Origin: Klebsiella phage Miami
Length of the DNA: 64,000 nucleotides
Reading direction: 5' to 3' (one strand)
Sequence record: MT701590.1
This document shows, piece by piece, positions 1 through 64,000 of this stretch. A program made the translations under genes and the position numbers. The notes beneath the pieces are model-generated. The model searched no databases. It was not told the origin of the DNA and worked only from the letters and a program-made list of their open reading frames with translations. Each line of letters opens with the position of its first letter. The first letter of the stretch is position 1.

Positions 1-84
1 CACCGGCACGGGGCAGTTCCTTTACAGTCCAACGGTGGAACCTCACGAATTCTTATTCCGAAATCTCAGTAACGGACTCAACCT

Positions 85-3000
85 ATGAGCGTATTATACC
101 AACAGTTCTTCCGCAATTTTGTTCTTAGGAAAAAACAAGAAATTACAAATCCTAAGTTTCACCATCTGACGGATATGGTGTTGCCGAGAGAATCGGTAAT
201 GATGTATCTACCGAAGACGCAAGAAGATATCGGCCCGAGTACCGAGGAGCCCTTAATAGGGACTTACCCTGATGGGGTTAACATTTATTTCAACAGTCTT
301 TATATAACCCCCATCGGAAGAACTCGACCCGTTCCCTTTAACGAAAAGCAATCTATACAGCTTTATCGTAAAAGCCATTTCAAATACAACTGGGCGAGGA
401 CGTTGTCCAACTACCTGAGTCGTCGTCAGGAACTGTTGGTAAACAACATAGCGATGGGACCTCATCGTCACCGTTATGTCTTTACTCGCTTTGTTCAGTT
501 CGAACGAGCTTACAACCAACTGGCTTCTGGGATTGAAGCGGTTAAACAAATGAGTAAGGAAACGACCCGCCATCAATACTGGCGAATAGAACTTCCTCCA
601 GCCATCCCCGATTATCGTCAGCTACTGGTAGCAGTCGATCATTATAAGAAGGCGTTCAAAGACGGCGTTTATACCACGACTGACAATCAGGCGGTACTCC
701 CGTTTAAGGGTTACGGTTCTTATTGGATCATGGACTGGTATCTCTTCTTGATAGGCGAAAAGAACTACAGTCTGTTTAATCGCTTAGATAAAGAAGAAAT
801 GGATAAACTCCACATCATCTTTAGTCATAATGGACTCAGCTGGGTAGTTAACCTTGGTATCGTCTCTCAATGGATGGAAGAACTTAACGACAAGCACGGC
901 AATCCCACCAGTATGCGTGTTAACGCGGCTAAACGGTTCCTGCTTGGATTTAGGGCTCTGATAGCGGGCGGCACGCTAAGTGAAACCATAGAGGAGAAAC
1001 CTCATGCCGCAGAGAATGTCGGATTGGGTACTGGAACGCCAGAAGAGGAAAGAAGAAGCCAGGAAGTTAATAAGGAATCAGAAGAAGAACCGCTGGATCT
1101 CGATGAGTCTGAAGAGATTACTGATCAGTCTGTTACTATGCTTGATCTTTTCATGGGCAGCAAAAAGGCTGATACAGAATCTGATGATGACCAAGGAGGA
1201 GAGGATTCAGGAGGAGCTGATGAGAATCACGGAGAAGAGTGGGCTGCAGCGGTCGACGATGAATTACTTTATAACGCCGAAACAGAAGGACTAGGGGAAA
1301 CCAAGAAAGTTATTTTCAGTACCCCGGAATCTGGCATCCTGAGAGCCTTAGAGCAAAGAGCCAAGGCCGGGACATTAACTGTTGCGGAACAACGTTATTA
1401 CACTAATCTCGCGCAATCATACAAAACAATCAAAATGCCTAACGGTGAAAGTCTTGAAAGTTTTGTTAAGATCGATCAGGCCAAACTCCGCCACCTTCCT
1501 GCTAAAATTGCTCCTGAGATGAGAGGGATCATCGACCCTTCTCAGCTACAAAGTAGAGCGACAAATCTTAAAACGAAATACTCTGAAGAATTCCTTAACC
1601 GGGATATCGCCGGGATGATTCTTAACATTCAGAACGCCGGTATCGTTTTAACCGACCTGAAACGTGAACGTATCGTCAATGCGGAATCGGCTTACGACGT
1701 TTATACCATGAACGTTCATCCTGTTGGCGGATCGCCTAAGACCGCAATGTTCCGTATCCCCAAAATTGACAAAGACGGAACCTTCACTGTCGATGGGGTA
1801 AAACAACATCTTCAACTTCAGCGTATGGAAATACCGATTCGTAAGATAAACTCGGAGCAGGTTGCTTTGACGAGTTATTATGACCGCAAGATCATGATGT
1901 CTCGTTCTACCAAGGTCGCCGACGATTACGGATTGTGGCTGAACAAGCAGCTTATTCTGTTGGGCGAAGCCGGTAAAGTATCCGGGGTGTTGGGCGATGT
2001 CTATAATCGTAGTTACGCTGTTCCTCGTACTTATTCTGCGTTAGCCAAACGGTATCGGTCATTAAAGGCGGGTGGGATTGAATTCAACTTCGATCTTTCT
2101 AGTCTTGTTGGATCAGAGAAAGAAATCAATAAGCTGATTTCTCCTAACTGGGTTCCGGTGGCTAAAGAAGGTGACGACTTCATCTTTATGGATGATGGCG
2201 GTAACCTTTATAAAGATAAGACACACATTGGTTCTTTCGAAAGCCGCTGTGGAATTGACACGACGAAAGCCCCAGTCGATATCGTTACGGTGAATGTAAA
2301 CGGATACGCCTTCCCTATCGGGGTAGTGCTGGCTTACTACTTCGGATTCGACGAACTTCTTAAAGCACTCAATGCTGACTATCGGACCGTTCCGGCCGGT
2401 GAGAAAGTTCGGATGGGTCAGGACGAATACGCGATAACCTTTAACGATGAAACGCTCATTTTCAACAGACGGGATAGTTTAACCGCACTCATTATGGGTG
2501 GGTTCCGGAAGTTAGCGAATTTGAGTAACTTCTCTCGTTATGACCTAAACACGAAAGGTGTGTGGGTGCCGGCTATCGGGGATAAGAAAGTCAAACCGGG
2601 TCATTTTGATGAAATGCGTTTGATGTTCGAAATGTTCATCGATCCTATCACCAAATCTGAACTGGTTAAAAGGGGTTATCCGACCGAGCTTCATTATCTC
2701 ATGATCGAAGGCGTCAAAATGCTGAACACCGATCGGACTGCTCACGAGATAGAATTAACTGAGCAACGTTTCGTTGGGTATGAACGTTTCGCCGGTCGGG
2801 TCTATAACGAAATTGTTAAGTCGACTCGTCAATTCAGGAATAAAGGTAATGACAAACGTTTCACCTTCGATATGAACCCTGAAGCGGTTATCATGAGTAT
2901 CATCACCGATACAAGTGTAAACCTAGTCGAAGAGGTTAACCCCATCCACGAAATCAAAGAACAGGAAGTTGTTACCTTTGGTGGTACTGGTGGGCGAAGT

Positions 3001-4341
3001 GAAACGACAATGGTCAGACGTACACGTGGTCAGCAAGAGAACTATGCTGGGGTTATCTCCGAGGCTGGTAAAGACTCCGGTAAAGTTGGGTTCGTGAGTT
3101 ACTTAACGAGCAACCCTAAGATCGCCGATTTCCGTGGTAACGTCGACCTAAGCATGCCTGACACTCTGAGCGGCAGACTGTCGGTAACATCCAACCTTTT
3201 AGCTCACTCGACCTCCGATGACCCCAAACGTGCTCTGTTCTCCGGGGTACAGCAAAGCCAGGGGGTATCTGCGACTAACTATCAGACCAACTGGTTACGC
3301 ACAGGGGATGAGCTGGTTATCGCACACCGGACATCTGAGCTTTATTCTAAACCGGCTAAACTCGACGGTAAAGTAATAAAGCTTACCAAAGAAGGTTTAG
3401 TGGTCGAATACAAGGATGGAACGACGGACAGCTATCCGTTAGGCTTGACTATCGGTAGTGCGTCTGGTGAATTCCACAGACACACAAGGGTTACCGATTT
3501 AAAAGTCGGCGATAGTTTCAACGCCGGAGACATTATCGGTTGGGATGAAATGTACTTTGAAAGGGATTTGGCTAACCCTAATCAGGTCGCGTGGAAATGC
3601 GGGGTAATGGTGAGGATTGCCTTTGTTGAGAATCAGTTCACGTTTGAAGACTCCATTGAGGTTTCTAAAGACTTCGCTGAGCAGACGAAAACGCCTTATT
3701 TGAAGTTGAAAGAATTCTCTTTAGACTTCGAACAAACTCTCGTCCCTCACGTAGAAGTCGGGTCGGAAGTCGACATGGACGCGATTTTATGCTCGATAGA
3801 GGATCCCCACGTAAGTGGTCTGGACGATTCTGATGACACTTTCTCAGGATTAGAGCGTTTAGGGGTTAAACAAATTCGGTCTAACCATCATGGCCGTGTT
3901 GTTAAAATTGAGTGTGTTTATAACGGTTCAATTGAAGACATGTCAGATAGCCTGAAAGGGTTTGTGACTAAGTTAGATAAAGAACGTCAACAGCTCAATA
4001 AGGTCACTCATACCGGGATCGTTAACGGTAACGTTGGGGGAAACACGTATGTTAAGAAAGCCAGTGTTGAACCTAATCGGGTTACGGTTAAAATCTTTAT
4101 TGAGGATCTCAATAGCTCCGAAACCGCCGATAAATTTGTAGTCGGTAACCAGATGAAAGGCACCGTGGGGAATATCGTGAACTACACAATGCGCACACTG
4201 GATGGCCGTATTGTCAAGATTCGATTCTCATTTAAATCGATGTTCAACCGTATGGTTCTGAGCTTACGAGATAAAATGGGTATCAATGAAGTTAACGCCA
4301 ACCGCACTTCGGCAGCAGTTAAAGCTTTCAGAGGAAAATAA
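85..4341 (+). CDS. phage multisubunit RNA polymerase beta-like subunit (phiKZ-type split RNAP; large acidic insertion)
   Basis: 1418-aa ORF. Motif TFGGTGGRSETTMVRR...ISEAGKDSGKVGF resembles bacterial beta GPGGLTRERAGFEVRDVHP..ETPEGPNIGL. Near the C-terminus ADKFVVGNQMKGTVGNI resembles beta GDKMAGRHGNKGVIS. ORF ends ~65 aa after this motif, consistent with a split beta. Confidence 0.55.
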   Translation: MSVLYQQFFRNFVLRKKQEITNPKFHHLTDMVLPRESVMMYLPKTQEDIGPSTEEPLIGTYPDGVNIYFNSLYITPIGRTRPVPFNEKQSIQLYRKSHFKYNWARTLSNYLSRRQELLVNNIAMGPHRHRYVFTRFVQFERAYNQLASGIEAVKQMSKETTRHQYWRIELPPAIPDYRQLLVAVDHYKKAFKDGVYTTTDNQAVLPFKGYGSYWIMDWYLFLIGEKNYSLFNRLDKEEMDKLHIIFSHNGLSWVVNLGIVSQWMEELNDKHGNPTSMRVNAAKRFLLGFRALIAGGTLSETIEEKPHAAENVGLGTGTPEEERRSQEVNKESEEEPLDLDESEEITDQSVTMLDLFMGSKKADTESDDDQGGEDSGGADENHGEEWAAAVDDELLYNAETEGLGETKKVIFSTPESGILRALEQRAKAGTLTVAEQRYYTNLAQSYKTIKMPNGESLESFVKIDQAKLRHLPAKIAPEMRGIIDPSQLQSRATNLKTKYSEEFLNRDIAGMILNIQNAGIVLTDLKRERIVNAESAYDVYTMNVHPVGGSPKTAMFRIPKIDKDGTFTVDGVKQHLQLQRMEIPIRKINSEQVALTSYYDRKIMMSRSTKVADDYGLWLNKQLILLGEAGKVSGVLGDVYNRSYAVPRTYSALAKRYRSLKAGGIEFNFDLSSLVGSEKEINKLISPNWVPVAKEGDDFIFMDDGGNLYKDKTHIGSFESRCGIDTTKAPVDIVTVNVNGYAFPIGVVLAYYFGFDELLKALNADYRTVPAGEKVRMGQDEYAITFNDETLIFNRRDSLTALIMGGFRKLANLSNFSRYDLNTKGVWVPAIGDKKVKPGHFDEMRLMFEMFIDPITKSELVKRGYPTELHYLMIEGVKMLNTDRTAHEIELTEQRFVGYERFAGRVYNEIVKSTRQFRNKGNDKRFTFDMNPEAVIMSIITDTSVNLVEEVNPIHEIKEQEVVTFGGTGGRSETTMVRRTRGQQENYAGVISEAGKDSGKVGFVSYLTSNPKIADFRGNVDLSMPDTLSGRLSVTSNLLAHSTSDDPKRALFSGVQQSQGVSATNYQTNWLRTGDELVIAHRTSELYSKPAKLDGKVIKLTKEGLVVEYKDGTTDSYPLGLTIGSASGEFHRHTRVTDLKVGDSFNAGDIIGWDEMYFERDLANPNQVAWKCGVMVRIAFVENQFTFEDSIEVSKDFAEQTKTPYLKLKEFSLDFEQTLVPHVEVGSEVDMDAILCSIEDPHVSGLDDSDDTFSGLERLGVKQIRSNHHGRVVKIECVYNGSIEDMSDSLKGFVTKLDKERQQLNKVTHTGIVNGNVGGNTYVKKASVEPNRVTVKIFIEDLNSSETADKFVVGNQMKGTVGNIVNYTMRTLDGRIVKIRFSFKSMFNRMVLSLRDKMGINEVNANRTSAAVKAFRGK

Positions 4342-4342
4342 A

Positions 4343-5203
4343 ATGTCTATCGCCCTAACCAAAGCGATTAAAGATATCCAGGTATCTTTAAAAGAGGTGG
4401 GGCTTTATCCTTCTAAGATCGATGGTGTGTGGGGGGATGGAAGTTCGACTGGCTTCCTTACCCTCATCAACTATTATGCGTCTAAAGAAGGTAAAGCGTC
4501 TCAAGTTAAAATCGGTCCTAAGGTCGGCAACGAAGTAGCCTTTAAAACAGTTCAGCAACAACTCCAAAACGTCGGGCTTTACGGCGGTACGATCGACGGA
4601 CTTTGGGGTAACGGAACCAAAACCGCTTTGGCAACTCTGAACAGCGTCTTCCGTTTAGGTTATCAACTACCTAAATACAGCGCATGCTGGAGTAAGAAGG
4701 TTGAACCGGCATTCGTTGCCCGTTGTAAGAAATGGGTGGACGACGAAGCTCTGGTTCCTGAATGCCTTGATTTCGTCATGGCGATTATGTGTTTCGAATC
4801 AGGCGGTACCTTCCGACCAGATATTCAGAATCGCGCCGGCGCCAACTATTGGGGTTTAATCCAATTCGGTACTGCGGCCGCAACCGATCTGGGTACTACT
4901 CTTGACAAACTCAAGAAGATGACTCAGATGGAGCAACTGGAGTATGTGTTTAAATACTTCAAGATGCGGATGAAATCGTATAAACTGAAAAGTCTGGAAG
5001 ATTTCTATATGTCCGTATTTTACCCGGCCGCAATAGGTAAATCTCCTGACACCATGATCTTCGCCAATGGTTCTGTTGGTTATCGCCAGAATAACTTACT
5101 GGACGTTGACAAAGACGGTAAGATTACCGTTGGAGAAATCAGCGTTAAAATCTATCAAACTTACTACGACGGGATGCTACCCGTTAATCGGAGAATTGTC
5201 TAA
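4343..5203 (+). CDS. endolysin: two peptidoglycan-binding repeats plus C-terminal lytic transglycosylase domain
   Basis: Two PG_binding-like repeats (GLYPSKIDGVWGDGSSTGF and GLYGGTIDGLWGNGTKTALATL). C-terminal CFESGGTF...NYWGLIQFG resembles the catalytic Glu and GLMQ-type motif of lytic transglycosylases; phiKZ gp144 has the same architecture. ATG at 4343 lies just after the upstream stop. Confidence 0.6.
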   Translation: MSIALTKAIKDIQVSLKEVGLYPSKIDGVWGDGSSTGFLTLINYYASKEGKASQVKIGPKVGNEVAFKTVQQQLQNVGLYGGTIDGLWGNGTKTALATLNSVFRLGYQLPKYSACWSKKVEPAFVARCKKWVDDEALVPECLDFVMAIMCFESGGTFRPDIQNRAGANYWGLIQFGTAAATDLGTTLDKLKKMTQMEQLEYVFKYFKMRMKSYKLKSLEDFYMSVFYPAAIGKSPDTMIFANGSVGYRQNNLLDVDKDGKITVGEISVKIYQTYYDGMLPVNRRIV

Positions 5204-5364
5204 TGGACGATACCATTAAAGAAGCGGTCGCTATCGCCAATTTGTTTGAATTGGTTAAAGCAACAACCGGGAAAGTCGGACTTGAATATATGGCCCCCAT
5301 TGATGATTCTCGTGCCGACGAAATTATCAGCGGTGCTATCAACGCGGCAGTAAAAGGACAATAA
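5203..5364 (+). CDS. small hypothetical protein (53 aa), start overlaps upstream stop (TAATG)
   Basis: ORF MDDTIKEAVAIANLFELVKATTGKVGLEYMAPIDDSRADEIISGAINAAVKGQ fills the 5204-5366 gap. It is below the ORF-track length cutoff. TAATG overlap suggests translational coupling. Confidence 0.3.
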   Translation: MDDTIKEAVAIANLFELVKATTGKVGLEYMAPIDDSRADEIISGAINAAVKGQ

Positions 5365-5366
5365 CA

Positions 5367-6866
5367 ATGATCAAGCAATCTTCCGTTTTCATTGCGTTGC
5401 CTATCGCAGAAAGTTTGGTTGGTGTTAACAAAACCTTTGCTGATAAAAGCCATCCGCTCATCAAAGGCCTAAGCGAATGCAGCTATGGATTGGTTCCCTA
5501 TACCCTCGATAACCTTCCTTTGACTTTACCGGAAGTTACTCACGAGGAAATGGAACACGGTTTGCTGCTGGATGAAGCCAGTACAACACTCGCTGAATCT
5601 GTTCGTAAGAGTTTCCAGCAAATCAGCCATTACCTCAAACCTTTCGCGAAAAATCTCATCGAAGAAATTTACAAGGCGACAGATATTGATGAAGACGCTA
5701 CACGTCAGATTTTTGACCGTCTTCAGATTGAATACCGTAAGCTCGATTACAGCTTCTTCGATAGCCCGTTTTACCCGAAAGAGATTGACGGCTCTATCGA
5801 CTACAGCAAGATCCCTCTGAAAGATCTGATGTTGCCGGATAACGCAGTTGATAAAGACTTCGGCGGGTTCGCCGATTATATCCAGGCGCCTAACGCAGAG
5901 ATCAAAGAGATCTTTGAAGCTTATCAGCCGGGTTGGGCGTTCGATAAATTTATTGGGAACAACAACTGGGCCGACGTCTTCAATATTTTCAACGGTAATG
6001 TTGATCTGACAACGGCCGGTTACAAAGACCCGGCACCTCTGTTCAGTCTGTACGTGCTGTTTACGAAAATGAAAGCGGATGAAAATCCGGCTCCATTCGT
6101 AAAAAATATCGAACTCCATCAGTATCGTGGTTACGTCAACCGGATGCATAACTTCCTGACCGTAGCGCTTGTTTTTTGTTCTCGCTACTATCAGGGTTTG
6201 AAACTCACTCCAATGCCTGTTTTATCTTTGGTGGGCAAAATGGAAATGGATCGTGGGATTAACCTCCTGCGCGGTAAAATCGTCGTAGGTCTTACCAAAA
6301 AAGGTCTTGATCTTTACGCAGCGGCGGCACCTGAAGGTTCTGTGAGTGAAGCTCTGGCCGGTAAGGCAGTGGCCATGATCGCAACCAAGTCCGATAAAGC
6401 TGGTTTGAACATCGTTGCAGGCGCAGAGTACTTCCAGGAAGTATTCCGCAATTACCTGGCTGGCGTAACGGGATCTCTGAACGCTAAGATCACTGAATCC
6501 TGTCGGGACGCAGTTGAGAATGCGCTGATCAAGTTCCAGAACGAACACGCGGAACTCAAAGATACCGTGATGGGTCTCAATGACAAAATTGAATTCCGTC
6601 GTCTGAGCCACGCTCTGCAGTCTGACGTGGATGCGTTCGTTGGTGGTTATAAATCGCAAGTTGTCGCTAACGGCGTTCCGCTGGATAAATACGTCATGGG
6701 TTCTGATCTCGTTGCCTCTCTGGGTAACCTGATGGGTATGACGTTCGCGGCGGATGTACTGCGCACCAGTGCTCGCTTGATCGGTTCAGGTGAGATCACC
6801 GATGTTCAGAAACGCGAAGCGCTGACCGAAGCGGTTGTAAAATCTTTAGTTAAACATCTTGTCTAA
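5367..6866 (+). CDS. hypothetical protein (499 aa), possible virion protein
   Basis: Long ORF with AAGGA RBS upstream of the ATG. Phage-like codon usage. Confidence 0.55.
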   Translation: MIKQSSVFIALPIAESLVGVNKTFADKSHPLIKGLSECSYGLVPYTLDNLPLTLPEVTHEEMEHGLLLDEASTTLAESVRKSFQQISHYLKPFAKNLIEEIYKATDIDEDATRQIFDRLQIEYRKLDYSFFDSPFYPKEIDGSIDYSKIPLKDLMLPDNAVDKDFGGFADYIQAPNAEIKEIFEAYQPGWAFDKFIGNNNWADVFNIFNGNVDLTTAGYKDPAPLFSLYVLFTKMKADENPAPFVKNIELHQYRGYVNRMHNFLTVALVFCSRYYQGLKLTPMPVLSLVGKMEMDRGINLLRGKIVVGLTKKGLDLYAAAAPEGSVSEALAGKAVAMIATKSDKAGLNIVAGAEYFQEVFRNYLAGVTGSLNAKITESCRDAVENALIKFQNEHAELKDTVMGLNDKIEFRRLSHALQSDVDAFVGGYKSQVVANGVPLDKYVMGSDLVASLGNLMGMTFAADVLRTSARLIGSGEITDVQKREALTEAVVKSLVKHLV

Positions 6867-6881
6867 TCGGGAATTTAATCC

Positions 6882-7607
6882 ATGAACTATTCGGCTCTAA
6901 CGAGAAATAAGGATCGGGTCTTTAAAGCATTAAAAGAGTTAGAGGGCCATTCGGTTATCGCTCTGGAGCCGTTAGAGGTTCATATCCCCAAACGCTTTAT
7001 CGAGCGATCACTAGCCGATATCGGTGATAAGGTTGAAACGATCGGTGTTCTGGGGATCGTCATTCCCGATGTCGCTTATTGCTGCATGTATCGCGTGGCT
7101 ACTGTAACACTGTCACCAAGTAACATCAGGGAAATCACAATAGACGGCGTAAGATATGTCGTATTGGATTTCGAGAAGGGCGATACAGTCTTTAACAACA
7201 TCGAGGTCGTTAAAGACGAACATCTCAACTATTCTTATTACATGGAGTTCGGGTATTTCGCAAGGGTTCCTTGGTACGTCGATGTAACGATGGCACCTAA
7301 GCTTTTCGATTACGCCGGGCTGATCACCGGTAAGAAAGTAGGGACGAGTCCTCAGGTATTCAGGGTGCTTTACGGATTATCATATCGAGATCCCGATAAC
7401 TACGAGATCGCTTATCGTTACGGCCCAGGAATTAAGGCCGGGAAGAAACCTCACCTGGTGGGGCTCAATAACGGCAGCATGTTGATAGATGGAACATTCA
7501 ACCGCCTCATGGGCGGATATCTGGCCGACAACACCATTGCGGCTATTCTTAATCCTGATACCAAAGTCACTGATTCAGAAAAAGTGATGAAGGGATCGCC
7601 AGAATAA
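6882..7607 (+). CDS. hypothetical protein (241 aa)
   Basis: ORF tightly packed after the upstream gene. Confidence 0.5.
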   Translation: MNYSALTRNKDRVFKALKELEGHSVIALEPLEVHIPKRFIERSLADIGDKVETIGVLGIVIPDVAYCCMYRVATVTLSPSNIREITIDGVRYVVLDFEKGDTVFNNIEVVKDEHLNYSYYMEFGYFARVPWYVDVTMAPKLFDYAGLITGKKVGTSPQVFRVLYGLSYRDPDNYEIAYRYGPGIKAGKKPHLVGLNNGSMLIDGTFNRLMGGYLADNTIAAILNPDTKVTDSEKVMKGSPE

Positions 7608-7621
7608 AATAAGGGTAAACC

Positions 7622-8485
7622 GTGAGTCAGTTTTCTTTCGGCAACATTATTCTTGCCAGCAACGGTAAGAAAGGACTACTAAAGCCGATCGATGATTCTG
7701 GTTACTATCTGCTTAACGCGGGGGGATTTAACGTCCCTAACCGTAACGGGATTAAATATACTGCCAATCAGTATATTCAAGAGTGTATGTCCGAGGACTC
7801 CGATCTCATGCGTCGTATTAAACGCGGTGAGGTTTATGGGGAATGCGGACATCCTCCTATGTTCTTTTACGAACGCGTCAACGGTGTGATAGTAAGAACC
7901 AAGATCACCGATCTGTATCAATGGATCATGCGTCTTAAAACTATCGACATGGACAGGGCGGCTTTCCACATTCGCAATATCCATTTTGATACTGATGCAT
8001 GGACCCCTAACAACAACGGCCCGATCTATAACAGTATCGAAGTTAAACCTTACCTTTCAACGGTGTTTGGTAAGATGTTTGAAGAGAATCTGTTAACACC
8101 TGATATGAACACTTCTGTGTCTATCAGGACGGTCACCGCTCCTCAGCAATTCGGTCATAAGACTCGTGAGGTCGAATACTTCACTGGTTACGATTGGGTT
8201 TATGAAGCGGGCATGGATTGGGCTAACAAACACATGACTGCCGGATGCGAAGCCTTCCTGCAAGAAATGGTGTTTGACGAAAAACAATCCATGACGTTGG
8301 ATACCGATACCGCCATTCAGCTGATCGAAGCAGGACTGGAGAAGGTTGACGATATTCGTAGCGTTGAAGGGGTAGAAGCCTTTGAATCCATCAAAGGACT
8401 GCTCGGGTCTCTTAAACGTCACAACGAAGACCGTAAACAGAAACACACCATTTCCTACGCTTCTAACTGCCTGGATTTATTCTGA
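7622..8485 (+). CDS. hypothetical protein (287 aa), GTG start
   Basis: ORF followed by a strong hairpin terminator at 8490-8522. Confidence 0.5.
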   Translation: MSQFSFGNIILASNGKKGLLKPIDDSGYYLLNAGGFNVPNRNGIKYTANQYIQECMSEDSDLMRRIKRGEVYGECGHPPMFFYERVNGVIVRTKITDLYQWIMRLKTIDMDRAAFHIRNIHFDTDAWTPNNNGPIYNSIEVKPYLSTVFGKMFEENLLTPDMNTSVSIRTVTAPQQFGHKTREVEYFTGYDWVYEAGMDWANKHMTAGCEAFLQEMVFDEKQSMTLDTDTAIQLIEAGLEKVDDIRSVEGVEAFESIKGLLGSLKRHNEDRKQKHTISYASNCLDLF

Positions 8486-8489
8486 TAAT

Positions 8490-8522
8490 AACTGGAGGGG
8501 GAAACCCCTCCAGTTATTTTTT
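8490..8522 (+). terminator. rho-independent terminator (10-bp stem, GAAA loop, T-run)
   Basis: aactggagggg gaaa cccctccagtt followed by tttttt. Confidence 0.6.
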
Positions 8523-8571
8523 ACTCACATCCTATTTTTATGTCGACATAACACAATAAGCGAGTTTAACC

Positions 8572-9222
8572 ATGTTTAAGAAAGATCTCTCACTCACTCA
8601 ACTCAATGATCTGGCGGCGATCAATTTTCTGGTAACTGTTCCTCTGGAAGTTAAATTGATCAGCAATCTTTACGGCGAGATGGAACGTATTTGGGGTCAG
8701 ATGCGCGATCAATATGGTGAGCATCTCATCGAACGTAATCTCGGTGGCGGTGTCAAATCCGACGGCGTAAGAGATTATGCCGAGAAACTCACCGTTCTCG
8801 TTTTTAACTCCATCGGGTCGTTCCAGCGCGGCTTGTCGAAGAAAACCATCAGTGATAAGAATGATGAGGCGACAACGCTCATTCGTCGCGTACCGGCGTA
8901 CACCGATCTGACAAACGAAAAACTTTTCAAGATCTTCATGATCAACCTCTTCGGTTACGACGAAGATCTTATCGCAATCTCTTTTGCGACTAACGATAAA
9001 GATCGTAGCAAACTGCTCTTCCGCTACATCCTCAATCGTTTTGACATCGTTCGTAACAATCCTGAGTCCGAAGAACTTATGGAAGGTTTCTATCCTGATA
9101 ACTTCTTCGAGATCGTTGCCGAAAGACCAAGCGACGTTTATCAGGAATGTTTCGCGTACATCGTAGAACAGGGTTATCCGGTCATGAAAGCGCTGCAGTA
9201 CTACGCGTCCTCATTACGCTAA
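8572..9222 (+). CDS. hypothetical protein (216 aa)
   Basis: ORF. Confidence 0.5.
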   Translation: MFKKDLSLTQLNDLAAINFLVTVPLEVKLISNLYGEMERIWGQMRDQYGEHLIERNLGGGVKSDGVRDYAEKLTVLVFNSIGSFQRGLSKKTISDKNDEATTLIRRVPAYTDLTNEKLFKIFMINLFGYDEDLIAISFATNDKDRSKLLFRYILNRFDIVRNNPESEELMEGFYPDNFFEIVAERPSDVYQECFAYIVEQGYPVMKALQYYASSLR

Positions 9223-9355
9223 AAGTTTTAAGACCTATATAACTAAGGTGAGGCAAACACAGACAAGACAGTCTGGGTGATGTTGTAACATCATCTTTTT
9301 GTTTCCTCATCTTTCTTATTTTTTTAACATCCAATTTATTATCGAGGACCGAAGA

Positions 9356-9799
9356 GTGAGCAAACTTAACAAAACTTATGCTGAATCCCAAACTGCCGCT
9401 ATTGCCAATCTGACCGAACACGCGAGCTACGACAAAGCAACGGCGCACACTACCTTTTCAGCAGAAAAGTTTTCTTTGCCTGAAGGGGTAACCCCTGAAA
9501 GTATTAAGACGCACAAAGATCTCTTCATTGACATCACCGGTGCAATCGAAGAAGCTACCGCGCAACAAACGCTGGCTGCTCATAAAGCCGATGAAAAAAT
9601 TCTCACCACCACAGGTTCTCTGGAACTGGGCGGGGTCGTCTTTACCTCTCAGCACCACCTGAAACAAAAAGTAGGCGAACACGATCTGTTCGGCGGGAGC
9701 GTGACCAGCGTCGATTATATCTATTCTCCTGAAGCGACCGAATGGGCGGCAAGCATGCGCGCCAATAACGCGAGTATCGCCGAAGATCTTTTTAAATAA
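9356..9799 (+). CDS. hypothetical highly expressed protein (147 aa, GTG start after GAGGA RBS)
   Basis: Strong E. coli-like codon bias (ctg, ggt, ccg). Upstream stretch 9299-9355 is AT-rich and promoter-like rather than coding. Followed by a terminator. Confidence 0.45.
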   Translation: MSKLNKTYAESQTAAIANLTEHASYDKATAHTTFSAEKFSLPEGVTPESIKTHKDLFIDITGAIEEATAQQTLAAHKADEKILTTTGSLELGGVVFTSQHHLKQKVGEHDLFGGSVTSVDYIYSPEATEWAASMRANNASIAEDLFK

Positions 9800-9806
9800 G
9801 GCATTC

Positions 9807-9853
9807 TTACTCCTGCCCTTAGGGCAGGAGTAAATAAGGCGTTTTATTTTTTT
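9807..9853 (+). terminator. rho-independent terminator
   Basis: ttactcctgccc tta gggcaggagtaa hairpin, then gttttattttttt. Confidence 0.6.
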
Positions 9854-9869
9854 AGGGGAAGAAAGTAGA

Positions 9870-10148
9870 ATGGCTTCTAAGTCAACCACAAGAATCTACG
9901 AACTTGCTGATGGTGGGATTCGGATTGGGTTTGTGAGAAATGAAGGATCGATCAAGGTTAAGGTAGAGCAGTTTGACCGAGAGCGCAAACTCATGAATCT
10001 GTATGGCGCAACCATCCATATTTTAGAAAAAGCGGGCGCCATCACTGAACTAAGAAAAGTATTAGGTAAACAATTTCCGCGTTGGGGATTCGACATGAAT
10101 CCCGAAGCAAAGGAAGACATCGTGCTTACTTTTATCAAATTGTTCTAG
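9870..10148 (+). CDS. hypothetical protein (92 aa)
   Basis: ORF with GGGAAGAAAG upstream. Confidence 0.4.
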   Translation: MASKSTTRIYELADGGIRIGFVRNEGSIKVKVEQFDRERKLMNLYGATIHILEKAGAITELRKVLGKQFPRWGFDMNPEAKEDIVLTFIKLF

Positions 10149-10267
10149 TATTTTATGGTAGGGGTGCTTTAGGCACTCCTACTGGACTCATCGTGCATTT
10201 TAATTCAACACACAAAAAGAATGAGACCTGTACTATTTAAGTAAGAACAATGATAGGAGTTGCTTTC

Positions 10268-10951
10268 ATGGATTCAATAAGCTGGTACGGAAAATTTAAA
10301 GCAGTAACCGAGGATTTGATTCCGGTTGATCTTTTACGGTACTGCTTATGGTCGATCACCTTTAATGACAAAGCGCATGATTTGAATCACGTTTATCATG
10401 TTTGTAAACAAGGGAACGATCTTGCATTATTACAAGATTACGATGACCACTGGCGAAGCCTAGTATTGGCGGGTTGTCTGCTTCACGACATTGGGTGTCG
10501 TTACGATCGTAAAACCCATCATCTCATAGCGTATGGGTTGGTCTTCGACTTAACCCATCGTTATTGCACTGGACACTATTCGCCGGAAGAGACATTGATC
10601 ATTGCGAAAAGTTGTCTGGAGCACAGAGCAAGCTGGGAAGGTGATTTCAGTCATCCTATTTCAGAAACGGTTGCTCTGGCCGACAGAGGTATTCCTGATT
10701 TCGAGTTATACTGCAAACGAGCCGTTCAGTTCAGGTTAGATCAAAACCTGACTGAAGATGTTTTGGTAGAAGAAGTTCGCGTTCACATGTTAGACAAGTT
10801 CCTACCTAAGACGGGATACGTTTGGAAAAACTATCCTGAATTAGGATTGTCTTTATATGAACAAGAATGGAAAGTGTTCCACGATAAACTTAAAGACGAA
10901 GTTGTCTTTAGAGAGGCTGTACTAGAAGCGTACCGTAAATTAAAATCTTAA
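10268..10951 (+). CDS. HD-domain phosphohydrolase-like protein
   Basis: HVYHV ... LAGCLLHDIGC gives the H...HD motif. ATG at 10268 preceded by a GGAG RBS; the track start at 10250 would contain that RBS. Confidence 0.5.
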   Translation: MDSISWYGKFKAVTEDLIPVDLLRYCLWSITFNDKAHDLNHVYHVCKQGNDLALLQDYDDHWRSLVLAGCLLHDIGCRYDRKTHHLIAYGLVFDLTHRYCTGHYSPEETLIIAKSCLEHRASWEGDFSHPISETVALADRGIPDFELYCKRAVQFRLDQNLTEDVLVEEVRVHMLDKFLPKTGYVWKNYPELGLSLYEQEWKVFHDKLKDEVVFREAVLEAYRKLKS

Positions 10952-11008
10952 TCTATATTGTTAACGTCCTCATAAGGGGCGTTAACAATAACCTACGAGG
11001 AAATCATC

Positions 11009-11503
11009 ATGATTATTTTACTTGCTGTTTTTGCTATTATCCTTTGTATTGGTTTTTGTTATAAAAAGATCAATATCAAAAACGACATCGGAATCAAGGT
11101 TAACAACGCCACAAAGATGGTTATCGACATCAACCTTGGTAAAATTAAAGGGGAGTTCAAGATCGTTAAACACAGTCGGTGTTTCAAACCCAGGGTCTCT
11201 CCTGGATTAAACGGATTGGTTTACACCGTTCCTGTGTTTTGTACGTTATCTGAATTCATCACCGGCTTATATTCTGAAGAAATAAGACCTTACGACAAAC
11301 AAAAAGATAAACACCTCTTAGACGTCGTCAGAGCCATCGTAGGGGTCGAATTAAAGGACGATGGTATGATTGCCTTATTCGACGACACGACCCTTTGTGA
11401 GACCGTAGAGAGAGCCAGAGAGTCATTTGTGATGAATAAGGATTATTTCTTCTCCGAGAAGGGGTGGAACCGAGGCAATGTTATTGCACCTATCAACCTT
11501 TAA
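11009..11503 (+). CDS. membrane protein (N-terminal transmembrane helix)
   Basis: N-terminus MIILLAVFAIILCIGFCY is hydrophobic. Confidence 0.45.
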   Translation: MIILLAVFAIILCIGFCYKKINIKNDIGIKVNNATKMVIDINLGKIKGEFKIVKHSRCFKPRVSPGLNGLVYTVPVFCTLSEFITGLYSEEIRPYDKQKDKHLLDVVRAIVGVELKDDGMIALFDDTTLCETVERARESFVMNKDYFFSEKGWNRGNVIAPINL

Positions 11504-11517
11504 TTAAGGATTTTAAA

Positions 11518-11658
11518 ATGTCTGACATGTTTGACGTGGATCAACTCAACAACCTGAACCTGGAAGCGGTTGAAGAGAAAGTCGAATCTCTTCGTGATGG
11601 TGGCGGTGAAGTTGTCGAGGCTTCCGATGAATGTGAAGGCGGCGCCTGCAAAATTTAA
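11518..11658 (+). CDS. small acidic protein (46 aa)
   Basis: ATG at 11518 after AAGGA; product MSDMFDVDQLNNLNLEAVEEKVESLRDGGGEVVEASDECEGGACKI. Confidence 0.3.
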   Translation: MSDMFDVDQLNNLNLEAVEEKVESLRDGGGEVVEASDECEGGACKI

Positions 11659-11668
11659 AACGCATAAT

Positions 11669-11722
11669 AACTCCTACTCCCCATACGGGGAGTAGGAGTT
11701 AGCAGTACTTATTTTTTTTTTC
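11669..11722. terminator. bidirectional hairpin terminator between convergent genes
   Basis: aactcctactcccc atac ggggagtaggagtt, then tttttttttt on the plus strand and an A-run on the other side. Confidence 0.6.
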
Positions 11723-12619
11723 TTACAGCATGTATTCAGGAGCGGTAACTTTAGCCGCTTCACGAGTCATCGCAGCAAGAGTACCAGAATCAGTAAGACT
11801 CTGGAGAATCGCCGTAGGCTGCAGGAATCCGGATTCGGCACCGCGACCAGCTGGGTTATACATCGGGAGTTTGCTCAGGAAAGAACGAGCAATCTCTTTA
11901 GCGGCCTGGGTATCGAAATCGATCAGACCGGTGTATTCCATGTTGATGTCACGCATCTGACCAGCTTCGTCTTTGTTACGACGCATCTGGATTTCAACGG
12001 TGTTACGCGGCATGATACCTACTGCAAGAGCAGCATGGGCAACATCACGCATATTACGCGTCGGTTCCAGATAAATGTTCGCACAAGAGATTTGGTCGAT
12101 CAGGAGATCGCCTGGATCATCGAGGATAACTGCACGAGGATGGCCCAGATCCGGATCGTTCAAACCATACAGAGACCAGGAACGATGGAGGTTAGTATAA
12201 ACCTCACCTTCGATATCCACGCCAGCATGGTTGATAACACCGAGGGTACGAGTACCGCCCGACGGTACGGAGAATACACGGCCAGAGAAACGCTGTTCTG
12301 CGAATTCGGTCTCGATACGTTCAGAGAGACCGGTGATTTCACGACTACGCGTTTCAAACCAGGATTTCGCCAGTGAGTGGAGGATGTTACCTGCCGGCAT
12401 ACGGCTAAACAACGCAGGGGTGCTGATACAGAAGCACCAGGTCTGCTGTTGAATATGCGGATGCTCGGAGACCATGTTGGCGATATTGGGAGCCCAGCCA
12501 TACTGGCCCCCTTGAGGGCCATTCAGAACAGGACGGTCGCCCACGCCGAACGCAGAGTACCATTCAGAACTCCCAGGTACCAGCGTGCTTGTGTTCCTAA
12601 ACGGAGTGTTGCTTGACAT
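11723..12619 (-). CDS. tail tube-like structural protein (298 aa)
   Basis: Sits immediately downstream of the sheath-like gene on the same strand, as phiKZ gp29/gp30 do, and matches in size. Strong codon bias suggests an abundant protein. Function is inferred from context only. Confidence 0.4.
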   Translation of the reverse strand: MSSNTPFRNTSTLVPGSSEWYSAFGVGDRPVLNGPQGGQYGWAPNIANMVSEHPHIQQQTWCFCISTPALFSRMPAGNILHSLAKSWFETRSREITGLSERIETEFAEQRFSGRVFSVPSGGTRTLGVINHAGVDIEGEVYTNLHRSWSLYGLNDPDLGHPRAVILDDPGDLLIDQISCANIYLEPTRNMRDVAHAALAVGIMPRNTVEIQMRRNKDEAGQMRDINMEYTGLIDFDTQAAKEIARSFLSKLPMYNPAGRGAESGFLQPTAILQSLTDSGTLAAMTREAAKVTAPEYML

Positions 12620-12634
12620 TTAGAGTCACCTTAC

Positions 12635-14794
12635 TTAGGAGTTAGTGGTATCGAGATCTTCTTCGTTATACGCAGCAAGACTCATGTTCATCATGTACTT
12701 ACCTTTACGGAACCAGACGTTACCAACGCTGTTCAGAACAGCTCGGCTACCAGCACCGGTTTCGTTGTAAGTGCAATCAACCCGGAGGTCTTTGAACATG
12801 GTACCCATACGACGACGGATAGCTGCTTCAGAAGTATCTTTGACGGTTGATGCATAGGTCGCAGCATCAATAGTCGTATCACCGGATACCAGCGTCCACG
12901 CGTCAGCGATAACCTTCTCAATACAAACCGCAGTGAAGTTAGTGATCAGGTCCTTCAACACGGCGTCGTTATCGTCATACACGGTTGGAAGCGCAGGACG
13001 GTAATACTGAGATGTGTTGTAAGGACGAAGACTGATACCACCTTCATCGAAGTTATTCGCAGCGGCGTCATCACCTTCGAAGTCCATGGTCGGAGAATGC
13101 ATCTGGGTCAGAATGCGGTTATCGCCATGATCCGGAGAATTCACCGAGCTCAGGTTACCGGAGCTATTACCGCCAAGACGAGCGAAGAAGTAAGCCAGGT
13201 CCAGCGTTTGCGGGAATTCAAGGCCGGTGCTTTCGTCGATGATCTTAGCATCCCACAGGGAGATAGCTGCACGGGACGCCGGAGTGCCGTAAAGCGAAGA
13301 TTCCGGATACAGACGAATCTTAGTCGCCAGAGACTGCATCATGGAATAACGCTGGGCGATGGTATTGTCTTCCAGCCATTCGGAAGCCTGCAGGATCAGA
13401 ATCTGATCTTTACGGGTGTTCCAGAGCTCGATCAGCGCGTTCTTAATATCCAGGTTATAACCCACATCCCAGATAACAGATTGGCGGTTGCGCGTCCAAT
13501 CGTTAACAGTGGACGATTGGGCATAAGCCTGAATATCAGCCAGATACAGAGACTGGGCTACAGTCCAAGCGTCTTTGATACTCAGCTGGTCAATATGACC
13601 GTTGTTGGTCGCCGGGTCGAAGTTGTAAGTCCCTTCAACCGGAACCGGTGTAGTCCGATCCTCTTTCAGGAACGGAGAGATACCGCCAGCAGCGTCGATA
13701 TAACCGGAGTTAGCGAACGGGTTAGCGTCATCCACCAACATACACGCATAATACGGAACGTTGGTATGGTTGGTCAGAGTGAACGGGTTCATCTGACGAA
13801 TTGGGTTGACACCCGTTACGTTAACAAGCGCCGATTTACCGGCAGCCAGTTCTGCTGCATACAACGCCGCACAAACTTCCTGGATGTTCTGATCGTAGAC
13901 CTTGACTTCGTAGAACGGAGCAGGGCGCAGAGTCACCTGACGGTTGACGTTAGCGTTGGTGAAGTCACCTACTGCGGTCGCCAGGCTGTAACGAACATCG
14001 TACTTGTCTTTGGTGTTGAACAGCGTGTACGTTGCCGATTCACCGCCATTAACGTTGGAGAAGAAAGTCGGGACGCCCGTAGAAGATTTTACGTACATTC
14101 TCATTGAGAACGGGAACACGCCGTATTCTTCAACGAAATCTGACACTGAATCCCAATCCGTGGAAGCATTGAGGCCCATGGTCAAACCGTGCAGGTTATA
14201 TGCGTCACCAACACCAGCCGGGAGTTCGAAGAACGGATACTGAGTAAACGTAACTTCTTCCCCATTCACCGTTTCGGTGAACGTCGATTTTACGAGCTTG
14301 CCGTATTCTGGCGTGGTCGGCGAGGTAACGTCGAGCTTAACCAGTTTAACGTAAACGCCCGGCACCGCGGTACCACCGGTAACAGGGATCAGTTCACCAT
14401 CGTCGTCGAAAAGATAGCTGCCGTCAGTCGCACGCTGATACTGAGGAATAGATGTACCGTTCCCGATAGCGATAGCGTAAGCAACACGAGCTACTACGGT
14501 GTTGGCAGAAACACGGCGTACGCCAAAACCACCCTGACCGCCGGAGGTGATCATCGAGATCAGCTGAGATACCGGGGAGTAGTAAGGGGTATCAACATCC
14601 AGGATATCGCCGTAAAGATTGGTAAAGTCATTCGAGTTTATGAAACTCTGCCCGAGTTCACCCTTGGGGGTGACCACGGAAATAACCGGATAATGACAAG
14701 GATACGTAGGCAGAGACGTTACCGGGTTTAAGCGGCTCTTATCGTCCATACCGTTATTGATGACTTGTCCCGGAATGATTTTTGTAAAGCTCAT
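12635..14794 (-). CDS. tail sheath-like structural protein (719 aa)
   Basis: Size and position match phiKZ sheath gp29 (~700 aa) followed by the tube gene. Highly expressed codon usage. Inferred from context only. Confidence 0.45.
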   Translation of the reverse strand: MSFTKIIPGQVINNGMDDKSRLNPVTSLPTYPCHYPVISVVTPKGELGQSFINSNDFTNLYGDILDVDTPYYSPVSQLISMITSGGQGGFGVRRVSANTVVARVAYAIAIGNGTSIPQYQRATDGSYLFDDDGELIPVTGGTAVPGVYVKLVKLDVTSPTTPEYGKLVKSTFTETVNGEEVTFTQYPFFELPAGVGDAYNLHGLTMGLNASTDWDSVSDFVEEYGVFPFSMRMYVKSSTGVPTFFSNVNGGESATYTLFNTKDKYDVRYSLATAVGDFTNANVNRQVTLRPAPFYEVKVYDQNIQEVCAALYAAELAAGKSALVNVTGVNPIRQMNPFTLTNHTNVPYYACMLVDDANPFANSGYIDAAGGISPFLKEDRTTPVPVEGTYNFDPATNNGHIDQLSIKDAWTVAQSLYLADIQAYAQSSTVNDWTRNRQSVIWDVGYNLDIKNALIELWNTRKDQILILQASEWLEDNTIAQRYSMMQSLATKIRLYPESSLYGTPASRAAISLWDAKIIDESTGLEFPQTLDLAYFFARLGGNSSGNLSSVNSPDHGDNRILTQMHSPTMDFEGDDAAANNFDEGGISLRPYNTSQYYRPALPTVYDDNDAVLKDLITNFTAVCIEKVIADAWTLVSGDTTIDAATYASTVKDTSEAAIRRRMGTMFKDLRVDCTYNETGAGSRAVLNSVGNVWFRKGKYMMNMSLAAYNEEDLDTTNS

Positions 14795-14830
14795 GCTCTA
14801 AGCCTCATATTCGGAAAACGTTTTATTAAG

Positions 14831-14854
14831 ATATTTTTTTGATCAAAAAAATAT
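14831..14854. promoter_or_regulatory. perfect 24-bp palindrome around GATC in a divergent promoter region
   Basis: atattttttt gatc aaaaaaatat, located between the start of the sheath gene (14794, minus strand) and the 14953 plus-strand gene. Confidence 0.4.
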
Positions 14855-14952
14855 AGATGGCCGGCAATCGTATGTCTAGAGTCACCATAAGTTACTCTCG
14901 TTTAATTTAACCGAACCCGGCACATAACATTCAACATAAGGAGCGGGGAGTC

Positions 14953-15831
14953 ATGCTTCTCAACGCATACGAAACCACAGTTGGCAAACCCTTTGCGATC
15001 ATGGATAAAGTCCAGGGCGTCCTAAAATCGTTAGCGACGATGGATGACTTAGACCATTCCAGTAAAGAAGGGGTTTATTTCATTACTTATGAAAACGGCA
15101 GCCAACTTCCTCTTTTTATTTTCCCTTTAAGTTTATTGGATCATCAGCGTCGTAAAATCACCGTTGTTGACAAGCGCCCCTTCTCCAATAAAAAAGACAT
15201 CATCATTAGTCCTGTGGAATTTATCGGGCAATTCACCGCAGCGTGCATTCAGCAAGATGTGTTTGAAGGAAACTTAAACACCATCAAAAATTCTCGTTAT
15301 CTGACGACTCGCGGATACGCCAAATCTCTCAGCAATCGCATTGGCCGTCAGAGCGGGCTAGATCCAAGAGAAATGATTGAACTCGCCATCATTCTCGGTC
15401 ACTTCTTTGTGTGTCTCACAGAGAAGCAAAACGACGATTACCAGTTCGTTAGCGCCAACGTACTGAAAAATGCGTTGCAATTAGATCAGAGTATGACTCA
15501 GCCTATTATTGAAGAGATGGGGTTCATTTCAACCATCCCTGAGCTGACCAAATATATCGCTGATCGTCCTGGCTTTTTCAAACTGAAGAATTTCACTCAA
15601 AAAGATTTTATCGGGTTGGGCAGCAACATCATCTTCAGTAACCTCGGCAAACAGGTTGTCGGAGCAGCATTGGAACACCCTCCATTATTTACCGGATTGT
15701 GTTTTATGGCGCTGAAGAACAGAATGTACCTTCAGACTGTTTTGGGTCAGCAAATCGATCCTAAGTACAACGAAAGATTAACCGATAGCTTTGTTAAAAT
15801 GATCAACGGGAATTATCCCGTCCAACTTTAA
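14953..15831 (+). CDS. hypothetical protein (292 aa)
   Basis: ORF with GGAGCGGGGAG upstream. Confidence 0.5.
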   Translation: MLLNAYETTVGKPFAIMDKVQGVLKSLATMDDLDHSSKEGVYFITYENGSQLPLFIFPLSLLDHQRRKITVVDKRPFSNKKDIIISPVEFIGQFTAACIQQDVFEGNLNTIKNSRYLTTRGYAKSLSNRIGRQSGLDPREMIELAIILGHFFVCLTEKQNDDYQFVSANVLKNALQLDQSMTQPIIEEMGFISTIPELTKYIADRPGFFKLKNFTQKDFIGLGSNIIFSNLGKQVVGAALEHPPLFTGLCFMALKNRMYLQTVLGQQIDPKYNERLTDSFVKMINGNYPVQL

Positions 15832-15836
15832 AAGGA

Positions 15837-18440
15837 ATGGACATGAGTGTGTCGTTGGTTCAACCAAGAACTGACTTGATACGTTACGCCGAGTCCAATA
15901 TGTGGTCGTCTCCCTATAACGATCAACAATTCAGGCTGGAGCTACAACGTATCAGTCCCCCAGTAGGGTTGGTCAATACCTTTACGTATATGGGTAAAGG
16001 GAGAGGATTACCTGATTCTACTACCCCTCATCACGTCTATACTCTTAGTGGTACCTCGCTAGGGTACTGGAACTTCATCAACAAAAATATAAAAACTAAT
16101 CCAGTTGATACCTGGGTGAGAGTTGATTGGCTCAGCCATCAGCGTGGTGTTTATATTGAACTTTATCGCCCGGACGGCAGAATCTATCCAAGAGATTGCG
16201 CGTGGATCATGCGGACTTATGACGGTGCACACCTTCTTTGTGTGGAACGTTTAACCAACTACCCGCTGCCATTAAACGATAACTTCTATCTACGGTGTTA
16301 TACCCCTGATTGGGATATTTATCGTGGGGTAGAAGGAACCGACGAAAATAACGGGTTTCAGTATACCAGTTTTGTCGGTCCAACTCAGGCTAATCTCACG
16401 GCGCTCCAAACCCAACTCAATACGTGGAGTGGTTTAGGTGGATTATCGTCCATTTATGTCGATGGAATAAAATGTCCGTCTCTTCCTACGGTGTCAGCTG
16501 TTACGCTGAACACTATCGTAGAGATTTTCTACGATCCGACCGTTTATAGAGTCGATAACTACGACTTGAAAACTCTGCCGGACTTCTATTCTGATTTGGA
16601 TAGCAAGCGCAAATACATCGTTCACCCTCCTAAGGTTGAAGGTGACTGGGCGTTCCGGTACTTCGACGATTGCGACATCTACATCACGACACCGGCCGGG
16701 AAAGGGTTATATTTCAATATCAATAGCCCTGATGCATTGCGTCAACTCACTCACGCTGACTACAGTGTGAGCGCTGATTACATCGCGACCCTTATTGATA
16801 CCCTGGCCGATCTTAAGAATCGAGACGATCTGAAACTGCAGGTGATTTATCGCAGCACGAACTGGAGTCACGATCTCGTATGGGAAGCCAATCGAATCAG
16901 GTACCTTTACCGTCTTGATGATAATGGAATAATCAACGCAATGACTGCGGTTCACTCCACGTTGCCTGAATGGACAGCCAGTGGTTTGGAAAATTCTTAT
17001 TCCATGCTGATCAACAGACAGAAATGGGGAGAGCTGACCGATGAGAATATCGTTAAAGCGTTAGGGTTTAATGCCCTGACACAAGCTTTAGCGTCATCAC
17101 CGGTATCAATGCCCTACGTGGAAGGATACGCCGGTTACGACGTTCCTGTTAGCTTCCAGGAAGCTTGCGTGGCTTTTGAGTACGATGCCGATGGATTGCT
17201 CATCAACAATTATCCGTTGACTAACGCACTGAAATACGCTCCTAATAATCCAACCTGCGCCATGGTGGAGTTCATCGCTGGTAGTCCGGCTATCACCAGA
17301 CATCAAGTGATTGGGAGTGATCCGGTTACACTGTTGAGTAACTGGTCTTATTTAGCATTGCAATCCGGCCGGTTAGTTTCCACTGGGGAATCTGACGGGA
17401 AATGGGTACCTGCGGTATTGGGGACTGACTATACCGTTACCAATGGTGTTCTTACCTGGATCCATGATTCAACAAACCGGATAGGTAGAGTTATCTTTAA
17501 CGATGTTTTCCTTTACAAGGATTTCACGCTATCACATCTCGACAACTCTATTTATTTCGCCATTACCGAAATATGGGAAGGCGGCGGGATAGCTGCGGAC
17601 ATCGCGCCGGCCAACATCTATATTTGGATGAACGGTCATCCCCTCATTCTTAACGTCGATTACGTGATGGATTACCCTAGAGTGTTCATCAATAACAAGA
17701 TGTATTTGAATGAGAGCGGAGAAAACGATTTTGTCGTGGCTGCGTTCGGGATAAGTACGAGTTTAACTCAGCCGGTAGAAGAATCTGAATTAGGTTATAT
17801 CGTCGGCGGAACCATCGGGGTTAACGGGCGTTACAATATCCGGGACGGAAGGGATACGAGGCTTATCGCCGCAGGTCGGTTATTCCCATCTGATGGTATT
17901 GACGATTCAGAGCAACACGCCCCTCAGAACGCCGGCTATTCTCTCAACGGTTACCCGTATCAGGTTAAGCACGTCTATCAGACCGTTCAAAAAGCGGTGG
18001 ATTTTAATAACTATCCTCGGTACGCCGAAGACAGGGATTTGGATAATCGCATCTGTACTTACCTGACGACGTATTGTGAGAAACCAGGACCTATTGTTTG
18101 GCCTAACATCTCCGATAAATACAGATTGTTTAGTCCTTTCCTGAATCAGATCGTAAATGCAATATTGCTGAAAATCATTACCATCCCTGCACCAACCACA
18201 GGTGGGGTATTCAGCAAACAGGTAATCAATGAGCTAACCAAAGATTATCAATGGTTGCTTGATTACGATCCGGCTTTCTTGAAATACGACTTGCGGTATT
18301 ACACGATCAATCCGTTTTCCATGGCGGGTATGCAAACTGTAACAACCGCCCAGTTACTCTTCATCACTCAGGTTAACGAAATCTATCTCAATAGCGCGTG
18401 CGGCATAGAGGGATATTTTGAGGTAAATAATAATGTTTGA
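15837..18440 (+). CDS. hypothetical large protein (867 aa), probable virion/tail component
   Basis: Long ORF in a structural-gene cluster. Confidence 0.5.
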   Translation: MDMSVSLVQPRTDLIRYAESNMWSSPYNDQQFRLELQRISPPVGLVNTFTYMGKGRGLPDSTTPHHVYTLSGTSLGYWNFINKNIKTNPVDTWVRVDWLSHQRGVYIELYRPDGRIYPRDCAWIMRTYDGAHLLCVERLTNYPLPLNDNFYLRCYTPDWDIYRGVEGTDENNGFQYTSFVGPTQANLTALQTQLNTWSGLGGLSSIYVDGIKCPSLPTVSAVTLNTIVEIFYDPTVYRVDNYDLKTLPDFYSDLDSKRKYIVHPPKVEGDWAFRYFDDCDIYITTPAGKGLYFNINSPDALRQLTHADYSVSADYIATLIDTLADLKNRDDLKLQVIYRSTNWSHDLVWEANRIRYLYRLDDNGIINAMTAVHSTLPEWTASGLENSYSMLINRQKWGELTDENIVKALGFNALTQALASSPVSMPYVEGYAGYDVPVSFQEACVAFEYDADGLLINNYPLTNALKYAPNNPTCAMVEFIAGSPAITRHQVIGSDPVTLLSNWSYLALQSGRLVSTGESDGKWVPAVLGTDYTVTNGVLTWIHDSTNRIGRVIFNDVFLYKDFTLSHLDNSIYFAITEIWEGGGIAADIAPANIYIWMNGHPLILNVDYVMDYPRVFINNKMYLNESGENDFVVAAFGISTSLTQPVEESELGYIVGGTIGVNGRYNIRDGRDTRLIAAGRLFPSDGIDDSEQHAPQNAGYSLNGYPYQVKHVYQTVQKAVDFNNYPRYAEDRDLDNRICTYLTTYCEKPGPIVWPNISDKYRLFSPFLNQIVNAILLKIITIPAPTTGGVFSKQVINELTKDYQWLLDYDPAFLKYDLRYYTINPFSMAGMQTVTTAQLLFITQVNEIYLNSACGIEGYFEVNNNV

Positions 18441-20148
18441 TACCAGCACCACATCGACCACATCAAGTACGAGTGTTGCGGCGACGGGTCCTCAGTTACC
18501 TAACTCGAATGATCTACTCACCCCACTCGATATTTCCAACCTTTACGATCCGGATACGGTAGCCGATTCTGATGCGTCAAAATACATCGTTGGTCGTGAA
18601 GGCCAAACGGTCATAGACGGATTGAACCAACGAGCTTACGTCATTACTCACGTTGGGACTGAAGATGCGAAATACAAATCAACGTTAAAACGGATAGGGT
18701 TTGTTACGGATAGCGACGACAACTCCAGTGACATCATCGGTTTACCGGGACGCTTTGCCGGCAATGGTGTTTTGGGAATCGACTACAGTGTCAGACCTCC
18801 TCGGGCTGTCATCGATGGTCGTGTATGGGCTCCTGATGCGGCCTACGGTTTGCTTTATAAAGGCGTGGTTATCGGTGATAGCGGTCAGGTCATTTCTGTT
18901 CAATACGCAACTAATGGTGATTTGATTTCTAATCAGGTCCCGACTAAATTAGCTGCGGTTAACAACATGACCAACCACAGTATTTTCACCACTACTGCTT
19001 TTTCGGTGACTCAAACGGCTGACGAACTCCCGGACGGAAGTTTGTGCACGCTGGTGTTCTTCGATGCGGCCGGTAACATGATTCCCGAACCTTATGAACT
19101 TGGCGTGATGCACACTGCGTTGCTGAGAGATCATCAGATCGGGATCAAGTATGTTTCGGCTATTGAACTGATATCTCCTTGGTTCACCGATACGACCGAT
19201 CCTACTACGCTGAACATTCCTATCAACGTTGCGATGAGCTCGGTTCAATTCTCTGCGCGCATCCATTATAACGATGGATCAACCAAAGAGCAATTGATTG
19301 ACGGGACCAAATGTGCGATCATCGGGCTCAATGAATACAAACCTACTACGGTAGGTCAGCGTGCTTCGATCGTACTTCGGTATTCGTTCGATGAGGATGA
19401 ACAGGCTTTAATTGCTACACCTAATTATCCAGACATGATCACCCAGGCTTATCAGATCGTTTGTACTCAGGTTAACGGCGCTTACTCTCCAAAACTCTAC
19501 ACTTATCCGGTGTGGAACGGAACAGGGTATTCGCTCAAACATTACCTGTACGATCTTACCCGCGGATATGCAACTGACGTTACTCAGCATGTTACACTCA
19601 ACGACACGTCGCCAGCCTTCCAGCCGGCTAACTATGGCGTTCAGCAAGACATGGTGTTTAACCTGACGCTGTCAGACGTATCTTCGACGTTTAAAGCGTG
19701 GACGCTGGTACAGCATACTTCTATTACGTTGTATAAAGCGAATACCGGGACGGGTCGTCGTTGGGCTATCCAGTACTCTTCTGCGAATAACCCTTACGTC
19801 GCTTATAACGTCGGGTATACCGAAGCCAATGGTGTTCAGTCCATTAACCTGGCTGGCTCCATCCTCACGATTTCTGATTGGTTGAATCGACTCTACTATC
19901 CGGTAGAACCATTGATCGATACCACGAAAGAATCGGCGGCTCTGGTTCCTAACTATATCCGGTTGGTTGACACTAACGGGGTTACTCACGACCTTGAAAT
20001 CAACGATTGGAATAAACCTCAAGCGCTCACTTCTCCTGTTGCAAGTGGTCAAACCCTCTTCCTGCAATGGATTCAGAAATCAGAGAACGGGGCCGAACTC
20101 CAATTGGCGACCACGGGTGTTGTTGTAGACGTCGCTCCGAGCAATTAA
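18433..20148 (+). CDS. hypothetical protein (571 aa), probable structural
   Basis: ORF overlapping the upstream stop (ATAATG). N-terminus is Ser/Thr-rich. Confidence 0.5.
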   Translation: MFDTSTTSTTSSTSVAATGPQLPNSNDLLTPLDISNLYDPDTVADSDASKYIVGREGQTVIDGLNQRAYVITHVGTEDAKYKSTLKRIGFVTDSDDNSSDIIGLPGRFAGNGVLGIDYSVRPPRAVIDGRVWAPDAAYGLLYKGVVIGDSGQVISVQYATNGDLISNQVPTKLAAVNNMTNHSIFTTTAFSVTQTADELPDGSLCTLVFFDAAGNMIPEPYELGVMHTALLRDHQIGIKYVSAIELISPWFTDTTDPTTLNIPINVAMSSVQFSARIHYNDGSTKEQLIDGTKCAIIGLNEYKPTTVGQRASIVLRYSFDEDEQALIATPNYPDMITQAYQIVCTQVNGAYSPKLYTYPVWNGTGYSLKHYLYDLTRGYATDVTQHVTLNDTSPAFQPANYGVQQDMVFNLTLSDVSSTFKAWTLVQHTSITLYKANTGTGRRWAIQYSSANNPYVAYNVGYTEANGVQSINLAGSILTISDWLNRLYYPVEPLIDTTKESAALVPNYIRLVDTNGVTHDLEINDWNKPQALTSPVASGQTLFLQWIQKSENGAELQLATTGVVVDVAPSN

Positions 20149-20160
20149 GATTCGTTATCC

Positions 20161-20198
20161 TAACTACCGGTCTGAAAAGACCGGTAGTTATATTTTAT
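20161..20198 (+). terminator. rho-independent terminator
   Basis: taactaccggtc tgaaaa gaccggtagtta then tattttatat. Confidence 0.55.
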
Positions 20199-20231
20199 AT
20201 CGAGACCGAGACAAACCGACAGGATAAAAAC

Positions 20232-23200
20232 ATGTTTGCAAGTAAAGACGAATTAGAACTACATCTTGCAAGAGAAAAACTTGCTATGATAGGCGCGACA
20301 GAAAGTCAGCTCCCCGAATACCTGCTCGATGACGACACAGAAGCGCTTCCCATCAGGACCCCAGAAGAGTTGCTTCTAGCCCATTATCGAGAAGATACGT
20401 TAAGCGCGATCAAAACGGTCAGGTTCTTAAAGGACTTCGAACGTTATAACGCTAAACCGGATCTGACGACGAAGAACATCTCTTTCTTAAAGGTTGCTGA
20501 AATCTTTAGACTGATGGGGATAAAGAATTACTATTTCTGCCTCCAGCTCAACAATCCGTTGCTGATAGGGGTGGATCCTTACGACCCCAACCTGACAGAT
20601 GAACAAAAATTCATGATCCTCCAGGAGTGCCGTGAAAACTTCTGGTATTTCCTCCGTGAAGTACTTCATCTGAGCGGTGGTATTCAGTTCCAGGCAAACA
20701 GAGCAAACATCTGTTTCTTATGGTGTTATTTGTGCCACGTCAACACCATGCTAATCATTCCAAGGCAATTCGGGAAAAATTCTAAATTAGATTCTCTTGT
20801 AAAAATACCCAATGGCTGGAAGAAAATGGGGGATATGCGCAAGGGTGACGTAGTATCCACTCCTGATGGTAAAACGGCTAAAGTTACTGGAGTTTATCCC
20901 CAAGGTGTCACGCCTTTATATAAAGTTACTTTTAAAGACGGAAGAGAATCTTACGTTGGGTCTGATCATTATTGGACAGTATGGGATCCGGGTAAGGGCG
21001 ATGGCGGGGTCTGGCGAACACTGACCACACTCGAGTGCCAACAACGCATGACCGAGATGAAGAAAGCGCATAACTATCTTTCCGTTCCTTTGGTTCAGCC
21101 TGATAATGATCCAGATAAGAAACTTGCCATTCATCCTTATGTTCTAGGTGTTTTACTGGGTGACGGATGCATCTCTAATAAAAGCGTTGTTGTAGCTAAA
21201 CCAGATAAAGAGATGTTCGATAAGGTTACAGGGCTCATCCCTGAGTCACTGGAAACCTCATGGGTTGATGATAAGAGCTTTATCATCAGACGTAAGCCGA
21301 CTAACATAACCCAGAACAATCAACTTAAAGATGATTTAACCAATCTCGATTTATTCGGATTGCGGTCCTGGGAGAAATTTGTTCCTACCGATTACTTAAA
21401 TGGTTCTTATCGCCAGCGTTTAGAGTTGCTACAGGGTTTACTTGATACTGATGGTCACGCAGGTACCGGTGGTAACATTGAGTACTGTACAACATCTCCT
21501 AAACTTGCTAAAGATTTCGTTTACCTCGCTCGTAGCATCGGGGCAATATGTTCTTGTAAAGAACGCCACACGTATTACACACATAATGGCGAGAGACGCC
21601 AGGGGAGATTATCTTATCGCATTAGTGTTCGACACACACAGCCTTGGGAACTCTTCACGTTAAGTCGTAAACGAGATCGTTTAGTTGACAAAACACGAGG
21701 GTTAAAATTTAACAGCCGTCTAACCATGCGTTCCATCGAGTATGTAGGGGAAGAAGAGACTCAGTGCATTGAAGTGGACCATCCTGATCATCTTTACATC
21801 ATGGATGATTTCGTCGTCACTCACAACACGGTTTCTGCCCAGAGCATTATGTTCTGGTTAACTTACCTAACCGGGCAGTCTTATGAGTCCCACTTAATCA
21901 CCCTGAAAGACGATAACCGTAGTCAGTTCGTAGAGGCGTTAAAGGGTATTCGTAACAACATCCCGAGTTACTTAACCAACGTAGGGTGGCGAGATAAGGA
22001 TAGCGGTAACTCGTTAACCTATAGTGCGTTTGGGGATGATAAGAAGAACATCTTCCGTATTAGCGTCCCGCAAATCGGTAGAGAAGCCGCTCGTAACGTT
22101 GGTCGTGGTTTGACTATCAAAACCCGTATGATCGACGAACCGGCATATATCAACTTCATGGAAGAGATACTTAACGGTGCAGGTCCTAGTACGCTAACGG
22201 CTCGTGCTAACGCCAGAAGAATAGGCGAACCCTATGGGACGGGATTCATTACCACGCCTGCGAGTAAAACGACGGCAAGCGGCGAATACATGTACAACAT
22301 GTTGATGGATGCGACCGAGTGGCGAGAAACGTTCTTCGACAGTTTTAACGAGAGTCATCTGTACCAGCGTTTGATTAAAGCGAGTCCTGTGGAGGGAATC
22401 ACCAGCCCTACAGTAGGAATGGTTTTCAACTACTTGCAGCTGGGTAGGAATAAGGACTGGGTTAAGAAAACCATAGACGAGTTAAAGTTAAGTTTAGCCG
22501 AAGCGAAGATCGACTTACTGTTAATGTGGGACGACGCAAGTAAAGGTAAACTTTTCGACGACTTAACCCGAGAAGCGTTAAACGAGGGTAAACGAGGGAT
22601 ACTCTGGAGTCAGGAAGTAGGGAGCACGGGTTTGTTTATCGACTGGTTTATTACGCCAGAAGAACACACCCGGATCATAACTGGCAACAGTCAGACCTTT
22701 TACGTCGTTGGATGCGATACCTCTGCTGCGCAAAACCGAGATGCCTGTACAGTAGTGATAAGGGATGTCATGGATGGTAAAGTCGTTGGGGTGGGTCGTT
22801 ATCCGATAGCCTACTTAATGGACGTTGGTGAGGTACTACAAACGATCCTGTTAGAGATTAAGAACAGCTTACTGATCATCGAGCGTAACTTCGCGCATCA
22901 CATGATCGACCAACTGCTCGTTAGTCTTCCTGCATTGGGGATCGATCCCTTTAAACGTATCTTTAATCAGATCATACAAGATCCGGTTAAGTACGAAAAA
23001 GAAATGATCGAGTTTAAACAACGTAATTTCGCTAACAGAGACAGTCACTTCTATCTGAGGTTCAAACACCTGTTTGGGTTCGTTACCAATGCCAAAACGC
23101 GTGACGAAGTATATAGTTTTATCCAAGAAGCGGTAGGAACCACTGGAGATAAAATTTATTATACTAAACTCATCGACGAACTGGTTAACCTCAAAGAGAA

Positions 23201-23630
23201 AGGCGGGAGGATCGACCACGAAAACAATAAACACGATGACCTGGTTATCGCTTGGTTGTTAGGATTCTGGTTCTTGAAACTGGGTAACAATAAAAGTGAA
23301 TACGGAATTCCTCCAGGCATTAGTTTGAGTAAAATCAGCTTAATGCGTGTTGGGGACGATAAGAATGAGGAAACCAACAGTGCGCACAATGAAGCGATGG
23401 TTGCACTTTATCGTCGTAAAGTTGAAGAGCTGAGTGACAGACTTATTAAAACCACCGACAATACCGTAGCTCAAAGGATAGAGTACATGATTGACAAACT
23501 CAGCAGCATGATCCCTCAGGATAAGCGTAAGAGTTTGACCATCGATGAAATCGTTAGGAAAGCCAAGGAGGAAAGAAGTCGTCGAGTATTGGAAGCACGT
23601 AAGTTACGCAGTCGTTACGCATACATGTAA
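20232..23630 (+). CDS. terL: terminase large subunit, interrupted by an intein
   Basis: P-loop RQFGK(N) is split by the intein and rejoins TVSAQSIMFW (compare T4 gp17 RQLGKTTVVAIF). C-terminal RNase-H-like nuclease region VVGCDTSAAQNRDA. ATG at 20232 is the first ATG after the terminator; the track ORF beginning at 20067 runs through the terminator. Confidence 0.7.
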   Translation: MFASKDELELHLAREKLAMIGATESQLPEYLLDDDTEALPIRTPEELLLAHYREDTLSAIKTVRFLKDFERYNAKPDLTTKNISFLKVAEIFRLMGIKNYYFCLQLNNPLLIGVDPYDPNLTDEQKFMILQECRENFWYFLREVLHLSGGIQFQANRANICFLWCYLCHVNTMLIIPRQFGKNSKLDSLVKIPNGWKKMGDMRKGDVVSTPDGKTAKVTGVYPQGVTPLYKVTFKDGRESYVGSDHYWTVWDPGKGDGGVWRTLTTLECQQRMTEMKKAHNYLSVPLVQPDNDPDKKLAIHPYVLGVLLGDGCISNKSVVVAKPDKEMFDKVTGLIPESLETSWVDDKSFIIRRKPTNITQNNQLKDDLTNLDLFGLRSWEKFVPTDYLNGSYRQRLELLQGLLDTDGHAGTGGNIEYCTTSPKLAKDFVYLARSIGAICSCKERHTYYTHNGERRQGRLSYRISVRHTQPWELFTLSRKRDRLVDKTRGLKFNSRLTMRSIEYVGEEETQCIEVDHPDHLYIMDDFVVTHNTVSAQSIMFWLTYLTGQSYESHLITLKDDNRSQFVEALKGIRNNIPSYLTNVGWRDKDSGNSLTYSAFGDDKKNIFRISVPQIGREAARNVGRGLTIKTRMIDEPAYINFMEEILNGAGPSTLTARANARRIGEPYGTGFITTPASKTTASGEYMYNMLMDATEWRETFFDSFNESHLYQRLIKASPVEGITSPTVGMVFNYLQLGRNKDWVKKTIDELKLSLAEAKIDLLLMWDDASKGKLFDDLTREALNEGKRGILWSQEVGSTGLFIDWFITPEEHTRIITGNSQTFYVVGCDTSAAQNRDACTVVIRDVMDGKVVGVGRYPIAYLMDVGEVLQTILLEIKNSLLIIERNFAHHMIDQLLVSLPALGIDPFKRIFNQIIQDPVKYEKEMIEFKQRNFANRDSHFYLRFKHLFGFVTNAKTRDEVYSFIQEAVGTTGDKIYYTKLIDELVNLKEKGGRIDHENNKHDDLVIAWLLGFWFLKLGNNKSEYGIPPGISLSKISLMRVGDDKNEETNSAHNEAMVALYRRKVEELSDRLIKTTDNTVAQRIEYMIDKLSSMIPQDKRKSLTIDEIVRKAKEERSRRVLEARKLRSRYAYM
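20781..21827 (+). mobile_element. intein (349 aa) with a LAGLIDADG homing endonuclease domain in the terminase ATPase P-loop
   Basis: Starts SKLDSLVKIP (intein block A-like) and ends DDFVVTHN followed by Thr as +1 nucleophile. Two LAGLIDADG motifs: VLGVLLGDGCIS and LQGLLDTDGHA. Confidence 0.6.
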
Positions 23631-23691
23631 ATTTTTATAAGTCTATATTACCATGATGTAAACCTCAAATAAACTTTTAGGAGTGAACATC

Positions 23692-23907
23692 ATGAATAAA
23701 TACAACGTTACCTTTATCCGTCACGACGATACTCTGGTAGCCAACGTTCCTTGTGTCAACGAGGAAAAGGATGTGTTACTCGGAGGTGGGTTGGTCGATT
23801 CTCGTTTAGGTCATCTCGAAGTCGATATCAAAACGGGAACTCTCGTTCTCAGATCCAATTGCGCTAACGATTCACTTACGGCGGAATGTCGGCTGCATTA
23901 CATTTAA
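23692..23907 (+). CDS. small hypothetical protein (71 aa)
   Basis: GGAG RBS 9 nt upstream of ATG 23692. A CTATATTAC promoter-like motif sits at 23643-23651. Confidence 0.35.
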   Translation: MNKYNVTFIRHDDTLVANVPCVNEEKDVLLGGGLVDSRLGHLEVDIKTGTLVLRSNCANDSLTAECRLHYI

Positions 23908-23910
23908 CAT

Positions 23911-23960
23911 TATACCCCTACGGCGATTACGCCGTAGGGGTATAGTTTTTATTTAGTTTT
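23911..23960. terminator. bidirectional terminator (15-bp perfect stem)
   Basis: tatacccctacggcg atta cgccgtaggggtata then tttttatttagttttt, between convergent genes. Confidence 0.6.
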
Positions 23961-24558
23961 TAATGTAATCCACCAACGCTTCAAAATCACCGTCGTAAAA
24001 ATACGGTTTAATTTTGATTAAAGAACAAGCCGCCGACAGAGCATTTTCGTAACGATGAACGAATCGCTCAAAATACTCTCGGTTGAGAAGACGGGTTTCT
24101 TGATCATCTAAAATCGATCTGGATCCCGCTCTTTGTAAAAACGTATCGTGATCGATTTTTACAAAGATAAGTTTATCGGGGTACATTTGGGTGTTGAATA
24201 TTTTTAAAGCCTTTACGTTGCGTTCTATAACACTGTAAAGACCTATTCGACCATTACCCTGATAAACCGCAGTAGAAATAAAACAGCGATCGGAGATAAC
24301 TGTCTTCCCTTGATTTAAAGCAGGAACAACAACTTTATCTCCTAACTCTATTCGCTGAGCAATAGCGAGATAAAGTTTTGCTTCTTCACAAATCCCGTTA
24401 TCGATAATGAGATTACGGATGGTTAACAAAGAGTCCGGAGACTTAGCCGGTTCTTCCACTTGAAGAACGTCGTAATTATCGGCCTTCAATCTCTCTGTTA
24501 ACTGTTTAGTTAATGTTGACTTACCCGCTAAGTCCATGCCTTCGAGAACAATGTACAT
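23953..24558 (-). CDS. tmk: thymidylate (dTMP) kinase
   Basis: P-loop IVLEGMDLAGKST and DRY-type motif ISDRCFISTAVYQG. 201 aa. Confidence 0.8.
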   Translation of the reverse strand: MYIVLEGMDLAGKSTLTKQLTERLKADNYDVLQVEEPAKSPDSLLTIRNLIIDNGICEEAKLYLAIAQRIELGDKVVVPALNQGKTVISDRCFISTAVYQGNGRIGLYSVIERNVKALKIFNTQMYPDKLIFVKIDHDTFLQRAGSRSILDDQETRLLNREYFERFVHRYENALSAACSLIKIKPYFYDGDFEALVDYIKN

Positions 24559-24628
24559 AGTGAATTTCTCCTGTAGATTTTTATCACTATAACTTATTTA
24601 TAACCGTTTTAATTTAGGAGTTAGTATC

Positions 24629-24994
24629 ATGACCGAAGAAGAGTTTGATGATGAAGTCGAACAAACAGCGAATCTTCATAACCTCACAATTCCTTATGCC
24701 GAATATATCGTTATTAAAAAACTAGTTGGCCCTGAGTTAACATTTGGATTACTTCAGCATCTCGAACATCGGAACGTCCTTCACACCAAAGAAATAAAAA
24801 GTTTAAAATTATACATCTTCGATTATTACAACAATCTTAAACCGGGGATGGTTTTCGCTTATAATCAAGAAGAAGCGATCGCCATGATCAAAGAAGCGGG
24901 AATTACGGGTCAACCAGATAAGTTCTATTCTTCGGTTAAAGAGATTGAAATTCCTGTCGATCCTATTTATATTCGTTACGCCGCTGGAGAATAA
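24629..24994 (+). CDS. hypothetical protein (121 aa)
   Basis: ORF with AGGAG RBS. Confidence 0.45.
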   Translation: MTEEEFDDEVEQTANLHNLTIPYAEYIVIKKLVGPELTFGLLQHLEHRNVLHTKEIKSLKLYIFDYYNNLKPGMVFAYNQEEAIAMIKEAGITGQPDKFYSSVKEIEIPVDPIYIRYAAGE

Positions 24995-24997
24995 ATA

Positions 24998-25444
24998 ATG
25001 TCCAATTCACAATATTCCATTTATGGTTTAAATAATATCTCCGGTGGTATTCGACGCGGAGAAACGATGGTGATAGGGGTACATACATCGTCTAAAACTT
25101 CCATGCTGAATCAGGTCATTGACGACATCATTCTGAATTGTGGATCAAATAATGTCATGTCGGATGAAGAGGCTTTAACCCAGATCGATAAGCTGAAGAA
25201 ATTTATTGCTCTTAAGCCTGTTGATTTTGTTAGCGTTACCGCGCTCAATCTTTGCGTTCAACGTAGTGACAGCACCGATGTACTGATCAGTTTTAAGAAA
25301 ATGATTGAGTCAGGCAATAGTGTTCGGGTAGACGTTATTAAGTCAAGACACGAAGTGGGTTCCGATGAGGACGCCCCTGAAATTTTTCCTCCTCACCCAG
25401 GGTGTAAACCGTTGGTCTTAATGGATCCAGAATCCGGAGAATAA
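24998..25444 (+). CDS. small RecA/DnaB-superfamily-like protein with degenerate Walker A
   Basis: GLNNISGGIRRGETMVIGVHTSSKTSML resembles the G..GG.RRGEL..I.G..GKT pattern of DnaB/RadA/KaiC but lacks the P-loop glycines; only 148 aa. Confidence 0.4.
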   Translation: MSNSQYSIYGLNNISGGIRRGETMVIGVHTSSKTSMLNQVIDDIILNCGSNNVMSDEEALTQIDKLKKFIALKPVDFVSVTALNLCVQRSDSTDVLISFKKMIESGNSVRVDVIKSRHEVGSDEDAPEIFPPHPGCKPLVLMDPESGE

Positions 25445-25447
25445 AAA

Positions 25448-26398
25448 ATGGAAAAGAAAAAAGAACCGTCTTTATCTGAATCAGACTCGTCTAAAAATAT
25501 GCTAAGAACCCCGTTTGATCTTGTTGACGATTATCAAGAAAATCAAAAGGGTGTTATCGATACAAACCCCCCAAAACTTATTCCTCGGATTACTGGTGTC
25601 AGATGTTCCCTTTTTAGAAGAGAGGATCTTGTTAAAGCCATGCGGGTCATCTCATCGCCTTTCAGGCCAGCAGAGTCGTCAGAGAACGATGCCGCGCAAC
25701 AGCAACAAAGAATTGAAATTCTGGCTAAAAAGATAGCGGGGACATTTGATTGTTCTAGGGAGCAAGCCGAACGGATTGTAAGAGGAGCGCTAGTCCAAAA
25801 AGGTATTAATGAAGCACTTGACAATATGTTTGATAATCTTAGTGAGTTTCAGGAAATTGGTGAAATAAAAGACGGGCGCCTTACGCTGATTCCATCTAAT
25901 GAAAAGGGCGTGATTAAACTCGCCTTACCTAACGATCAACTCCCTACAGATGTGCTTGGTCAGAAACCAGATTTGGCATGGGATGGAGAACCGGCTTTTA
26001 GAAGAGAAGATTTGTTTAAAGATATTCCTGATGTTGACCTAGAAGAGGCGTATCCGGGTACCCGTAAAACAAATCCTGAACTATACCGGACTTCACCTTA
26101 TCCGACTCCCGAAGAGATGATTACTTCTCAGAACATCGGGATGGGTAAGTTGGTACACGTTACCGACAAATGGTTCTTCTATCGTCATCACCAATTCCAC
26201 AACATTCATCACAAACGTCGTAGAGCACACTTCGATGAAATCAGTCTTATGCTGATGCGTTTTAACTGGGCTCGGCACAAAGAAGAGCTGCATAAGAAGA
26301 AATATCATATCTTCGATAAGACCCCTCGGGCTAAGGCTGAACGTTTAGCACTTAAACGTTCGAGAGAAAAGATTAAATCGACTTTGATGATTAGCTGA
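25448..26398 (+). CDS. hypothetical protein (316 aa)
   Basis: ORF. Confidence 0.5.
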   Translation: MEKKKEPSLSESDSSKNMLRTPFDLVDDYQENQKGVIDTNPPKLIPRITGVRCSLFRREDLVKAMRVISSPFRPAESSENDAAQQQQRIEILAKKIAGTFDCSREQAERIVRGALVQKGINEALDNMFDNLSEFQEIGEIKDGRLTLIPSNEKGVIKLALPNDQLPTDVLGQKPDLAWDGEPAFRREDLFKDIPDVDLEEAYPGTRKTNPELYRTSPYPTPEEMITSQNIGMGKLVHVTDKWFFYRHHQFHNIHHKRRRAHFDEISLMLMRFNWARHKEELHKKKYHIFDKTPRAKAERLALKRSREKIKSTLMIS

Positions 26399-26406
26399 GG
26401 TTAGAC

Positions 26407-26706
26407 ATGGAGATTCCATTAGTAAGTTCAGGAATCGGGATACACGACAAGTATTACGAGATAATCAGATATGGTTTTAACGAGTGCTTAAACGGCTTGG
26501 ACGATGAAAACAACCAAGCTAGCTACAAAGATTATCACGGCAATATTTTTACGGTATGTCGACTAAAACCTAATGATGGGTCTATTCCTATTTATTCTTT
26601 CCGGGTAGGGGAGCGGACCCTGTTAACAGGGGTAACTGATCCGAGTACGGTTGACCTGACGGAATACCGTAATCTTTTTAGGTTTATTAAAATCAAAGGT
26701 TATTGA
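26407..26706 (+). CDS. hypothetical protein (99 aa)
   Basis: ORF. Confidence 0.4.
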   Translation: MEIPLVSSGIGIHDKYYEIIRYGFNECLNGLDDENNQASYKDYHGNIFTVCRLKPNDGSIPIYSFRVGERTLLTGVTDPSTVDLTEYRNLFRFIKIKGY

Positions 26707-26708
26707 CG

Positions 26709-27140
26709 ATGAATGAACAAACCACTTATAAATCAGGTTATCTCCCCATCCAACTCGAAGGGTGTTCTAAAGAACAACTCATCGACATCAACGACCAGTT
26801 ATTCAGCAGGCTTAAAGAACTTCGTAAAACCTATCTTCCGGGAGATTACGAAATCACCCTCATCACCGATATTCTGAAAGGCAAGGAGCCCGAAAAGAAT
26901 AGTTTCTTTTACAGTCTGACCTGTGTCAGGAATAACTGCTTAATGGAAAACCCTGTTTCAGAACTTAAAATCAAATTAAATTCTGTGGCGATTTTCCCTT
27001 ACTCTTGGGTTATCAGGGGTCATAAAGCCAGAAACGATAAAGATCCCGAAATTAAAAGATTGAAGAAACACCTCTTTCGGATTTATAAACACAATCTTCA
27101 TAAGCGGTCTAAATTCCATAAATTAAGGAAAGGTCAATGA
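26709..27140 (+). CDS. hypothetical protein with basic C-terminus
   Basis: ATG at 26709; the track start at 26703 is a TTG. Confidence 0.45.
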   Translation: MNEQTTYKSGYLPIQLEGCSKEQLIDINDQLFSRLKELRKTYLPGDYEITLITDILKGKEPEKNSFFYSLTCVRNNCLMENPVSELKIKLNSVAIFPYSWVIRGHKARNDKDPEIKRLKKHLFRIYKHNLHKRSKFHKLRKGQ

Positions 27141-27457
27141 GATCTTTTAAGCAACCCTTTACGATACATCGATACCCTAGTGTCGATAAGTTAATAAAGG
27201 AACCCGGGAACAAATCTCTGTTGTTATTGAGCTTCTTCAACTTAGAGATCAAAATCAAGAACGCAGAGCTTAGGGCTGTTAACAATCCATTTCCAGGAGA
27301 TGTGTTCTTTACTGAGGAAGTCGGTGACGATAAAATTCTCTTAGTTGTCCGGTTTAACCTCGGTACCGGGGAACGTTACTACCAACTCAATAATCTGGAA
27401 TGGGTTGTTTGCACTAACTCTCTCACCGTGAGAGAACTCACTTTACTTTTAGGATAA
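27137..27457 (+). CDS. hypothetical protein (106 aa)
   Basis: ORF with ATGA overlap to the upstream gene. Confidence 0.4.
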   Translation: MRSFKQPFTIHRYPSVDKLIKEPGNKSLLLLSFFNLEIKIKNAELRAVNNPFPGDVFFTEEVGDDKILLVVRFNLGTGERYYQLNNLEWVVCTNSLTVRELTLLLG

Positions 27458-27462
27458 TCATT

Positions 27463-27969
27463 ATGAACAATATTAAAGTTATCGGTCAAACAGAACAACG
27501 CGTCATCGACAAAGCACGCGCCTACAATAACCTCGTCAATGAAACCGATTTCGGAGACGGTAAAATCAAAACGGTTAACGAAGCTATCGTGCAGTGTCTG
27601 CTCTGTGAAGCAGAGGAGCTCGGTTTAGATATCGATCAAGAGCCGTTTGCTTCTCTGGGGAATCGCCAATTCACATTCTACCGCGTCCCGGAAGACGCTC
27701 ATCTCATTCCATGGCACAACCATGTTTTCAACATCTGTCAAGTGGAAGACAAACTTCAGGCGCTTGGCGCCAAAATCGTCGCGATGAGATTGAACGAGTT
27801 TGACTATCAGATAGACGTTGATCCGGAACGAGGAACTCGGACCTACTACCTTAACGGTCAACGTATTTGCGATTGCACCGGTACTCCGACGTTACAAGAT
27901 TTCAAAGATCTCTTCTCCGAAGAACGTCGTCGTTATTTCCAACAATTAGAGCAGACCCTTCGGGGTTAG
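27463..27969 (+). CDS. hypothetical protein (168 aa)
   Basis: ORF. Confidence 0.5.
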   Translation: MNNIKVIGQTEQRVIDKARAYNNLVNETDFGDGKIKTVNEAIVQCLLCEAEELGLDIDQEPFASLGNRQFTFYRVPEDAHLIPWHNHVFNICQVEDKLQALGAKIVAMRLNEFDYQIDVDPERGTRTYYLNGQRICDCTGTPTLQDFKDLFSEERRRYFQQLEQTLRG

Positions 27970-27977
27970 GAGTGAAC

Positions 27978-28469
27978 ATGGATAAGAAAGGCCAAGGTTC
28001 TCTTTACGGCAAAATTATTTGTACTGGTTTCAATATCGATAAAGCTACAGAAGAAGGGTTTGATCTCCTCAGTCTCGTATGGGGAAGAACACCCGGTGAA
28101 CTTTCGAACTCTGAAATACCTGGGGTGTATTTAGAACCATTCTCGCTCAAAGTAGAGAGAGTGGAACTGAAGGTGGCCGAAGAAATAATTAGCGCAGGAT
28201 GTACGGTAAACTATTCTGGTATAGCGGAAGATCACAAAAGCCACGTTTATCACGTCCGAGCGGAGACCTATGGAAGGGGACATTGTCACTTCGGATTAAT
28301 TTATAATCACGAAACTGAGAAACTCCATTTCATTGAACGCGGCGATGTCGACGTCAAAGAAAGCGATGGGTTTCAACAAGCCACTGTTGAAAAACTCATA
28401 CTTTCCTACGACGTGGTAAAATTCGAAGGTAGTCCGCAAGAATATATCGAATTTATGAAAACTCGTTAA
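27978..28469 (+). CDS. hypothetical protein (163 aa)
   Basis: ATG at 27978 after a GGAG RBS; the longer track ORF overlaps the upstream gene. Confidence 0.45.
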   Translation: MDKKGQGSLYGKIICTGFNIDKATEEGFDLLSLVWGRTPGELSNSEIPGVYLEPFSLKVERVELKVAEEIISAGCTVNYSGIAEDHKSHVYHVRAETYGRGHCHFGLIYNHETEKLHFIERGDVDVKESDGFQQATVEKLILSYDVVKFEGSPQEYIEFMKTR

Positions 28470-28476
28470 AACCAAC

Positions 28477-28526
28477 TATACTCTCCTCCCCGATAAGGGG
28501 AGGAGAGTATAACTTATTTTTTTTTT
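28477..28526. terminator. bidirectional terminator
   Basis: tatactctcctcccc gataa ggggaggagagtata then tttttttttt, between convergent genes. Confidence 0.6.
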
Positions 28527-28527
28527 C

Positions 28528-30018
28528 TTACCGGTAGGCGTCTTTAGTCAGCGTTCGTAAAACAATATACAACATCAGACTCGTTCTTAATGAACTTACT
28601 GTAATTCGGGTTTTTATCCCCGTCAGTTGTCTGACAATGTCATCGCCTTCATCTCGCATCTTAAAGACACTTTGGTTCTGACTGCGGCTACTGAGATACG
28701 CACCCCGCATTCGACGTAACACCTCTCTCAGGTCGTTAGCCCGAATACCGTTTTCCGTTAAGTATTCGAACAGGTGGGTGGTAACTTCGTCGACGAACTC
28801 TCTGTACTTAGCTCCCTTCGGCGAGTTATACTGATCGGGGAATACCCGGATAATTCGCTCCAGCTTATCCCTGGGAGAGTTGTCAATGGCTTCCGCGGCG
28901 TAACCTACCAGCTCGTCCTTGTAAAAGCCTGCAGAAGAACTGAGGACGTTTTGGATGTAGTTTTTATACTGGGTAACGTTCTTCGTCACCTCTCGTACAC
29001 TTACTCCGTCTTCCAGCGTGACCATCCCGCCGTCCAATCTGACGATATTGGTTTTCGATTTCACTTCATGGAAAACTTTGTTAATGTCGTTGATCACGCC
29101 TCTGAGTCGATCCTGGATATCACCGACCATGTAAATGATTTTCTTATCATCATCCATGGTGGTAAACGTTTTATAGTGAATCCCTGTTTTGGGATCTAAA
29201 ATAAACTCGGCTCTAGCTCGAATTAACGCCATCCAGCTACCGTAACGTTTGATATCATAACGCATACTTAAACGGTTATAGGTTTCCATGGCGATCTCTT
29301 TCTTCGCCAGGTACTTATAATCGTTCGCCATAATACTCGTCAAACATTTGTAATGGTACATCGCTAAGATGTTAACCATCGCATTATGTTTAACACGATC
29401 ATGGAGATCGCTATGAAACGTCCGGTACAGCAGGTAAACGATGCTTAGGTTAAATACGTCACCGGTCACTTTCCAGGTCGCATTGATCAGTTTACAGGCG
29501 TGGAGGTTTTCTCGTAATTCTTCTTCGTCGACATCGAAGATTTCAGTGAACCAGCGGTTTCTGTCTTCTGATGTGAAAACGATTCGGTGGATGCCCAAAT
29601 AGGGATTTCCGAAGAATTCCACGTACTGTTCGTTCTTGGTGGTAAACCCAATGACATACCGAGTTAATCTATCGGCCCAACGGTTATCTATTTCTAAATC
29701 GTGTCCGAAGGCGTTAAACACGCCGAGTATCGCGTGATCGGTATTGAAATTGTAATTGGGTAGCAGAGCTTCAAAACCAGATATCCCAAATGTTTTTTGG
29801 AGGAGTTTTTCGATTCCCTTATCGGGAGTGATCTCTTCAAACATTTTGACTTCGGGTTCGGCGTCGTACATCCCATCTTCGACCAACATCGGATCTCCGC
29901 TTAAAATCCCACTGGGATCAAATACCGGTAATCCAGAAAGCTTATCGAACCATTGACGGTCGTCATTCTGAAAATAACTCTCAGAGCCATTGAGACGATC
30001 TGCGTATTGATTAAACAT
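28528..30018 (-). CDS. hypothetical protein (496 aa)
   Basis: Long ORF on the minus strand. Confidence 0.55.
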   Translation of the reverse strand: MFNQYADRLNGSESYFQNDDRQWFDKLSGLPVFDPSGILSGDPMLVEDGMYDAEPEVKMFEEITPDKGIEKLLQKTFGISGFEALLPNYNFNTDHAILGVFNAFGHDLEIDNRWADRLTRYVIGFTTKNEQYVEFFGNPYLGIHRIVFTSEDRNRWFTEIFDVDEEELRENLHACKLINATWKVTGDVFNLSIVYLLYRTFHSDLHDRVKHNAMVNILAMYHYKCLTSIMANDYKYLAKKEIAMETYNRLSMRYDIKRYGSWMALIRARAEFILDPKTGIHYKTFTTMDDDKKIIYMVGDIQDRLRGVINDINKVFHEVKSKTNIVRLDGGMVTLEDGVSVREVTKNVTQYKNYIQNVLSSSAGFYKDELVGYAAEAIDNSPRDKLERIIRVFPDQYNSPKGAKYREFVDEVTTHLFEYLTENGIRANDLREVLRRMRGAYLSSRSQNQSVFKMRDEGDDIVRQLTGIKTRITVSSLRTSLMLYIVLRTLTKDAYR

Positions 30019-30026
30019 ATCGTCTC

Positions 30027-30887
30027 CTAGATCCGACTTGGGACAGCGTTTCTGATGGCGTTGTATCTCCGATCCGGGTCAGAATACGTCATGAGTTTTA
30101 TCCAGCGAGTTTTAAACAATTCCTCGTACTGGTTAAGACTATCACGGTATTCGGCGATATCGTCACGGATAATATCAACCTGAACACCAGAACGAGCTAC
30201 GCCTTCGTCGACTTTGTACCGAACAGTTTTCCAAATGTAGTTCTTGGTCATCAGGATAACTAAGTCGCCGAACAGATCGTAAGCTCTTCGATGGATCGTG
30301 GATAAACCATCGTCGTAACTCAGGATAAGTTTACCTGTCAGGGAGAACACCCCACTCGGCGCTCCATGAATCACAAACGAGTTATTCCCGACGAGGGTTA
30401 TGTTCGTGAACGTCTGGGGGATTTCTCGGTTGGGTAACATCCCGTTGATCATGGAGTTCAGTGCGTCGTTGACAGTACCTACCCCGCAGGAGTCGGCATT
30501 GCCAAGTACGCTCATGATCCCACTGGAGGAATTCATCGCCCCCTGATAAACTTCCACAACCGAAATAATTTTCCGGCCGCCCGTCAGGAAATCAGGGACG
30601 TTAACCAGCTCCATCCCTTGGCCGAGATGTTCAATCCGAGATCCGGTTAAATCAATCAGCTCCGTCACCCCACCCTGGACATTACACCGGGGTAGGATGA
30701 TCGCATGTATAATTTTTTCTCGAATGCCTTGCTGAACGGTGGTCTGCGCGTACTGGTTATACCAGTTCCCGGTCAGATTCCCGTTAGGGTTCGAGAACGC
30801 AAGCTCCAACAGGTACTCAGGGATGTCACTCCCGTTGAGAACTTTGTTGATCGCGTAGTCCACGCAGTTCATAATCAACTCCCACAC
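30027..30887 (-). CDS. hypothetical protein (286 aa)
   Basis: ORF; its start faces the large non-coding region. Confidence 0.5.
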   Translation of the reverse strand: MWELIMNCVDYAINKVLNGSDIPEYLLELAFSNPNGNLTGNWYNQYAQTTVQQGIREKIIHAIILPRCNVQGGVTELIDLTGSRIEHLGQGMELVNVPDFLTGGRKIISVVEVYQGAMNSSSGIMSVLGNADSCGVGTVNDALNSMINGMLPNREIPQTFTNITLVGNNSFVIHGAPSGVFSLTGKLILSYDDGLSTIHRRAYDLFGDLVILMTKNYIWKTVRYKVDEGVARSGVQVDIIRDDIAEYRDSLNQYEELFKTRWIKLMTYSDPDRRYNAIRNAVPSRI

Positions 30888-31209
30888 TGAGTTTCGGGAC
30901 TGGAGAAATTTCCGTCTCGATAAAAATTCAACTGAGAATTTTTACTCTGGGGTTTTCGGCGGTTATAATATTTCACTGCGGGAATTTAAAAACTCAACGG
31001 GTTTACGATCCCGTATGTTTTTGAGTTTTATTTCCCGTATAAAATACTCCGTGCCGTAAGACAACACCCCACAGAAAAAACCTCGCCTCCGGAAAAAATT
31101 CCTCGAAGGCGAGTTGCCATGATCTCACTCGAGCAAGAATCAATCCGACATACAATCCCAAGTGCTCCGATTTTTTTCTTCGGAATTTTGGTCGTTGGTA
31201 AATTTTTAC

Positions 31210-31640
31210 ATACAAATCTATTTTATATTTGTATTTTTCGCGTGCGCGGATATTCTAAATTTTCAAAGATAATCTAAAACCGATTCCGGTTCTGGGTTTT
31301 TATTTTTTCTGTGTTTTGATTTTCCAAATCCAATTTTCAAAAATCTAAATCTAAAAAATCTAAAATTTTAATACTCAAAAATCCAATTTTCCTAGGGGTC
31401 CTTATTACGCGTGCGTACGCCCGCACGCATATAAAAAATAAATATAATACGTAGTATTATATTTTCATTTGGTTTTATATTTTTAATTTATTAAAAATAT
31501 ATTAATATAAATTATTATAAATATTTTTATTAGTTTGTTTTTATAAAATATATATAAATATATATTTATATATATTTATATTCATTAGGCGCGCGCCAGC
31601 GCGTGTGTGCATGTGCGTGCGCGCACGCGTAATAGAGAAG
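31210..31640. other. candidate replication origin / major regulatory region
   Basis: Contains: a 13-mer aaatccaattttc twice (31326-38, 31379-91); three aaatctaaa repeats (31341-66); a GC hairpin gcgtgcg tacgcc cgcacgc (31409-28); a 10-bp inverted repeat aatataatac gta gtattatatt (31441-63); a ~160-bp nearly pure AT island (31431-31587); palindrome ggcgcgcgcc (31588-97); a 33-nt strictly alternating purine-pyrimidine GC-rich tract (31599-31631). Confidence 0.4.
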
Positions 31641-32035
31641 GGGTTATAAAAATACAAGATTGACCCTGAGAGATTATCCAGAAAAAATCACACAGAGTAA
31701 AAATATTAACCGGAATGATTTTGAGAAGATTTAATACTCAACCTAGGAATTCGTATCAGTCGGATGAAAAAACGTTTTAGAAATCGATACAGGAATTTTT
31801 AGAGGGTATCCCGATCGAGTTCTCAGGAAAGATTATTCGGAGAATAAAAATATTTTAATCAAGATAATTAATTTTTACGGTAAGTTAGATTTATCGAGAC
31901 GAGAAGATTTAATCACAAAGTAATTTCTTACGGAGTAAATAATCTTCTGAACAGGACCGAGATCTCGAATAGCCAGATGGAAATTATCCATCCATTCGAA
32001 AGTTAACCTGAATTATCCCTAAGAGGCGATATCCT

Positions 32036-32770
32036 ATGCAACCAGCTAACCCATGGAAAAACAACAAGCACGTTAAATCACAAGACTCAGCAAGTGTTGA
32101 TCGTTACGAATCCCTGTTACAAGAATTACCTGATGCGTTGAATGCAACCCCTCGAGATCCCGGATATCTTATAGCGACTAAAAAGATTTTATTAGTCCTG
32201 GAAATGTCTGAAGGAACCCGACTGACCGTTCGCAACGTGATGGAAAATCCAGACATGATTCGTAAGGTCCACGAGTTGCTGGTGGAGTTAGGCTGGAAGC
32301 AAGCGATTAGCCGAGGGACTCAGGTTTTCGTCACTCACCAGGATTTAATTAAACCGAGTATCTACCGCTTAATCGACCTCGACGCTAATGGGATTGGTTA
32401 CGCTAACGAACTGCTGAATAATATTTTATTAGACCGTCGGTTCAGTGCTCGGGTAGACAATAACGATATTCGAATCCTCCCAGGAGACCGCAGCGCAAGT
32501 AACCCCTTTAGCCTGCTGTCGTCTAACGTCGTCAGTGGTTGGCGTAAAGCCATACGGGATTACGACAAAAACGTGACGGGTAATCTTATTGGACACATGA
32601 CGGTTGTCGGCGAAGACAATACGAATATCCCGCTTGATTTAAAACTGGTTTTCGCTCTGCTGGATTACATCGGGTGGCCAGAAATGTATTTTACTGGCGA
32701 ACAGATTTTATTGAGTAACCCCATTGGGGATTATCAGACCCTTGAGGTGAATTTCATCGACCCTGAGTAA
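32036..32770 (+). CDS. hypothetical protein (244 aa)
   Basis: ORF; first gene after the large non-coding region. Confidence 0.5.
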   Translation: MQPANPWKNNKHVKSQDSASVDRYESLLQELPDALNATPRDPGYLIATKKILLVLEMSEGTRLTVRNVMENPDMIRKVHELLVELGWKQAISRGTQVFVTHQDLIKPSIYRLIDLDANGIGYANELLNNILLDRRFSARVDNNDIRILPGDRSASNPFSLLSSNVVSGWRKAIRDYDKNVTGNLIGHMTVVGEDNTNIPLDLKLVFALLDYIGWPEMYFTGEQILLSNPIGDYQTLEVNFIDPE

Positions 32771-33760
32771 TTCCTAACGACAGAGTGATGTTATTAGTAA
32801 AGATCTTTGGACTCCCTGTTGATTAACTAGCGACCCAACCTCATCTCTTTGAACCTCCTTACCACGAGCGAGATAGCCAAAGTAGCTAGAGATTTTCAGG
32901 GGGTTCAATCCCCATTATTCGTTAATCTTATTAGACCCATTGTCCTTAGCCATGTAGCGACGGCCATTCTCCTGTGACAGACAAGTTTTTGTTCAATGGG
33001 ATAGATTAACGTTTTTCTTCACGTCGTGTTATCTGATGAGTCTTCGACGCTAAACAAGACGAAACCTAATGAATCTATTTTATTAGGTCATAATTCAACC
33101 TAAGCGTTGAACGGGCAGTTAGGGGCAATGGTCCCCGAGGTCTTCAGCTTCTTCGCCTGCCCGCACTAAAAAAGTTCTTTCATGATTAGGAGTGCCGCAC
33201 TCTACGAGCGGACAATAAGCAACCGAAAGTGGGAGAGAAAGAAGCGTGTCTGGTCGCTTGCCGGAAAGTTGGTTCAGGCGGGTTTCTTCCCAACCCAAAC
33301 GACGCTGCCCAAGATAGGGCTGCAAGTCGTATTAGCGAATTATACCGGTATGCGGGGTTTCCGCGATAAACCGGGTTAGCTACGGGTAAGAAACCGGCCG
33401 GAGTAATCAGCCTTTCGTATTCGGGTAACGTGAGTTATTGTAGAGATATCTCTGAGGGTTAGGCCAACCCCCGACGTTCTCCGAGTCCGAAGGGAAGCTT
33501 GCTCAGCTTCGTAGGAACTCCAAAATCTCAGACGGTCACACCTCGCAATCTTACGGCAGTATGATTGCCTATTCGTCCTTTGTCGCTCACCAAGGGGCGA
33601 GTAGGAAACCTCTGCCACGGCGTTTCGTTTGCCTTTTACCATTGCTTTTGTTATAACCTCTCTGTTTGAGTTGAGTGTTAACTTCCCCAAGAGTATAACC
33701 TGTTATCTCTCTCTTCGTGAGGAGTCGGAGATAATGGGGTAAATTCTTAGGAGGTTCGTT
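32771..33760 (+). ncRNA. candidate large structured non-coding RNA (about 1 kb, ORF-free, GC-enriched, helix-rich)
   Basis: Only short mutually overlapping junk ORFs on both strands. GC visibly higher than neighbouring DNA. Many local and nested helices with GNRA-type loops, e.g. gggcag..[gggg caatggt cccc]..ctgccc, gagtg ccg cactc, gaagc ttgctca gcttc, ccgg ttaat-like pairs, and palindrome gagatatctc. Confidence 0.3.
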
Positions 33761-33949
33761 ATGTACACATACCAGTATACCGTGCGATACCGAATACCTA
33801 ATTCTGTGTTTACGACTTACAGCGGAGAAATTACTTCTGACTGTTTGCTCACTAACGCTAATCGCATCTTTGACGTTTTGCGCACTGAGGTTCATAAAGC
33901 TACTAACGTTAACTCGTTTAGCATTACGAACTTTAAGCTGAAAGAATAA
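33761..33949 (+). CDS. small hypothetical protein (62 aa)
   Basis: Strong AGGAGG RBS 7 nt upstream; followed by a terminator. Confidence 0.35.
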   Translation: MYTYQYTVRYRIPNSVFTTYSGEITSDCLLTNANRIFDVLRTEVHKATNVNSFSITNFKLKE

Positions 33950-34118
33950 GTCGAGCTACGCGCTCAACCTACCTTAGGGCCGGAAGTAGTTACGACTTAG
34001 GGGGAAAGAAGAGTCGTGCCTTTAAGTACCCCAACCCCATTCGTGTGGTGATCTTTCACATCATCCCATGAATATCGCCACATCATCATTAAAGTTCTAC
34101 CATGAATTTTTATTCCTT

Positions 34119-34158
34119 CCAGTAGGGTTCGGCCCTACTGGACTTTTTTCGCGTTTTT
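34119..34158 (+). terminator. rho-independent terminator
   Basis: ccagtaggg ttcgg ccctactgg then acttttttcgcgtttttt. Confidence 0.6.
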
Positions 34159-34280
34159 TAAATCGGCAGTTGTTTAATTATGTCAGAACTAGATTTTTTC
34201 AGTTCTAAATTATTACAATGTAAAGCAAAAGATAATGCTTTCCATTCCAACTATCATAATTTCTTTTAGGAGCTAGATCA

Positions 34281-35243
34281 ATGAGTACATTACGTGTTTA
34301 CGCGTGCGGCGGTACTGGTATTAATATTGCGTCTAAATGGATTGCCACCGGTGCGAATACGCTTATTCGTAAAGCCCAGTTCATTGGACTGGATAGCAGT
34401 GAAAACAACAAACCGTATAACGACGCCTTTAAGGTCGAACGTCCTGAAGGAACTCGTGGCGGTGGCAAAGAACGTAAGCTGATCGGTAAAATCGCTGCTG
34501 GGTTTATTGACAGTATTTTGACCAAACATAAACCGGGCGATTTCAACCTGATCATCATGAACGCGGCTGGCGCTACCGGGAGTACATTCGGCCCGACTCT
34601 GATCAACCGTCTTCTCTCTCAGGGCGTTCCGGTCATTGCGCTGGTCGTAGGCGACCTGACTTCTGAACTGGAAAACTACAACACGGTTAAAACGTTTGAA
34701 AGCTTGGACAACCAGCGCATCAATCTGAACGTACCGGTTATCATCGACTACGTGGACAACGCCAAATATCCCAGCCGCGGGTTGGCTGACAAATATGCCA
34801 TCGGCCGTCTTGATATCCTGAGCCTGTTCTTAACCGACGAACATGAAGAAAGCGATTTCCAAGACATCCGGAACCTGTTCTATTACAACCAGGTTACCAA
34901 GGCGGCGCCTACTCTTGCTCGTATCGACTTCTTGACCGATACTCAGTTAGACAACGTTACTCCGGGGCTGGTTGCTGAATTTGGTTTGTATCGTAAAGCG
35001 GACGATATCGGCAGCCATATTAAAAATCTGGCATACCGTTCGACCGGCGTTATTCAGGAAGGCAGCACTAACTTCCCAGCTGGAATAGAACATCTCCACA
35101 TGGTCTTTGATCATGATGCGACGATCAAAGATATCCTGGTTCTGGTTCAGGATCTTAAAGATATCGAGATCCAAAATAACGAACGTTTTAAATCTGCCCA
35201 GCAGGTTGGAAACGGCGGCGATGATTCTGGAATGTCCTACTAA
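34281..35243 (+). CDS. phuZ: tubulin-like protein PhuZ (phage spindle tubulin)
   Basis: N-terminal VYACGGTGINIASK (GGTG nucleotide-binding loop) and tubulin signature-like MNAAGATGSTFGP (the GGGTGSG position). 320 aa, matching PhuZ (~315 aa). Confidence 0.6.
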   Translation: MSTLRVYACGGTGINIASKWIATGANTLIRKAQFIGLDSSENNKPYNDAFKVERPEGTRGGGKERKLIGKIAAGFIDSILTKHKPGDFNLIIMNAAGATGSTFGPTLINRLLSQGVPVIALVVGDLTSELENYNTVKTFESLDNQRINLNVPVIIDYVDNAKYPSRGLADKYAIGRLDILSLFLTDEHEESDFQDIRNLFYYNQVTKAAPTLARIDFLTDTQLDNVTPGLVAEFGLYRKADDIGSHIKNLAYRSTGVIQEGSTNFPAGIEHLHMVFDHDATIKDILVLVQDLKDIEIQNNERFKSAQQVGNGGDDSGMSY

Positions 35244-35253
35244 GTAAAACAAT

Positions 35254-35302
35254 ACTGCTACAGCCCTTCTATGGGGCTGTAGCAGTAGTTCTTTATTTTT
35301 TG
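35254..35302 (+). terminator. rho-independent terminator
   Basis: tactgctacagccc ttctat ggggctgtagcagta then ctttattttttg. Confidence 0.6.
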
Positions 35303-35357
35303 CATCTATCTATAGGTCTAATTAAAAAGTCGCTTATAAACCTTTACAGGAAGCTTT

Positions 35358-35663
35358 ATGATAAAAACAACCAGAGTGGTTAAAACGTTGAGTTTTCGCG
35401 AATATCATTCTGTGATACTTAATGTCGATAGTAACGTTGCTACAGCAGAAAGGTTGCTCCTCAAGGAGGCTTTAATCGAACACGGTTATCAGATCGACGA
35501 CGGGTTACCCGAGAGCTATCCTTATTATCCAGAATCACTAAGGGAATTCAGAGATATGTTGAAGACCAGTATCGGACACATGACTTTGGGAATTCCCACA
35601 AACGCCAAGGTCGAATACATCAGCCCTACACTTGGACTCTTTAATATCATTTTTACTTACTAA
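35358..35663 (+). CDS. hypothetical protein (101 aa)
   Basis: ORF. Confidence 0.4.
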   Translation: MIKTTRVVKTLSFREYHSVILNVDSNVATAERLLLKEALIEHGYQIDDGLPESYPYYPESLREFRDMLKTSIGHMTLGIPTNAKVEYISPTLGLFNIIFTY

Positions 35664-35679
35664 CAGCAGGTGAGCTAAT

Positions 35680-36252
35680 ATGTACTCAGTGGGATCGGAA
35701 TGGCTTAAGGACCAAATTTTAACATTTGGTTATTCAGTAGAAGAAACTTCCGACGGGGACCCGAAGCAGTTAACGAGTTTTATTCGACCTATTATCGATG
35801 GTGTGGTCGAAGCGTTGAATGCGGACGACCCCGATGACATCTGGGATATTATCAGACGTTTTGAGCGGGCAATGGCGGGCAACCATGCCATCGAGCACAT
35901 CTTTAACTACCTTACTACTAATGTAAGAAAGATGGCTAAACAATCTGGTTACGACCCTAGGGTTAAGTTTAGGGTCAGAGAAGTCAAAGCGGGACGTCGG
36001 ATAAATTTCATTTTTGAAATGGACCTCGACGCAACAATAGCAGCGGTTAATTCTCTTAATCAAGAAATACTCGAAGAAGAAGATCTCGATGAAATTGTTT
36101 CCGATCACCCAGGAGTTGACGTACTTCAAAAACTTGAAAACGTTAGGAAAAGGGAACTACAAGAAAAACTTAATTCCTTTACACGAAATGTACTCGGAGT
36201 TCGTGTCGTACCAGCGGGAGCTAGCAGACGTTACCTTAATAAAGGAGTCTGA
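35680..36252 (+). CDS. hypothetical protein (190 aa)
   Basis: ORF; its 3' part is overlapped by an alternative-frame ORF (36089-). Confidence 0.45.
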   Translation: MYSVGSEWLKDQILTFGYSVEETSDGDPKQLTSFIRPIIDGVVEALNADDPDDIWDIIRRFERAMAGNHAIEHIFNYLTTNVRKMAKQSGYDPRVKFRVREVKAGRRINFIFEMDLDATIAAVNSLNQEILEEEDLDEIVSDHPGVDVLQKLENVRKRELQEKLNSFTRNVLGVRVVPAGASRRYLNKGV

Positions 36253-36289
36253 TCTAGAAATCGTTTTTGGCGGATTGATACAGTACGTT

Positions 36290-36625
36290 ATGGATGAGTT
36301 CCCCTTATCTGTTCGGTGTATAACTTTTGATCAAACTTCTTTCGATAAAAGGATAGCGAGAAAACATTATTCCTCGGAAGTACTTGAGGAAATATTGGAC
36401 GCAATGAAATGTGTAATAGCTAAACATATTTATGCGCTCACTCCTAATACTTTGATTAGAAAGCCTGTGTTTTATCATCTGATTAATACTCGCGTATTGG
36501 TGATCCATATAAGTGATTACGATCTAAGAGAGCCTGACAATGCATCGTATCCTCGTTCCAGTAAAACCCATCGCGGACGCAATGACGACCTTCCAACTCC
36601 CCGAGATTGGCGCGATGACACATAA
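36290..36625 (+). CDS. hypothetical protein, boundaries uncertain
   Basis: In frame with the 36089-36625 track ORF. The last ~85 nt overlap the 36540 gene and translate to an Arg-rich junk-like tail. Confidence 0.3.
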   Translation: MDEFPLSVRCITFDQTSFDKRIARKHYSSEVLEEILDAMKCVIAKHIYALTPNTLIRKPVFYHLINTRVLVIHISDYDLREPDNASYPRSSKTHRGRNDDLPTPRDWRDDT

Positions 36626-36908
36626 CCAGTTATTAGAAATGATTGTGAAATTGAGCTTAGAAGCTCGTTTTAAATCTTACGGGCTTTCTGGTGCGATTGA
36701 TATCATCAAGGATTTAATCTACGCGTTTAAACCAAAGGATTCAGTCCCAGACATTCTATTGGGTTTTTATCTCCTCCCGGGAATGGTCGCGTTAACGGAA
36801 GAAATGACTGCGATTGAGAAAGCCAGGGATGTTTTCGGATGGGACCTTTATTGTCCTAACATGAAGTCACAACATATCGTCGTCTATGCGGGAGAACCAC
36901 GTGCCTAA
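36540..36908 (+). CDS. hypothetical protein (122 aa)
   Basis: ORF. Confidence 0.4.
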   Translation: MHRILVPVKPIADAMTTFQLPEIGAMTHNQLLEMIVKLSLEARFKSYGLSGAIDIIKDLIYAFKPKDSVPDILLGFYLLPGMVALTEEMTAIEKARDVFGWDLYCPNMKSQHIVVYAGEPRA

Positions 36909-37233
36909 GATAACTATTCAACTTGCAATACCGCCGGGAACCGATGTGGAAGGATTTGTTTCTGCATATGGTAGTCTCTTAAGAGCACATCGGGTTAAAT
37001 GTAACATCCCTAGTCAGGATGTTCAGCTTAACCATCCGTTGGAAGAAGCCCGGGAACAAATTCTGGGAGACTTCCAACGTACCAACTCCCAGCTTCAGTC
37101 GATCAGCGCTAAATACGCAGACGTCTCTGTGTCCAATGTTCTTTCAGACGGGCGCAAGATGACTATCATTTTAGCGTGCGACAAACCCAATAGTGAGTTC
37201 ATCAATGCGGATTTCTCACACCAGTCTCAATGA
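36886..37233 (+). CDS. hypothetical protein (115 aa)
   Basis: ORF overlapping the upstream gene by 23 nt. Confidence 0.4.
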   Translation: MRENHVPKITIQLAIPPGTDVEGFVSAYGSLLRAHRVKCNIPSQDVQLNHPLEEAREQILGDFQRTNSQLQSISAKYADVSVSNVLSDGRKMTIILACDKPNSEFINADFSHQSQ

Positions 37234-37522
37234 AGAAGCTTTCCTGGAGGCTATCAAACAAATTTATTTGAGAGATGACCCCCTTCCTTCTGATCAGACA
37301 ATTTACGAAGTCGTTTCCGAATGGGTTGATGATCTCTTTCAAAATGGTCATGTGGAAGAAGATGTCATTGATCTTTTTCTGGACGGACTCCCGCCTACAG
37401 AGCTTTTGAAATCTGTAACGGTGCATCCTCTTTTTAGGAAGCGGGTGGTTTATTCAGTCAATCCTTTAAATGGTATGACTGAAACTGTGGGCTTCCCCTT
37501 AATCATTCTGGAGTACGTATGA
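37193..37522 (+). CDS. hypothetical protein (109 aa)
   Basis: ORF overlapping the upstream gene. Confidence 0.4.
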   Translation: MSSSMRISHTSLNEEAFLEAIKQIYLRDDPLPSDQTIYEVVSEWVDDLFQNGHVEEDVIDLFLDGLPPTELLKSVTVHPLFRKRVVYSVNPLNGMTETVGFPLIILEYV

Positions 37523-37932
37523 CCATTAGTGTGAAGAACGGGGATATCGTTAGTTTTTCCCTGGTACAAGCAAACATCATCAACAACGATTACACCAACG
37601 TAACCGTTTTAGGCCAAGGAATGTTCGACGTTGCTCGGGGAATTGATCCGGAGCTTCGCAATAAACATTACAACCTTTATCCGTATTTCAAGGATAAAGT
37701 TAACAATGTGGACGATCCTAACTACGCGGATGGTTATCTGATCTTAAAGCTATCCAACGGTGAGCTCAGCGCAATTGGGGTGCCTTGGATCAACGAAGAT
37801 ACCTTTGAGGTCATCAGCGGAGAAACCCGTGTTTACACATTCCCTACCTGGAAAAGTAAATATGAGTCAAGTCTGCATGAGCTCTTGGCTAACCTCGGCG
37901 TCGAATATTCCTATACCAGTACCAAAAAATAA
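37519..37932 (+). CDS. hypothetical protein (137 aa)
   Basis: ATGA overlap to the upstream gene; terminator downstream. Confidence 0.45.
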   Translation: MTISVKNGDIVSFSLVQANIINNDYTNVTVLGQGMFDVARGIDPELRNKHYNLYPYFKDKVNNVDDPNYADGYLILKLSNGELSAIGVPWINEDTFEVISGETRVYTFPTWKSKYESSLHELLANLGVEYSYTSTKK

Positions 37933-37935
37933 ACC

Positions 37936-37990
37936 GTTACTCTCATCCCATTAGGGATGAGAGTAACCTCTTTTATTATTATTTTTTTAT
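37936..37990 (+). terminator. rho-independent terminator
   Basis: gttactctcatccc atta gggatgagagtaac then a T-rich run. Confidence 0.6.
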
Positions 37991-38051
37991 TGTCATTCCT
38001 TTTTATTAGACGAAAACAATTTTAAATTTTAAAGTGAAACGGAGCTTAAAG

Positions 38052-40136
38052 ATGACTGAGACTTTTTTAAGTCCGTTTGTTGATGACGATTACAGTGCCG
38101 ATAGGAATATCGTTAAACACTATCATGAACAAATGGCTTTGTATCTTGGTAAAAAGCGCAATGAAGATCCTAAAGCTATTTACGAAGTACTTTCTAAACA
38201 CATCCAGCCCAATCAAAACGGTTATAAAGATCGTCGTATGCAGGTTTTAGTAAAAAACAAGTACGGCGATAGAGAAGTTAAAGTCATGACGGCGTCTAAT
38301 TTCTTTAATGAAGTTAGACGTCAGAACTGCCATCTTAGTCCTAGTATGGTTGCTTACAAGAACACTGAAGAAGAGCAATCCGTTAACGCGATAGGAACAG
38401 AAAAATTTCTTAGCCTTCGGTCCCACTATAAAGGGTTAAAACAAAAGGCCAGTGACGAAGGTGATGAATGGGGTAAGAAGGCTTTCCACGAAATTCAAAA
38501 CGCCTTGAAAATATTCAACAACGCCCAATCAGGCGCAATGTCATCCCGTGGGACTCCTCTTGTTAATAAGTCAGGTCATACTGCTCTGACTAGTGCTTGC
38601 CGTGCTTTGACCAGTACCGCTAACATGTGTAATGAAAAGTTATTGGTTGGTAACCGATTCTTTAACTCGTACGAGCGAACGATGGAGAACTTACTGTCGT
38701 TACTCTCGGTTACTGATATGAAGCGAATGGACGAAGTCATCAAGAAACTGAAGATGAACTACGCGACCATAGACCAAGTTATGGAAATGGTCAAACGTTG
38801 TTCTCGTCGGTATTGGAGAGACGTTAAACAACTCGGTTACATTAAAGAGTTTTTGGAGCAACTTCGTCCGGTTGAATTAACGGCTTTGCTTTGCAATATG
38901 GATATCGAGGGATTGAGGGTTACGAATAAAGAAATCCTTTATAAATTCTTTGATGACTTCTCTCACATACCAGAAGTTCCAGAAGGCGCTAAAGCTGAAG
39001 ATTATACTCCGCCTGATAACGGGGACCGATACACACTTTGTGTTTCTAAACTCTTAGCGAAACCAAGCAAAGTTCAGTTAAACTTTTTAAACCAGTATCA
39101 TCTGGAAATGGAACATAAATGGAAAGACTTTATTGAAGTCTTCTTTAAATGCTCCATTCCTCCATCGGGCATTTATGAAATCAGGGATATGATCCGAGAG
39201 GTAGTTCAAACCTCAGATACCGATTCCTCGATTTACACCGTAGATAAAGTCGTAGAGGATTACACCGACGAAAAAGGACAATCGTTGAGATTGAATGGGG
39301 TTCTTACTTACTTCATTCGAATGATAGCGGTTCATCAGCACGCTCAGTTAAGTGAAAACATGAACGTTGCTAAACGCTACCGTAATCGTCTGACGATGAA
39401 GAACGAGTACTTGTTTGGAGGATATGTTACAACATTAATGTCAAAACACTATTTTGCCACACAGCTGATGGTAGAAGGGGTATTGAATAAAAATGTTGAA
39501 ATGGAAATTAAGGGTGTACACTTAAGGAGTTCTAAAGTAGCTCATGAGATAAAGGATTTTGCACACAAACTCATGAGGGAGATATTGGATTGTATCTATG
39601 ACAAACGTCAAATGGATGCAGCCGATATTCTCTTTAGAGCAGCAGAGTTAGAAAGGGCCATCATTAAGGATATCAACGAAGGCCAATGGGGTTGGTTAAC
39701 ACGCAACACGATAAAGAGTGACGACGTGTACACATTGCCGGATCAATCAGTGTATCAATACCACTTACTCTGGGAGGAAGTGTTCTCCCCTAAATACGGA
39801 CACGCTCCACCACCACCCTATTCTGCTATGAAAGTCAACCTTGATTTAGGTAATAAAGGTAAGGTCGAAGAGTTTTGTAAGAATCTGGAAGATAGAGAAC
39901 TTGCAAATCGTTTATTAGATTTCTTCGTTAAGAAAGAGAAAAAAGAAATCAGTACGTTCTTTGTTCCTGCTGACGTATTACCAAGATTAGGTAAGTTACC
40001 CGATGAAGTTATTAAAGCCGCGGATATCCGACAGATCATTAAACAGAACTTAAAATCCGTTTATGCTGTGTTGGAAGCTTGTGGGTTGTATATTGTTAAC
40101 GATAAAATAACGCGTTTAATTAGTGACGAGCATTAA
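38052..40136 (+). CDS. hypothetical large protein (694 aa)
   Basis: ATG at 38052 after a GGAG RBS. Confidence 0.55.
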   Translation: MTETFLSPFVDDDYSADRNIVKHYHEQMALYLGKKRNEDPKAIYEVLSKHIQPNQNGYKDRRMQVLVKNKYGDREVKVMTASNFFNEVRRQNCHLSPSMVAYKNTEEEQSVNAIGTEKFLSLRSHYKGLKQKASDEGDEWGKKAFHEIQNALKIFNNAQSGAMSSRGTPLVNKSGHTALTSACRALTSTANMCNEKLLVGNRFFNSYERTMENLLSLLSVTDMKRMDEVIKKLKMNYATIDQVMEMVKRCSRRYWRDVKQLGYIKEFLEQLRPVELTALLCNMDIEGLRVTNKEILYKFFDDFSHIPEVPEGAKAEDYTPPDNGDRYTLCVSKLLAKPSKVQLNFLNQYHLEMEHKWKDFIEVFFKCSIPPSGIYEIRDMIREVVQTSDTDSSIYTVDKVVEDYTDEKGQSLRLNGVLTYFIRMIAVHQHAQLSENMNVAKRYRNRLTMKNEYLFGGYVTTLMSKHYFATQLMVEGVLNKNVEMEIKGVHLRSSKVAHEIKDFAHKLMREILDCIYDKRQMDAADILFRAAELERAIIKDINEGQWGWLTRNTIKSDDVYTLPDQSVYQYHLLWEEVFSPKYGHAPPPPYSAMKVNLDLGNKGKVEEFCKNLEDRELANRLLDFFVKKEKKEISTFFVPADVLPRLGKLPDEVIKAADIRQIIKQNLKSVYAVLEACGLYIVNDKITRLISDEH

Positions 40137-40141
40137 ACCCT

Positions 40142-40170
40142 ACTCCTACTCCCGATAAGGGAGTAGGAGT
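40142..40170. terminator. bidirectional hairpin between convergent genes
   Basis: actcctactccc gataa gggagtaggagt; this stem recurs at other terminators in the window. Confidence 0.5.
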
Positions 40171-40182
40171 AGTTATTATGAA

Positions 40183-41178
40183 TTAAAGTGGGGAACAGCC
40201 CTTAATAGTTTTAGCAATAGAAGAGATCGTATCCATAAACTCGTTCGTGTTACTTATAATGCTTGAACAAAGTTTAAGAATATTCTTAAGTCCATCGATA
40301 AAGGGTTTGTCCAATTGTTTATCCAGATCATTCCCTTTGTTCATTTCTTCTTCTAATTTATGAATTTTCTTTTCAAGATCAGATTTAGACGATTTGATAT
40401 TTTCTAAGTTATTGGAAATTGCGTTAATGAACGATGAGGAATGTGACAAGAATGTGGAAGCCGAGTTGAGGTCTTTAATCCCGGCCACTTCCTTTTTAGC
40501 CTGAACCATTCCGTTTAAAACGGGTTGGGAGCCCTGAACCAACGCAGATATTTTTTTGCTGATGGTTTCCCCGTACCCTTCGGGAGTAACGGCTGGAGAT
40601 TCCACTTTCTTAATTTTTTCAAGCTGATCTAAAAAGCCGGCGTGAAGAGATTCAAGTTTTTTGCTTTGCTTGTCAAAAGAGCTAGACTGTTCCGCATTAA
40701 ATTCAAAAACTTTCTTAGCGACTTCTTTTACGCTGGCGGCCGGGACGACGTTAATGCCATTACGTTTAAGGATGTTCCTTAATTCTTCCTTTCGCTGGGC
40801 TGCCTGCTGACCTGTTTTAGATGAGATCTTTTCGACCATTGCGTTGGCTTGAGCCAGAGTCATCTCCGGAGGAGACTGGACTTCTTTAATGGTCTCTTGG
40901 GCTTCTTTAACCTCTGTTTTAACCGCTTCAACTTTCTTCTTAGAAGATCCCCCGAATACCCAATCGAAGATCTTTTTAAACATCCCTTTAATGTACTCCC
41001 ACGCTTTCTTTATTCCGTCTGAGACGGCATCTGCAAACCCTTCGTTACCAGAAACAAACGTATTGCTGGGTTCGTTAGCCCAAAGTACACCGCCTAAGTA
41101 ACGCGAAGCGTACGTTTCATTCCCGCTGATGCGGTCATACAACCCGTTGAAAACGAGTTCAATGTGATCGTTGTTCAT
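40183..41178 (-). CDS. coiled-coil protein (331 aa)
   Basis: Lys/Glu-rich heptad-like central region (KEVQSPPEMTLAQANAMVEKISSK...LEKKIHKLEEEMNKGNDLDKQLDK). Confidence 0.5.
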   Translation of the reverse strand: MNNDHIELVFNGLYDRISGNETYASRYLGGVLWANEPSNTFVSGNEGFADAVSDGIKKAWEYIKGMFKKIFDWVFGGSSKKKVEAVKTEVKEAQETIKEVQSPPEMTLAQANAMVEKISSKTGQQAAQRKEELRNILKRNGINVVPAASVKEVAKKVFEFNAEQSSSFDKQSKKLESLHAGFLDQLEKIKKVESPAVTPEGYGETISKKISALVQGSQPVLNGMVQAKKEVAGIKDLNSASTFLSHSSSFINAISNNLENIKSSKSDLEKKIHKLEEEMNKGNDLDKQLDKPFIDGLKNILKLCSSIISNTNEFMDTISSIAKTIKGCSPL

Positions 41179-41187
41179 TTAGTTTTC

Positions 41188-42300
41188 CTATTTAGATAAT
41201 TTATTTTGTTTTAACATGGCGGTGACTTGTTCTAGATATTGCACTTGCAACGGGCCTGGAACGAAATGCTTAATCATTCCTTTGATATCCTGCCTAGCCC
41301 AAACATCGATATGACCATTGACCGTCCCCATTGCGTTGAAGCTTTTATTATTGAGTGCCAAACTAAGCGTCAATAACTTCATTATTGGGAATTGCCAAAT
41401 AGCGTTTGTTTGACTGTATCGATTGTATCTCTTTGCATCTACAATGAGAGGGTTGACATCCATCGTCATAAAGTCGCCTATTCTCTGTATGACGTGTTCA
41501 GGAGAATAGCTCGGCGTTAGCGTTAAAGTCTCGACCAAGAAGGTTAAGAATCCTTTGAGTAATTCACCCACTGGATTGATATTGAACTCCCCCTTGACTA
41601 CCGTTAATTGGTCGTCGATGTTCTCACCGTTAACCACGACGTTATACAACGAATTGAATACGCTCAATTGATGCTGCAAACATCTTGCGTTAATTAGAGG
41701 GGTGCCGGCCAGATAACGATGAGGACCCAATCCTGTTTCTGATCCTTCGGCTAATCTCTCGTTAAGGTAACGCCAATACCCTATACCCAAAGCCGTGATA
41801 TCCACCCCTATTACTGCGAACCCACCATAATTCATCGGATCGTTTTTGAGCGACGTGGTGTTGGTATAACGGATGTCCGTCTCGGTGCTAATCAGCGGGA
41901 TGATACTGCAAATGTCCCTTTCGTCTAAATCGAAATAATCGTCGAGGTTATCTTTAGCCGGATAAGATACCAACATTTCAGTTAACCCATTTCCGTACAT
42001 CACGTTTTGTTTTACGACACCTTTATTGTATATAGACGTGATTCCGATAGTCGACGCCCAACTATCTACCTGCATCTCGATCATTGCTTTAAGGTAGGCC
42101 GGATCCCATTCAGGTTGAATGTTCATTAATGAAAGTAACTGAACCAAAGGATGTTGGTTCTGTAAAACGTAGGTGGTATTGTCGCTCCGTGCGATCCACT
42201 GAGCACGATTAAAATCCAAGATACGTATTACATTACTGAGCCTACCATATTTATAGACGGCAGGACGATGATCGGTTGTTATTAATTTTAAAGGTTTCAT
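41188..42300 (-). CDS. hypothetical protein (370 aa)
   Basis: ORF transcribed divergently from the 42560 gene. Confidence 0.5.
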   Translation of the reverse strand: MKPLKLITTDHRPAVYKYGRLSNVIRILDFNRAQWIARSDNTTYVLQNQHPLVQLLSLMNIQPEWDPAYLKAMIEMQVDSWASTIGITSIYNKGVVKQNVMYGNGLTEMLVSYPAKDNLDDYFDLDERDICSIIPLISTETDIRYTNTTSLKNDPMNYGGFAVIGVDITALGIGYWRYLNERLAEGSETGLGPHRYLAGTPLINARCLQHQLSVFNSLYNVVVNGENIDDQLTVVKGEFNINPVGELLKGFLTFLVETLTLTPSYSPEHVIQRIGDFMTMDVNPLIVDAKRYNRYSQTNAIWQFPIMKLLTLSLALNNKSFNAMGTVNGHIDVWARQDIKGMIKHFVPGPLQVQYLEQVTAMLKQNKLSK

Positions 42301-42332
42301 TGTAGTCCTGTTAGTAACTCAGTATTATGTTA

Positions 42333-42388
42333 TTACATATATCTATTATATGTAAACAAACACACCTCTCCGAAAGGAGGGGAGACCA
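42333..42388. promoter_or_regulatory. divergent promoter region with palindrome and GAAA-loop hairpin
   Basis: ttacatat atctatt atatgtaa (42333-55) and cctctcc gaaa ggagggg (42365-82) in the 260-bp region between the divergent 42300 and 42560 gene starts. Confidence 0.35.
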
Positions 42389-42559
42389 ATGCCGCGGAGT
42401 AAAAATCCGTTAAGCATAAAATCGATCAGTTTTTACCACCCCTAAATAATTTCAGACCGATATTATTTAGGTAGATAAACAACACAAATGTTTATCTGTT
42501 TTGATCAAACTTAATAACATCCCCCTTTATAAAAAGCTAATAGCTATTAGGAGTTAAGA

Positions 42560-44572
42560 ATGTCCGACAATCAAAATGGCAACAACTGGGAACAAACCGT
42601 CCTGAACACCGCTGCTGGTAAAGGAGAGCCGATCGTCTCTGCTTCTGCCGAGAATTTCGGTTCTCAGCTGCTCGGTCTGCTCGGCCAGGCTTCTCTTCTG
42701 GGTTCTTCCAAGAACGTGCCGGAAGTAGAAGAAACCGCGGCCCTGATCAAGAAACGCGTAACCGATCTGAAAAACGGTACGCCGGGCGAAACCCAGAAGA
42801 AGATCCTGCCGGAAGTGAACATCATCACCAAACCGATCATCTCTGCACTGCCGGGCATCGTGCTCTCCCTGCACATGAACAACAACCCTGCGGTATACGT
42901 CATGCCGGTGCTGTTCTCTAACCGTCATCTGACCAATACCCTGGAAGAGATCCAGATCGACAACGGCGTTAACCAACAGCGCAAAATGTCCATGCCGTTT
43001 ACCCCTGATTCCTACGCTCGTGCTGATCTGTTCGAACAGATCAAAATGCACTACAAAGCGATGCTCCAGGATAAAGGTGTGAGCGAATGCGTGATCATCA
43101 ACGTGATGGTTATCGACCTGGAACAGATCGTTGGTGACGATGTCCTGAATCAGGGCAAATCGCCGCTGCTGCGTGATGAAATCATGCGTAGCTGGGAACA
43201 GGGTCTGATGGTACAGATCGCGAAAATCGCAGCCAACCAGCCGAAAGCTTCTCTGCCTTCTCCGTTCTCTGCGACCGGTGGCAAAGCCTATGGTCAGCAC
43301 GGTAATGCGATTGCTCGCGTTGAACCGATCCGCGGTCAGTATGTTAACGAAGGCCTGCTGTCTCCGGCGAACCTGACCATCCGCATGCAAACTGCTAACC
43401 ATAACGGTTATCAGGGTAACGCGGAACAGTCCCGTGAAATCGTCAACACCTACGCGACCGTTAGCCTGATGGGTTCTCCGATCCAGCAGTTCAACCCGCA
43501 GCTGACCGGTAACATTCCGCAGCCGTACCTGCAGACCCCTAACGGTCGTCCTCAGGGCTACACCCCGCTGCAGCCGGTGGTTATTATGAACCACGCTAAA
43601 GCTGGCGAAGTGCTGGGCGATGCGACTGGCCTGTCGACCTACTTCATGGGTCTGTTCTCTCTGATGGCGACCAACAGCAACTACCTGTTTGCTGAAGCTC
43701 TGCGTTCTAAGAACGTAGGTTCTCGTGGCTCCCTGACTGATATGGAACACCGCATCCGTCAGATGGAAAATGGATTACCTCCGCGCACTAAGGGTACTGA
43801 GATGACCGACGCTAAACTGTCGGATATCGATTTCACCACTAACTGGATTCGCGCCAATATTGGACCTAAAGCAGTCTTTGCTGCTGACCTGATCCAGTTT
43901 GGCCCGGATGCGGCAATCTCCAACTTCCTGTTCAACCTCACTCCCGGTGCGAAAGACTACATCAAATGCGTGAAAACCGTTATTGCTATCGTCGACTCCA
44001 TCTCCGGTGATGCGAAAGCCATGTCTGCGGTTATCGCAGAAAACCAGGCCAACAACAATGCCAATGGCGGATGGATTCCGGGCAAACCGGTGCTGCACGT
44101 TTCTAACGCGCTGATCCCAGTCGGTACTTCTGTACTGGATAACAAACGCATTGCGCTCGGCGAAGTGGACGAGATGTTCCTGTCCAAGCACTATAAAGAT
44201 CAGGTCGCCCCGATGAACCAGTACCTGGAAAACATGTACGGGTCTAACCCGAACGTTCCGGAAAAACTGCGTCGCTACAATCTGTTGATCCAGCTGTCCA
44301 CCATCTTCTCTGAAGGTGTAAACCTGTTCGGCTTCGCTCGTCGTTGCTACTGGGATCCGCTGTTCATGGATGCGTTCACTAAAGCGATGAACACCATCGG
44401 TTCTCTGCAGGTTACTGGCTCTATGGGTCAGTTCGCTGCTAACGTTCAGGTCTTCGCTCCTGGCCAGCAGTATATCTCTCAGGCAACTGCTGGTAACTCC
44501 GGTGGCGTCGTTCTGGGTAACGGTATGATGCTGGGTGCAGGTGGCGGTCTGGTGTTTGGCCCGTCCTACTAA
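42560..44572 (+). CDS. highly expressed 670-aa protein; candidate chimallin (phage nucleus shell protein)
   Basis: Strongest codon bias in the window (ctg, ccg, ggt, cgt, aac). In phiKZ the nuclear shell protein gp54 sits directly upstream of the non-virion RNAP beta'-N gene gp55, as here. Size is in the chimallin range. A major capsid protein cannot be excluded. Confidence 0.45.
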   Translation: MSDNQNGNNWEQTVLNTAAGKGEPIVSASAENFGSQLLGLLGQASLLGSSKNVPEVEETAALIKKRVTDLKNGTPGETQKKILPEVNIITKPIISALPGIVLSLHMNNNPAVYVMPVLFSNRHLTNTLEEIQIDNGVNQQRKMSMPFTPDSYARADLFEQIKMHYKAMLQDKGVSECVIINVMVIDLEQIVGDDVLNQGKSPLLRDEIMRSWEQGLMVQIAKIAANQPKASLPSPFSATGGKAYGQHGNAIARVEPIRGQYVNEGLLSPANLTIRMQTANHNGYQGNAEQSREIVNTYATVSLMGSPIQQFNPQLTGNIPQPYLQTPNGRPQGYTPLQPVVIMNHAKAGEVLGDATGLSTYFMGLFSLMATNSNYLFAEALRSKNVGSRGSLTDMEHRIRQMENGLPPRTKGTEMTDAKLSDIDFTTNWIRANIGPKAVFAADLIQFGPDAAISNFLFNLTPGAKDYIKCVKTVIAIVDSISGDAKAMSAVIAENQANNNANGGWIPGKPVLHVSNALIPVGTSVLDNKRIALGEVDEMFLSKHYKDQVAPMNQYLENMYGSNPNVPEKLRRYNLLIQLSTIFSEGVNLFGFARRCYWDPLFMDAFTKAMNTIGSLQVTGSMGQFAANVQVFAPGQQYISQATAGNSGGVVLGNGMMLGAGGGLVFGPSY

Positions 44573-44596
44573 GAGTTCGGCTGTAAGCTCACTAAA

Positions 44597-44630
44597 GGAG
44601 GAGGCGGAAGCCTCCTCCCTTTTTTATGCA
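44597..44630 (+). terminator. rho-independent terminator
   Basis: ggaggaggc ggaa gcctcctcc then cttttttatg. Confidence 0.6.
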
Positions 44631-44643
44631 TTTCATTTTTTGA

Positions 44644-46074
44644 GTGAACGGAGACGTTATGGATCAGTACGGTGATCGTATTATTGATGCATTAACAGCG
44701 CCTGAATTTTCATCATTGCAACCAGAGGCTCAGTTTAAAACTTATGCCGAACAATACGGTGGTGACCTTTCTGACGACAAACGTTTTTATGAACCCCTTT
44801 ATCCCGACTTCACTGACTATAACCGTTTGCATGATACTGCTAAGGTCGATCCGGTTTACCTGAACGATTTCGATTTTTGTTTGGAAGAAGACCGAGAACG
44901 AATCGCATCTTTGATTCGTATGGACTTCAACACCGACACATTCGAAACCGTCGCGAGATGTAGCTGTGGGCATCTGAAGGGCAACTATTTGTTGGGTCAG
45001 AAAAGATCATGTCCCATCTGTCAATCCCTTGTAGAGAAAGTCGTAGAGACTTCCTTAGATACTAAGGTATGGGTCAGGGTTCCAGAAGGTGTAGTTGGAT
45101 TTATCAGTCCGGCTTATTACAAAACCTTCTTATCGAAGATCGCGACCAATTCTCCAAAGATTGAGATCGTGACTTGGCTCATCGATCCGTCTTATCGTCG
45201 GGGTAGTCGGGCTCAGCATACTGAGTCTGGTCGTCGGATGTTGGCTGAACTCGATAAACTCGGAATAGTCCCCGGGCTTAACAGCTTTATATTGAACGCG
45301 GACAGATTCATGGAACACTTCCTTGTTGGTGAAGGAAGAGGTGCTGTGAGCATGAAGCCGGCTGATGGTAAAAAGCATTTGGATAAGTATTACGAATATC
45401 GTCATCTTATCTTCCCGCGCTATTTGTCCGTACCCAATAAACTCGCCACCATCATCGAGCAAGATGGTAAAGATAAGTACGTTTCTTCAACCCAATTGAA
45501 AACCTCGGCAATCTACCAATCTATTGCAGATACGAGAGATTCTACTGAGTTTTATAAATGTACGATTAAGGATCTTAAGGAGAACGCTGATATCGTCGGG
45601 AAGGCGATAGTTCGATTAGGTAAGCAGAACTCTGATAACTATAAGAGTCAGCTGTTTGCTAAATCGAGCCTGATACGTAAACACGTAATCGCGGGATCGT
45701 TATCTTTATCAGGTCGTGGTGTTATCACATCAACGACTGGGTTGCATGATGCCGGTGTTGCTAAGATACCTTGGATCATGGCAGTGGCTATGCTGAAGAA
45801 ACACATCCTGGGATATCTTTACCGTTTAGGGTACAGCCCCCTGAAAGCCGAAAGTGTAATCAGTACAGCAGCACACCAAGTCGTCCCGGTAATCGATCAA
45901 TTCTTTACCAAGCACGAAAAGCAAAAAGACATTGTCTGCATTTTAGGAAGAAACCCATCAATTCAGTACCTGTCAGCAAAAGCCTTCTTCATGTCGATCA
46001 ACCGAGATTTAGAAGACGAGTCGATAAACTTACCAATACTCTCAGTTAAAACCTTTAATGCTGACTTCGACGGT
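44644..46074 (+). CDS. RNA polymerase beta' N-terminal subunit, exon 1 (ends inside the catalytic NADFDG|D motif)
   Basis: Zn-finger CSCGHLKGNYLLGQKRSCPICQSL. Exon ends ...FNADFDG at 46074. The track ORF continues KRVAVHKFL* into the intron. The codon count to NADFDG (~471-476) matches the E. coli beta' position (458-464). Possible alternative ATG start at 44659. Confidence 0.55.
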
Positions 46075-47489
46075 AAACGTGTTGCCGTCCATAAATTTCT
46101 CTAACTGCTGGAACACCCTAAAGCTCGTTTAGCTACAACGTAATCCGCAAGGATAACCGTGAATGCGGTCGAAAGACAGAAAAAATAAACGAGATGATCT
46201 ATGCTTAATATCTTGATTAAGGATTTAATTGAGTGCTAAGGATTTCTAATGGGCGATCAGCATCGAAGCTTCCTTATGGGAAGAACGTTCAACGACTAAA
46301 TACATCGAATTCGTGATGTTAACGGGAAAGCAGCTTACAGGATGTGACTGCAAGATATAGTCTCAACCGGTGCGAAAGTGTCGGATAGCAAATGCTCTAG
46401 CCAGGCATTTGCTCTTGGATTAACGACCCAAGCAGCCTCTTTATTATGATCCTTTAAAATGAGAAAATTAATACCCGGAACTAAAAACTTCTATGCGGGT
46501 GACGACAATCAGATTTATGATTCTGAAGGAGTCCCTAGAAAACAATATGTGAATGGTGACGGTTACAAAACAGCTTCCGTTCTATTGGAAGACGGAAGAT
46601 GGGTAACCTTTGGAGTTCAGCGTTTAGTCGCCATGGCCTTCAAAAAGACCGACGTACCATTTGCTTTACTAACAGTCAACCACATCGATAAAGTTAAATG
46701 GAATAACACTCCGCCTAATTTGGAATGGGTGTCGAATAAGCATAACGTTATTCACGCTATTCTCCTTAATAAGAAATCTTTGAGGCCTTTAATTTCTTGC
46801 GAGAAAGATAACGAAAGTTTCTTTTTAGCGGATATCTATGATGCTGTTATCCATTTTGATTCAGACGTTGAATCAGTTTGGGGAGCTATCAGAGACGGTA
46901 AAGAAATTGATGGGTGGAAAATTTCCTACATTAAGGCCTCTGATAAAAGAAACCAGAGGATTATAGTGAAGGCCCCTAAGGAAAGATCTGGCCATGAAAG
47001 GCCGTTGACTATGATGGATGTGGAAACAGGAAATATTAAAGAATTTTCTTCCATTAAAGAAGCCGCGAGCCATTTCTCTGTCTTAATAACCCATATCCGG
47101 ATTAGAATTTCCACTCCAGGATATCCTAAGGTTTTTAGGGGGAGATATGTTTTCGTAGATAAGGGAGAGAGTTTTGATTTTCTAAATGAGGAGGTATTGG
47201 GAAGATTAAAAAGAACAGCGCCGAAACAGGTGTTAGCTTATAATTTGGAAACGTCGACTTTTCGGACGTATGATTCGGCTCGATCGTTTATTCAAAATAA
47301 TAAGCTCAGTAAAAAAGCAGTCTCGGTGAGACTGAAGAAAGAAAAATTGGAATCGGTTTCCGGTTGGTTATTTAAATACCAAACCGCTAATCCAGATTCT
47401 GATAAGAAAGCATTATTAGAGATGGCTAGATCTCTCTTAGTGTAGGAACATATGAGGCGATAAAACCGGTTAATCCGGACAATGCGAAG
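46075..47489 (+). ncRNA. group I intron (IA2-like, T4 td-like core) carrying an HNH homing endonuclease ORF
   Basis: P1: exon end gacggU pairs with internal guide gccgtc at 46084-89, with a U.G wobble. P7 strands gacta (46294-98) and tagtc (46358-62) sit in R/S-like elements caacgactaaata and caagatatagtct (identical 11-mer to td AGATATAGTCT). P9 hairpins gcaaatgc..gcatttgc and cttgg..ccaag. Candidate omega-G at 47489. A 4-bp P10 is possible (exon-2 gaca with intron tgtt). Confidence 0.55.
46459..47445 (+). CDS. HNH homing endonuclease (intron-encoded)
   Basis: TVNHIDKVKWNNTPPNLEWVSNKHN is an HNH/HNH_3 motif; N-terminal GDDNQIYDSEG..VNGDGYKTASV is an NUMOD-like region. Gene is AT-rich relative to its flanks. 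Confidence 0.7.
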   Translation: MRKLIPGTKNFYAGDDNQIYDSEGVPRKQYVNGDGYKTASVLLEDGRWVTFGVQRLVAMAFKKTDVPFALLTVNHIDKVKWNNTPPNLEWVSNKHNVIHAILLNKKSLRPLISCEKDNESFFLADIYDAVIHFDSDVESVWGAIRDGKEIDGWKISYIKASDKRNQRIIVKAPKERSGHERPLTMMDVETGNIKEFSSIKEAASHFSVLITHIRIRISTPGYPKVFRGRYVFVDKGESFDFLNEEVLGRLKRTAPKQVLAYNLETSTFRTYDSARSFIQNNKLSKKAVSVRLKKEKLESVSGWLFKYQTANPDSDKKALLEMARSLLV

Positions 47490-47678
47490 GACACTATGTA
47501 CTGTTATGTATTGAGTGATTTGAAAGGTAAGGCCAAAGCGTATGGGTCGTTCGGTCATCAGTCCATGCTTGATGAAAACGAACCATTTACAATAAGTCGA
47601 TTTGCTGATCAAACTTCAACGAATTTGATGAACCTCAACAACATGATGAGAGGAACACCAATCAATGAATGCGGCTGA
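47490..47678 (+). CDS. RNA polymerase beta' N-terminal subunit, exon 2 (proposed)
   Basis: Begins D TMYCYVLSDL (compare E. coli D QMAVHVPLTL). Contains TNLMNLNNMMRGTPI (compare ALMMSTNNILSPANGEPI). Ends ...INECG*. An alternative 3' splice site lies at 47478. Confidence 0.35.
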   Translation, partial: DTMYCYVLSDLKGKAKAYGSFGHQSMLDENEPFTISRFADQTSTNLMNLNNMMRGTPINECG

Positions 47679-48300
47679 CGCGTTTAGCTTTAGTTGTGCC
47701 GGCGCTATTGACGAAGGTCGAATGCGTCAGTATGCCGGCTACGTTCAAATGAATTTTGATAACGTGAAAGGTATGGGAGGTTGGCTGGCGAAAGAAGCAG
47801 AAAAAACGTTAGACCGATTTTCTAACTTCATGAATTCCAGGGCGTGGGAGTTATCCAAAATCCTAACGGGGAATGGCGATGGTGAATACGTAGGACGATT
47901 TGACATCGGTTATTTAGGTTCCCTCAACGCTCAACAGCAAGCCCAGGGTTTCATGCGGGATTACATCATGGCTAACCCATTGGTTATGCAGATGTATCTG
48001 GATGGAGGATTGGAAGGCTACGGTGGTGAGTTCTCCCCGTTCTGTAATGCCGTTGGTAAGAACAACGTTTTCTATCGTAACGCCACCCATGGTATAGTAC
48101 AAACTGAAACTAAAGACGACGTTCAGAAAACTTGGTTCAGTCACTTTGGTGATGTGCCGGGCACAGGAATGTCATTTAGGGAACAAGCAGACATCATGAG
48201 AACTTGGAAAGCGACCAATCACCTGATAGGTTCTCAACTCTTTGATATGACCTCACCATCGAATAAAAAGATGAATGAGGATAACGAAGAGGAAACATAA
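47665..48300 (+). CDS. hypothetical protein (211 aa)
   Basis: ORF overlapping the end of proposed exon 2 by 14 nt in the +1 frame; could be a further RNAP piece or unrelated. Confidence 0.45.
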   Translation: MNAADAFSFSCAGAIDEGRMRQYAGYVQMNFDNVKGMGGWLAKEAEKTLDRFSNFMNSRAWELSKILTGNGDGEYVGRFDIGYLGSLNAQQQAQGFMRDYIMANPLVMQMYLDGGLEGYGGEFSPFCNAVGKNNVFYRNATHGIVQTETKDDVQKTWFSHFGDVPGTGMSFREQADIMRTWKATNHLIGSQLFDMTSPSNKKMNEDNEEET

Positions 48301-48348
48301 ACATTTTTGGGGGAGGAAACTCCCCCATTTAACATCGAGAGTAAACTT

Positions 48349-48711
48349 ATGAATAGCGAACAAACCAAACCCATGCATAGTGTTTTTATGCAAATCATCA
48401 GTTCCGAAGAAATCGGTAATTTGAAGAATGCCGTTCGGAATACCGAATTCCTTTTAGCCGAGTTAGGCGAATCGGAAGACGGCAAACCACTGGATCCATC
48501 CCATCTGATCTTTATTGTAACTGACATGTCTTTTGACGAACACGGAAACTTGATGGGAAGAGTAACTCCCACCGGCCCATACAAGGACAAGGGACGGGAA
48601 TGGATTTCAACTAAAAAATATAAAACACCTATTTTTAAGTTTATTCCGAGAGTGGCTACGAATAACCGCAATTGGACCTTCATCAATAAACTCGACGTGG
48701 TGGTCAAATAA
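48349..48711 (+). CDS. hypothetical protein (120 aa)
   Basis: ATG at 48349; the hairpin tgggggag gaaa ctccccca at 48308-27 lies just upstream. Confidence 0.4.
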   Translation: MNSEQTKPMHSVFMQIISSEEIGNLKNAVRNTEFLLAELGESEDGKPLDPSHLIFIVTDMSFDEHGNLMGRVTPTGPYKDKGREWISTKKYKTPIFKFIPRVATNNRNWTFINKLDVVVK

Positions 48712-49073
48712 TGGAAACCACTCGGGATTATACAGCGAAGATCAAATGGCCTTTTGTTGTTGTGTTTAATCTCAATGATGGTCCGGAGGAAACTTCCTCC
48801 GTGATCATTAAAACCAGGATCCCTTCTGGCGGATATAAGGAATTCCACATCTACTTAAAAGATTTAATCGACCGTGCTCGTTTAAACGTTCGAGGGTCAA
48901 TCTCGGATAAAGATTTCTTAACCGATATTAGCGAGTATTTTATTTCGTCTGTTGCTTCTAAATCAGCGGATAAGAAAACCTTGGCTGAGGCCTGTCGGTC
49001 GGTTTTAGAAGGAAACGTGTTTAATCGTAAGATATTCGTTCCCTTTTACGGACTCAGGCCGAGAGAAGAATAA
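48711..49073 (+). CDS. hypothetical protein (120 aa)
   Basis: ATGG overlap with the upstream stop. Confidence 0.45.
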   Translation: METTRDYTAKIKWPFVVVFNLNDGPEETSSVIIKTRIPSGGYKEFHIYLKDLIDRARLNVRGSISDKDFLTDISEYFISSVASKSADKKTLAEACRSVLEGNVFNRKIFVPFYGLRPREE

Positions 49074-49124
49074 TTGACATGCAGATAATTATACATCGAT
49101 ATTATTTAGTCGGAGGAATTAAAT

Positions 49125-50261
49125 ATGTTTATTTCTAAACGAGGTAAGCTCCGACTACATAAAGATGATTTAGAAACAATCGAAAGAACTTTTGGTTGTC
49201 GGAGGTTTGTATGGAATCAGCTTTTAGGATTTCATAAAAATCAGTATGAAAAATGGAAAGAAGATTGTACTTTAGAGAAACCTAAAGTTTCTATTTCGGC
49301 TTTTAGAGAGGAATTTAAACGTCTTAAATTAACACACCCTTGGTTAAATGAAGTAAGCTCTATCGTTTTATATGAGACTATTACCGATCTTTATAATGCT
49401 TTTCAGGGTTTCTTTAAGAGCGGTAAAGGTTATCCTAAATTTAAATCTAAACGAGGGATGCAATCTTTTCGAATAGCTTCTCGATACAACATGCGTGTTT
49501 CAGGTAATCGAGTTAGGATACCTAAGTCGAATTACTACGCTAAGTTCTCTAAAAATACGGTTTTAAACGATCCTTCGTCATATACGGTCACTCGTGACAA
49601 CGTAGGAGATTATTTCATCTCTTTTGTAGACCAGATCGACGAGATCGAACAAGAGCCTGAAAGTAAAGGTAAGCACGTTGGTATTGATTTAGGGATTAAA
49701 TCTTTAGCGATTATCAACTCTAATAAAGGGGAGTCTTGGGAGTTAGAAAATCCCAAAACCTACGTCAAGTACCAAAAAAGGAGAACGACGCTACAACGTC
49801 GTTTAATGAAAAAGAAGAAAGGGAGTAACAATCGTAACAAAGCCAAAATTAAATTAGCAAAGTTAGAACGTAAAGTATCTAATATCCGTAAAGATCTTTT
49901 ACACAAATTTACCACTAAGATTATTCGTGAAAACCAAACCATAGTTTTAGAGGATTTAAACGTAAAAGGAATGGTTAAAAATCATAAACTGGCTAAACAT
50001 ATTCAAGATTGTTCTTTTGGTACGATTAGAACAATGTTAGAATATAAAGCTAAGCGTTATACCAAACCAAAAGTGATTTGTCTTGTTCATCGTTTTTATC
50101 CCAGTACTCAACTCTGTTCTCATTGTGGCATGAAAAGTGAAGTGAAAATCAAACTTCATATAAGAGAATGGACCTGTGGTCACTGTGGGGTTAAACACGA
50201 TAGAGATATCAATGCAGCTACGAATATCCTTAACGAAGGATGTCGTTTAACAGCCTCCTAG
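49125..50261 (+). CDS. tnpB: TnpB (IS200/IS605-family OrfB) RNA-guided nuclease-like protein
   Basis: N-terminal FGCRRFVWNQLL (OrfB helix-turn-helix). RuvC-I HVGIDLGIK, RuvC-II IVLEDLNVKGM, Zn-ribbon CSHCG..CGHCG, RuvC-III HDRDINAATNI — all catalytic D/E/D present. The gene is markedly AT-rich compared with neighbours. Confidence 0.75.
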   Translation: MFISKRGKLRLHKDDLETIERTFGCRRFVWNQLLGFHKNQYEKWKEDCTLEKPKVSISAFREEFKRLKLTHPWLNEVSSIVLYETITDLYNAFQGFFKSGKGYPKFKSKRGMQSFRIASRYNMRVSGNRVRIPKSNYYAKFSKNTVLNDPSSYTVTRDNVGDYFISFVDQIDEIEQEPESKGKHVGIDLGIKSLAIINSNKGESWELENPKTYVKYQKRRTTLQRRLMKKKKGSNNRNKAKIKLAKLERKVSNIRKDLLHKFTTKIIRENQTIVLEDLNVKGMVKNHKLAKHIQDCSFGTIRTMLEYKAKRYTKPKVICLVHRFYPSTQLCSHCGMKSEVKIKLHIREWTCGHCGVKHDRDINAATNILNEGCRLTAS

Positions 50262-50398
50262 GTTAAGGGTATTTAATTACCCCTACCCTTGGTCTGAGGG
50301 GACGTTAAGCCTGTGGAGCCGGGTTGCAGTTAGGACCCCCTATGAAACAGGAAATTGAAAAATATGAGACAGAATATTTTATTTATAAGGAATCTATT
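50262..50398 (+). other. TnpB 3' flank: candidate right end / omega-RNA scaffold region
   Basis: Hairpins gggta tttaat taccc and ccc..ggg-rich segments lie right after the tnpB stop, where IS605-family omega-RNAs end. Boundaries are not defined. Confidence 0.25.
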
Positions 50399-50524
50399 AT
50401 GTCAATCATCGCCTCTATCGCCATCGTTGTTATTATCACCGCAGTAGTCTACGTGCTCACCAAAGATGCCGTGGAAGAAATCTTCCCGGTGCGTAAAGAA
50501 ATGGCTGTTCGTAACAAACGTTAA
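50399..50524 (+). CDS. small membrane protein (41 aa)
   Basis: AAGGAA RBS; product MSIIASIAIVVIITAVVYVLTKD... is hydrophobic. Confidence 0.35.
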   Translation: MSIIASIAIVVIITAVVYVLTKDAVEEIFPVRKEMAVRNKR

Positions 50525-50534
50525 TTTATTGTTA

Positions 50535-50581
50535 CTCCCCTCCGAAAGGAGGGGAGCCTAACCGCGATTATTTTTTTTTTT
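50535..50581 (+). terminator. rho-independent terminator
   Basis: ctcccctcc gaaa ggaggggag ... ttttttttttt. Confidence 0.5.
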
Positions 50582-50582
50582 C

Positions 50583-50990
50583 ATGAGGTTCATGATGACC
50601 GGATTTTGCGTTGCAACAATGTCGACGTTGGGCTTTATAGCCGATGACGTTAAACTCGCTATGGACAGACACCTCACTTATTGGTTTGCATCCAGACGCG
50701 ATCAAAATAAGTTAATAGGTGAGGTCGATTCCTTTGAATATCTTCTGATGACCTACCAAGGTAATCGGAGCGCTTTGGTCAGTAATGTCGAAAGCTCACT
50801 CAGGACTTACTTCCAGCAGATTTTCAGTACTGTAGAAGTTCAAGTGTCAGATTCCGATATGCCGGGTGAAACAGAAAACTTTACACTGGTCATGGCGCTT
50901 AGGGTGACACACGAAGGCGTCCCTTATGACCTTCAAAATGCCGTTATCGTATCCGGCGCTTCTTATACTCTTCTTCCGAGAGGTAACTAA
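50583..50990 (+). CDS. hypothetical protein (135 aa)
   Basis: ORF. Confidence 0.45.
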   Translation: MRFMMTGFCVATMSTLGFIADDVKLAMDRHLTYWFASRRDQNKLIGEVDSFEYLLMTYQGNRSALVSNVESSLRTYFQQIFSTVEVQVSDSDMPGETENFTLVMALRVTHEGVPYDLQNAVIVSGASYTLLPRGN

Positions 50991-50992
50991 CA

Positions 50993-51754
50993 ATGTCCGA
51001 CAAAATGCCATCCGAACACTACGCGCTTAAATTCTTAGAGGGCGGCACCCCTAAGGTTATCAATGGTAAACGCTACCTGGAAATGAACGGCGAACTGGTG
51101 AACGTCGCCACTTCTATTTCAGAGGCGACCTTCGTCAGAGATTGGCTTCTCGGATTCTCGTTAGGTTATGTCGGCGAGAAGTCTTATTTTGATTTTGCAC
51201 GGTGGATGGAAATTAGTAACGAAGGACGCTCGGCTGTTATCGTCCATGATAACGAAGACGAAAATAAACCTATCTTTGTTGTTCCTCCTCTGACCGATAC
51301 GAAAATGACAGCTCAGGAAATGGAAGTTCTTCAGGTAGCCGCTGGCGTGATGAGCAATGCTTATGGCGCGCAATTCGGCGGATCGACCAGCAGAAGTACC
51401 GAAATACTTTTACAGGGTCTGTCCATTATCCAAAAAGGTCTGCAGTCTGGCGAATACACCATAACTGATCTCGTCCCACCCTTCATCTATGAAAAATACT
51501 CGATCAATCCTCGAGTATTTAAAAAGATGATGCATTGTAAAAATACCTTTGGGTTGGATACCAATGATGAGAGCTGGAAAGTTCTAGAAGCTTGTTTCAG
51601 AGTCATTGACGAAGGTAAAGTGTTAAAACAACAACAGTACGACTTCTTAATGGCGATCACGCAAAATACAGCAATCGTCCCCGATCAATGTAAACCTGAC
51701 AGTAAAAATAAACAGGAAGATCAATTTACAGAGATCAACCCATTTGAGTGTTAA
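50993..51754 (+). CDS. hypothetical protein (253 aa)
   Basis: ORF. Confidence 0.5.
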   Translation: MSDKMPSEHYALKFLEGGTPKVINGKRYLEMNGELVNVATSISEATFVRDWLLGFSLGYVGEKSYFDFARWMEISNEGRSAVIVHDNEDENKPIFVVPPLTDTKMTAQEMEVLQVAAGVMSNAYGAQFGGSTSRSTEILLQGLSIIQKGLQSGEYTITDLVPPFIYEKYSINPRVFKKMMHCKNTFGLDTNDESWKVLEACFRVIDEGKVLKQQQYDFLMAITQNTAIVPDQCKPDSKNKQEDQFTEINPFEC

Positions 51755-52887
51755 GCATGATTAATTCCCCCAAGAAAATTAGGATGTTGTGGTCAAGTGA
51801 TCATCACACACTTCATGAAGGTACCCCCACAGTTCACATCTTAAGTAACCTGGGGGAATTCTTTTATAAGTACAATTCCCTGGCAGAAACAGACATCGTT
51901 GTTTTTGGCGGTGATTTTTTTCATAAGCTAGTCGATGCTTCTAACAGCTCGATGCGTTTATGTGAATATTGGATTAACAAATTTTTAATTCGGTGTGCTG
52001 AAAATAACGTTGTGGTGAGAGTACTGGAAGGGACGAGTTCTCACGACTGGGAACAACCGGAAATATTCCAAATATTGAGCCCGGATAACCTTGATTTAAA
52101 ATGGGTTAAAGAGCTGAGTATTGAGCGCATTGAAAAACTGGATATGACCGTGCTTTACGTTCCGGATAACATGGGGGGTAAGAAGCCCGAGGTTATTTGG
52201 GATGAGGTCATCGACCTTCTAACTAAGCATAACCTGGAGAAGGTAGATTTTGTCTTTTTCCACGGATCGTTTAAATACCAGTTGGACGAACGTTTTAGTA
52301 AACATAGCCATGATGAAAAATTGTGGTCGACGATTGTTAACTATTATATCTTTGCCGGGCACATCCACAAACCTTCAGAATGTGGGCCGATCAGATGTTC
52401 AGGATCCTTCGATAGAACAGGTCATTCGGAGGAGCATCCTAAGGGCGGATATATCGTTGATTACTTCCCAGAAGATAAGAAGTGCACCGCCACCTTTTAT
52501 GAGAATAAAAAGGCGCTGCCTTATATCACCCTGAGAATTACACCGGAAACAACAACAGAAGAACTAAATGATAAGCTTGGGTTCCTAATGGATAAGCGAT
52601 ACCCCAAAGCCAGTCATTTTTGGATTAGAGGAGGGAATCCTCTCGTCGTTAATCCGATCATTCAGTTCTTCAAACAACAATATCCTCAGTATGACTTTAA
52701 GAAAGAAAACGTTGTTACTCATGAAGCAGTAATTGACGATGAGCTTTATACTGAAGATCTTTATTCCGGCATAACGTTAACGAAAGATAACATCATCCCT
52801 TCTCTAATGGGCTATTTGAATAAGAAGATTTTGTTAGTGGATGAAGAGTTAGATTCCCTAACAAAAACAATGGAGGAGTTTATCTAA
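51748..52887 (+). CDS. SbcD/Mre11-like calcineurin-family phosphoesterase (recombination/repair nuclease)
   Basis: Motifs WSSDHH (I), VFGGDFFH (II), LEGTSSHDW (III), FFHGSF (IV), FAGHIHKP (V/VI). Confidence 0.55.
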   Translation: MLSMINSPKKIRMLWSSDHHTLHEGTPTVHILSNLGEFFYKYNSLAETDIVVFGGDFFHKLVDASNSSMRLCEYWINKFLIRCAENNVVVRVLEGTSSHDWEQPEIFQILSPDNLDLKWVKELSIERIEKLDMTVLYVPDNMGGKKPEVIWDEVIDLLTKHNLEKVDFVFFHGSFKYQLDERFSKHSHDEKLWSTIVNYYIFAGHIHKPSECGPIRCSGSFDRTGHSEEHPKGGYIVDYFPEDKKCTATFYENKKALPYITLRITPETTTEELNDKLGFLMDKRYPKASHFWIRGGNPLVVNPIIQFFKQQYPQYDFKKENVVTHEAVIDDELYTEDLYSGITLTKDNIIPSLMGYLNKKILLVDEELDSLTKTMEEFI

Positions 52888-53687
52888 TGAGGGCGTTAGG
52901 GGCGTTAAATATCTCGGTAGGGACGTCTTTAGCATTCGAAGGGGCGGCTAAAATACAGTTGCTCCAATCGGACTCCTTACTTATCAATCTACGGACGATA
53001 GCACGTAATGCCAGGGAGGCTTACGATAAAGATGATTCCGACGGAAAGGATGTCGATCTTCTTACAGCAGCGGCAAGCGATGATTTGATAGGTCTCATTA
53101 AAACCGTTCAGGGATGGATGGGACAAAAAACGATCAATCTTATCGTTTATCTTCCTTCTTACAGATCGCTCCCTAAGATTTTTAAAAGGGCGAATCTCTG
53201 GGAACCGACAACGGATATCCAGAAAGAAAAAGATAGACTTGATACCGCCGTACTGAATAATTTAAAAAAACGGTTCGGGGCTAACATTAAGGAAACGGAC
53301 GTCAACCTTCCTGAATTTATAGGGAATGGTTTGATTTTAACGCATCACCCCATTGATCTTGTAATGACAGGAAGTGGAACAAGGTTGCGTTTAATCGAAT
53401 CCTATACTGGGACTTTGAAAGGACATTCTCAGTGGTACACAAAATTTTCCGGTGGGGAAAAACTGTTTAACATTCCCCTAAACAAATTAACCATTCAGAT
53501 ATTCGGGGATGGACCGGTTAATTTTAAATCGGAAAAAAGTCATAAACTTAAAGACCTAATAAAAGATATCGCTATTAAAGGTAAATGGACCTCGGTAACG
53601 ACTCTGGACGCAGTGAGATCTAGTATCAATGTTCACGCTAAAGGATTTGACCGAGATGGGTTATTAATACTTTTAAACGGCGGGTAG
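52887..53687 (+). CDS. hypothetical protein (266 aa)
   Basis: ATGA overlap with the upstream gene. Confidence 0.45.
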   Translation: MRALGALNISVGTSLAFEGAAKIQLLQSDSLLINLRTIARNAREAYDKDDSDGKDVDLLTAAASDDLIGLIKTVQGWMGQKTINLIVYLPSYRSLPKIFKRANLWEPTTDIQKEKDRLDTAVLNNLKKRFGANIKETDVNLPEFIGNGLILTHHPIDLVMTGSGTRLRLIESYTGTLKGHSQWYTKFSGGEKLFNIPLNKLTIQIFGDGPVNFKSEKSHKLKDLIKDIAIKGKWTSVTTLDAVRSSINVHAKGFDRDGLLILLNGG

Positions 53688-53727
53688 CTTTATATTAGCA
53701 CAAACCCAATTTCAAAGGATTTACGTC

Positions 53728-54468
53728 ATGAGTGATTTCAACAACGGTAACAATGGTAACTCCCGTCCCAAAACTCCACTGAACGATTATCGTTACCCGC
53801 ACCCTAAAACCAAAGAACCTCTTCCGGGCGGCAAATACCCTGCGCAAGCGTACTGGGAACTGACCGCCGCTGGTAAGGTCGTTTTCAAAGTACAAGACGG
53901 TGTGTTCGGCGGCGGCGATAACGCGTACAAGAAAAAAGAAATTGAAATGATCGCGTTCGAGCGCAATGCCATCTTCCAGCTTCTGAGAGAAGCAGCGACC
54001 GATCCCAATTTCACCAAATCCCAATACACTGTTCGTGATCGCCAATTCATTCGTGAAGGTGGTCAGGCTAAGATGTCCGACAACCCGATGACCATCGGTG
54101 TGTTTACCGTCATCCGCGATTCGAACGGTGTTGTTCAGCTCGGATTCAGCAAGTCTGATTTCAAAGCTCTGTTCGTTTTCGACAATGCCCGCGAATCCAC
54201 TCTGGTCGATTTTGTCGACGGCGAATTCAAACCGGCTCACGCTCGCATGAGTCGTCTGTATGTCCTCGGTTATCTTTCGGCCGTGGAAGGCTGGCTGAAC
54301 GCTGCTGAGTTCTCTCGCTACCAACCGCCTAAACCGAAAAATGGTGGTAACGGCGGCGGTGGCTGGAACAACAATAACGGTGGCAACCGCGGTAATGGCG
54401 GCGGTAACAGCTGGGGCGGTGGTGGCAACGCACCGGCCGATGACTTCGCGGAAGACATTCCGTTCTAA
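53728..54468 (+). CDS. ssb: single-stranded DNA-binding protein with bacterial-SSB-like Gly/Asn linker and acidic DIPF tip
   Basis: C-terminus GGNGGGGWNNNNGGNRGNGGGNSWGGGGNAPADDFAEDIPF resembles bacterial SSB ...DDDIPF. High-expression codon usage. The antisense ORF 53695-54474 is spurious. Confidence 0.5.
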   Translation: MSDFNNGNNGNSRPKTPLNDYRYPHPKTKEPLPGGKYPAQAYWELTAAGKVVFKVQDGVFGGGDNAYKKKEIEMIAFERNAIFQLLREAATDPNFTKSQYTVRDRQFIREGGQAKMSDNPMTIGVFTVIRDSNGVVQLGFSKSDFKALFVFDNARESTLVDFVDGEFKPAHARMSRLYVLGYLSAVEGWLNAAEFSRYQPPKPKNGGNGGGGWNNNNGGNRGNGGGNSWGGGGNAPADDFAEDIPF

Positions 54469-54482
54469 AAACAAAGATACTC

Positions 54483-54530
54483 TCTCCTACTCCCTAGGGA
54501 GTAGGAGATTACTTTTCGTTATAATTTTTT
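54483..54530 (+). terminator. rho-independent terminator
   Basis: tctcctactccc tag ggagtaggaga then ttacttttcgttataatttttt. Confidence 0.5.
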
Positions 54531-54586
54531 AGCACTATATTATTTACTGGTAAACCCCGGCTATAAAAATTATTGGGAGTAATAAC

Positions 54587-56173
54587 GTGGAATTTAAACT
54601 CAGTTTAAAACAGAGTGGGAAAAGTCCATTTGCTGGAGTTATTGCGCAATATGGCGAAAGCATTATCGAGTTCAAAGGCAGTGGCAGATTAAATTGTGGT
54701 ACGATTTACGATGATCTTTTCTTTTCTTTTAACGAATACGTCGGGCATTTAGAAGAAAAGAATAAGGCCCGTTTATGGGAACTGATGGTTGCGGGTAAGA
54801 CCATTTTGGATCCTTCTTATTTCGACATTGATAACGTCGACGAAGAACTGATGTTGAACAACCGGGATTATAATTTCCTCGTTAAGAAACTCAAGCCCAT
54901 CGTCGCTGAAATCTTCGATGTGTTGAAAATGAAGAACTACGAGTACTTCATGGAACAGTCCGGGTATATCGATCCACCTAAAGATCTTACCTCGATGTCT
55001 GGTCTTGGAGAGTATCCGGCCGAGACAACTATCACCGCCGAAGATTATCGTAATCTGGCGGCGTTGGTTTTAGGTTTACGCGGTCCACTCCCCATCATCA
55101 CCGAGATGATTTATAAAGTCGAGAGCATCGCTGGTAAAGCATATAAGGAAGTCGTAGCTGGAGATCTGATAAACGATATCGAGTGGGTCAAGCAACACGT
55201 CGGCTGGAATCGTTTAAACGAGTATATCTCTTTTACTTATAGTGCGAAGGGAAGGGGACCTAATGGGCTGAGAATAGATATCGTCAGTGACGATCGTTTC
55301 ACTACTCATGTCGTCTATAAGGCGTTGTTCGGGCGTTTATGTTTAAGTCACGTGCCCAGCAAAGATCCACGAAAGAATTTGGTTAAATCGCTTTATTCTA
55401 TCGTCAACCAATCCGACAAAGTTCCTAGTAGTGTAAGGGAAAAGAAAGGAGGGGGTAAAGACGAGAGTAACGATAGAAGGAGTTCTTACGAGATCTATCA
55501 GTTGCGAGAAGAAGTGAACGCAACCGATGAAGCGGCTGTGGCCGAGTTCTTTACTTTCGGTATGTTTGATGAAGATGACAATCCGATTTATAAAGATCGA
55601 TTCGTACATCAGTGTAACGGTTTGAACATAGCTGATCCTAACAAAGCAGAAATTCTACATGATCTTCTGCCGGATAACTGGGATTATGAACCGAGACAGC
55701 ATATCGTTAAATTGTGTCAGATGGCTTTCTCTGACGACATTCCCTTTAACATTTATTATGCGTTGGATTATCATCAATTGATGTCGGCCATTGTTTTGGC
55801 TCAGTTAAAGCTACATCAAATGGGATATCCTCACCTCGCGGTATTGTTAACGTCAGTTGAGGATCCTGAAGGTGAGCGAATCAACGCAGACGTAATCTTC
55901 TCTTTAAACCAAACAGAACGTCAACGTATCGAATCGTTATGTGATGTAGTTAAAGGAGACGGGGCCACATCAACTAATAACGAAGCAGTATCAGCGGCAC
56001 TTGAGTTCTTTAAGGAACTCGGTAACAGTGCATGGCAGTCAACCATAGAGCTTGGCCTTATCGATGACGATAAAGCTTTAGAAAGTGCACCACGTGGTTT
56101 TTTATACGAAGTCAATTTGGATATTCAGATTAAAGAAGAGTTCATTCGTCTTTATGAAGAAATCAACAGTTAA
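54587..56173 (+). CDS. hypothetical protein (528 aa)
   Basis: GTG start after GGGAG; lies in the non-virion RNAP gene neighbourhood. Confidence 0.5.
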   Translation: MEFKLSLKQSGKSPFAGVIAQYGESIIEFKGSGRLNCGTIYDDLFFSFNEYVGHLEEKNKARLWELMVAGKTILDPSYFDIDNVDEELMLNNRDYNFLVKKLKPIVAEIFDVLKMKNYEYFMEQSGYIDPPKDLTSMSGLGEYPAETTITAEDYRNLAALVLGLRGPLPIITEMIYKVESIAGKAYKEVVAGDLINDIEWVKQHVGWNRLNEYISFTYSAKGRGPNGLRIDIVSDDRFTTHVVYKALFGRLCLSHVPSKDPRKNLVKSLYSIVNQSDKVPSSVREKKGGGKDESNDRRSSYEIYQLREEVNATDEAAVAEFFTFGMFDEDDNPIYKDRFVHQCNGLNIADPNKAEILHDLLPDNWDYEPRQHIVKLCQMAFSDDIPFNIYYALDYHQLMSAIVLAQLKLHQMGYPHLAVLLTSVEDPEGERINADVIFSLNQTERQRIESLCDVVKGDGATSTNNEAVSAALEFFKELGNSAWQSTIELGLIDDDKALESAPRGFLYEVNLDIQIKEEFIRLYEEINS

Positions 56174-56206
56174 CATCCCCCATTAATCTTTTTAGGAATA
56201 ATTATC

Positions 56207-57679
56207 ATGTCTACTGAAGGCAAAATCTATCTGGTCCGTGCGCGTTTTGGTTTGGCCAACATCTATCAAAATCAGGTGAATAGAACACAGAGCATGAGTA
56301 TCAACTCCCAAGATGTCGATCTGCTCAACGTTTCAAAAATTAATGGTCGGGTTAGCCAGAACACATTGCACGAAATCGGTGTGCGGACAGGCGGAGTATC
56401 CACTCAGGCCGACGGTTACGCATTTATCGAAGATGGTTGGGATGCACCCCGTCGTGGTCTGGCGATGCTTGAATTCGAAATTGAATCAGCGATGAACGTC
56501 GAAGAAAAACTTCATATCCTCGGTTATTTAGCTGGCGGTAGTGCGTCTGTTGATGAAGGTGTTCCGGAAGACGTTATGTTTGTCCCGGTGCGTAATTGGG
56601 TGGTTAACAAAACCATGCAAATGTTACACACCGGCATGATGAAGTCCACAAGTAATTTGACAAGTGCGTCTCAGGTCCTTTTAAACAACCCGATGGCTTC
56701 AGGTGGTTCGTTCGCTATTCGTCCTCTGGATATTGTTGACGGCGCCTCAGGTATGGTCGCTGATGACGTCCAGGACCAATCGATGAATGGCGGGATGGAA
56801 TCCCAGTATGTCGGAACCAGTAACTCCATTCTTCAGCATAATGGCGCCGCTTACTCTAAAGCCAAAAACCAATCTCCGGGGGAATACGCGAAACAATTGC
56901 TCAAGTCGAGTTTACGAGCCGGGTCCTCTATGGAGACTTCTCGTGATCCGTATGGATCCATGGGTGATGCATGCATGGACCCTGGTCTGAGCGAGACGGC
57001 CCTGCATCGAGACCCGTTCTTTAAAACCATGCGTCATGCGTTAGGCATGGGTCAGATGCAAGGATTCCAAGGTTTCTCCGTGGGTCAGATCGCATACGTC
57101 TTTGAGAATCTTCCTGACGTTATGGACCTCAGTACATGTGACGACAATCGTTTCCAGATAGAGGACCATCGACTGACGACGAATGAACTGGGGTCGTCTA
57201 ACTATAACGAAATCATCGGCAATGAGTTGAGTAGCCTGGCGCAGTATATCCTCGTTGAATCAGAGTTGGGTTATCTGGACATCGTAGCAACTAACAATGT
57301 CCAGAATTCCGTCGATAGCATCAATGGAATGCCGGTAGGTTTCATTGTGGGGGAATCCGGGCTATTGGTTGATGGGCTGGAAGGTTCTTTGGAGGAACGT
57401 GTAGAGAAAGCAAAAGAGCTCTTCTTGAGCCATTTCTTCTTGAAGTACGCTACTCCGTATCTGCATGATCGCACTTTGATCAGCTTCCGTATGACGATGC
57501 GTCTCTTCGGCGAAACTGTTATCGAGATCTTCACTAATGGTGATGAAAGCAACAAACGCCGTATCGCTTTCCCGACCTTCTCGACTAACCGAACCGACCT
57601 GACTCTGGCGTCTATGGAATCTGCGGTTAACACCGGCACGACTTTCTTCCGTAACCTGAAAGACTATTTTAACTTTTAA
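56207..57679 (+). CDS. hypothetical protein (490 aa)
   Basis: ORF. Confidence 0.5.
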   Translation: MSTEGKIYLVRARFGLANIYQNQVNRTQSMSINSQDVDLLNVSKINGRVSQNTLHEIGVRTGGVSTQADGYAFIEDGWDAPRRGLAMLEFEIESAMNVEEKLHILGYLAGGSASVDEGVPEDVMFVPVRNWVVNKTMQMLHTGMMKSTSNLTSASQVLLNNPMASGGSFAIRPLDIVDGASGMVADDVQDQSMNGGMESQYVGTSNSILQHNGAAYSKAKNQSPGEYAKQLLKSSLRAGSSMETSRDPYGSMGDACMDPGLSETALHRDPFFKTMRHALGMGQMQGFQGFSVGQIAYVFENLPDVMDLSTCDDNRFQIEDHRLTTNELGSSNYNEIIGNELSSLAQYILVESELGYLDIVATNNVQNSVDSINGMPVGFIVGESGLLVDGLEGSLEERVEKAKELFLSHFFLKYATPYLHDRTLISFRMTMRLFGETVIEIFTNGDESNKRRIAFPTFSTNRTDLTLASMESAVNTGTTFFRNLKDYFNF

Positions 57680-57694
57680 TAGGAACGTTTAATA

Positions 57695-59083
57695 ATGAAT
57701 AACCTGAACAAACTTTATCTGTCCATGCTGGAAGCTTGGGGTGCTAAAATGGAACCCGATCATAGTCTGGTTATGGTTCTGGATGGAGAGAAGTACCCTA
57801 TTAAGGTTGATGGAATGAATGTCTATCTCCCGGTAGACACTGTTCTGGATGGTAACACCATGGATAAAGTTTTCTTCCATCCGGCCTGCGAAAGTATTAT
57901 CAGCCGTGAAACCGAGATCTTTAAAGTCATTCGTAAACTGACCGGCATGAAGCTTCTGGATACCTTTAAAAAGCTCCCCCTGGTTCTGTTCAATATCGCG
58001 TCAAAACGTTCCAACAAAAATCTGCGTAGTGATCTGGTTGATATCATCGATCCGTTACGCGACGTCAAAGAAGCAACGCGTAAAGAAGTAATGAATCTGT
58101 TTGAACAAATGCGCGTCGATCTCGAAGAGAACGCAACTGTCGACAATCGTTTCATTCACTTCCAAACAACACGCGGCGGCCGTAGCAAAGTAGGCGGGGA
58201 AAAGATCTGTTATAAAGCTAAACCTATTTTCCCGTTCTATTCGGAAATGGCGAAAAAGCTGAATCGCAGTGAAGGTCTTCCGGATAACCAATCTGTTGAT
58301 GTTAACGGATGTCAGATTAGTGTGGGCGGGCTCCGGATCGCCGTGGGTATCTTTAAAGCAGTGTTCCCGGAAATCGATACACCGGACTTCTACGAGTTCG
58401 AATATCATCATCCGGATGCCGCTCGTCTCTGCGCGTTCTCTGGGGCGTATGTCAACGTGGCTGAATCCATCAACTCTCTGCAGAACTCGTTCCGTACTGA
58501 GTTCGATAAGGTTGGAGTGTATGGGTTGGAAGTGGGCTTCTTTGAGAAGATGGATAATATCTCCGAATTCTACAAACAAGTTCCTGCCATGAACTATAAC
58601 TCCCAGAATACGGTGGCGGATAGTTCATCAGGTAAATCACATTTGATCGACCAGGTGATCAACACTCAGTCGGTGATTAGCCAGAATCAGCCGCAGCAGA
58701 ATCCCCAACAACATATCGGTGGCGACAGCAACAACGGGTTCCGTTCTGTTGTAGAAGCCAGTATGCAGCCTGGTGAAGTTTATCAGGGTTGGTATTACGA
58801 CCAGAACACATCGTTCTATATCCACACCACGATGTCTACTGCCGGTCAGGTAAGCTATCGGATAACTCGCGCCGGTAACTTACTCAGCCGAGAATATAAC
58901 GGGGTACCTCAGCAGCAAGGGATGTATCCGGGATACGGTCAGTATTATCAGCAGCAGTATATGCAACCTATCGCTTACGCTAACGTAGGTGCGCCTCAGC
59001 AACAATATGTGGTGGCGACTCCTCAGATGCAGCCGTCGGTTGTGAACACTGGTTATCAGCAGCCGTCCATTGTGACTTTCTAA
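57695..59083 (+). CDS. hypothetical protein with Q/Y/G-rich low-complexity C-terminal region
   Basis: C-terminal ~120 aa: ...QQQGMYPGYGQYYQQQYMQPIAYANVGAPQQQYVVATPQMQPSVVNTGYQQPSIVTF. Confidence 0.5.
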   Translation: MNNLNKLYLSMLEAWGAKMEPDHSLVMVLDGEKYPIKVDGMNVYLPVDTVLDGNTMDKVFFHPACESIISRETEIFKVIRKLTGMKLLDTFKKLPLVLFNIASKRSNKNLRSDLVDIIDPLRDVKEATRKEVMNLFEQMRVDLEENATVDNRFIHFQTTRGGRSKVGGEKICYKAKPIFPFYSEMAKKLNRSEGLPDNQSVDVNGCQISVGGLRIAVGIFKAVFPEIDTPDFYEFEYHHPDAARLCAFSGAYVNVAESINSLQNSFRTEFDKVGVYGLEVGFFEKMDNISEFYKQVPAMNYNSQNTVADSSSGKSHLIDQVINTQSVISQNQPQQNPQQHIGGDSNNGFRSVVEASMQPGEVYQGWYYDQNTSFYIHTTMSTAGQVSYRITRAGNLLSREYNGVPQQQGMYPGYGQYYQQQYMQPIAYANVGAPQQQYVVATPQMQPSVVNTGYQQPSIVTF

Positions 59084-59094
59084 CTTAACCTGTG

Positions 59095-59130
59095 TAGTGA
59101 ATGGGGAAATCCCCATTCACTATTTTTTTG
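59095..59130 (+). terminator. rho-independent terminator
   Basis: agtgaatgggg aaat ccccattcact then atttttttg. Confidence 0.6.
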
Positions 59131-59139
59131 GGATAAAAT

Positions 59140-59490
59140 ATGCGATCTGTCGTTTTAACTAAAGATTATTTGCTTTACTGGGAAAAGCAAAACCGCATTA
59201 CGGTCAGAAATATTGTAAATCTCCTCAACGTTAAACCAGTTTACGGGGAGCTTTTATCGGATCTTCATACCAGAGTGGATTCAGAAAGACTCACCGTTGA
59301 ATTTCGTAACGTCGTGGCGAAGTTTGAAAGATTTAAACTAACTCCCCAATTGAATATTGAAGCGGACGTTTCTTTCATGGGAAGCCTAAAAGAAAACACG
59401 CCTCCCTCCTCCGACGTGGTTTACCACGCCAGAGGATTTTTAATGGGAGACCGTTTAAACGTTGTTGCTATTGACGTTTCGTTGAAATAA
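59140..59490 (+). CDS. hypothetical protein (116 aa)
   Basis: ORF. Confidence 0.4.
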   Translation: MRSVVLTKDYLLYWEKQNRITVRNIVNLLNVKPVYGELLSDLHTRVDSERLTVEFRNVVAKFERFKLTPQLNIEADVSFMGSLKENTPPSSDVVYHARGFLMGDRLNVVAIDVSLK

Positions 59491-59524
59491 ATTAAAACTA
59501 CACATTGTATCTTAAGCGACTATG

Positions 59525-59848
59525 CTAACTTAACCTCTGAGTGTTGGCTTTGGAAATTAAGTTGTCGACGATTTGCTGGTCGACATAAAGAAACGTAGTC
59601 ATTCCACTAACGTCTTGACTTGGATCCGTGATTTTATTTAAAAAACAAGTTATCCATCTCATTTCAATGGGTATGTTGTGCGCTCTCAAAACACGACTAA
59701 AATCGTACTTGTGTGCATTAAGAAAACTTCTATCGGAGATAACCTGGGTCTTAGCCATGGAAGTTAAATAATCAATGTTGCTGCGTAATAAGACCTTGGT
59801 ATCCTCGGAGAAGTAAACGTCATCAACGGTGACAAAATTACTGAACAT
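59525..59848 (-). CDS. hypothetical protein (107 aa)
   Basis: Minus-strand ORF, divergent from the RNAP genes. Confidence 0.4.
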   Translation of the reverse strand: MFSNFVTVDDVYFSEDTKVLLRSNIDYLTSMAKTQVISDRSFLNAHKYDFSRVLRAHNIPIEMRWITCFLNKITDPSQDVSGMTTFLYVDQQIVDNLISKANTQRLS

Positions 59849-59860
59849 AAGCTAACTCCT

Positions 59861-59883
59861 TTAAGACCTATATCATCGCGATG
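59861..59883. promoter_or_regulatory. divergent promoter region: shared 13-mer ttaagacctatat plus perfect palindrome catcgcgatg
   Basis: The same 13-mer occurs at 9228-9240; a reverse-complement-like copy tataggtctaattaa occurs at 35311-25. The 10-bp palindrome lies 40 nt upstream of the 59924 start. Confidence 0.35.
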
Positions 59884-59923
59884 TACCACAACTTTAGGAA
59901 TAATAACGATAGAGGCACGTTTC

Positions 59924-62035
59924 ATGGTAGAAAAATTTGTCTATAAGAAACCCACAAACCAGCTTAAACCAGAGTTGATGTCTATCAATATTAACTTGAA
60001 CTCATTTCCCTGGTCGGTTTCATCGTCACGTCAATATATGTTGGGTGGTAACGTAGCTAAAGCGGTTTCCGTACAAGGTGCGTCGACAAGACGCAATCCT
60101 ACCGGCTTCGAACCAGAATATGCTAAGTACGCTCGTAAAGTCGTAGCGCCGTCAAACATGACTGTAGAGAGAACATTTTATCAGCGATCTCTACAACCCG
60201 GTAGCAATCTTGCAGATGATTGGGCGGAGATCCACGTTATCTTCTTTAATGAAGAACACCAGCTTTATGATCTCTTAACTATTCCACGATTTAATACGCA
60301 GAATACTTATGTTGGGTTTGAGTACAAACTTAACAAGGATAACCTTCGTAAACTCAGTACAGAATCACCGACCTTTAAGAAAGGCGATGTGTTTGCGTAT
60401 TCTCCAAATATCAGCGATACTGGAGAGTGGATGTTTGGTACTGAGGCGATGGTTTGTGGGATGACCGCACCTTATACCGAAGAAGACGGCATTGCTATTA
60501 CTGAGAGTTTTGCTCGTAAGCTGACCAGCATCTTCCAACATTCTCGTAAGTTCTCCTGGAACGAAGCAGAGTACGTGCCGCTGAATCTTTATGGAACATT
60601 AGATTCTCCACGGCCTTTCCCTGAGAACGGAGAAAGTATTCGTAGTGACGGTATTGTCATGGGGTTCCGTAGACGTGACACTTCGAGCGCTCTGGTGGGC
60701 TTAACCAAAAAAGCACTCATGCGTCCTGATCAAACTTATGATATTCTTTTCTACGCGCCTAAAGATTGCGTTGTTAAAAATATCTCCGTCAAGTCAGATC
60801 GTTATAAGAACGTTTCCAATAACAAACGTCAGGAGAAGATTACTCAGCCTCACACTCAGTTGCTGGAACGTTATGAGCAGCGTTCTAACCAAATGGCGTT
60901 TGAGGTCCAGGAGTGGTATTACCGGATGGATGCGAAGTTTAAAGATTCCGATCTTCCTTTCACCCATGCGCTCCAAGAGTTCATCTCTAAACAGTTAGGT
61001 GATGTCACTAAAAACTTCGCTACCGGCAAGTATAACCAGGTCAAGCGAACCCACCGCAATAAGGCGCTTTTGGATTGGAACGTCGAGATTACTTTAAAGG
61101 AAAGAGTCACTGCGCGTAAACGTTTTAAAATTACCGACACTCAAGGCGCAAAAGGCGTAATCGTTCACATTATACCCGATGCTAACGCACCTCGATACGC
61201 CGATGGACGTCGATCAGAAGTCATCATTAATAACACTCCTGCTTTTAGACGCCAGATCTTTTCGGCGTTAATAGAAGCTGGGGTTAACTTAATAGGCTTG
61301 GAGATCGAAAACAGGATCAGGGTTCTAGTCGCTCAAAATGGAGGGTATAAGAAAGCTTATCAGGAGCTCATTAAGTTTTATCGTTCTACCGCTCCGGAAT
61401 TCGCTGATATCGTTGACGCCGCCCTCCCCACGGAAGAAGAACAATTCGATCACGTTGACTTTGTGTTGAGTGATAAGATCTGCGTTCAACGTCGAAGCGA
61501 CACTCAGCTGTATGGTGCCGACATTCTGCGATTGATGCGTGAGACCTATCCGGATATCAAACCTCAGAAGGCAATTTACGTTAACGAGCTCGGTCAGGAA
61601 ATCACCACCATGTTCCCTGTCAGTATCAGCAGCATGTATTACATCCTACTTGATAAGTTCGGTAACGATATGAGTTGCCAGTCATTCCCTAAGCGTAACG
61701 TGTACGGTCTGCCGTCTAAGTTGAACCATGGCGATCGTTATAGGGATTGGCACCGTGCTCAACCAGGCCGTAATATGGGCGAGGCGGAATCACGTCAGAA
61801 AAACACTCAGATGGGGGGAGAGGAAGTTGTAAGGCAGTTGGCGGCAGCTAACTCCCCTTACGTTTGTATCATGATGACGAAGCGTATTATTCGGGCTAAT
61901 AACCCGTTTCGAATTAAAACCATTATTAAACCTGAAGAGTATGCGATGAGCCGATCTTTGGGAATGACGATGAATTTACTTAACGACGCGGGTTATACTT
62001 TACGTAAGGAAAAAGACAGTGATCTTACTTCGTGA
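59924..62035 (+). CDS. RNA polymerase beta subunit C-terminal-like piece (non-virion RNAP, phiKZ gp71-73-like)
   Basis: TDTQGAKGVIVHIIPDANAPRYADGRRSEVIINNTPAFRRQIFSALIEAG resembles bacterial beta [51 protein letters not shown]. Confidence 0.55.
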   Translation: MVEKFVYKKPTNQLKPELMSININLNSFPWSVSSSRQYMLGGNVAKAVSVQGASTRRNPTGFEPEYAKYARKVVAPSNMTVERTFYQRSLQPGSNLADDWAEIHVIFFNEEHQLYDLLTIPRFNTQNTYVGFEYKLNKDNLRKLSTESPTFKKGDVFAYSPNISDTGEWMFGTEAMVCGMTAPYTEEDGIAITESFARKLTSIFQHSRKFSWNEAEYVPLNLYGTLDSPRPFPENGESIRSDGIVMGFRRRDTSSALVGLTKKALMRPDQTYDILFYAPKDCVVKNISVKSDRYKNVSNNKRQEKITQPHTQLLERYEQRSNQMAFEVQEWYYRMDAKFKDSDLPFTHALQEFISKQLGDVTKNFATGKYNQVKRTHRNKALLDWNVEITLKERVTARKRFKITDTQGAKGVIVHIIPDANAPRYADGRRSEVIINNTPAFRRQIFSALIEAGVNLIGLEIENRIRVLVAQNGGYKKAYQELIKFYRSTAPEFADIVDAALPTEEEQFDHVDFVLSDKICVQRRSDTQLYGADILRLMRETYPDIKPQKAIYVNELGQEITTMFPVSISSMYYILLDKFGNDMSCQSFPKRNVYGLPSKLNHGDRYRDWHRAQPGRNMGEAESRQKNTQMGGEEVVRQLAAANSPYVCIMMTKRIIRANNPFRIKTIIKPEEYAMSRSLGMTMNLLNDAGYTLRKEKDSDLTS

Positions 62036-63998
62036 TTATGCGAATCTGACCGAACGAGAGCTCCTGACCAAATGGTGGAAGAATCGTGTTAAAGTTGTGG
62101 TTAAGGATGACCACGGTGAAACACTAGAAACTGATTCTTACGTGTTGATGGTGAATTGGTATGGATTATCGATTCACCGAGCCTATAACAAAATCCCTTA
62201 TTCCATACAAGAGATATTCCAAGCCAAAGTTTGGAATGATAAAACAATACAGCGGCCCATTAACTGGTTCCTCCAAAATCAGTTGATGCCGTTAATTGAC
62301 GATCCGGTTGAAACTGATCGGATCAAGCAAATGATCTACGAGTGGCAGATCAAACTTAATAACTTCCTGCATTTCTTTGGACAGGGTGCTGAGATATCGG
62401 CATTGGGGTACGATATACTCGACGTTATGGACCATCCTTCGATGAAGAGTATCAAGGAACGGATCCATTCTCTCGAAATAACCATCGATGAAGGGGAGGC
62501 GGAATTTAAATCGCTTATCCTTGAGCATGAAGATTTCGATAGCAACACCTTTGCTTTACTCGCTAGGACCGGGTCGGTTTCGGTCAATCAGGGCTTCCAA
62601 ACCGTTATTATCAGGGGATCGGTATTTGACCTAAACAACCAGATACTCCCCAATCCTGTAGAAGCATCATTTGCAGATGGTTTGGTTAATTTGGCAGATG
62701 CTTTGGGTGAGAGTAAAGCGGCAGGCAAGAGTCTCATCAGTAACGGTCGCGCATTGGAAGATTCAGAGTGGTTCCATAGGAAATTGCATATTGTGACTTC
62801 CGTGGTGACCGATCTGCATCATCAGACTGATTGCGGGACGACCTTCACAGTACCGATTAAAATTCTTTCCAGGGATATGCTTTCTGCTATGAAGGGCAAG
62901 TATATCGTGGAAGAAGGTAAGTTGGTGTTATTAACCGATCAAACCATTAAACGTTACCATAAGGGCGACGTTATTAATATGAGGTCGGTTAAAGGTTGTC
63001 TTACCCATAAGCCTGGTGAACCTTGCGGGGTGTGTTACGGTAAGATGAAGGCGTCGATACCGTATAACGTCATCATGATGAAATCTGCGAATCCTGGCAT
63101 GTATTCCGCCACGGCAATTGCAGAACGTATTGGTCAGGCTCTTCTTTCGACCAAACACTTCATGAGACACACTCAAACTATTCCGTTCTTTGTTAAGCCA
63201 ACAGATGCGGATGTGATCTCCTCTGATACGAATTACATTTTCTTGAATAAAGAAATGTGTCGTAAAGGAACTAAGGTCATATTGGATGGGTTGATCGGAA
63301 GCGAGCTTTCTGACTTCCGAAATCTGGAATCTCTGGATGAGATCAATTTCGATCAATTGCGGACATTCCCTTCTGTTGCGTTTGAATATGAAACGGAAGA
63401 CCCGATGACCGAAGGTATTGCGATCACACAACGTAATATCACCACGTCTGTATCCTCTCGTAGTGCAAGGATGTCAAGAGAGTTTATCGAGTACGCCATC
63501 TCTAAAGGGTGGGAGAAAGATAAAAAGTTGATTACGGTCGATCTATCCGATTATCGTAGTGAGGATCCGTTGTTCTTCCTCCCTTATGTACATGAGGACC
63601 TGGATCAGTATCGTCGTCAAATCGAAGGATTTGTCTCTTTCTCCAATCGTAACAACGCTTGGAAGCAAAGGGAGATAACTCCTGAGATCTTCGGGGAAGT
63701 ATTAGGGGAAATGTGGAGCTTAGTAAACCGTAAGTTTGCCGGGATCAACATTATTCACTCCGAAATTATCCTTTACTCCCTGTTAACGAGGGATCCGTTT
63801 AACGGATTGTATAGGATACCGAGAGGCGACGAGCCCCAGTATTTCTCCGCTTTCACGCATTGTATTAACAATCGAGGAATAGGGACCCTGGCGATTTACC
63901 AGAAGCAAAATCAGATACTCGAATCCCCCGAGACGTATGATATTAAAGAACGTCAAGGAGGCGCCTTTGAGTGTTATCTGGCTCCAGCCGTCCTATAG
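62019..63998 (+). CDS. RNA polymerase beta' C-terminal-like piece (phiKZ gp74-like)
   Basis: CLTHKPGEPCGVCYGKM resembles the beta' C-terminal Zn site CDTDFGVCAHCYGRD. Downstream KSANPGMYSATAIAERIGQALLSTKHF resembles [21 protein letters not shown]. Overlaps the beta-C gene by 17 nt. Confidence 0.55.
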   Translation: MILLRDYANLTERELLTKWWKNRVKVVVKDDHGETLETDSYVLMVNWYGLSIHRAYNKIPYSIQEIFQAKVWNDKTIQRPINWFLQNQLMPLIDDPVETDRIKQMIYEWQIKLNNFLHFFGQGAEISALGYDILDVMDHPSMKSIKERIHSLEITIDEGEAEFKSLILEHEDFDSNTFALLARTGSVSVNQGFQTVIIRGSVFDLNNQILPNPVEASFADGLVNLADALGESKAAGKSLISNGRALEDSEWFHRKLHIVTSVVTDLHHQTDCGTTFTVPIKILSRDMLSAMKGKYIVEEGKLVLLTDQTIKRYHKGDVINMRSVKGCLTHKPGEPCGVCYGKMKASIPYNVIMMKSANPGMYSATAIAERIGQALLSTKHFMRHTQTIPFFVKPTDADVISSDTNYIFLNKEMCRKGTKVILDGLIGSELSDFRNLESLDEINFDQLRTFPSVAFEYETEDPMTEGIAITQRNITTSVSSRSARMSREFIEYAISKGWEKDKKLITVDLSDYRSEDPLFFLPYVHEDLDQYRRQIEGFVSFSNRNNAWKQREITPEIFGEVLGEMWSLVNRKFAGINIIHSEIILYSLLTRDPFNGLYRIPRGDEPQYFSAFTHCINNRGIGTLAIYQKQNQILESPETYDIKERQGGAFECYLAPAVL

Positions 63999-64000
63999 AC

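Follow-up and report, generated by a model that had tools for sequence, protein, structure and literature searches.

Background

Does the non-virion RNA polymerase (nvRNAP) beta'-N gene of this phage break off inside its catalytic motif, or is the motif completed by splicing? In the window (the whole stretch of 64,000 nucleotides analyzed here) the open reading frame runs through ...FNADFDG and, as the first-pass annotation had noticed and the ORF list confirms, continues as KRVAVHKFL to a stop at 46102-46104; read unspliced, the beta'-N protein would end ...DFDGKRVAVHKFL. The double-psi beta-barrel motif of beta', NADFDGD, is whole only once the transcript is spliced.

Introns in the RNAP genes of chimalliviruses are established (PMC11512511, PMC11620839), and Ceyssens 2014, a phiKZ RNA-seq study cited in PMC11512511 and considered here through that citation, is likely the primary source for the gp55 intron. 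The novelty first seen in an intron within this motif was overrated, since in phiKZ the NADFDGD codons of the same gene are already interrupted by a group I intron with an HNH ORF. The kind of element is already known, and the window intron is a new, unannotated member of it; our literature search found no paper joining 'group I intron' with 'NADFDGD'. In this work we have analyzed the locus and conclude with high confidence that positions 46075-47489 are a mobile, HNH-bearing group I intron in the nvRNAP beta'-N gene.

The interrupted gene and its phage

Exon 1 matches the Pfam family RNA_pol_Rpb1_2 with 26.3 bits and is collinear up to 46074 with the intron-less genes of near-identical phages (loci L001, L004 and L005). 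The proposed orthology to phiKZ gp55 was borne out by a match to chain A of PDB 7OGP (E 4e-36), and bacterial beta' chains match as well, at E about 1e-5, with NADFDGD inside the aligned stretch. Translation most likely begins at ATG 44659 rather than GTG 44644: of the five relatives compared, four have their gene annotated from the site of ATG 44659, and KPN8 from the equivalent of 44644. Directly upstream, at 42560-44572, lies the chimallin gene (phrog_4795, 'nuclear shell protein', 2.9e-97), and the order chimallin to beta'-N is common to phiKZ, HHBS8_1, FishSpeaker, VP4B and USC-1. The phage is a Klebsiella-type nucleus-forming jumbo phage.

Delimitation of the intron

A search for intron-less homologues revealed an uninterrupted gene in three near-identical phages, BUCTxx100, KPN8 and YC1, which are about 98% identical to the window at the locus (flanks 96-99%) and lack precisely these 1415 nt. 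With intron-less alleles available for comparison the insert could be delimited to the single nucleotide, and both junctions of the first-pass annotation, 46074/46075 and 47489/47490, hold. The insertion point lies between the Gly (GGT) and Asp (GAC) codons of NADFDG/D (slash, insertion point), and G47489 is followed, as had been read, by GAC ACT ATG TAC..., coding D-T-M-Y-C-Y-V. Removal of the insert in silico gives back a continuous conserved frame of 534 amino acids with NADFDGD intact, identical at 534 of 534 positions to the uninterrupted protein of the three phages. The expected junction peptide is ...TFNADFDGDTMY..., also given as TFNADFDGDTMYCYVLSDLK. The features of the locus are collected in Table 1.

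Table 1 Features of the interrupted beta'-N gene and its intron (window coordinates)
Feature	Position	Strand	Description or evidence
Exon 1, nvRNAP beta'-N	44659..46074	+	472 codons, end ...FNADFDG, last codon GGT
Group I intron, IA-type architecture	46075..47489	+	1415 nt including endonuclease ORF; absent from 3 relatives; RF00028
P1 hairpin	46069..46089	+	exon GACGGU and intron AA paired with guide UUGCCGUC; sequence and Rfam alignment
Catalytic core	46096..46384	+	cmscan alignment, RNAalifold, pair counts
P3	46096-46101 with 46324-46329	+	
P4	46106-46111 with 46257-46262	+	
P7	46294-46298 with 46358-46362	+	GACUA with UAGUC
P7.1-like hairpin	between P7 and P3'	+	
P8	46330-46351	+	
P9	46367-46384	+	
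Peripheral 3' hairpins	46387..46439	+	AGCAAAUGC/GCAUUUGCU; CUUGG/CCAAG with loop AUUAACGA
5' arm GCCUC of ORF-bracketing stem	46435-46439	+	
Intron ORF, HNH homing endonuclease (I-HmuI type, HNH_3 and NUMOD1)	46459..47445	+	328 aa; Pfam, PHROG, PDB
Intron 3' tail	47446..47489	+	hairpin CCGG-UUAAU-CCGG, conserved ACAAUG, terminal G47489 (omega-G)
GAGGC closing ORF-bracketing stem	47454-47458	+	
Exon 2	47490..47678	+	62 codons and stop; D-T-M-Y-C-Y-V...; brings third catalytic Asp
Recoded exon flank	46074..47530	+	12 silent differences versus intron-less alleles

Structure of the ribozyme and a model of splicing

The Rfam group I model RF00028 matches 46065-46384. At 42.9 bits the match stays below the gathering score, which is 50 (E 3.9e-9 in a scan of 1.8 kb), and it is the sole Rfam match at E<=0.01 across the 64-kb window (E 1.4e-7). 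Further copies were sought in the window by nhmmer with either intron family and none was found. The guide pairing predicted from the sequence was recovered: GACGGT (46069-46074) and the following AA (46075-46076) pair with TTGCCGTC (46082-46089), GCCGTC running from intron nucleotide 10, and T46074 faces G46084 in the U.G wobble. The two core elements named in the first reading, CAACGACTAAATA and CAAGATATAGTCT, were placed by the Rfam model at J6/7-P7 and J8/7-P7', respectively. P1 is 91% paired across seven homologues, the U.G being invariant in all seven aligned introns.

The complete P1-P9 fold, with its P3/P7 pseudoknot, is 92.2% paired over seven sequences (82 pairs), as against 36-41% for slid controls, and none of 500 shuffles equalled the observed value. 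Compensatory changes were found in 41 of the 82 pairs, among them four of six in P3 and two of five in P7; covariation thus lends strong support to the predicted group I fold. In the 3' region, folded by minimum free energy with the ORF left out, GCCUC pairs with GAGGC. The homologous introns in loci L003 and L006-L011 end in the same module (hairpin-ACAAU-N(3-8)-G, the splice site following the G), and all homologues examined have U at position -1 and G as the last intron base. A candidate P10 is formed by exon-2 GACAC (47490-47494) with GUGUU (46079-46083). This pairing is convincing in the window, HHBS8_1 and FishSpeaker (three of six) and in the B-type introns described below, and weak in VP4B, USC-1 and ACP1; being convincing in part of the homologues only, it is taken as suggestive.

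From this structure we infer that the window intron splices itself. The pre-mRNA would fold into the group I ribozyme, with the last base of exon 1, U46074, held in P1 through its wobble with the guide. An external guanosine would attack at U46074, and the freed 3'-OH of exon 1 would then attack behind the terminal G47489, exon 2 probably being placed by P10. The ligated mRNA would encode the 534-aa protein with a complete NADFDGD Mg2+-binding loop. Removal of the insert by other means is a possibility of negligible weight: in-frame stops from 10 codons into the insert exclude an intein, and a group II intron, translational bypassing or the like is countered by the lack of matches to any such Rfam family and by the presence of all group I features.

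Splicing in phiKZ and the split-gene alternative

In phiKZ (gp55/gp56/gp56.1) the same gene, likewise beside the chimallin gene, is broken within the same NADFDGD codons by an intron that scores 75.6 bits against RF00028 and, as in the window, contains an HNH ORF. The spliced phiKZ protein is the functional subunit, chain A of PDB 7OGP being PHIKZ055 plus PHIKZ056.1. The two introns differ in that the phiKZ insertion lies 12 nt upstream, at AAT/GCT (N/A) instead of GGT/GAC (G/D), and the HNH proteins share just 31% identity over about 100 aa. A phiKZ long-read transcriptome gave no evidence of self-splicing at gp56, gp72 and gp179 under its conditions (PMC10914365); native gp55, however, has 56 kDa, which fits the spliced size.

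These data bear on the reading in which the insert is never removed and the gene is split or pseudogenised, leaving a fragment that ends DFDG-KRVAVHKFL and a 60-aa peptide from ATG 47496, with the polymerase working on two catalytic Asp residues or relying on another copy. Jumbo-phage RNAP genes are indeed naturally divided into several polypeptides (PMC7598289), and the GenBank entries of related phages list the pieces as separate ORFs. However, the small ORF has its only start codon downstream of the third Asp codon (47490-47492), which would be lost, the insert holds a complete covarying group I fold with canonical splice-site nucleotides, and the relatives encode an uninterrupted protein. 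The phiKZ nvRNAP structure, moreover, was built with the fused gp55/gp56.1 chain. We therefore regard an unspliced gene as very improbable and retain the spliced one.

The endonuclease and the probable mobility of the intron

The HNH ORF claimed within the intron was verified by Pfam matches to HNH_3 (27.3 bits, cutoff 24.8) and NUMOD1 (26.2 bits, cutoff 22.8), and it further matches PHROG 59 'HNH endonuclease' (8.5e-23) and I-HmuI of Bacillus phage SPO1 (PDB 1U3E, E 3.7e-5). In HNH enzymes the His and Asn of the motif are the catalytic residues; both positions are identical to I-HmuI in the alignment, VNHIDKVKWNNTPPNLEWV being aligned to VDHKDGNKDNNLSTNLRWV of 1U3E. The ORF is placed beyond P9 and two more hairpins, inside the GCCUC/GAGGC stem, and leaves the ribozyme core uninterrupted. 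The SPO1 intron likewise belongs to group I, interrupts an essential polymerase gene in a large lytic phage and encodes an enzyme of the same nicking-endonuclease family. It differs in sitting in the DNA polymerase gene instead of an RNAP gene, and the window endonuclease, with 328 aa, is nearly double the length of I-HmuI (174 aa) and carries additional modules of NUMOD1 type at its C-terminal end. PhiPA3 gp210 (Birkholz et al. 2024, Science; PMC11620839) is also an I-HmuI-like HNH endonuclease; the putative group I intron that encodes it, like that of the window, directly adjoins conserved catalytic-region Asp residues of a chimallivirus multisubunit RNAP gene. The PhiPA3 intron interrupts the virion RNAP beta subunit whereas that of the window interrupts non-virion beta', and nicking and competitive advantage have been shown by experiment for gp210 whereas the window endonuclease is known from its sequence.

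Six phages with 95-99% identity comprise three intron-less and three occupied alleles. Compared with the intron-less alleles, the window carries 12 silent differences next to the insertion, one at -1 (GGC>GGT) and 11 at +2 to +41 (47491-47530), all synonymous and clustered with P about 1e-8, corrected for window position. GGT in place of GGC supplies the U required for the U.G pair. The recoded flank may be a co-conversion tract or a resistance recoding. A donor was sought in IMG/VR with a degenerate pattern for the window intron at this site, which matched just six contigs; by pattern search exon 2 was not located in four of these, and no donor of the window exon-2 haplotype was found. The GC3 of the two exon-2 haplotypes (6/14 versus 9/14) is uninformative on origin.

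By analogy with I-HmuI and PhiPA3 gp210, the I-HmuI-like enzyme encoded by the 328-aa ORF, looped out from a peripheral 3' stem, may nick the uninterrupted gene of a relative infecting the same cell, close to the insertion point, and recombinational repair would copy the intron together with part of the flanking exon. Activity, specificity and ongoing homing are inferred from this likeness. An intron that still splices and is now inherited vertically, its endonuclease inactive, unexpressed or short of cleavable targets, would agree with several observations: no obvious Shine-Dalgarno sequence was found ahead of the HNH ORF (ATG 46459), the exact HNH protein occurs on just one other public contig, and the 11 silent differences of the intron-less relatives fall in the probable recognition region and could confer resistance. 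We nevertheless consider immobility unlikely. The ORF is full length and keeps both HNH-motif residues, its 51% identity to the HNH of the HHBS8_1 intron along the whole length points to purifying selection, and its presence in some phages and absence from others at about 98% identity speaks for a recent gain or loss of the intron. A mobile intron is accordingly the reading that we prefer.

Introns at and around NADFDGD in other phages

Introns occupy the identical GGT/GAY site in Pseudomonas phage HHBS8_1, Shewanella phage FishSpeaker, Vibrio phages VP4B and USC-1 and Aeromonas phage ACP1, with RF00028 scores of 39.9-72.5 bits, three of the five above the gathering score. These introns (HHBS8_1/HHBS47_1, USC-1, VP4B, FishSpeaker and ACP1 intron 2) belong to the same ribozyme lineage as that of the window (core 69-77% nucleotide identity) and have the same internal guide UUGCCGU(C/G), whereas the beta'-N proteins of their phages are just 36-54% identical to that of the window; none is annotated as an intron. 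The HNH ORFs of HHBS8_1 and USC-1 (51% and 36% amino acid identity) occupy the same 3' position as in the window. Unlike the window intron, those of VP4B, FishSpeaker and ACP1 (intron 2) have no HNH-sized ORF in the annotation, and the ORF-less VP4B and FishSpeaker introns keep the modules that flank the ORF position. An origin of the window intron as a recombinant of introns A and B of the twin-intron phages (P1 B-like, core A-like) was considered and rejected, because the closest same-site relatives in other genera already combine this P1 and core.

Introns of relatives occupy at least four different positions within 15 nt of the motif (N/A, NA/D, NAD/F and DFDG/D) and represent two or more ribozyme lineages, one of which is invisible to Rfam and is found at DFDG/D of both virion and non-virion paralogues. 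The B-type intron (second intron of VB_ZK_P1/phiKp_32, L003 3297-3607) and its Aeromonas-phage relatives gave no Rfam group I match at E<=10. B-type introns have U at -1, a terminal G and a P1 with U.G, and 26 of their 70 pairs covary; no variation was seen in the candidate P3 and P7, so that covariation speaks neither for nor against group I membership. Tandem introns in four or more phages, phiKp_32, VB_ZK_P1, ACP1 and PS1 among them, enclose a mini-exon of 9 or 12 nt coding for the catalytic Asp residues. Such a mini-exon would have to serve two ribozymes at once, as 3' exon for the first and as 5' exon for the second. Our literature search found no phage paper on mini-exons between group I introns. 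We tentatively propose, as a possibility that we hold with some doubt, that the 21 nt of NADFDGD in chimallivirus RNAP beta' genes are a contested homing hot spot, the window intron acting as a weapon of interference against the intron-less Klebsiella relatives and the 11 silent changes in exon 2 of these relatives being evolved resistance.

Conclusions

Unless the intron is recognized, annotation will divide the catalytic subunit of the late RNA polymerase of this phage wrongly into a truncated protein and a 60-aa ORF, and the same miscall was found in the related GenBank records examined that have an intron at this motif. With three intron-less relatives, and two more whose introns at this motif are different ones, the phage offers a natural system in a Klebsiella-type host that lends itself to tests of homing, co-conversion and endonuclease-mediated interference competition as recently shown for PhiPA3/phiKZ.

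Intron-less alleles and the interrupted gene

A megablast search of 50,697 phage records returned five relatives of Klebsiella phage Miami, with genomes of ~252-257 kb and 96-99% identity across the locus. Stenotrophomonas phage BUCTxx100 and Klebsiella phages KPN8 and YC1 carry a continuous gene of 534 codons, which reads ...AATGCTGACTTCGACGGC|GATACGATGTAT... at the junction and lacks exactly the 1415 nt of 46075-47489; they are the intron-less alleles that the first-pass annotation had named as a test of its proposed intron, and the result favours that proposal. In silico joining of 44659-46074 to 47490-47678 gives a protein identical to those of the three empty alleles (534/534), so that the downstream frame restores NADFDG-D as had been suggested. 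The predicted intron boundaries are fixed by these alleles. The reading of the upstream ORF (...KTFNADFDG, then KRVAVHKFL-stop) stands, and its start is placed at an ATG instead of the GTG at 44644 chosen earlier.

The interrupted gene, taken from the outset as a phiKZ gp55 homologue, is the gp55 orthologue, which encodes subunit beta'-N of the non-virion RNA polymerase (nvRNAP), because its product matches PDB 7OGP chain A (E 4e-36) and the gene for chimallin, the nuclear-shell protein, adjoins it directly upstream. The chimallin gene also identifies Miami as a nucleus-forming jumbo phage. BUCTxx100 (OR529409) is labelled as a Stenotrophomonas phage, yet it is 96-99% identical to the Klebsiella phages across the locus and its beta'-N protein is identical to theirs; the host label may deserve checking.

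Features of the interrupted locus and of related loci (bare coordinates, window; L002 phiKp_32, L003 VB_ZK_P1, L008 ACP1, L011 phiKZ, L026 PS1; L012-L015, further carriers of B-type introns)
Feature	Position	Strand	Remarks
Chimallin gene	42560-44572		phrog_4795, 2.9e-97
beta'-N truncated ORF	44659 (ATG)-46104	+	Pfam RNA_pol_Rpb1_2 match
HNH ORF, 328 aa	46459-47445	+	HNH_3 and NUMOD1, both over Pfam cutoffs
60-aa ORF	end at 47678		downstream of HNH ORF
TnpB / IS605 OrfB-type ORF, 378 aa	49125-50261		OrfB_IS605 1.8e-29; Cas12f1-like TNB 5.2e-20
phiKZ intron	L011 9170-10538		RF00028 75.6 bits
Tandem introns A and B	L002 2920-4672; L003 2920-3607		same gene as window intron
HNH ORF, 339 aa	L002 2961-3980		in P1 loop of phiKp_32 intron A (2920-4000)
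Tandem group I matches	L008 ~2012-2880; L026, same layout		ACP1 43.8 and 46.6 bits
B-type introns, 256-311 nt	L003 3297-3607; L002 4362-4672; L012 2493-2750; L013 2418-2674; L014 520-775; L015 518-775

Evidence for a group I ribozyme

The Rfam group I model RF00028 matches 46065-46384 with 42.9 bits, below its gathering score of 50 (E 3.9e-9 locally and 1.4e-7 across the full window, where it is the sole Rfam match at E<=0.01), and places the previously noted R- and S-like elements at J6/7-P7 (GUUCAACGACUA) and J8/7-P7' (AAGAUAUAGUCU). When the intron core was used as a blastn query in distant mode, introns homologous to it turned up in this gene in jumbo phages of four further genera. The introns of HHBS8_1, FishSpeaker, VP4B, USC-1 and ACP1 (39.9-72.5 bits) occupy the identical GGT|GAY position and have in common the guide UUGCCGU(C/G) and a terminal G.

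Seven aligned cores were scored for covariation on a P1-P9 structure including the P3/P7 pseudoknot, with 500 shuffles and slid structures as controls. In this structure 92.2% of cells were paired, with compensatory changes in 41 of 82 pairs; none of the shuffles reached the observed value and slid controls gave 36-41%. In the modelled fold, a hairpin that separates P7 from P3' points to an architecture of the IA type. The postulated wobble of P1, formed by U46074 and G46084, is U.G in all seven introns. The base aligned to U46074 is C in the intron-less alleles, and the GGC>GGT change is therefore what the ribozyme needs. A candidate P10 (exon 2 GACAC with GUGUU in the P1 loop) covaries in HHBS8_1 (GAUUC/GAAUU); in three more homologues it is weak. 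The element is, from comparative sequence and structural modelling, a predicted group I ribozyme; the original observation is confirmed and its interpretation as a group I intron is very probably correct.

The HNH endonuclease

Intron ORFs are usually placed peripherally. As had been noted, the HNH ORF lies beyond P9. Two more hairpins intervene, and a stem formed by GCCUC (46435-46439) and GAGGC (47454-47458) encloses the ORF; no clear ribosome-binding site was found upstream of it. Its product aligns with I-HmuI (PDB 1U3E; E 3.7e-5), with identical residues at the HNH-motif His and Asn positions. Across its whole length it shares 51% identity with the HNH protein at the same position in the HHBS8_1 intron; identity to that of USC-1 is 36%. 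The exact protein occurs in only one other public contig, and no ORF of HNH size is annotated in the introns of VP4B and FishSpeaker or in ACP1 intron 2.

Comparison with phiKZ and PhiPA3

The arrangement in phiKZ, with gp55 (truncated ORF), gp56 (HNH) and gp56.1, is that of the window, but the phiKZ intron lies at AAT|GCT (N|ADFDGD), 12 nt upstream as read from the DNA, and its HNH ORF is at the 5' end. Chain A of 7OGP is named 'PHIKZ055 ... PHIKZ056.1' and contains ...NADFDGDQLN...; native gp55 is 56 kDa. Introns in gp55 and gp180 are mentioned in a passage of PMC11512511 citing Ceyssens 2014 and Mesyanzhinov 2002, and a long-read study of phiKZ reported no evidence for self-splicing at the gp56, gp72 or gp179 loci (PMC10914365). 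PhiPA3 gp210 is an I-HmuI-like HNH protein whose coding sequence lies in an intron, here within the beta gene of the virion RNAP; it nicks the homologue in phiKZ and gives a competitive advantage (PMC11620839). The kind of element is thus already known, and the Miami intron itself is newly recognised and unannotated.

Nine GenBank records give the beta'-N gene as a truncated protein and a small separate ORF (LC768500, PV662128, PQ287644, OP589283, PP601403, NC_042136, NC_048779, NC_007623 and NC_004629), with no intron in the feature tables shown; the product is often 'hypothetical protein' or 'RNA polymerase beta subunit', though it is a beta' homologue. Elsewhere in the window, a ~1.27 kb insertion (49106-50371) that none of the five close relatives carries resembles a TnpB element without a transposase, apparently a recent entrant.

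Intron sites and probable mobility

Comparison of sequences indicates that the NADFDGD motif is a multi-site intron target (bars mark intron positions). Single introns occupy N|A in phiKZ, NA|D in EL and NAD|F in PDCC-1, while DFDG|D is occupied in many phages, among them the EL-like HHBS8_1; the occupied site thus differs between close relatives. In phiKp_32 and VB_ZK_P1, intron A at NA|D (58.6 and 63.8 bits) is followed by a 12-nt mini-exon GATTTTGACGGT (DFDG) and a 311-nt intron B at DFDG|D; removal of both introns gives a protein identical to that of Miami in phiKp_32 and at 530/534 residues in VB_ZK_P1. ACP1 and PS1 have a 9-nt mini-exon TTCGACGGT (FDG) between intron 1 at NAD|F and intron 2 at DFDG|D, the latter containing an HNH in PS1. 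The HNH ORF of phiKp_32 intron A is flanked by an 11-nt inverted repeat AGAAGTGAGAG/CTCTCACTTCT and is missing from the same intron of VB_ZK_P1, so the ORF itself is present or absent between relatives.

Intron B belongs to a second family, the B-type introns, which RF00028 fails to match even at E<=10. Every member sits at DFDG|D, the interrupted gene being nvRNAP beta' in Klebsiella/Raoultella phages and virion-RNAP beta' in Aeromonas phages. These introns begin after U, end in G, form P1 with U.G, and 26 of 70 pairs covary; they are probably group I introns.

Among six near-identical phages the locus is empty in three, carries the window intron in Miami and holds other introns in two. Around the junction, from -1 to +41, Miami and the empty alleles differ at 12 positions against ~1 expected (corrected P ~1e-8), and every difference is silent. 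Of the 12, 11 fall in exon 2, an asymmetry that would be in keeping with the action of I-HmuI-type nickases on the side of the 3' exon. phiKp_32 and VB_ZK_P1 have a different intron at DFDG|D, yet share the exon-2 haplotype of Miami except for the P10 partner bases. The haplotype (47491-47530 compared with L001-L005, the five relatives) follows occupancy of DFDG|D and not the lineage of the occupying intron: Miami and the B-type carriers have one, the three empty alleles the alternative. Co-conversion could account for the silent tract, as could serial replacement of introns or a recoding of the empty alleles for resistance.

Follow-up and report, generated by a model that had tools for sequence, protein, structure and literature searches.

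A TnpB element without a transposase was delineated in the 64,000-nucleotide stretch of Klebsiella phage Miami (MT701590.1) that was analyzed here, called the window in the following. Together with its predicted omega-RNA it belongs to a clade of nucleus-forming jumbo phages and probably behaves like an RNA-guided homing endonuclease gene, that is, as a selfish element. The predicted guide matches the element-free site in sister phages, so that spread between co-infecting phages, in the manner of a homing endonuclease, is the most likely reading. The features of the locus, all on the + strand, are as follows.

49098..49105, +, promoter-like motif GATATTAT; native phage sequence outside the insert, ending at the left junction
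49106..50371, +, inserted element (filled/empty alignment; end of homology among copies)
49106..49124, +, left end TTAGTCGGAGGAATTAAAT; other copies have homology to it over the final ~19 nt preceding their ATG
49125..50261, +, tnpB, 378 aa; intact RuvC triad D188, E276, D361 and CxxC..CxxC zinc ribbon
50245..50371, +, predicted omega-RNA scaffold (from covariation), overlapping the last 17 nt of tnpB
Five helices within it: 50245-50251/50304-50310, 50267-50271/50278-50282, 50286-50290/50296-50300, 50311-50314/50347-50350 and 50321-50323/50336-50338
50368..50371, +, right-end terminus GACA, where homology among copies stops
50372..50391, +, predicted guide template/target GAATATTTTATTTATAAGGA; native phage DNA, 5' UTR and ribosome-binding site of a small gene at 50399-50524
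50372..50850, +, right flank, candidate co-conversion tract (identity pattern between filled and empty alleles)

The element and its protein

The inserted element measures 1,266 bp, as defined by comparison of the filled allele with five sister phages without the element at this site, and by the end of homology among 17 copies. The original prediction had recognized a real element but placed it at 49074-50398, which is too wide; alignment with TnpB-less relatives, which it had proposed, fixed both ends. The element lies in an intergenic position between two phage genes and contains a single ORF, the intact tnpB; the adjoining ORFs are native phage genes, found in empty alleles too. Neither a second ORF nor a tnpA is present within the 1266-bp element, the neighboring ORFs have no Pfam transposase match, and the annotations of the KPN8 genome and of the loci inspected in other relatives contain no tnpA. 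By its sequence, the element is therefore classed as IS1341-type, i.e. tnpB only, with a right-end RNA and no transposase, as had been suggested.

The identification of the ORF as TnpB, with its motifs, triad and zinc ribbon, is confirmed by Pfam matches above the curated cut-offs (OrfB_IS605, 1.8e-29; Cas12f1-like_TNB, 5.2e-20; HTH_OrfB_IS605, 5.8e-07), by an end-to-end alignment with ISDra2 TnpB (PDB 8BF8, 8EXA, 8H1J; residues 15-372, E 1.8e-55), and by the positions of the motifs themselves: FGCRRFVWN at 23, GIDLG at 186 (D188), LEDLN at 275 (E276), HDRDINAA at 358 (D361), and CSHC at 331 and CGHC at 351 for the zinc ribbon. The three catalytic residues and the zinc-ribbon cysteines do not vary among the 16 intact copies that were compared, and between sites dN/dS amounts to 0.12-0.27, i.e. 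purifying selection. With the triad present, the protein is predicted to be an active nuclease rather than a dead derivative.

The GC content of the element (0.357) is indeed below that of its surroundings (window mean 0.441; 1.6th percentile of 1266-nt windows), but this does not signal recent acquisition, as had been proposed. In every host phage, including the 51%-GC phage EL, tnpB lies 2-11 GC points below its flanks, so that low GC is a trait of the family, and the TnpB lineages diverged long before the phage backbones did (dS 0.65-2 versus flanks that are 92-99% identical).

The right-end RNA

A structured RNA 3' of tnpB had been predicted over 137 nt; the structure is supported by covariation, and the non-coding 3' part of the element measures 110 nt. 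Compensatory changes on both sides occur in 18 of the 24 pairs of the scaffold. In the alignment, which had been fitted to the proposed structure, 94.1% of the cells are paired, compared with 81.2% after shuffling and 31-63% after sliding, and none of 500 shuffles reaches any of the measures. Folded as a single sequence, the 3' region does not surpass its shuffles (z -0.73), and covariation alone was therefore used as structural evidence. The covariance model finds a single match in the window (50229-50371, 163 bits), and it also matches IMG/VR loci that were not used for training, directly 3' of their tnpB. An Rfam scan of 48500-51000 returned no known family, only a chance-level caiA match in the leader. 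The predicted scaffold stops exactly at ...GACA, the element boundary. No other copy or orphan right end was detected in the window by tblastn, blastn or the covariance model.

Guide, target and candidate TAM

The 20 nt past the right end are native phage sequence, in line with the earlier proposal that the guide is taken from phage DNA. The guide is unique within the window and matches the empty allele of the TnpB-free phage KPN8 at 20/20 positions, preceded there by ...ACAAAT. Across the family, the guides of six copies, including that of the window, match the corresponding KPN8 empty alleles at 20/20 positions, and those of four more do so with 1-3 mismatches. The suggested search for the guide elsewhere found its match in the empty alleles of sister phages; beyond these there was none in IMG/VR, and only 10 matches occurred in unrelated genomes, none of them enterobacterial. 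A role of the guide as a spacer against the host or competitors was rejected, as these few are chance matches in unrelated AT-rich genomes. Domestication had also been considered; the catalytic residues are intact and the guide matches the empty allele of sister phages, which speaks against it.

At eight of the 11 empty sites, A-Y stands before a target that begins with G (P = 1e-5 for A-Y; P = 2e-10 for A-Y-G), and the remaining three fit A-Y(-G) given a shift of 1 nt; the element's own right end never fits this motif. Among the motifs at empty sites are TTAT, TCAT and CTAT, with TTAT(G) the commonest, and a short, TTAT-like A-pyrimidine(-G) sequence is a candidate for the TAM. A TTAT TAM has been documented for ISDge10 TnpB (PMC11589281). 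The TTGAC put forward originally does not qualify: TTGACA at 49074 belongs to the native flank, where it lies 27 nt away from the left junction, and it occurs in empty alleles too. It forms a sigma-70-like -35 box; such matches are no commoner here than in shuffles. At the window's own site, the target in the empty allele is preceded by AAAT(G) instead of the commonest TTAT(G), and this copy may for that reason cut poorly or not at all.

Element ends and junctions

All copies share an exact right end, beyond which the phage DNA differs from copy to copy; comparison with empty sites gives the same boundary as homology among the copies. Most copies terminate in ...GACA, one in GACG, and that of EL in AAAACA. 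The left side is of a different kind. The ~19-nt shared left end contains the ribosome-binding site GGAGG (49112-49116), and upstream of it the copies diverge: the inserted DNA left of the ATG ranges from 4 to 151 nt, with homology confined to the last ~19-45 nt, and some left ends hold captured phage promoter-like and coding sequence. No hairpin for TnpA binding is common to the left ends, which are not conserved among copies.

The motif GATATTAT that abuts the left junction is found in the empty alleles of KPN8 and phiKp_32, its last four bases (49102-49105) are a TAM-like TTAT, and the left junctions of phiKp32_2 and P0012 likewise coincide with the end of a native copy of the promoter-like motif. 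A related motif, CTAYATTAT, a putative early promoter in the light of phiKZ work, occurs in KPN8 eight times on the coding strand and never on the opposite one (1.9 expected), and almost all copies precede genes; this support comes from the whole KPN8 genome, and there is no enrichment inside the window itself.

Insertion at the window's site was not clean, 18 nt being missing relative to all empty alleles. Across the copies, the junction changes comprise -18, -214, +2, +2, +7, +8, +9, +12, ~+32 and +123 nt, and only two copies, those of VB_ZK_P1 and phiKp32_1, are cleanly inserted, both after TTATG. Such untidy junctions and variable left DNA are predicted neither by homing nor by canonical IS200/IS605 transposition. 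If a staggered TnpB cut had produced the 7-12-nt duplications, a TAM should lie 13-23 bp upstream of them; inspection by eye gave no consistent motif there. An origin of the non-homologous left parts as fossil flanks was examined by BLAST against KPN8 and the window, and no source locus emerged except the shared promoter-like motif. A retrotransposition-like, guide-primed origin of the exact right end and variable left ends was dropped because there is no reverse transcriptase and the guides in different copies are unrelated. A putative ancestral guide CATGGTGTATAAACAAAT, next to TTAT at 49102-49105, may match similar leaders after other CTACATTAT motifs; if so, this would explain selection for the loss of the 18 nt.

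Distribution and flanks in the phage clade

PhuZ and nuclear shell genes in the window identify the host as a chimallivirus, a nucleus-forming, lytic jumbo phage. The TnpB clade was found only in nucleus-forming phages, namely in a Klebsiella/Raoultella clade and, at 52%, in Pseudomonas phage EL. Seventeen copies are distributed over 11 mapped sites, and the backbones that carry them share 88-99% identity with KPN8; each site is filled in some genomes only, and each TnpB lineage is tied to its own site. The window's site is empty in all five GenBank relatives, each of the four insertion sites compared among GenBank phages is filled in one phage of five, and two of five sister phages are wholly devoid of tnpB. 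Some isolates are told apart only by whether they carry a copy (phiKp_32, VB_ZK_P1 and BUCTxx100 versus KPN8 and YC1). In VB_ZK_P1, a copy suspected at 127-133 kb turned out to be an empty site; this phage has tnpB at two other places. Neither the confinement of the family to a phage clade, with many polymorphic sites, nor the nucleus-forming nature of the host had been part of the original prediction.

The original prediction had named an identical element in many unrelated bacteria as the sign of a passive insertion. That sign did not appear: no copy was found in 5,426 E. coli genomes, the best plasmid match reached 41.5% amino acid identity, and among the matches listed named bacterial proteins are 41-43% identical, none under the name of a bacterial isolate being closer than 44%. 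Nothing closer than about 40% identity was retrieved from IMG/VR, and a metagenome scan added one further member of the clade.

At the window's site, two filled alleles have the element (97.2%) and ~0.5 kb of right flank in common but differ in their left backbones. Over the right flank, identity reaches 97.9% with the filled allele L089 but 95.8% and 93.0% with empty alleles; the pattern is reversed over the left flank, with 94.5% to L089 and 98.8% and 99.7% to empty alleles. This left/right contrast (Fisher P 1e-7) comprises tens of substitutions in phage genomes that are mosaic anyway. Lowered identity to KPN8 extends to about 51500, and the divergent right flank lies only at the 5th-10th percentile of bins. 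Two atypical copies fit the life cycle of a homing element: L121 is a frameshifted mosaic, and L096 carries a recoded version of the end of its target gene that is predicted to be uncleavable.

The homing model and its alternatives

The protein shell around the phage genome counts against homing: it keeps out many nucleases, and TnpB would have to be imported through it. In favor of homing, close relatives differ in whether this locus is filled, and the vacant allele contains the predicted target of the nuclease, which is the pattern of a homing gene; moreover, no close relatives were found in the bacteria, plasmids or E. coli genomes searched. TnpB-driven homing has been established in bacteria, and its extension to co-infecting phages has been proposed theoretically (PMC10055086; PMC13565253). 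In the proposed mechanism, tnpB and the 3' structured RNA would be co-transcribed from the native promoter-like sequence abutting the left end. The scaffold would end in ...GACA (50371), and read-through into the next ~16-20 nt of phage DNA would provide the guide. Upon co-infection by an element-free sister, the TnpB-RNA complex would find the same 20 nt beside an A-pyrimidine(-G) motif and cut. Repair of the break by recombination with the element-carrying genome would then copy in the element and some right flank. The element-carrying phage would be immune to its own nuclease, because its target is preceded by the element's ...GACA rather than by the motif.

A more detailed scenario is offered tentatively, at slightly less than an even chance. 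According to it, a long-term phage-resident TnpB lineage, extending from EL to the Klebsiella/Raoultella clade, would have spread free of transposase by RNA-guided cutting of element-free sisters in, or en route to, the phage nucleus. The left end would borrow promoter-like motifs, and at least one copy would carry a recoded, uncleavable target end, with the displaced original serving as the guide template.

It is conceivable, if unlikely, that the element is instead an inter-phage weapon, kept since cutting of empty alleles cripples related co-infecting competitors, with gene conversion as a by-product. The match of the guide to alleles of sister phages, the intact nuclease under purifying selection and the restriction of the clade to chimalliviruses would all suit such a role. 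The window further includes an RNAP-subunit-like gene with an intron-associated HNH endonuclease inside it, an arrangement that mediates competition in the chimallivirus PhiPA3 (PMC11620839). The targets, however, are mostly intergenic leaders and not essential genes, the sister phages lacking tnpB and the frameshifted copy suggest that the element is dispensable, and the mosaic flanks are taken as a sign that conversion does happen. A weapon and a homing element are not mutually exclusive.

Still less probable is a stranded copy of a family that is, or was, mobile: with the 18 nt that formerly followed its right end lost, the guide would now lie at a site without a usable TAM, and the copy would persist by linkage and ordinary recombination. 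The missing 18 nt and the AAAT(G) before the present target are as expected on this account, as is the dN/dS of 0.51 between the window copy and P0001 at the same site, a value based on few substitutions that also counts against homing. On the other hand, neither the ORF nor any catalytic residue is damaged, two different backbones carry this deleted architecture along with a common right flank, and AAAT keeps the A-Y(-G) feature of most sites. Least probable of all is a passive IS1341-type hitchhiker placed by a host or helper Y1 transposase (TnpA) in trans, with no activity that matters in the phage: the exact right end, the A-Y(-G) before targets and the two clean insertions after TTATG would follow from TnpA-type insertion 3' of a TAM, yet close relatives in named bacterial isolates, plasmids and E. 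coli, conserved left ends with a common TnpA hairpin, and an annotated tnpA in the relatives inspected are all missing, GC tracks the host phage, and strong purifying selection acts across anciently diverged lineages in one phage group.

Comparison with known systems

With ISDra2 TnpB from Deinococcus radiodurans (IS200/IS605), the phage protein shares the HTH/WED-REC, RuvC D-E-D and zinc-ribbon layout, and the two genes have in common a structured RNA at their 3' end and a guide given by the DNA just past the right end. It differs in having no TnpA partner, in its A-Y(-G)/TTAT-like target motif in place of TTGAT, and in residing in a lytic nucleus-forming phage with a variable left end and junction duplications or deletions. 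Unlike IS200/IS605 transposons in general, the family has no Y1 (HUH) TnpA in the loci inspected and no conserved, hairpin-bearing left end, and it is mostly inserted uncleanly. IS1341-type elements likewise lack a transposase gene and consist of one tnpB ORF plus a right-end RNA, whereas the present family is confined to one phage group, with site-bound lineages that are polymorphic between near-identical genomes. The TTAT TAM of ISDge10 TnpB, whose breaks are offset by 13-23 bp, agrees with TTAT, TCAT and CTAT at the empty sites here (PMC11589281); ISDge10, in contrast, is a bacterial element that serves as an editing tool.

Among phage nucleases, the free-standing, intergenic Seg/Mob enzymes of T4-like phages and the intron-encoded HNH enzyme gp210 of PhiPA3 are also polymorphic between sisters, with the target in the endonuclease-less allele beside the insertion point, and they share flank co-conversion, degenerating copies and action between co-infecting phages, the last of which would apply here by analogy (PMC2988022; PMC11620839; PMC13565253). 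Recognition here would use an RNA guide copied from the flank rather than a protein, and self would be told from non-self by the presence of the element rather than by target polymorphism, although L096 has a recoded target as well. TldR is likewise a phage-associated TnpB-family protein with an omega-RNA-like guide, in some cases in prophages (bioRxiv 10.1101/2023.11.30.569447). Unlike the invariant D188/E276/D361 proteins described here, whose guides match phage alleles, TldR has lost the RuvC catalytic residues and carries fixed guides against host promoters.

Implications

TnpB is the ancestor of Cas12 and keeps bacterial transposons in place via RNA-guided homing. TnpB-driven spread between genomes, unaided, has so far been argued only in theory, and the present clade, with its many diverged TnpB lineages, no transposase and guides that match the empty sites of sisters, constitutes a natural test case. 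As there are isolates that differ only by the presence or absence of a copy, simple co-infection crosses could measure homing directly. If the more detailed scenario above is true, the clade would be a natural case of "non-restorative" TnpB homing between viruses, hitherto a theoretical proposal, and an RNA-protein nuclease would be admitted through the chimallin shell. Nucleus-forming phages have DNA that Cas and restriction nucleases are kept away from; if a copy proved active, this would show an RNA-guided nuclease reaching DNA behind the shell, with consequences for phage-phage competition and for the engineering of phages that are hard to edit. Furthermore, the family represents a set of compact (378 aa) predicted nucleases with a short, AT-rich candidate TAM.

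The TnpB gene and the boundaries of the element

The 378-aa product of the open reading frame at 49125-50261 carries the Pfam domains OrfB_IS605 (1.8e-29), Cas12f1-like_TNB (5.2e-20), and HTH_OrfB_IS605 (5.8e-07), and aligns over its full length to the solved structure of ISDra2 TnpB (E 1.8e-55). Its RuvC triad is D188/E276/D361, the zinc-ribbon cysteines are C331/C334/C351/C354, and all TnpB motifs quoted in the original prediction, made from the sequence alone, are found in this frame. The reported AT-richness is equally real, with a GC content of 0.357 for the element against 0.441 for the window (1.6th percentile).

Five phages of ~250 kb, namely Klebsiella phages phiKp_32, YC1, and KPN8, Raoultella phage VB_ZK_P1, and 'Stenotrophomonas' phage BUCTxx100, match the flanks at 95-98% identity, and none of them has the element at this site. 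In the comparison of filled with empty alleles, as had been proposed, native sequence runs up to ...CATCGATATTAT (49105, left junction) and resumes with GAATATTTTATTTATAAGG (50372, right junction); a further 18 nt (CATGGTGTATAAACAAAT) of the empty alleles are missing from the window. Independently, the homology of diverged copies ends at the same right boundary, ...GACA. Because both lines agree, the element is placed at 49106-50371 (1266 bp), a true TnpB element whose coordinates needed correction. Its layout is, from 5' to 3':

left end, 19 nt, containing only a ribosome-binding site
49125-50261, + strand, tnpB
non-coding, 110 nt

TTGAC(A) at 49074, previously suggested as a possible target-adjacent motif (TAM), is native flanking sequence that the empty alleles also contain, and it makes up a sigma-70-like -35 box. 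An empty allele has 18 nt between its left junction (following TTAT, 49102-49105) and its right junction (50372). This spacing falls inside the cleavage zone of 13-23 bp described for a TnpB with a TTAT TAM (PMC11589281), and may be a coincidence or the footprint of the original event. Further downstream, a terminator-like palindromic hairpin at 50535-50556 (CTCCCCTCCGAAAGGAGGGGAG), which follows a gene for 41 amino acids, is flipped relative to KPN8 and phiKp_32, where its exact reverse complement stands (loop CCTTTCGG).

The host phage

The window encodes a divergent family-B DNA polymerase and the following genes, which together identify the host as a nucleus-forming (chimallivirus-type) jumbo phage:

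34281-35243, PhuZ tubulin (phrog_4733, 1.9e-74)
42560-44572, nuclear shell protein, chimallin (phrog_4795, 2.9e-97)
44644-46104, phage RNA polymerase beta-type subunit

KPN8 is without the block 46074-47460, which appears to interrupt the RNA polymerase gene. A group I intron match (RF00028, 46065-46384; E 4e-9; 42.9 bits, under the gathering score of 50) precedes an HNH/NUMOD1 endonuclease frame at 46459-47445, and the block resembles the intron-encoded HNH gp210 in an RNA polymerase gene of chimallivirus PhiPA3. The segments 24658-26157 and 40137-41193 likewise have no KPN8 counterpart; the latter contains a 331-aa frame on the minus strand with no assigned function (phrog_21850).

A structured RNA at the right end

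Conservation of the 3' region reaches from the Klebsiella-type clade out to Pseudomonas phage EL, and compensatory substitutions can be seen. Five helices were proposed and converted into a covariance model, with which 21 matches were re-aligned. In this alignment, which had been fitted to the model, standard pairs occupy 94.1% of cells (shuffles, 81.2%; slid partners, 31-63%), both sides change in 18 of 24 pairs, and 0 of 500 shuffles reached any of the five measures. The structured 3' flank of the original prediction is therefore backed by covariation and not by single-sequence folding, the energy of which is unremarkable (z -0.73). The model matches the window only once, at 50229-50371; four IMG/VR loci outside its training were also matched, each directly 3' of a tnpB of ~40% identity, and no Rfam family fits the region. 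The predicted RNA, which shares the final codons of tnpB and extends to the boundary of the element, looks like a TnpB omega-RNA scaffold. The same right-end architecture is present at EL ORF037 (EL 41045-42187) and on an EL-like 214-kb metagenomic contig; these two copies share an identical right end (…AAAACA), and their downstream flanks differ.

Predicted guide and candidate target-adjacent motif

The predicted guide, the 20 nt directly 3' of the right end (50372-50391), is native phage DNA comprising the leader and ribosome-binding site of the 41-aa gene (50399-50524). It matches the empty allele of the TnpB-free sister phage KPN8 at 20/20 positions, as expected from the earlier suggestion of a guide taken from phage DNA. 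The sequence occurs once in the window, was not found in IMG/VR, and has only 10 occurrences in 185,579 species genomes, all in unrelated AT-rich genomes; the proposed search elsewhere gave a match in KPN8 and none in Enterobacteriaceae. Across the copies, six guide positions match KPN8 empty alleles at 20/20 and four with 1-3 mismatches.

With the right end taken as ...GACA and KPN8 background frequencies, 8 of 11 empty sites have A-pyrimidine directly before the target and G as its first base (P about 1e-5 for A-Y, about 2e-10 for A-Y-G); the other three fit A-Y-G only with a shift of 1 nt.

Motifs at the eight empty sites (slash, start of the target)
TTAT/G, three sites
TCAT/G, CTAT/G, AAAT/G, ATAC/G, CTAC/G, one site each

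The candidate TAM of the window's own empty site is AAAT(G); for ISDge10 TnpB, TTAT is a documented TAM (PMC11589281). The element's own end (...CA) fits the motif in no case, which would protect the carrier.

Irregular left ends

The left side of the element does not fit well with the other evidence, since neither homing nor canonical IS200/IS605 transposition would predict its irregularity. Between 4 and 151 nt of inserted DNA precede the ATG among the copies, homologous over the last 19-45 nt only. Junctions are accompanied by losses of 18 and 214 nt and by duplications of 2, 2, 7, 8, 9, 12, ~32, and 123 nt; in copy P0005 (locus L094, 1454-1500 and 2750 onward) the 214 nt are gone from the middle of a homologue of KPN8_137 (metallo-phosphatase), which is split. 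Several left ends bear the motif CTAYATTAT, and several insertions lie at or near it. At three sites, including that of the window (GATATTAT/), the left junction is the end of a native copy. CTAYATTAT is not enriched within the window; in KPN8 the coding strand has eight occurrences and the opposite strand none (1.9 expected). Almost all lie immediately 5' of genes, with a T-rich run before the motif and often CATGGTGTAAAC after it.

Examples of CTAYATTAT in KPN8 (loci L099-L104; record positions)
19842, 55148, 93318, 94938, 150019, 165468, 201941, 228504

The motif may be a promoter element of the phage, with the left junctions as recombination joints inside it.

Probable movement between phages

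The window's site is also filled in L089, whose TnpB is 96% identical. Element and the first 479 nt of the right flank are 97.2% and 97.9% identical between the two, while the same 479 nt of the window are 95.8% and 93.0% identical to two empty alleles; on the left flank, conversely, the window is only 94.5% identical to L089 and 98.8-99.7% to empty alleles (Fisher P 1e-7 for the contrast). Compared with KPN8, the sequence is 98-99.7% identical as far as the left junction, falls to 91-93% for about 1.2 kb on the side of the guide, and rises again beyond. On sequence grounds, this pattern is evidence of movement by recombination.

In locus L096 the element lies inside a homologue of KPN8_116. 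On its left side (1291-1435) the final 145 nt of the gene are present in recoded form (~70% nucleotide identity, protein conserved), which keeps the homologue intact; the gene's original end, 98% identical to KPN8, follows the right end (2744-2888) at the position of the guide template. Locus L121 (SKEH01000004.1, 1501-2770; P0002 site) contains a frameshifted tnpB, a mosaic of several lineages, with two tandem right ends, AAGACA/GAAACAGG...GGGACA/GTTAAAG; as judged from these joints, one lineage inserted after CTAT within the right end of another, and lineages have recombined. Both loci would fit the life cycle of a homing element.

Distribution and age of the family

Protein searches returned a tight clade, from 96% to about 48% identity, separated by a gap from generic TnpBs at ≤44%. 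Members in Klebsiella-type phages with readable context have flanks 88-99% identical to KPN8, EL and the EL-like contig carry a clade TnpB at 52% identity, and further members reside on metagenomic contigs with no assigned phage backbone. In the Klebsiella-type clade, 17 copies were collected and 11 insertion points mapped, all copies being co-oriented with most neighboring genes. Each of four GenBank-phage sites searched is filled in only one of the five GenBank phages, and tnpB is entirely missing from KPN8 and YC1. An element shared by many bacteria, which would have spoken for a hitchhiker, was not seen: 5,426 E. coli genomes contain no copy, the best plasmid match is 41.5%, and named bacterial proteins among the matches listed are 41-43% identical.

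Copies at different sites differ by dS 0.65-2 with dN/dS of 0.12-0.27, and catalytic and zinc residues are invariant among those compared; hence the TnpB lineages are much older than the divergence of their carrier backbones and have been kept functional. The GC content of tnpB is 2-11 points under that of the flanks in every host phage (EL, 0.44 versus 0.51), so the low GC is a family trait tracking the host phage, and not the sign of recent acquisition for which it had been taken.

Nature of the element

The original interpretation as a phage-borne RNA-guided nuclease is supported in part. A role as a weapon in competition is unlikely, and a stranded copy is a slightly weaker proposition. 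Least probable is a passive insertion sequence: a Y1 transposase would leave an exact right end beside a TAM-like motif, but tnpA and a conserved left hairpin are absent. The most likely account, favored by the genomic comparisons with some confidence, is a selfish homing element, RNA-guided and without a transposase, that has adapted to nucleus-forming phages. TnpB homing is established in bacteria (PMC10055086), and a 2026 review treats the spread of TnpB into co-infecting phages as only theoretical, under the term 'non-restorative homing' (PMC13565253). The literature searched on TnpB and jumbo, nucleus-forming, or chimallivirus phages, which leaves most subscription-journal papers outside, describes no such family. 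The element is of the TnpB/IS1341 kind, as a variant whose lifestyle and junction architecture appear new.
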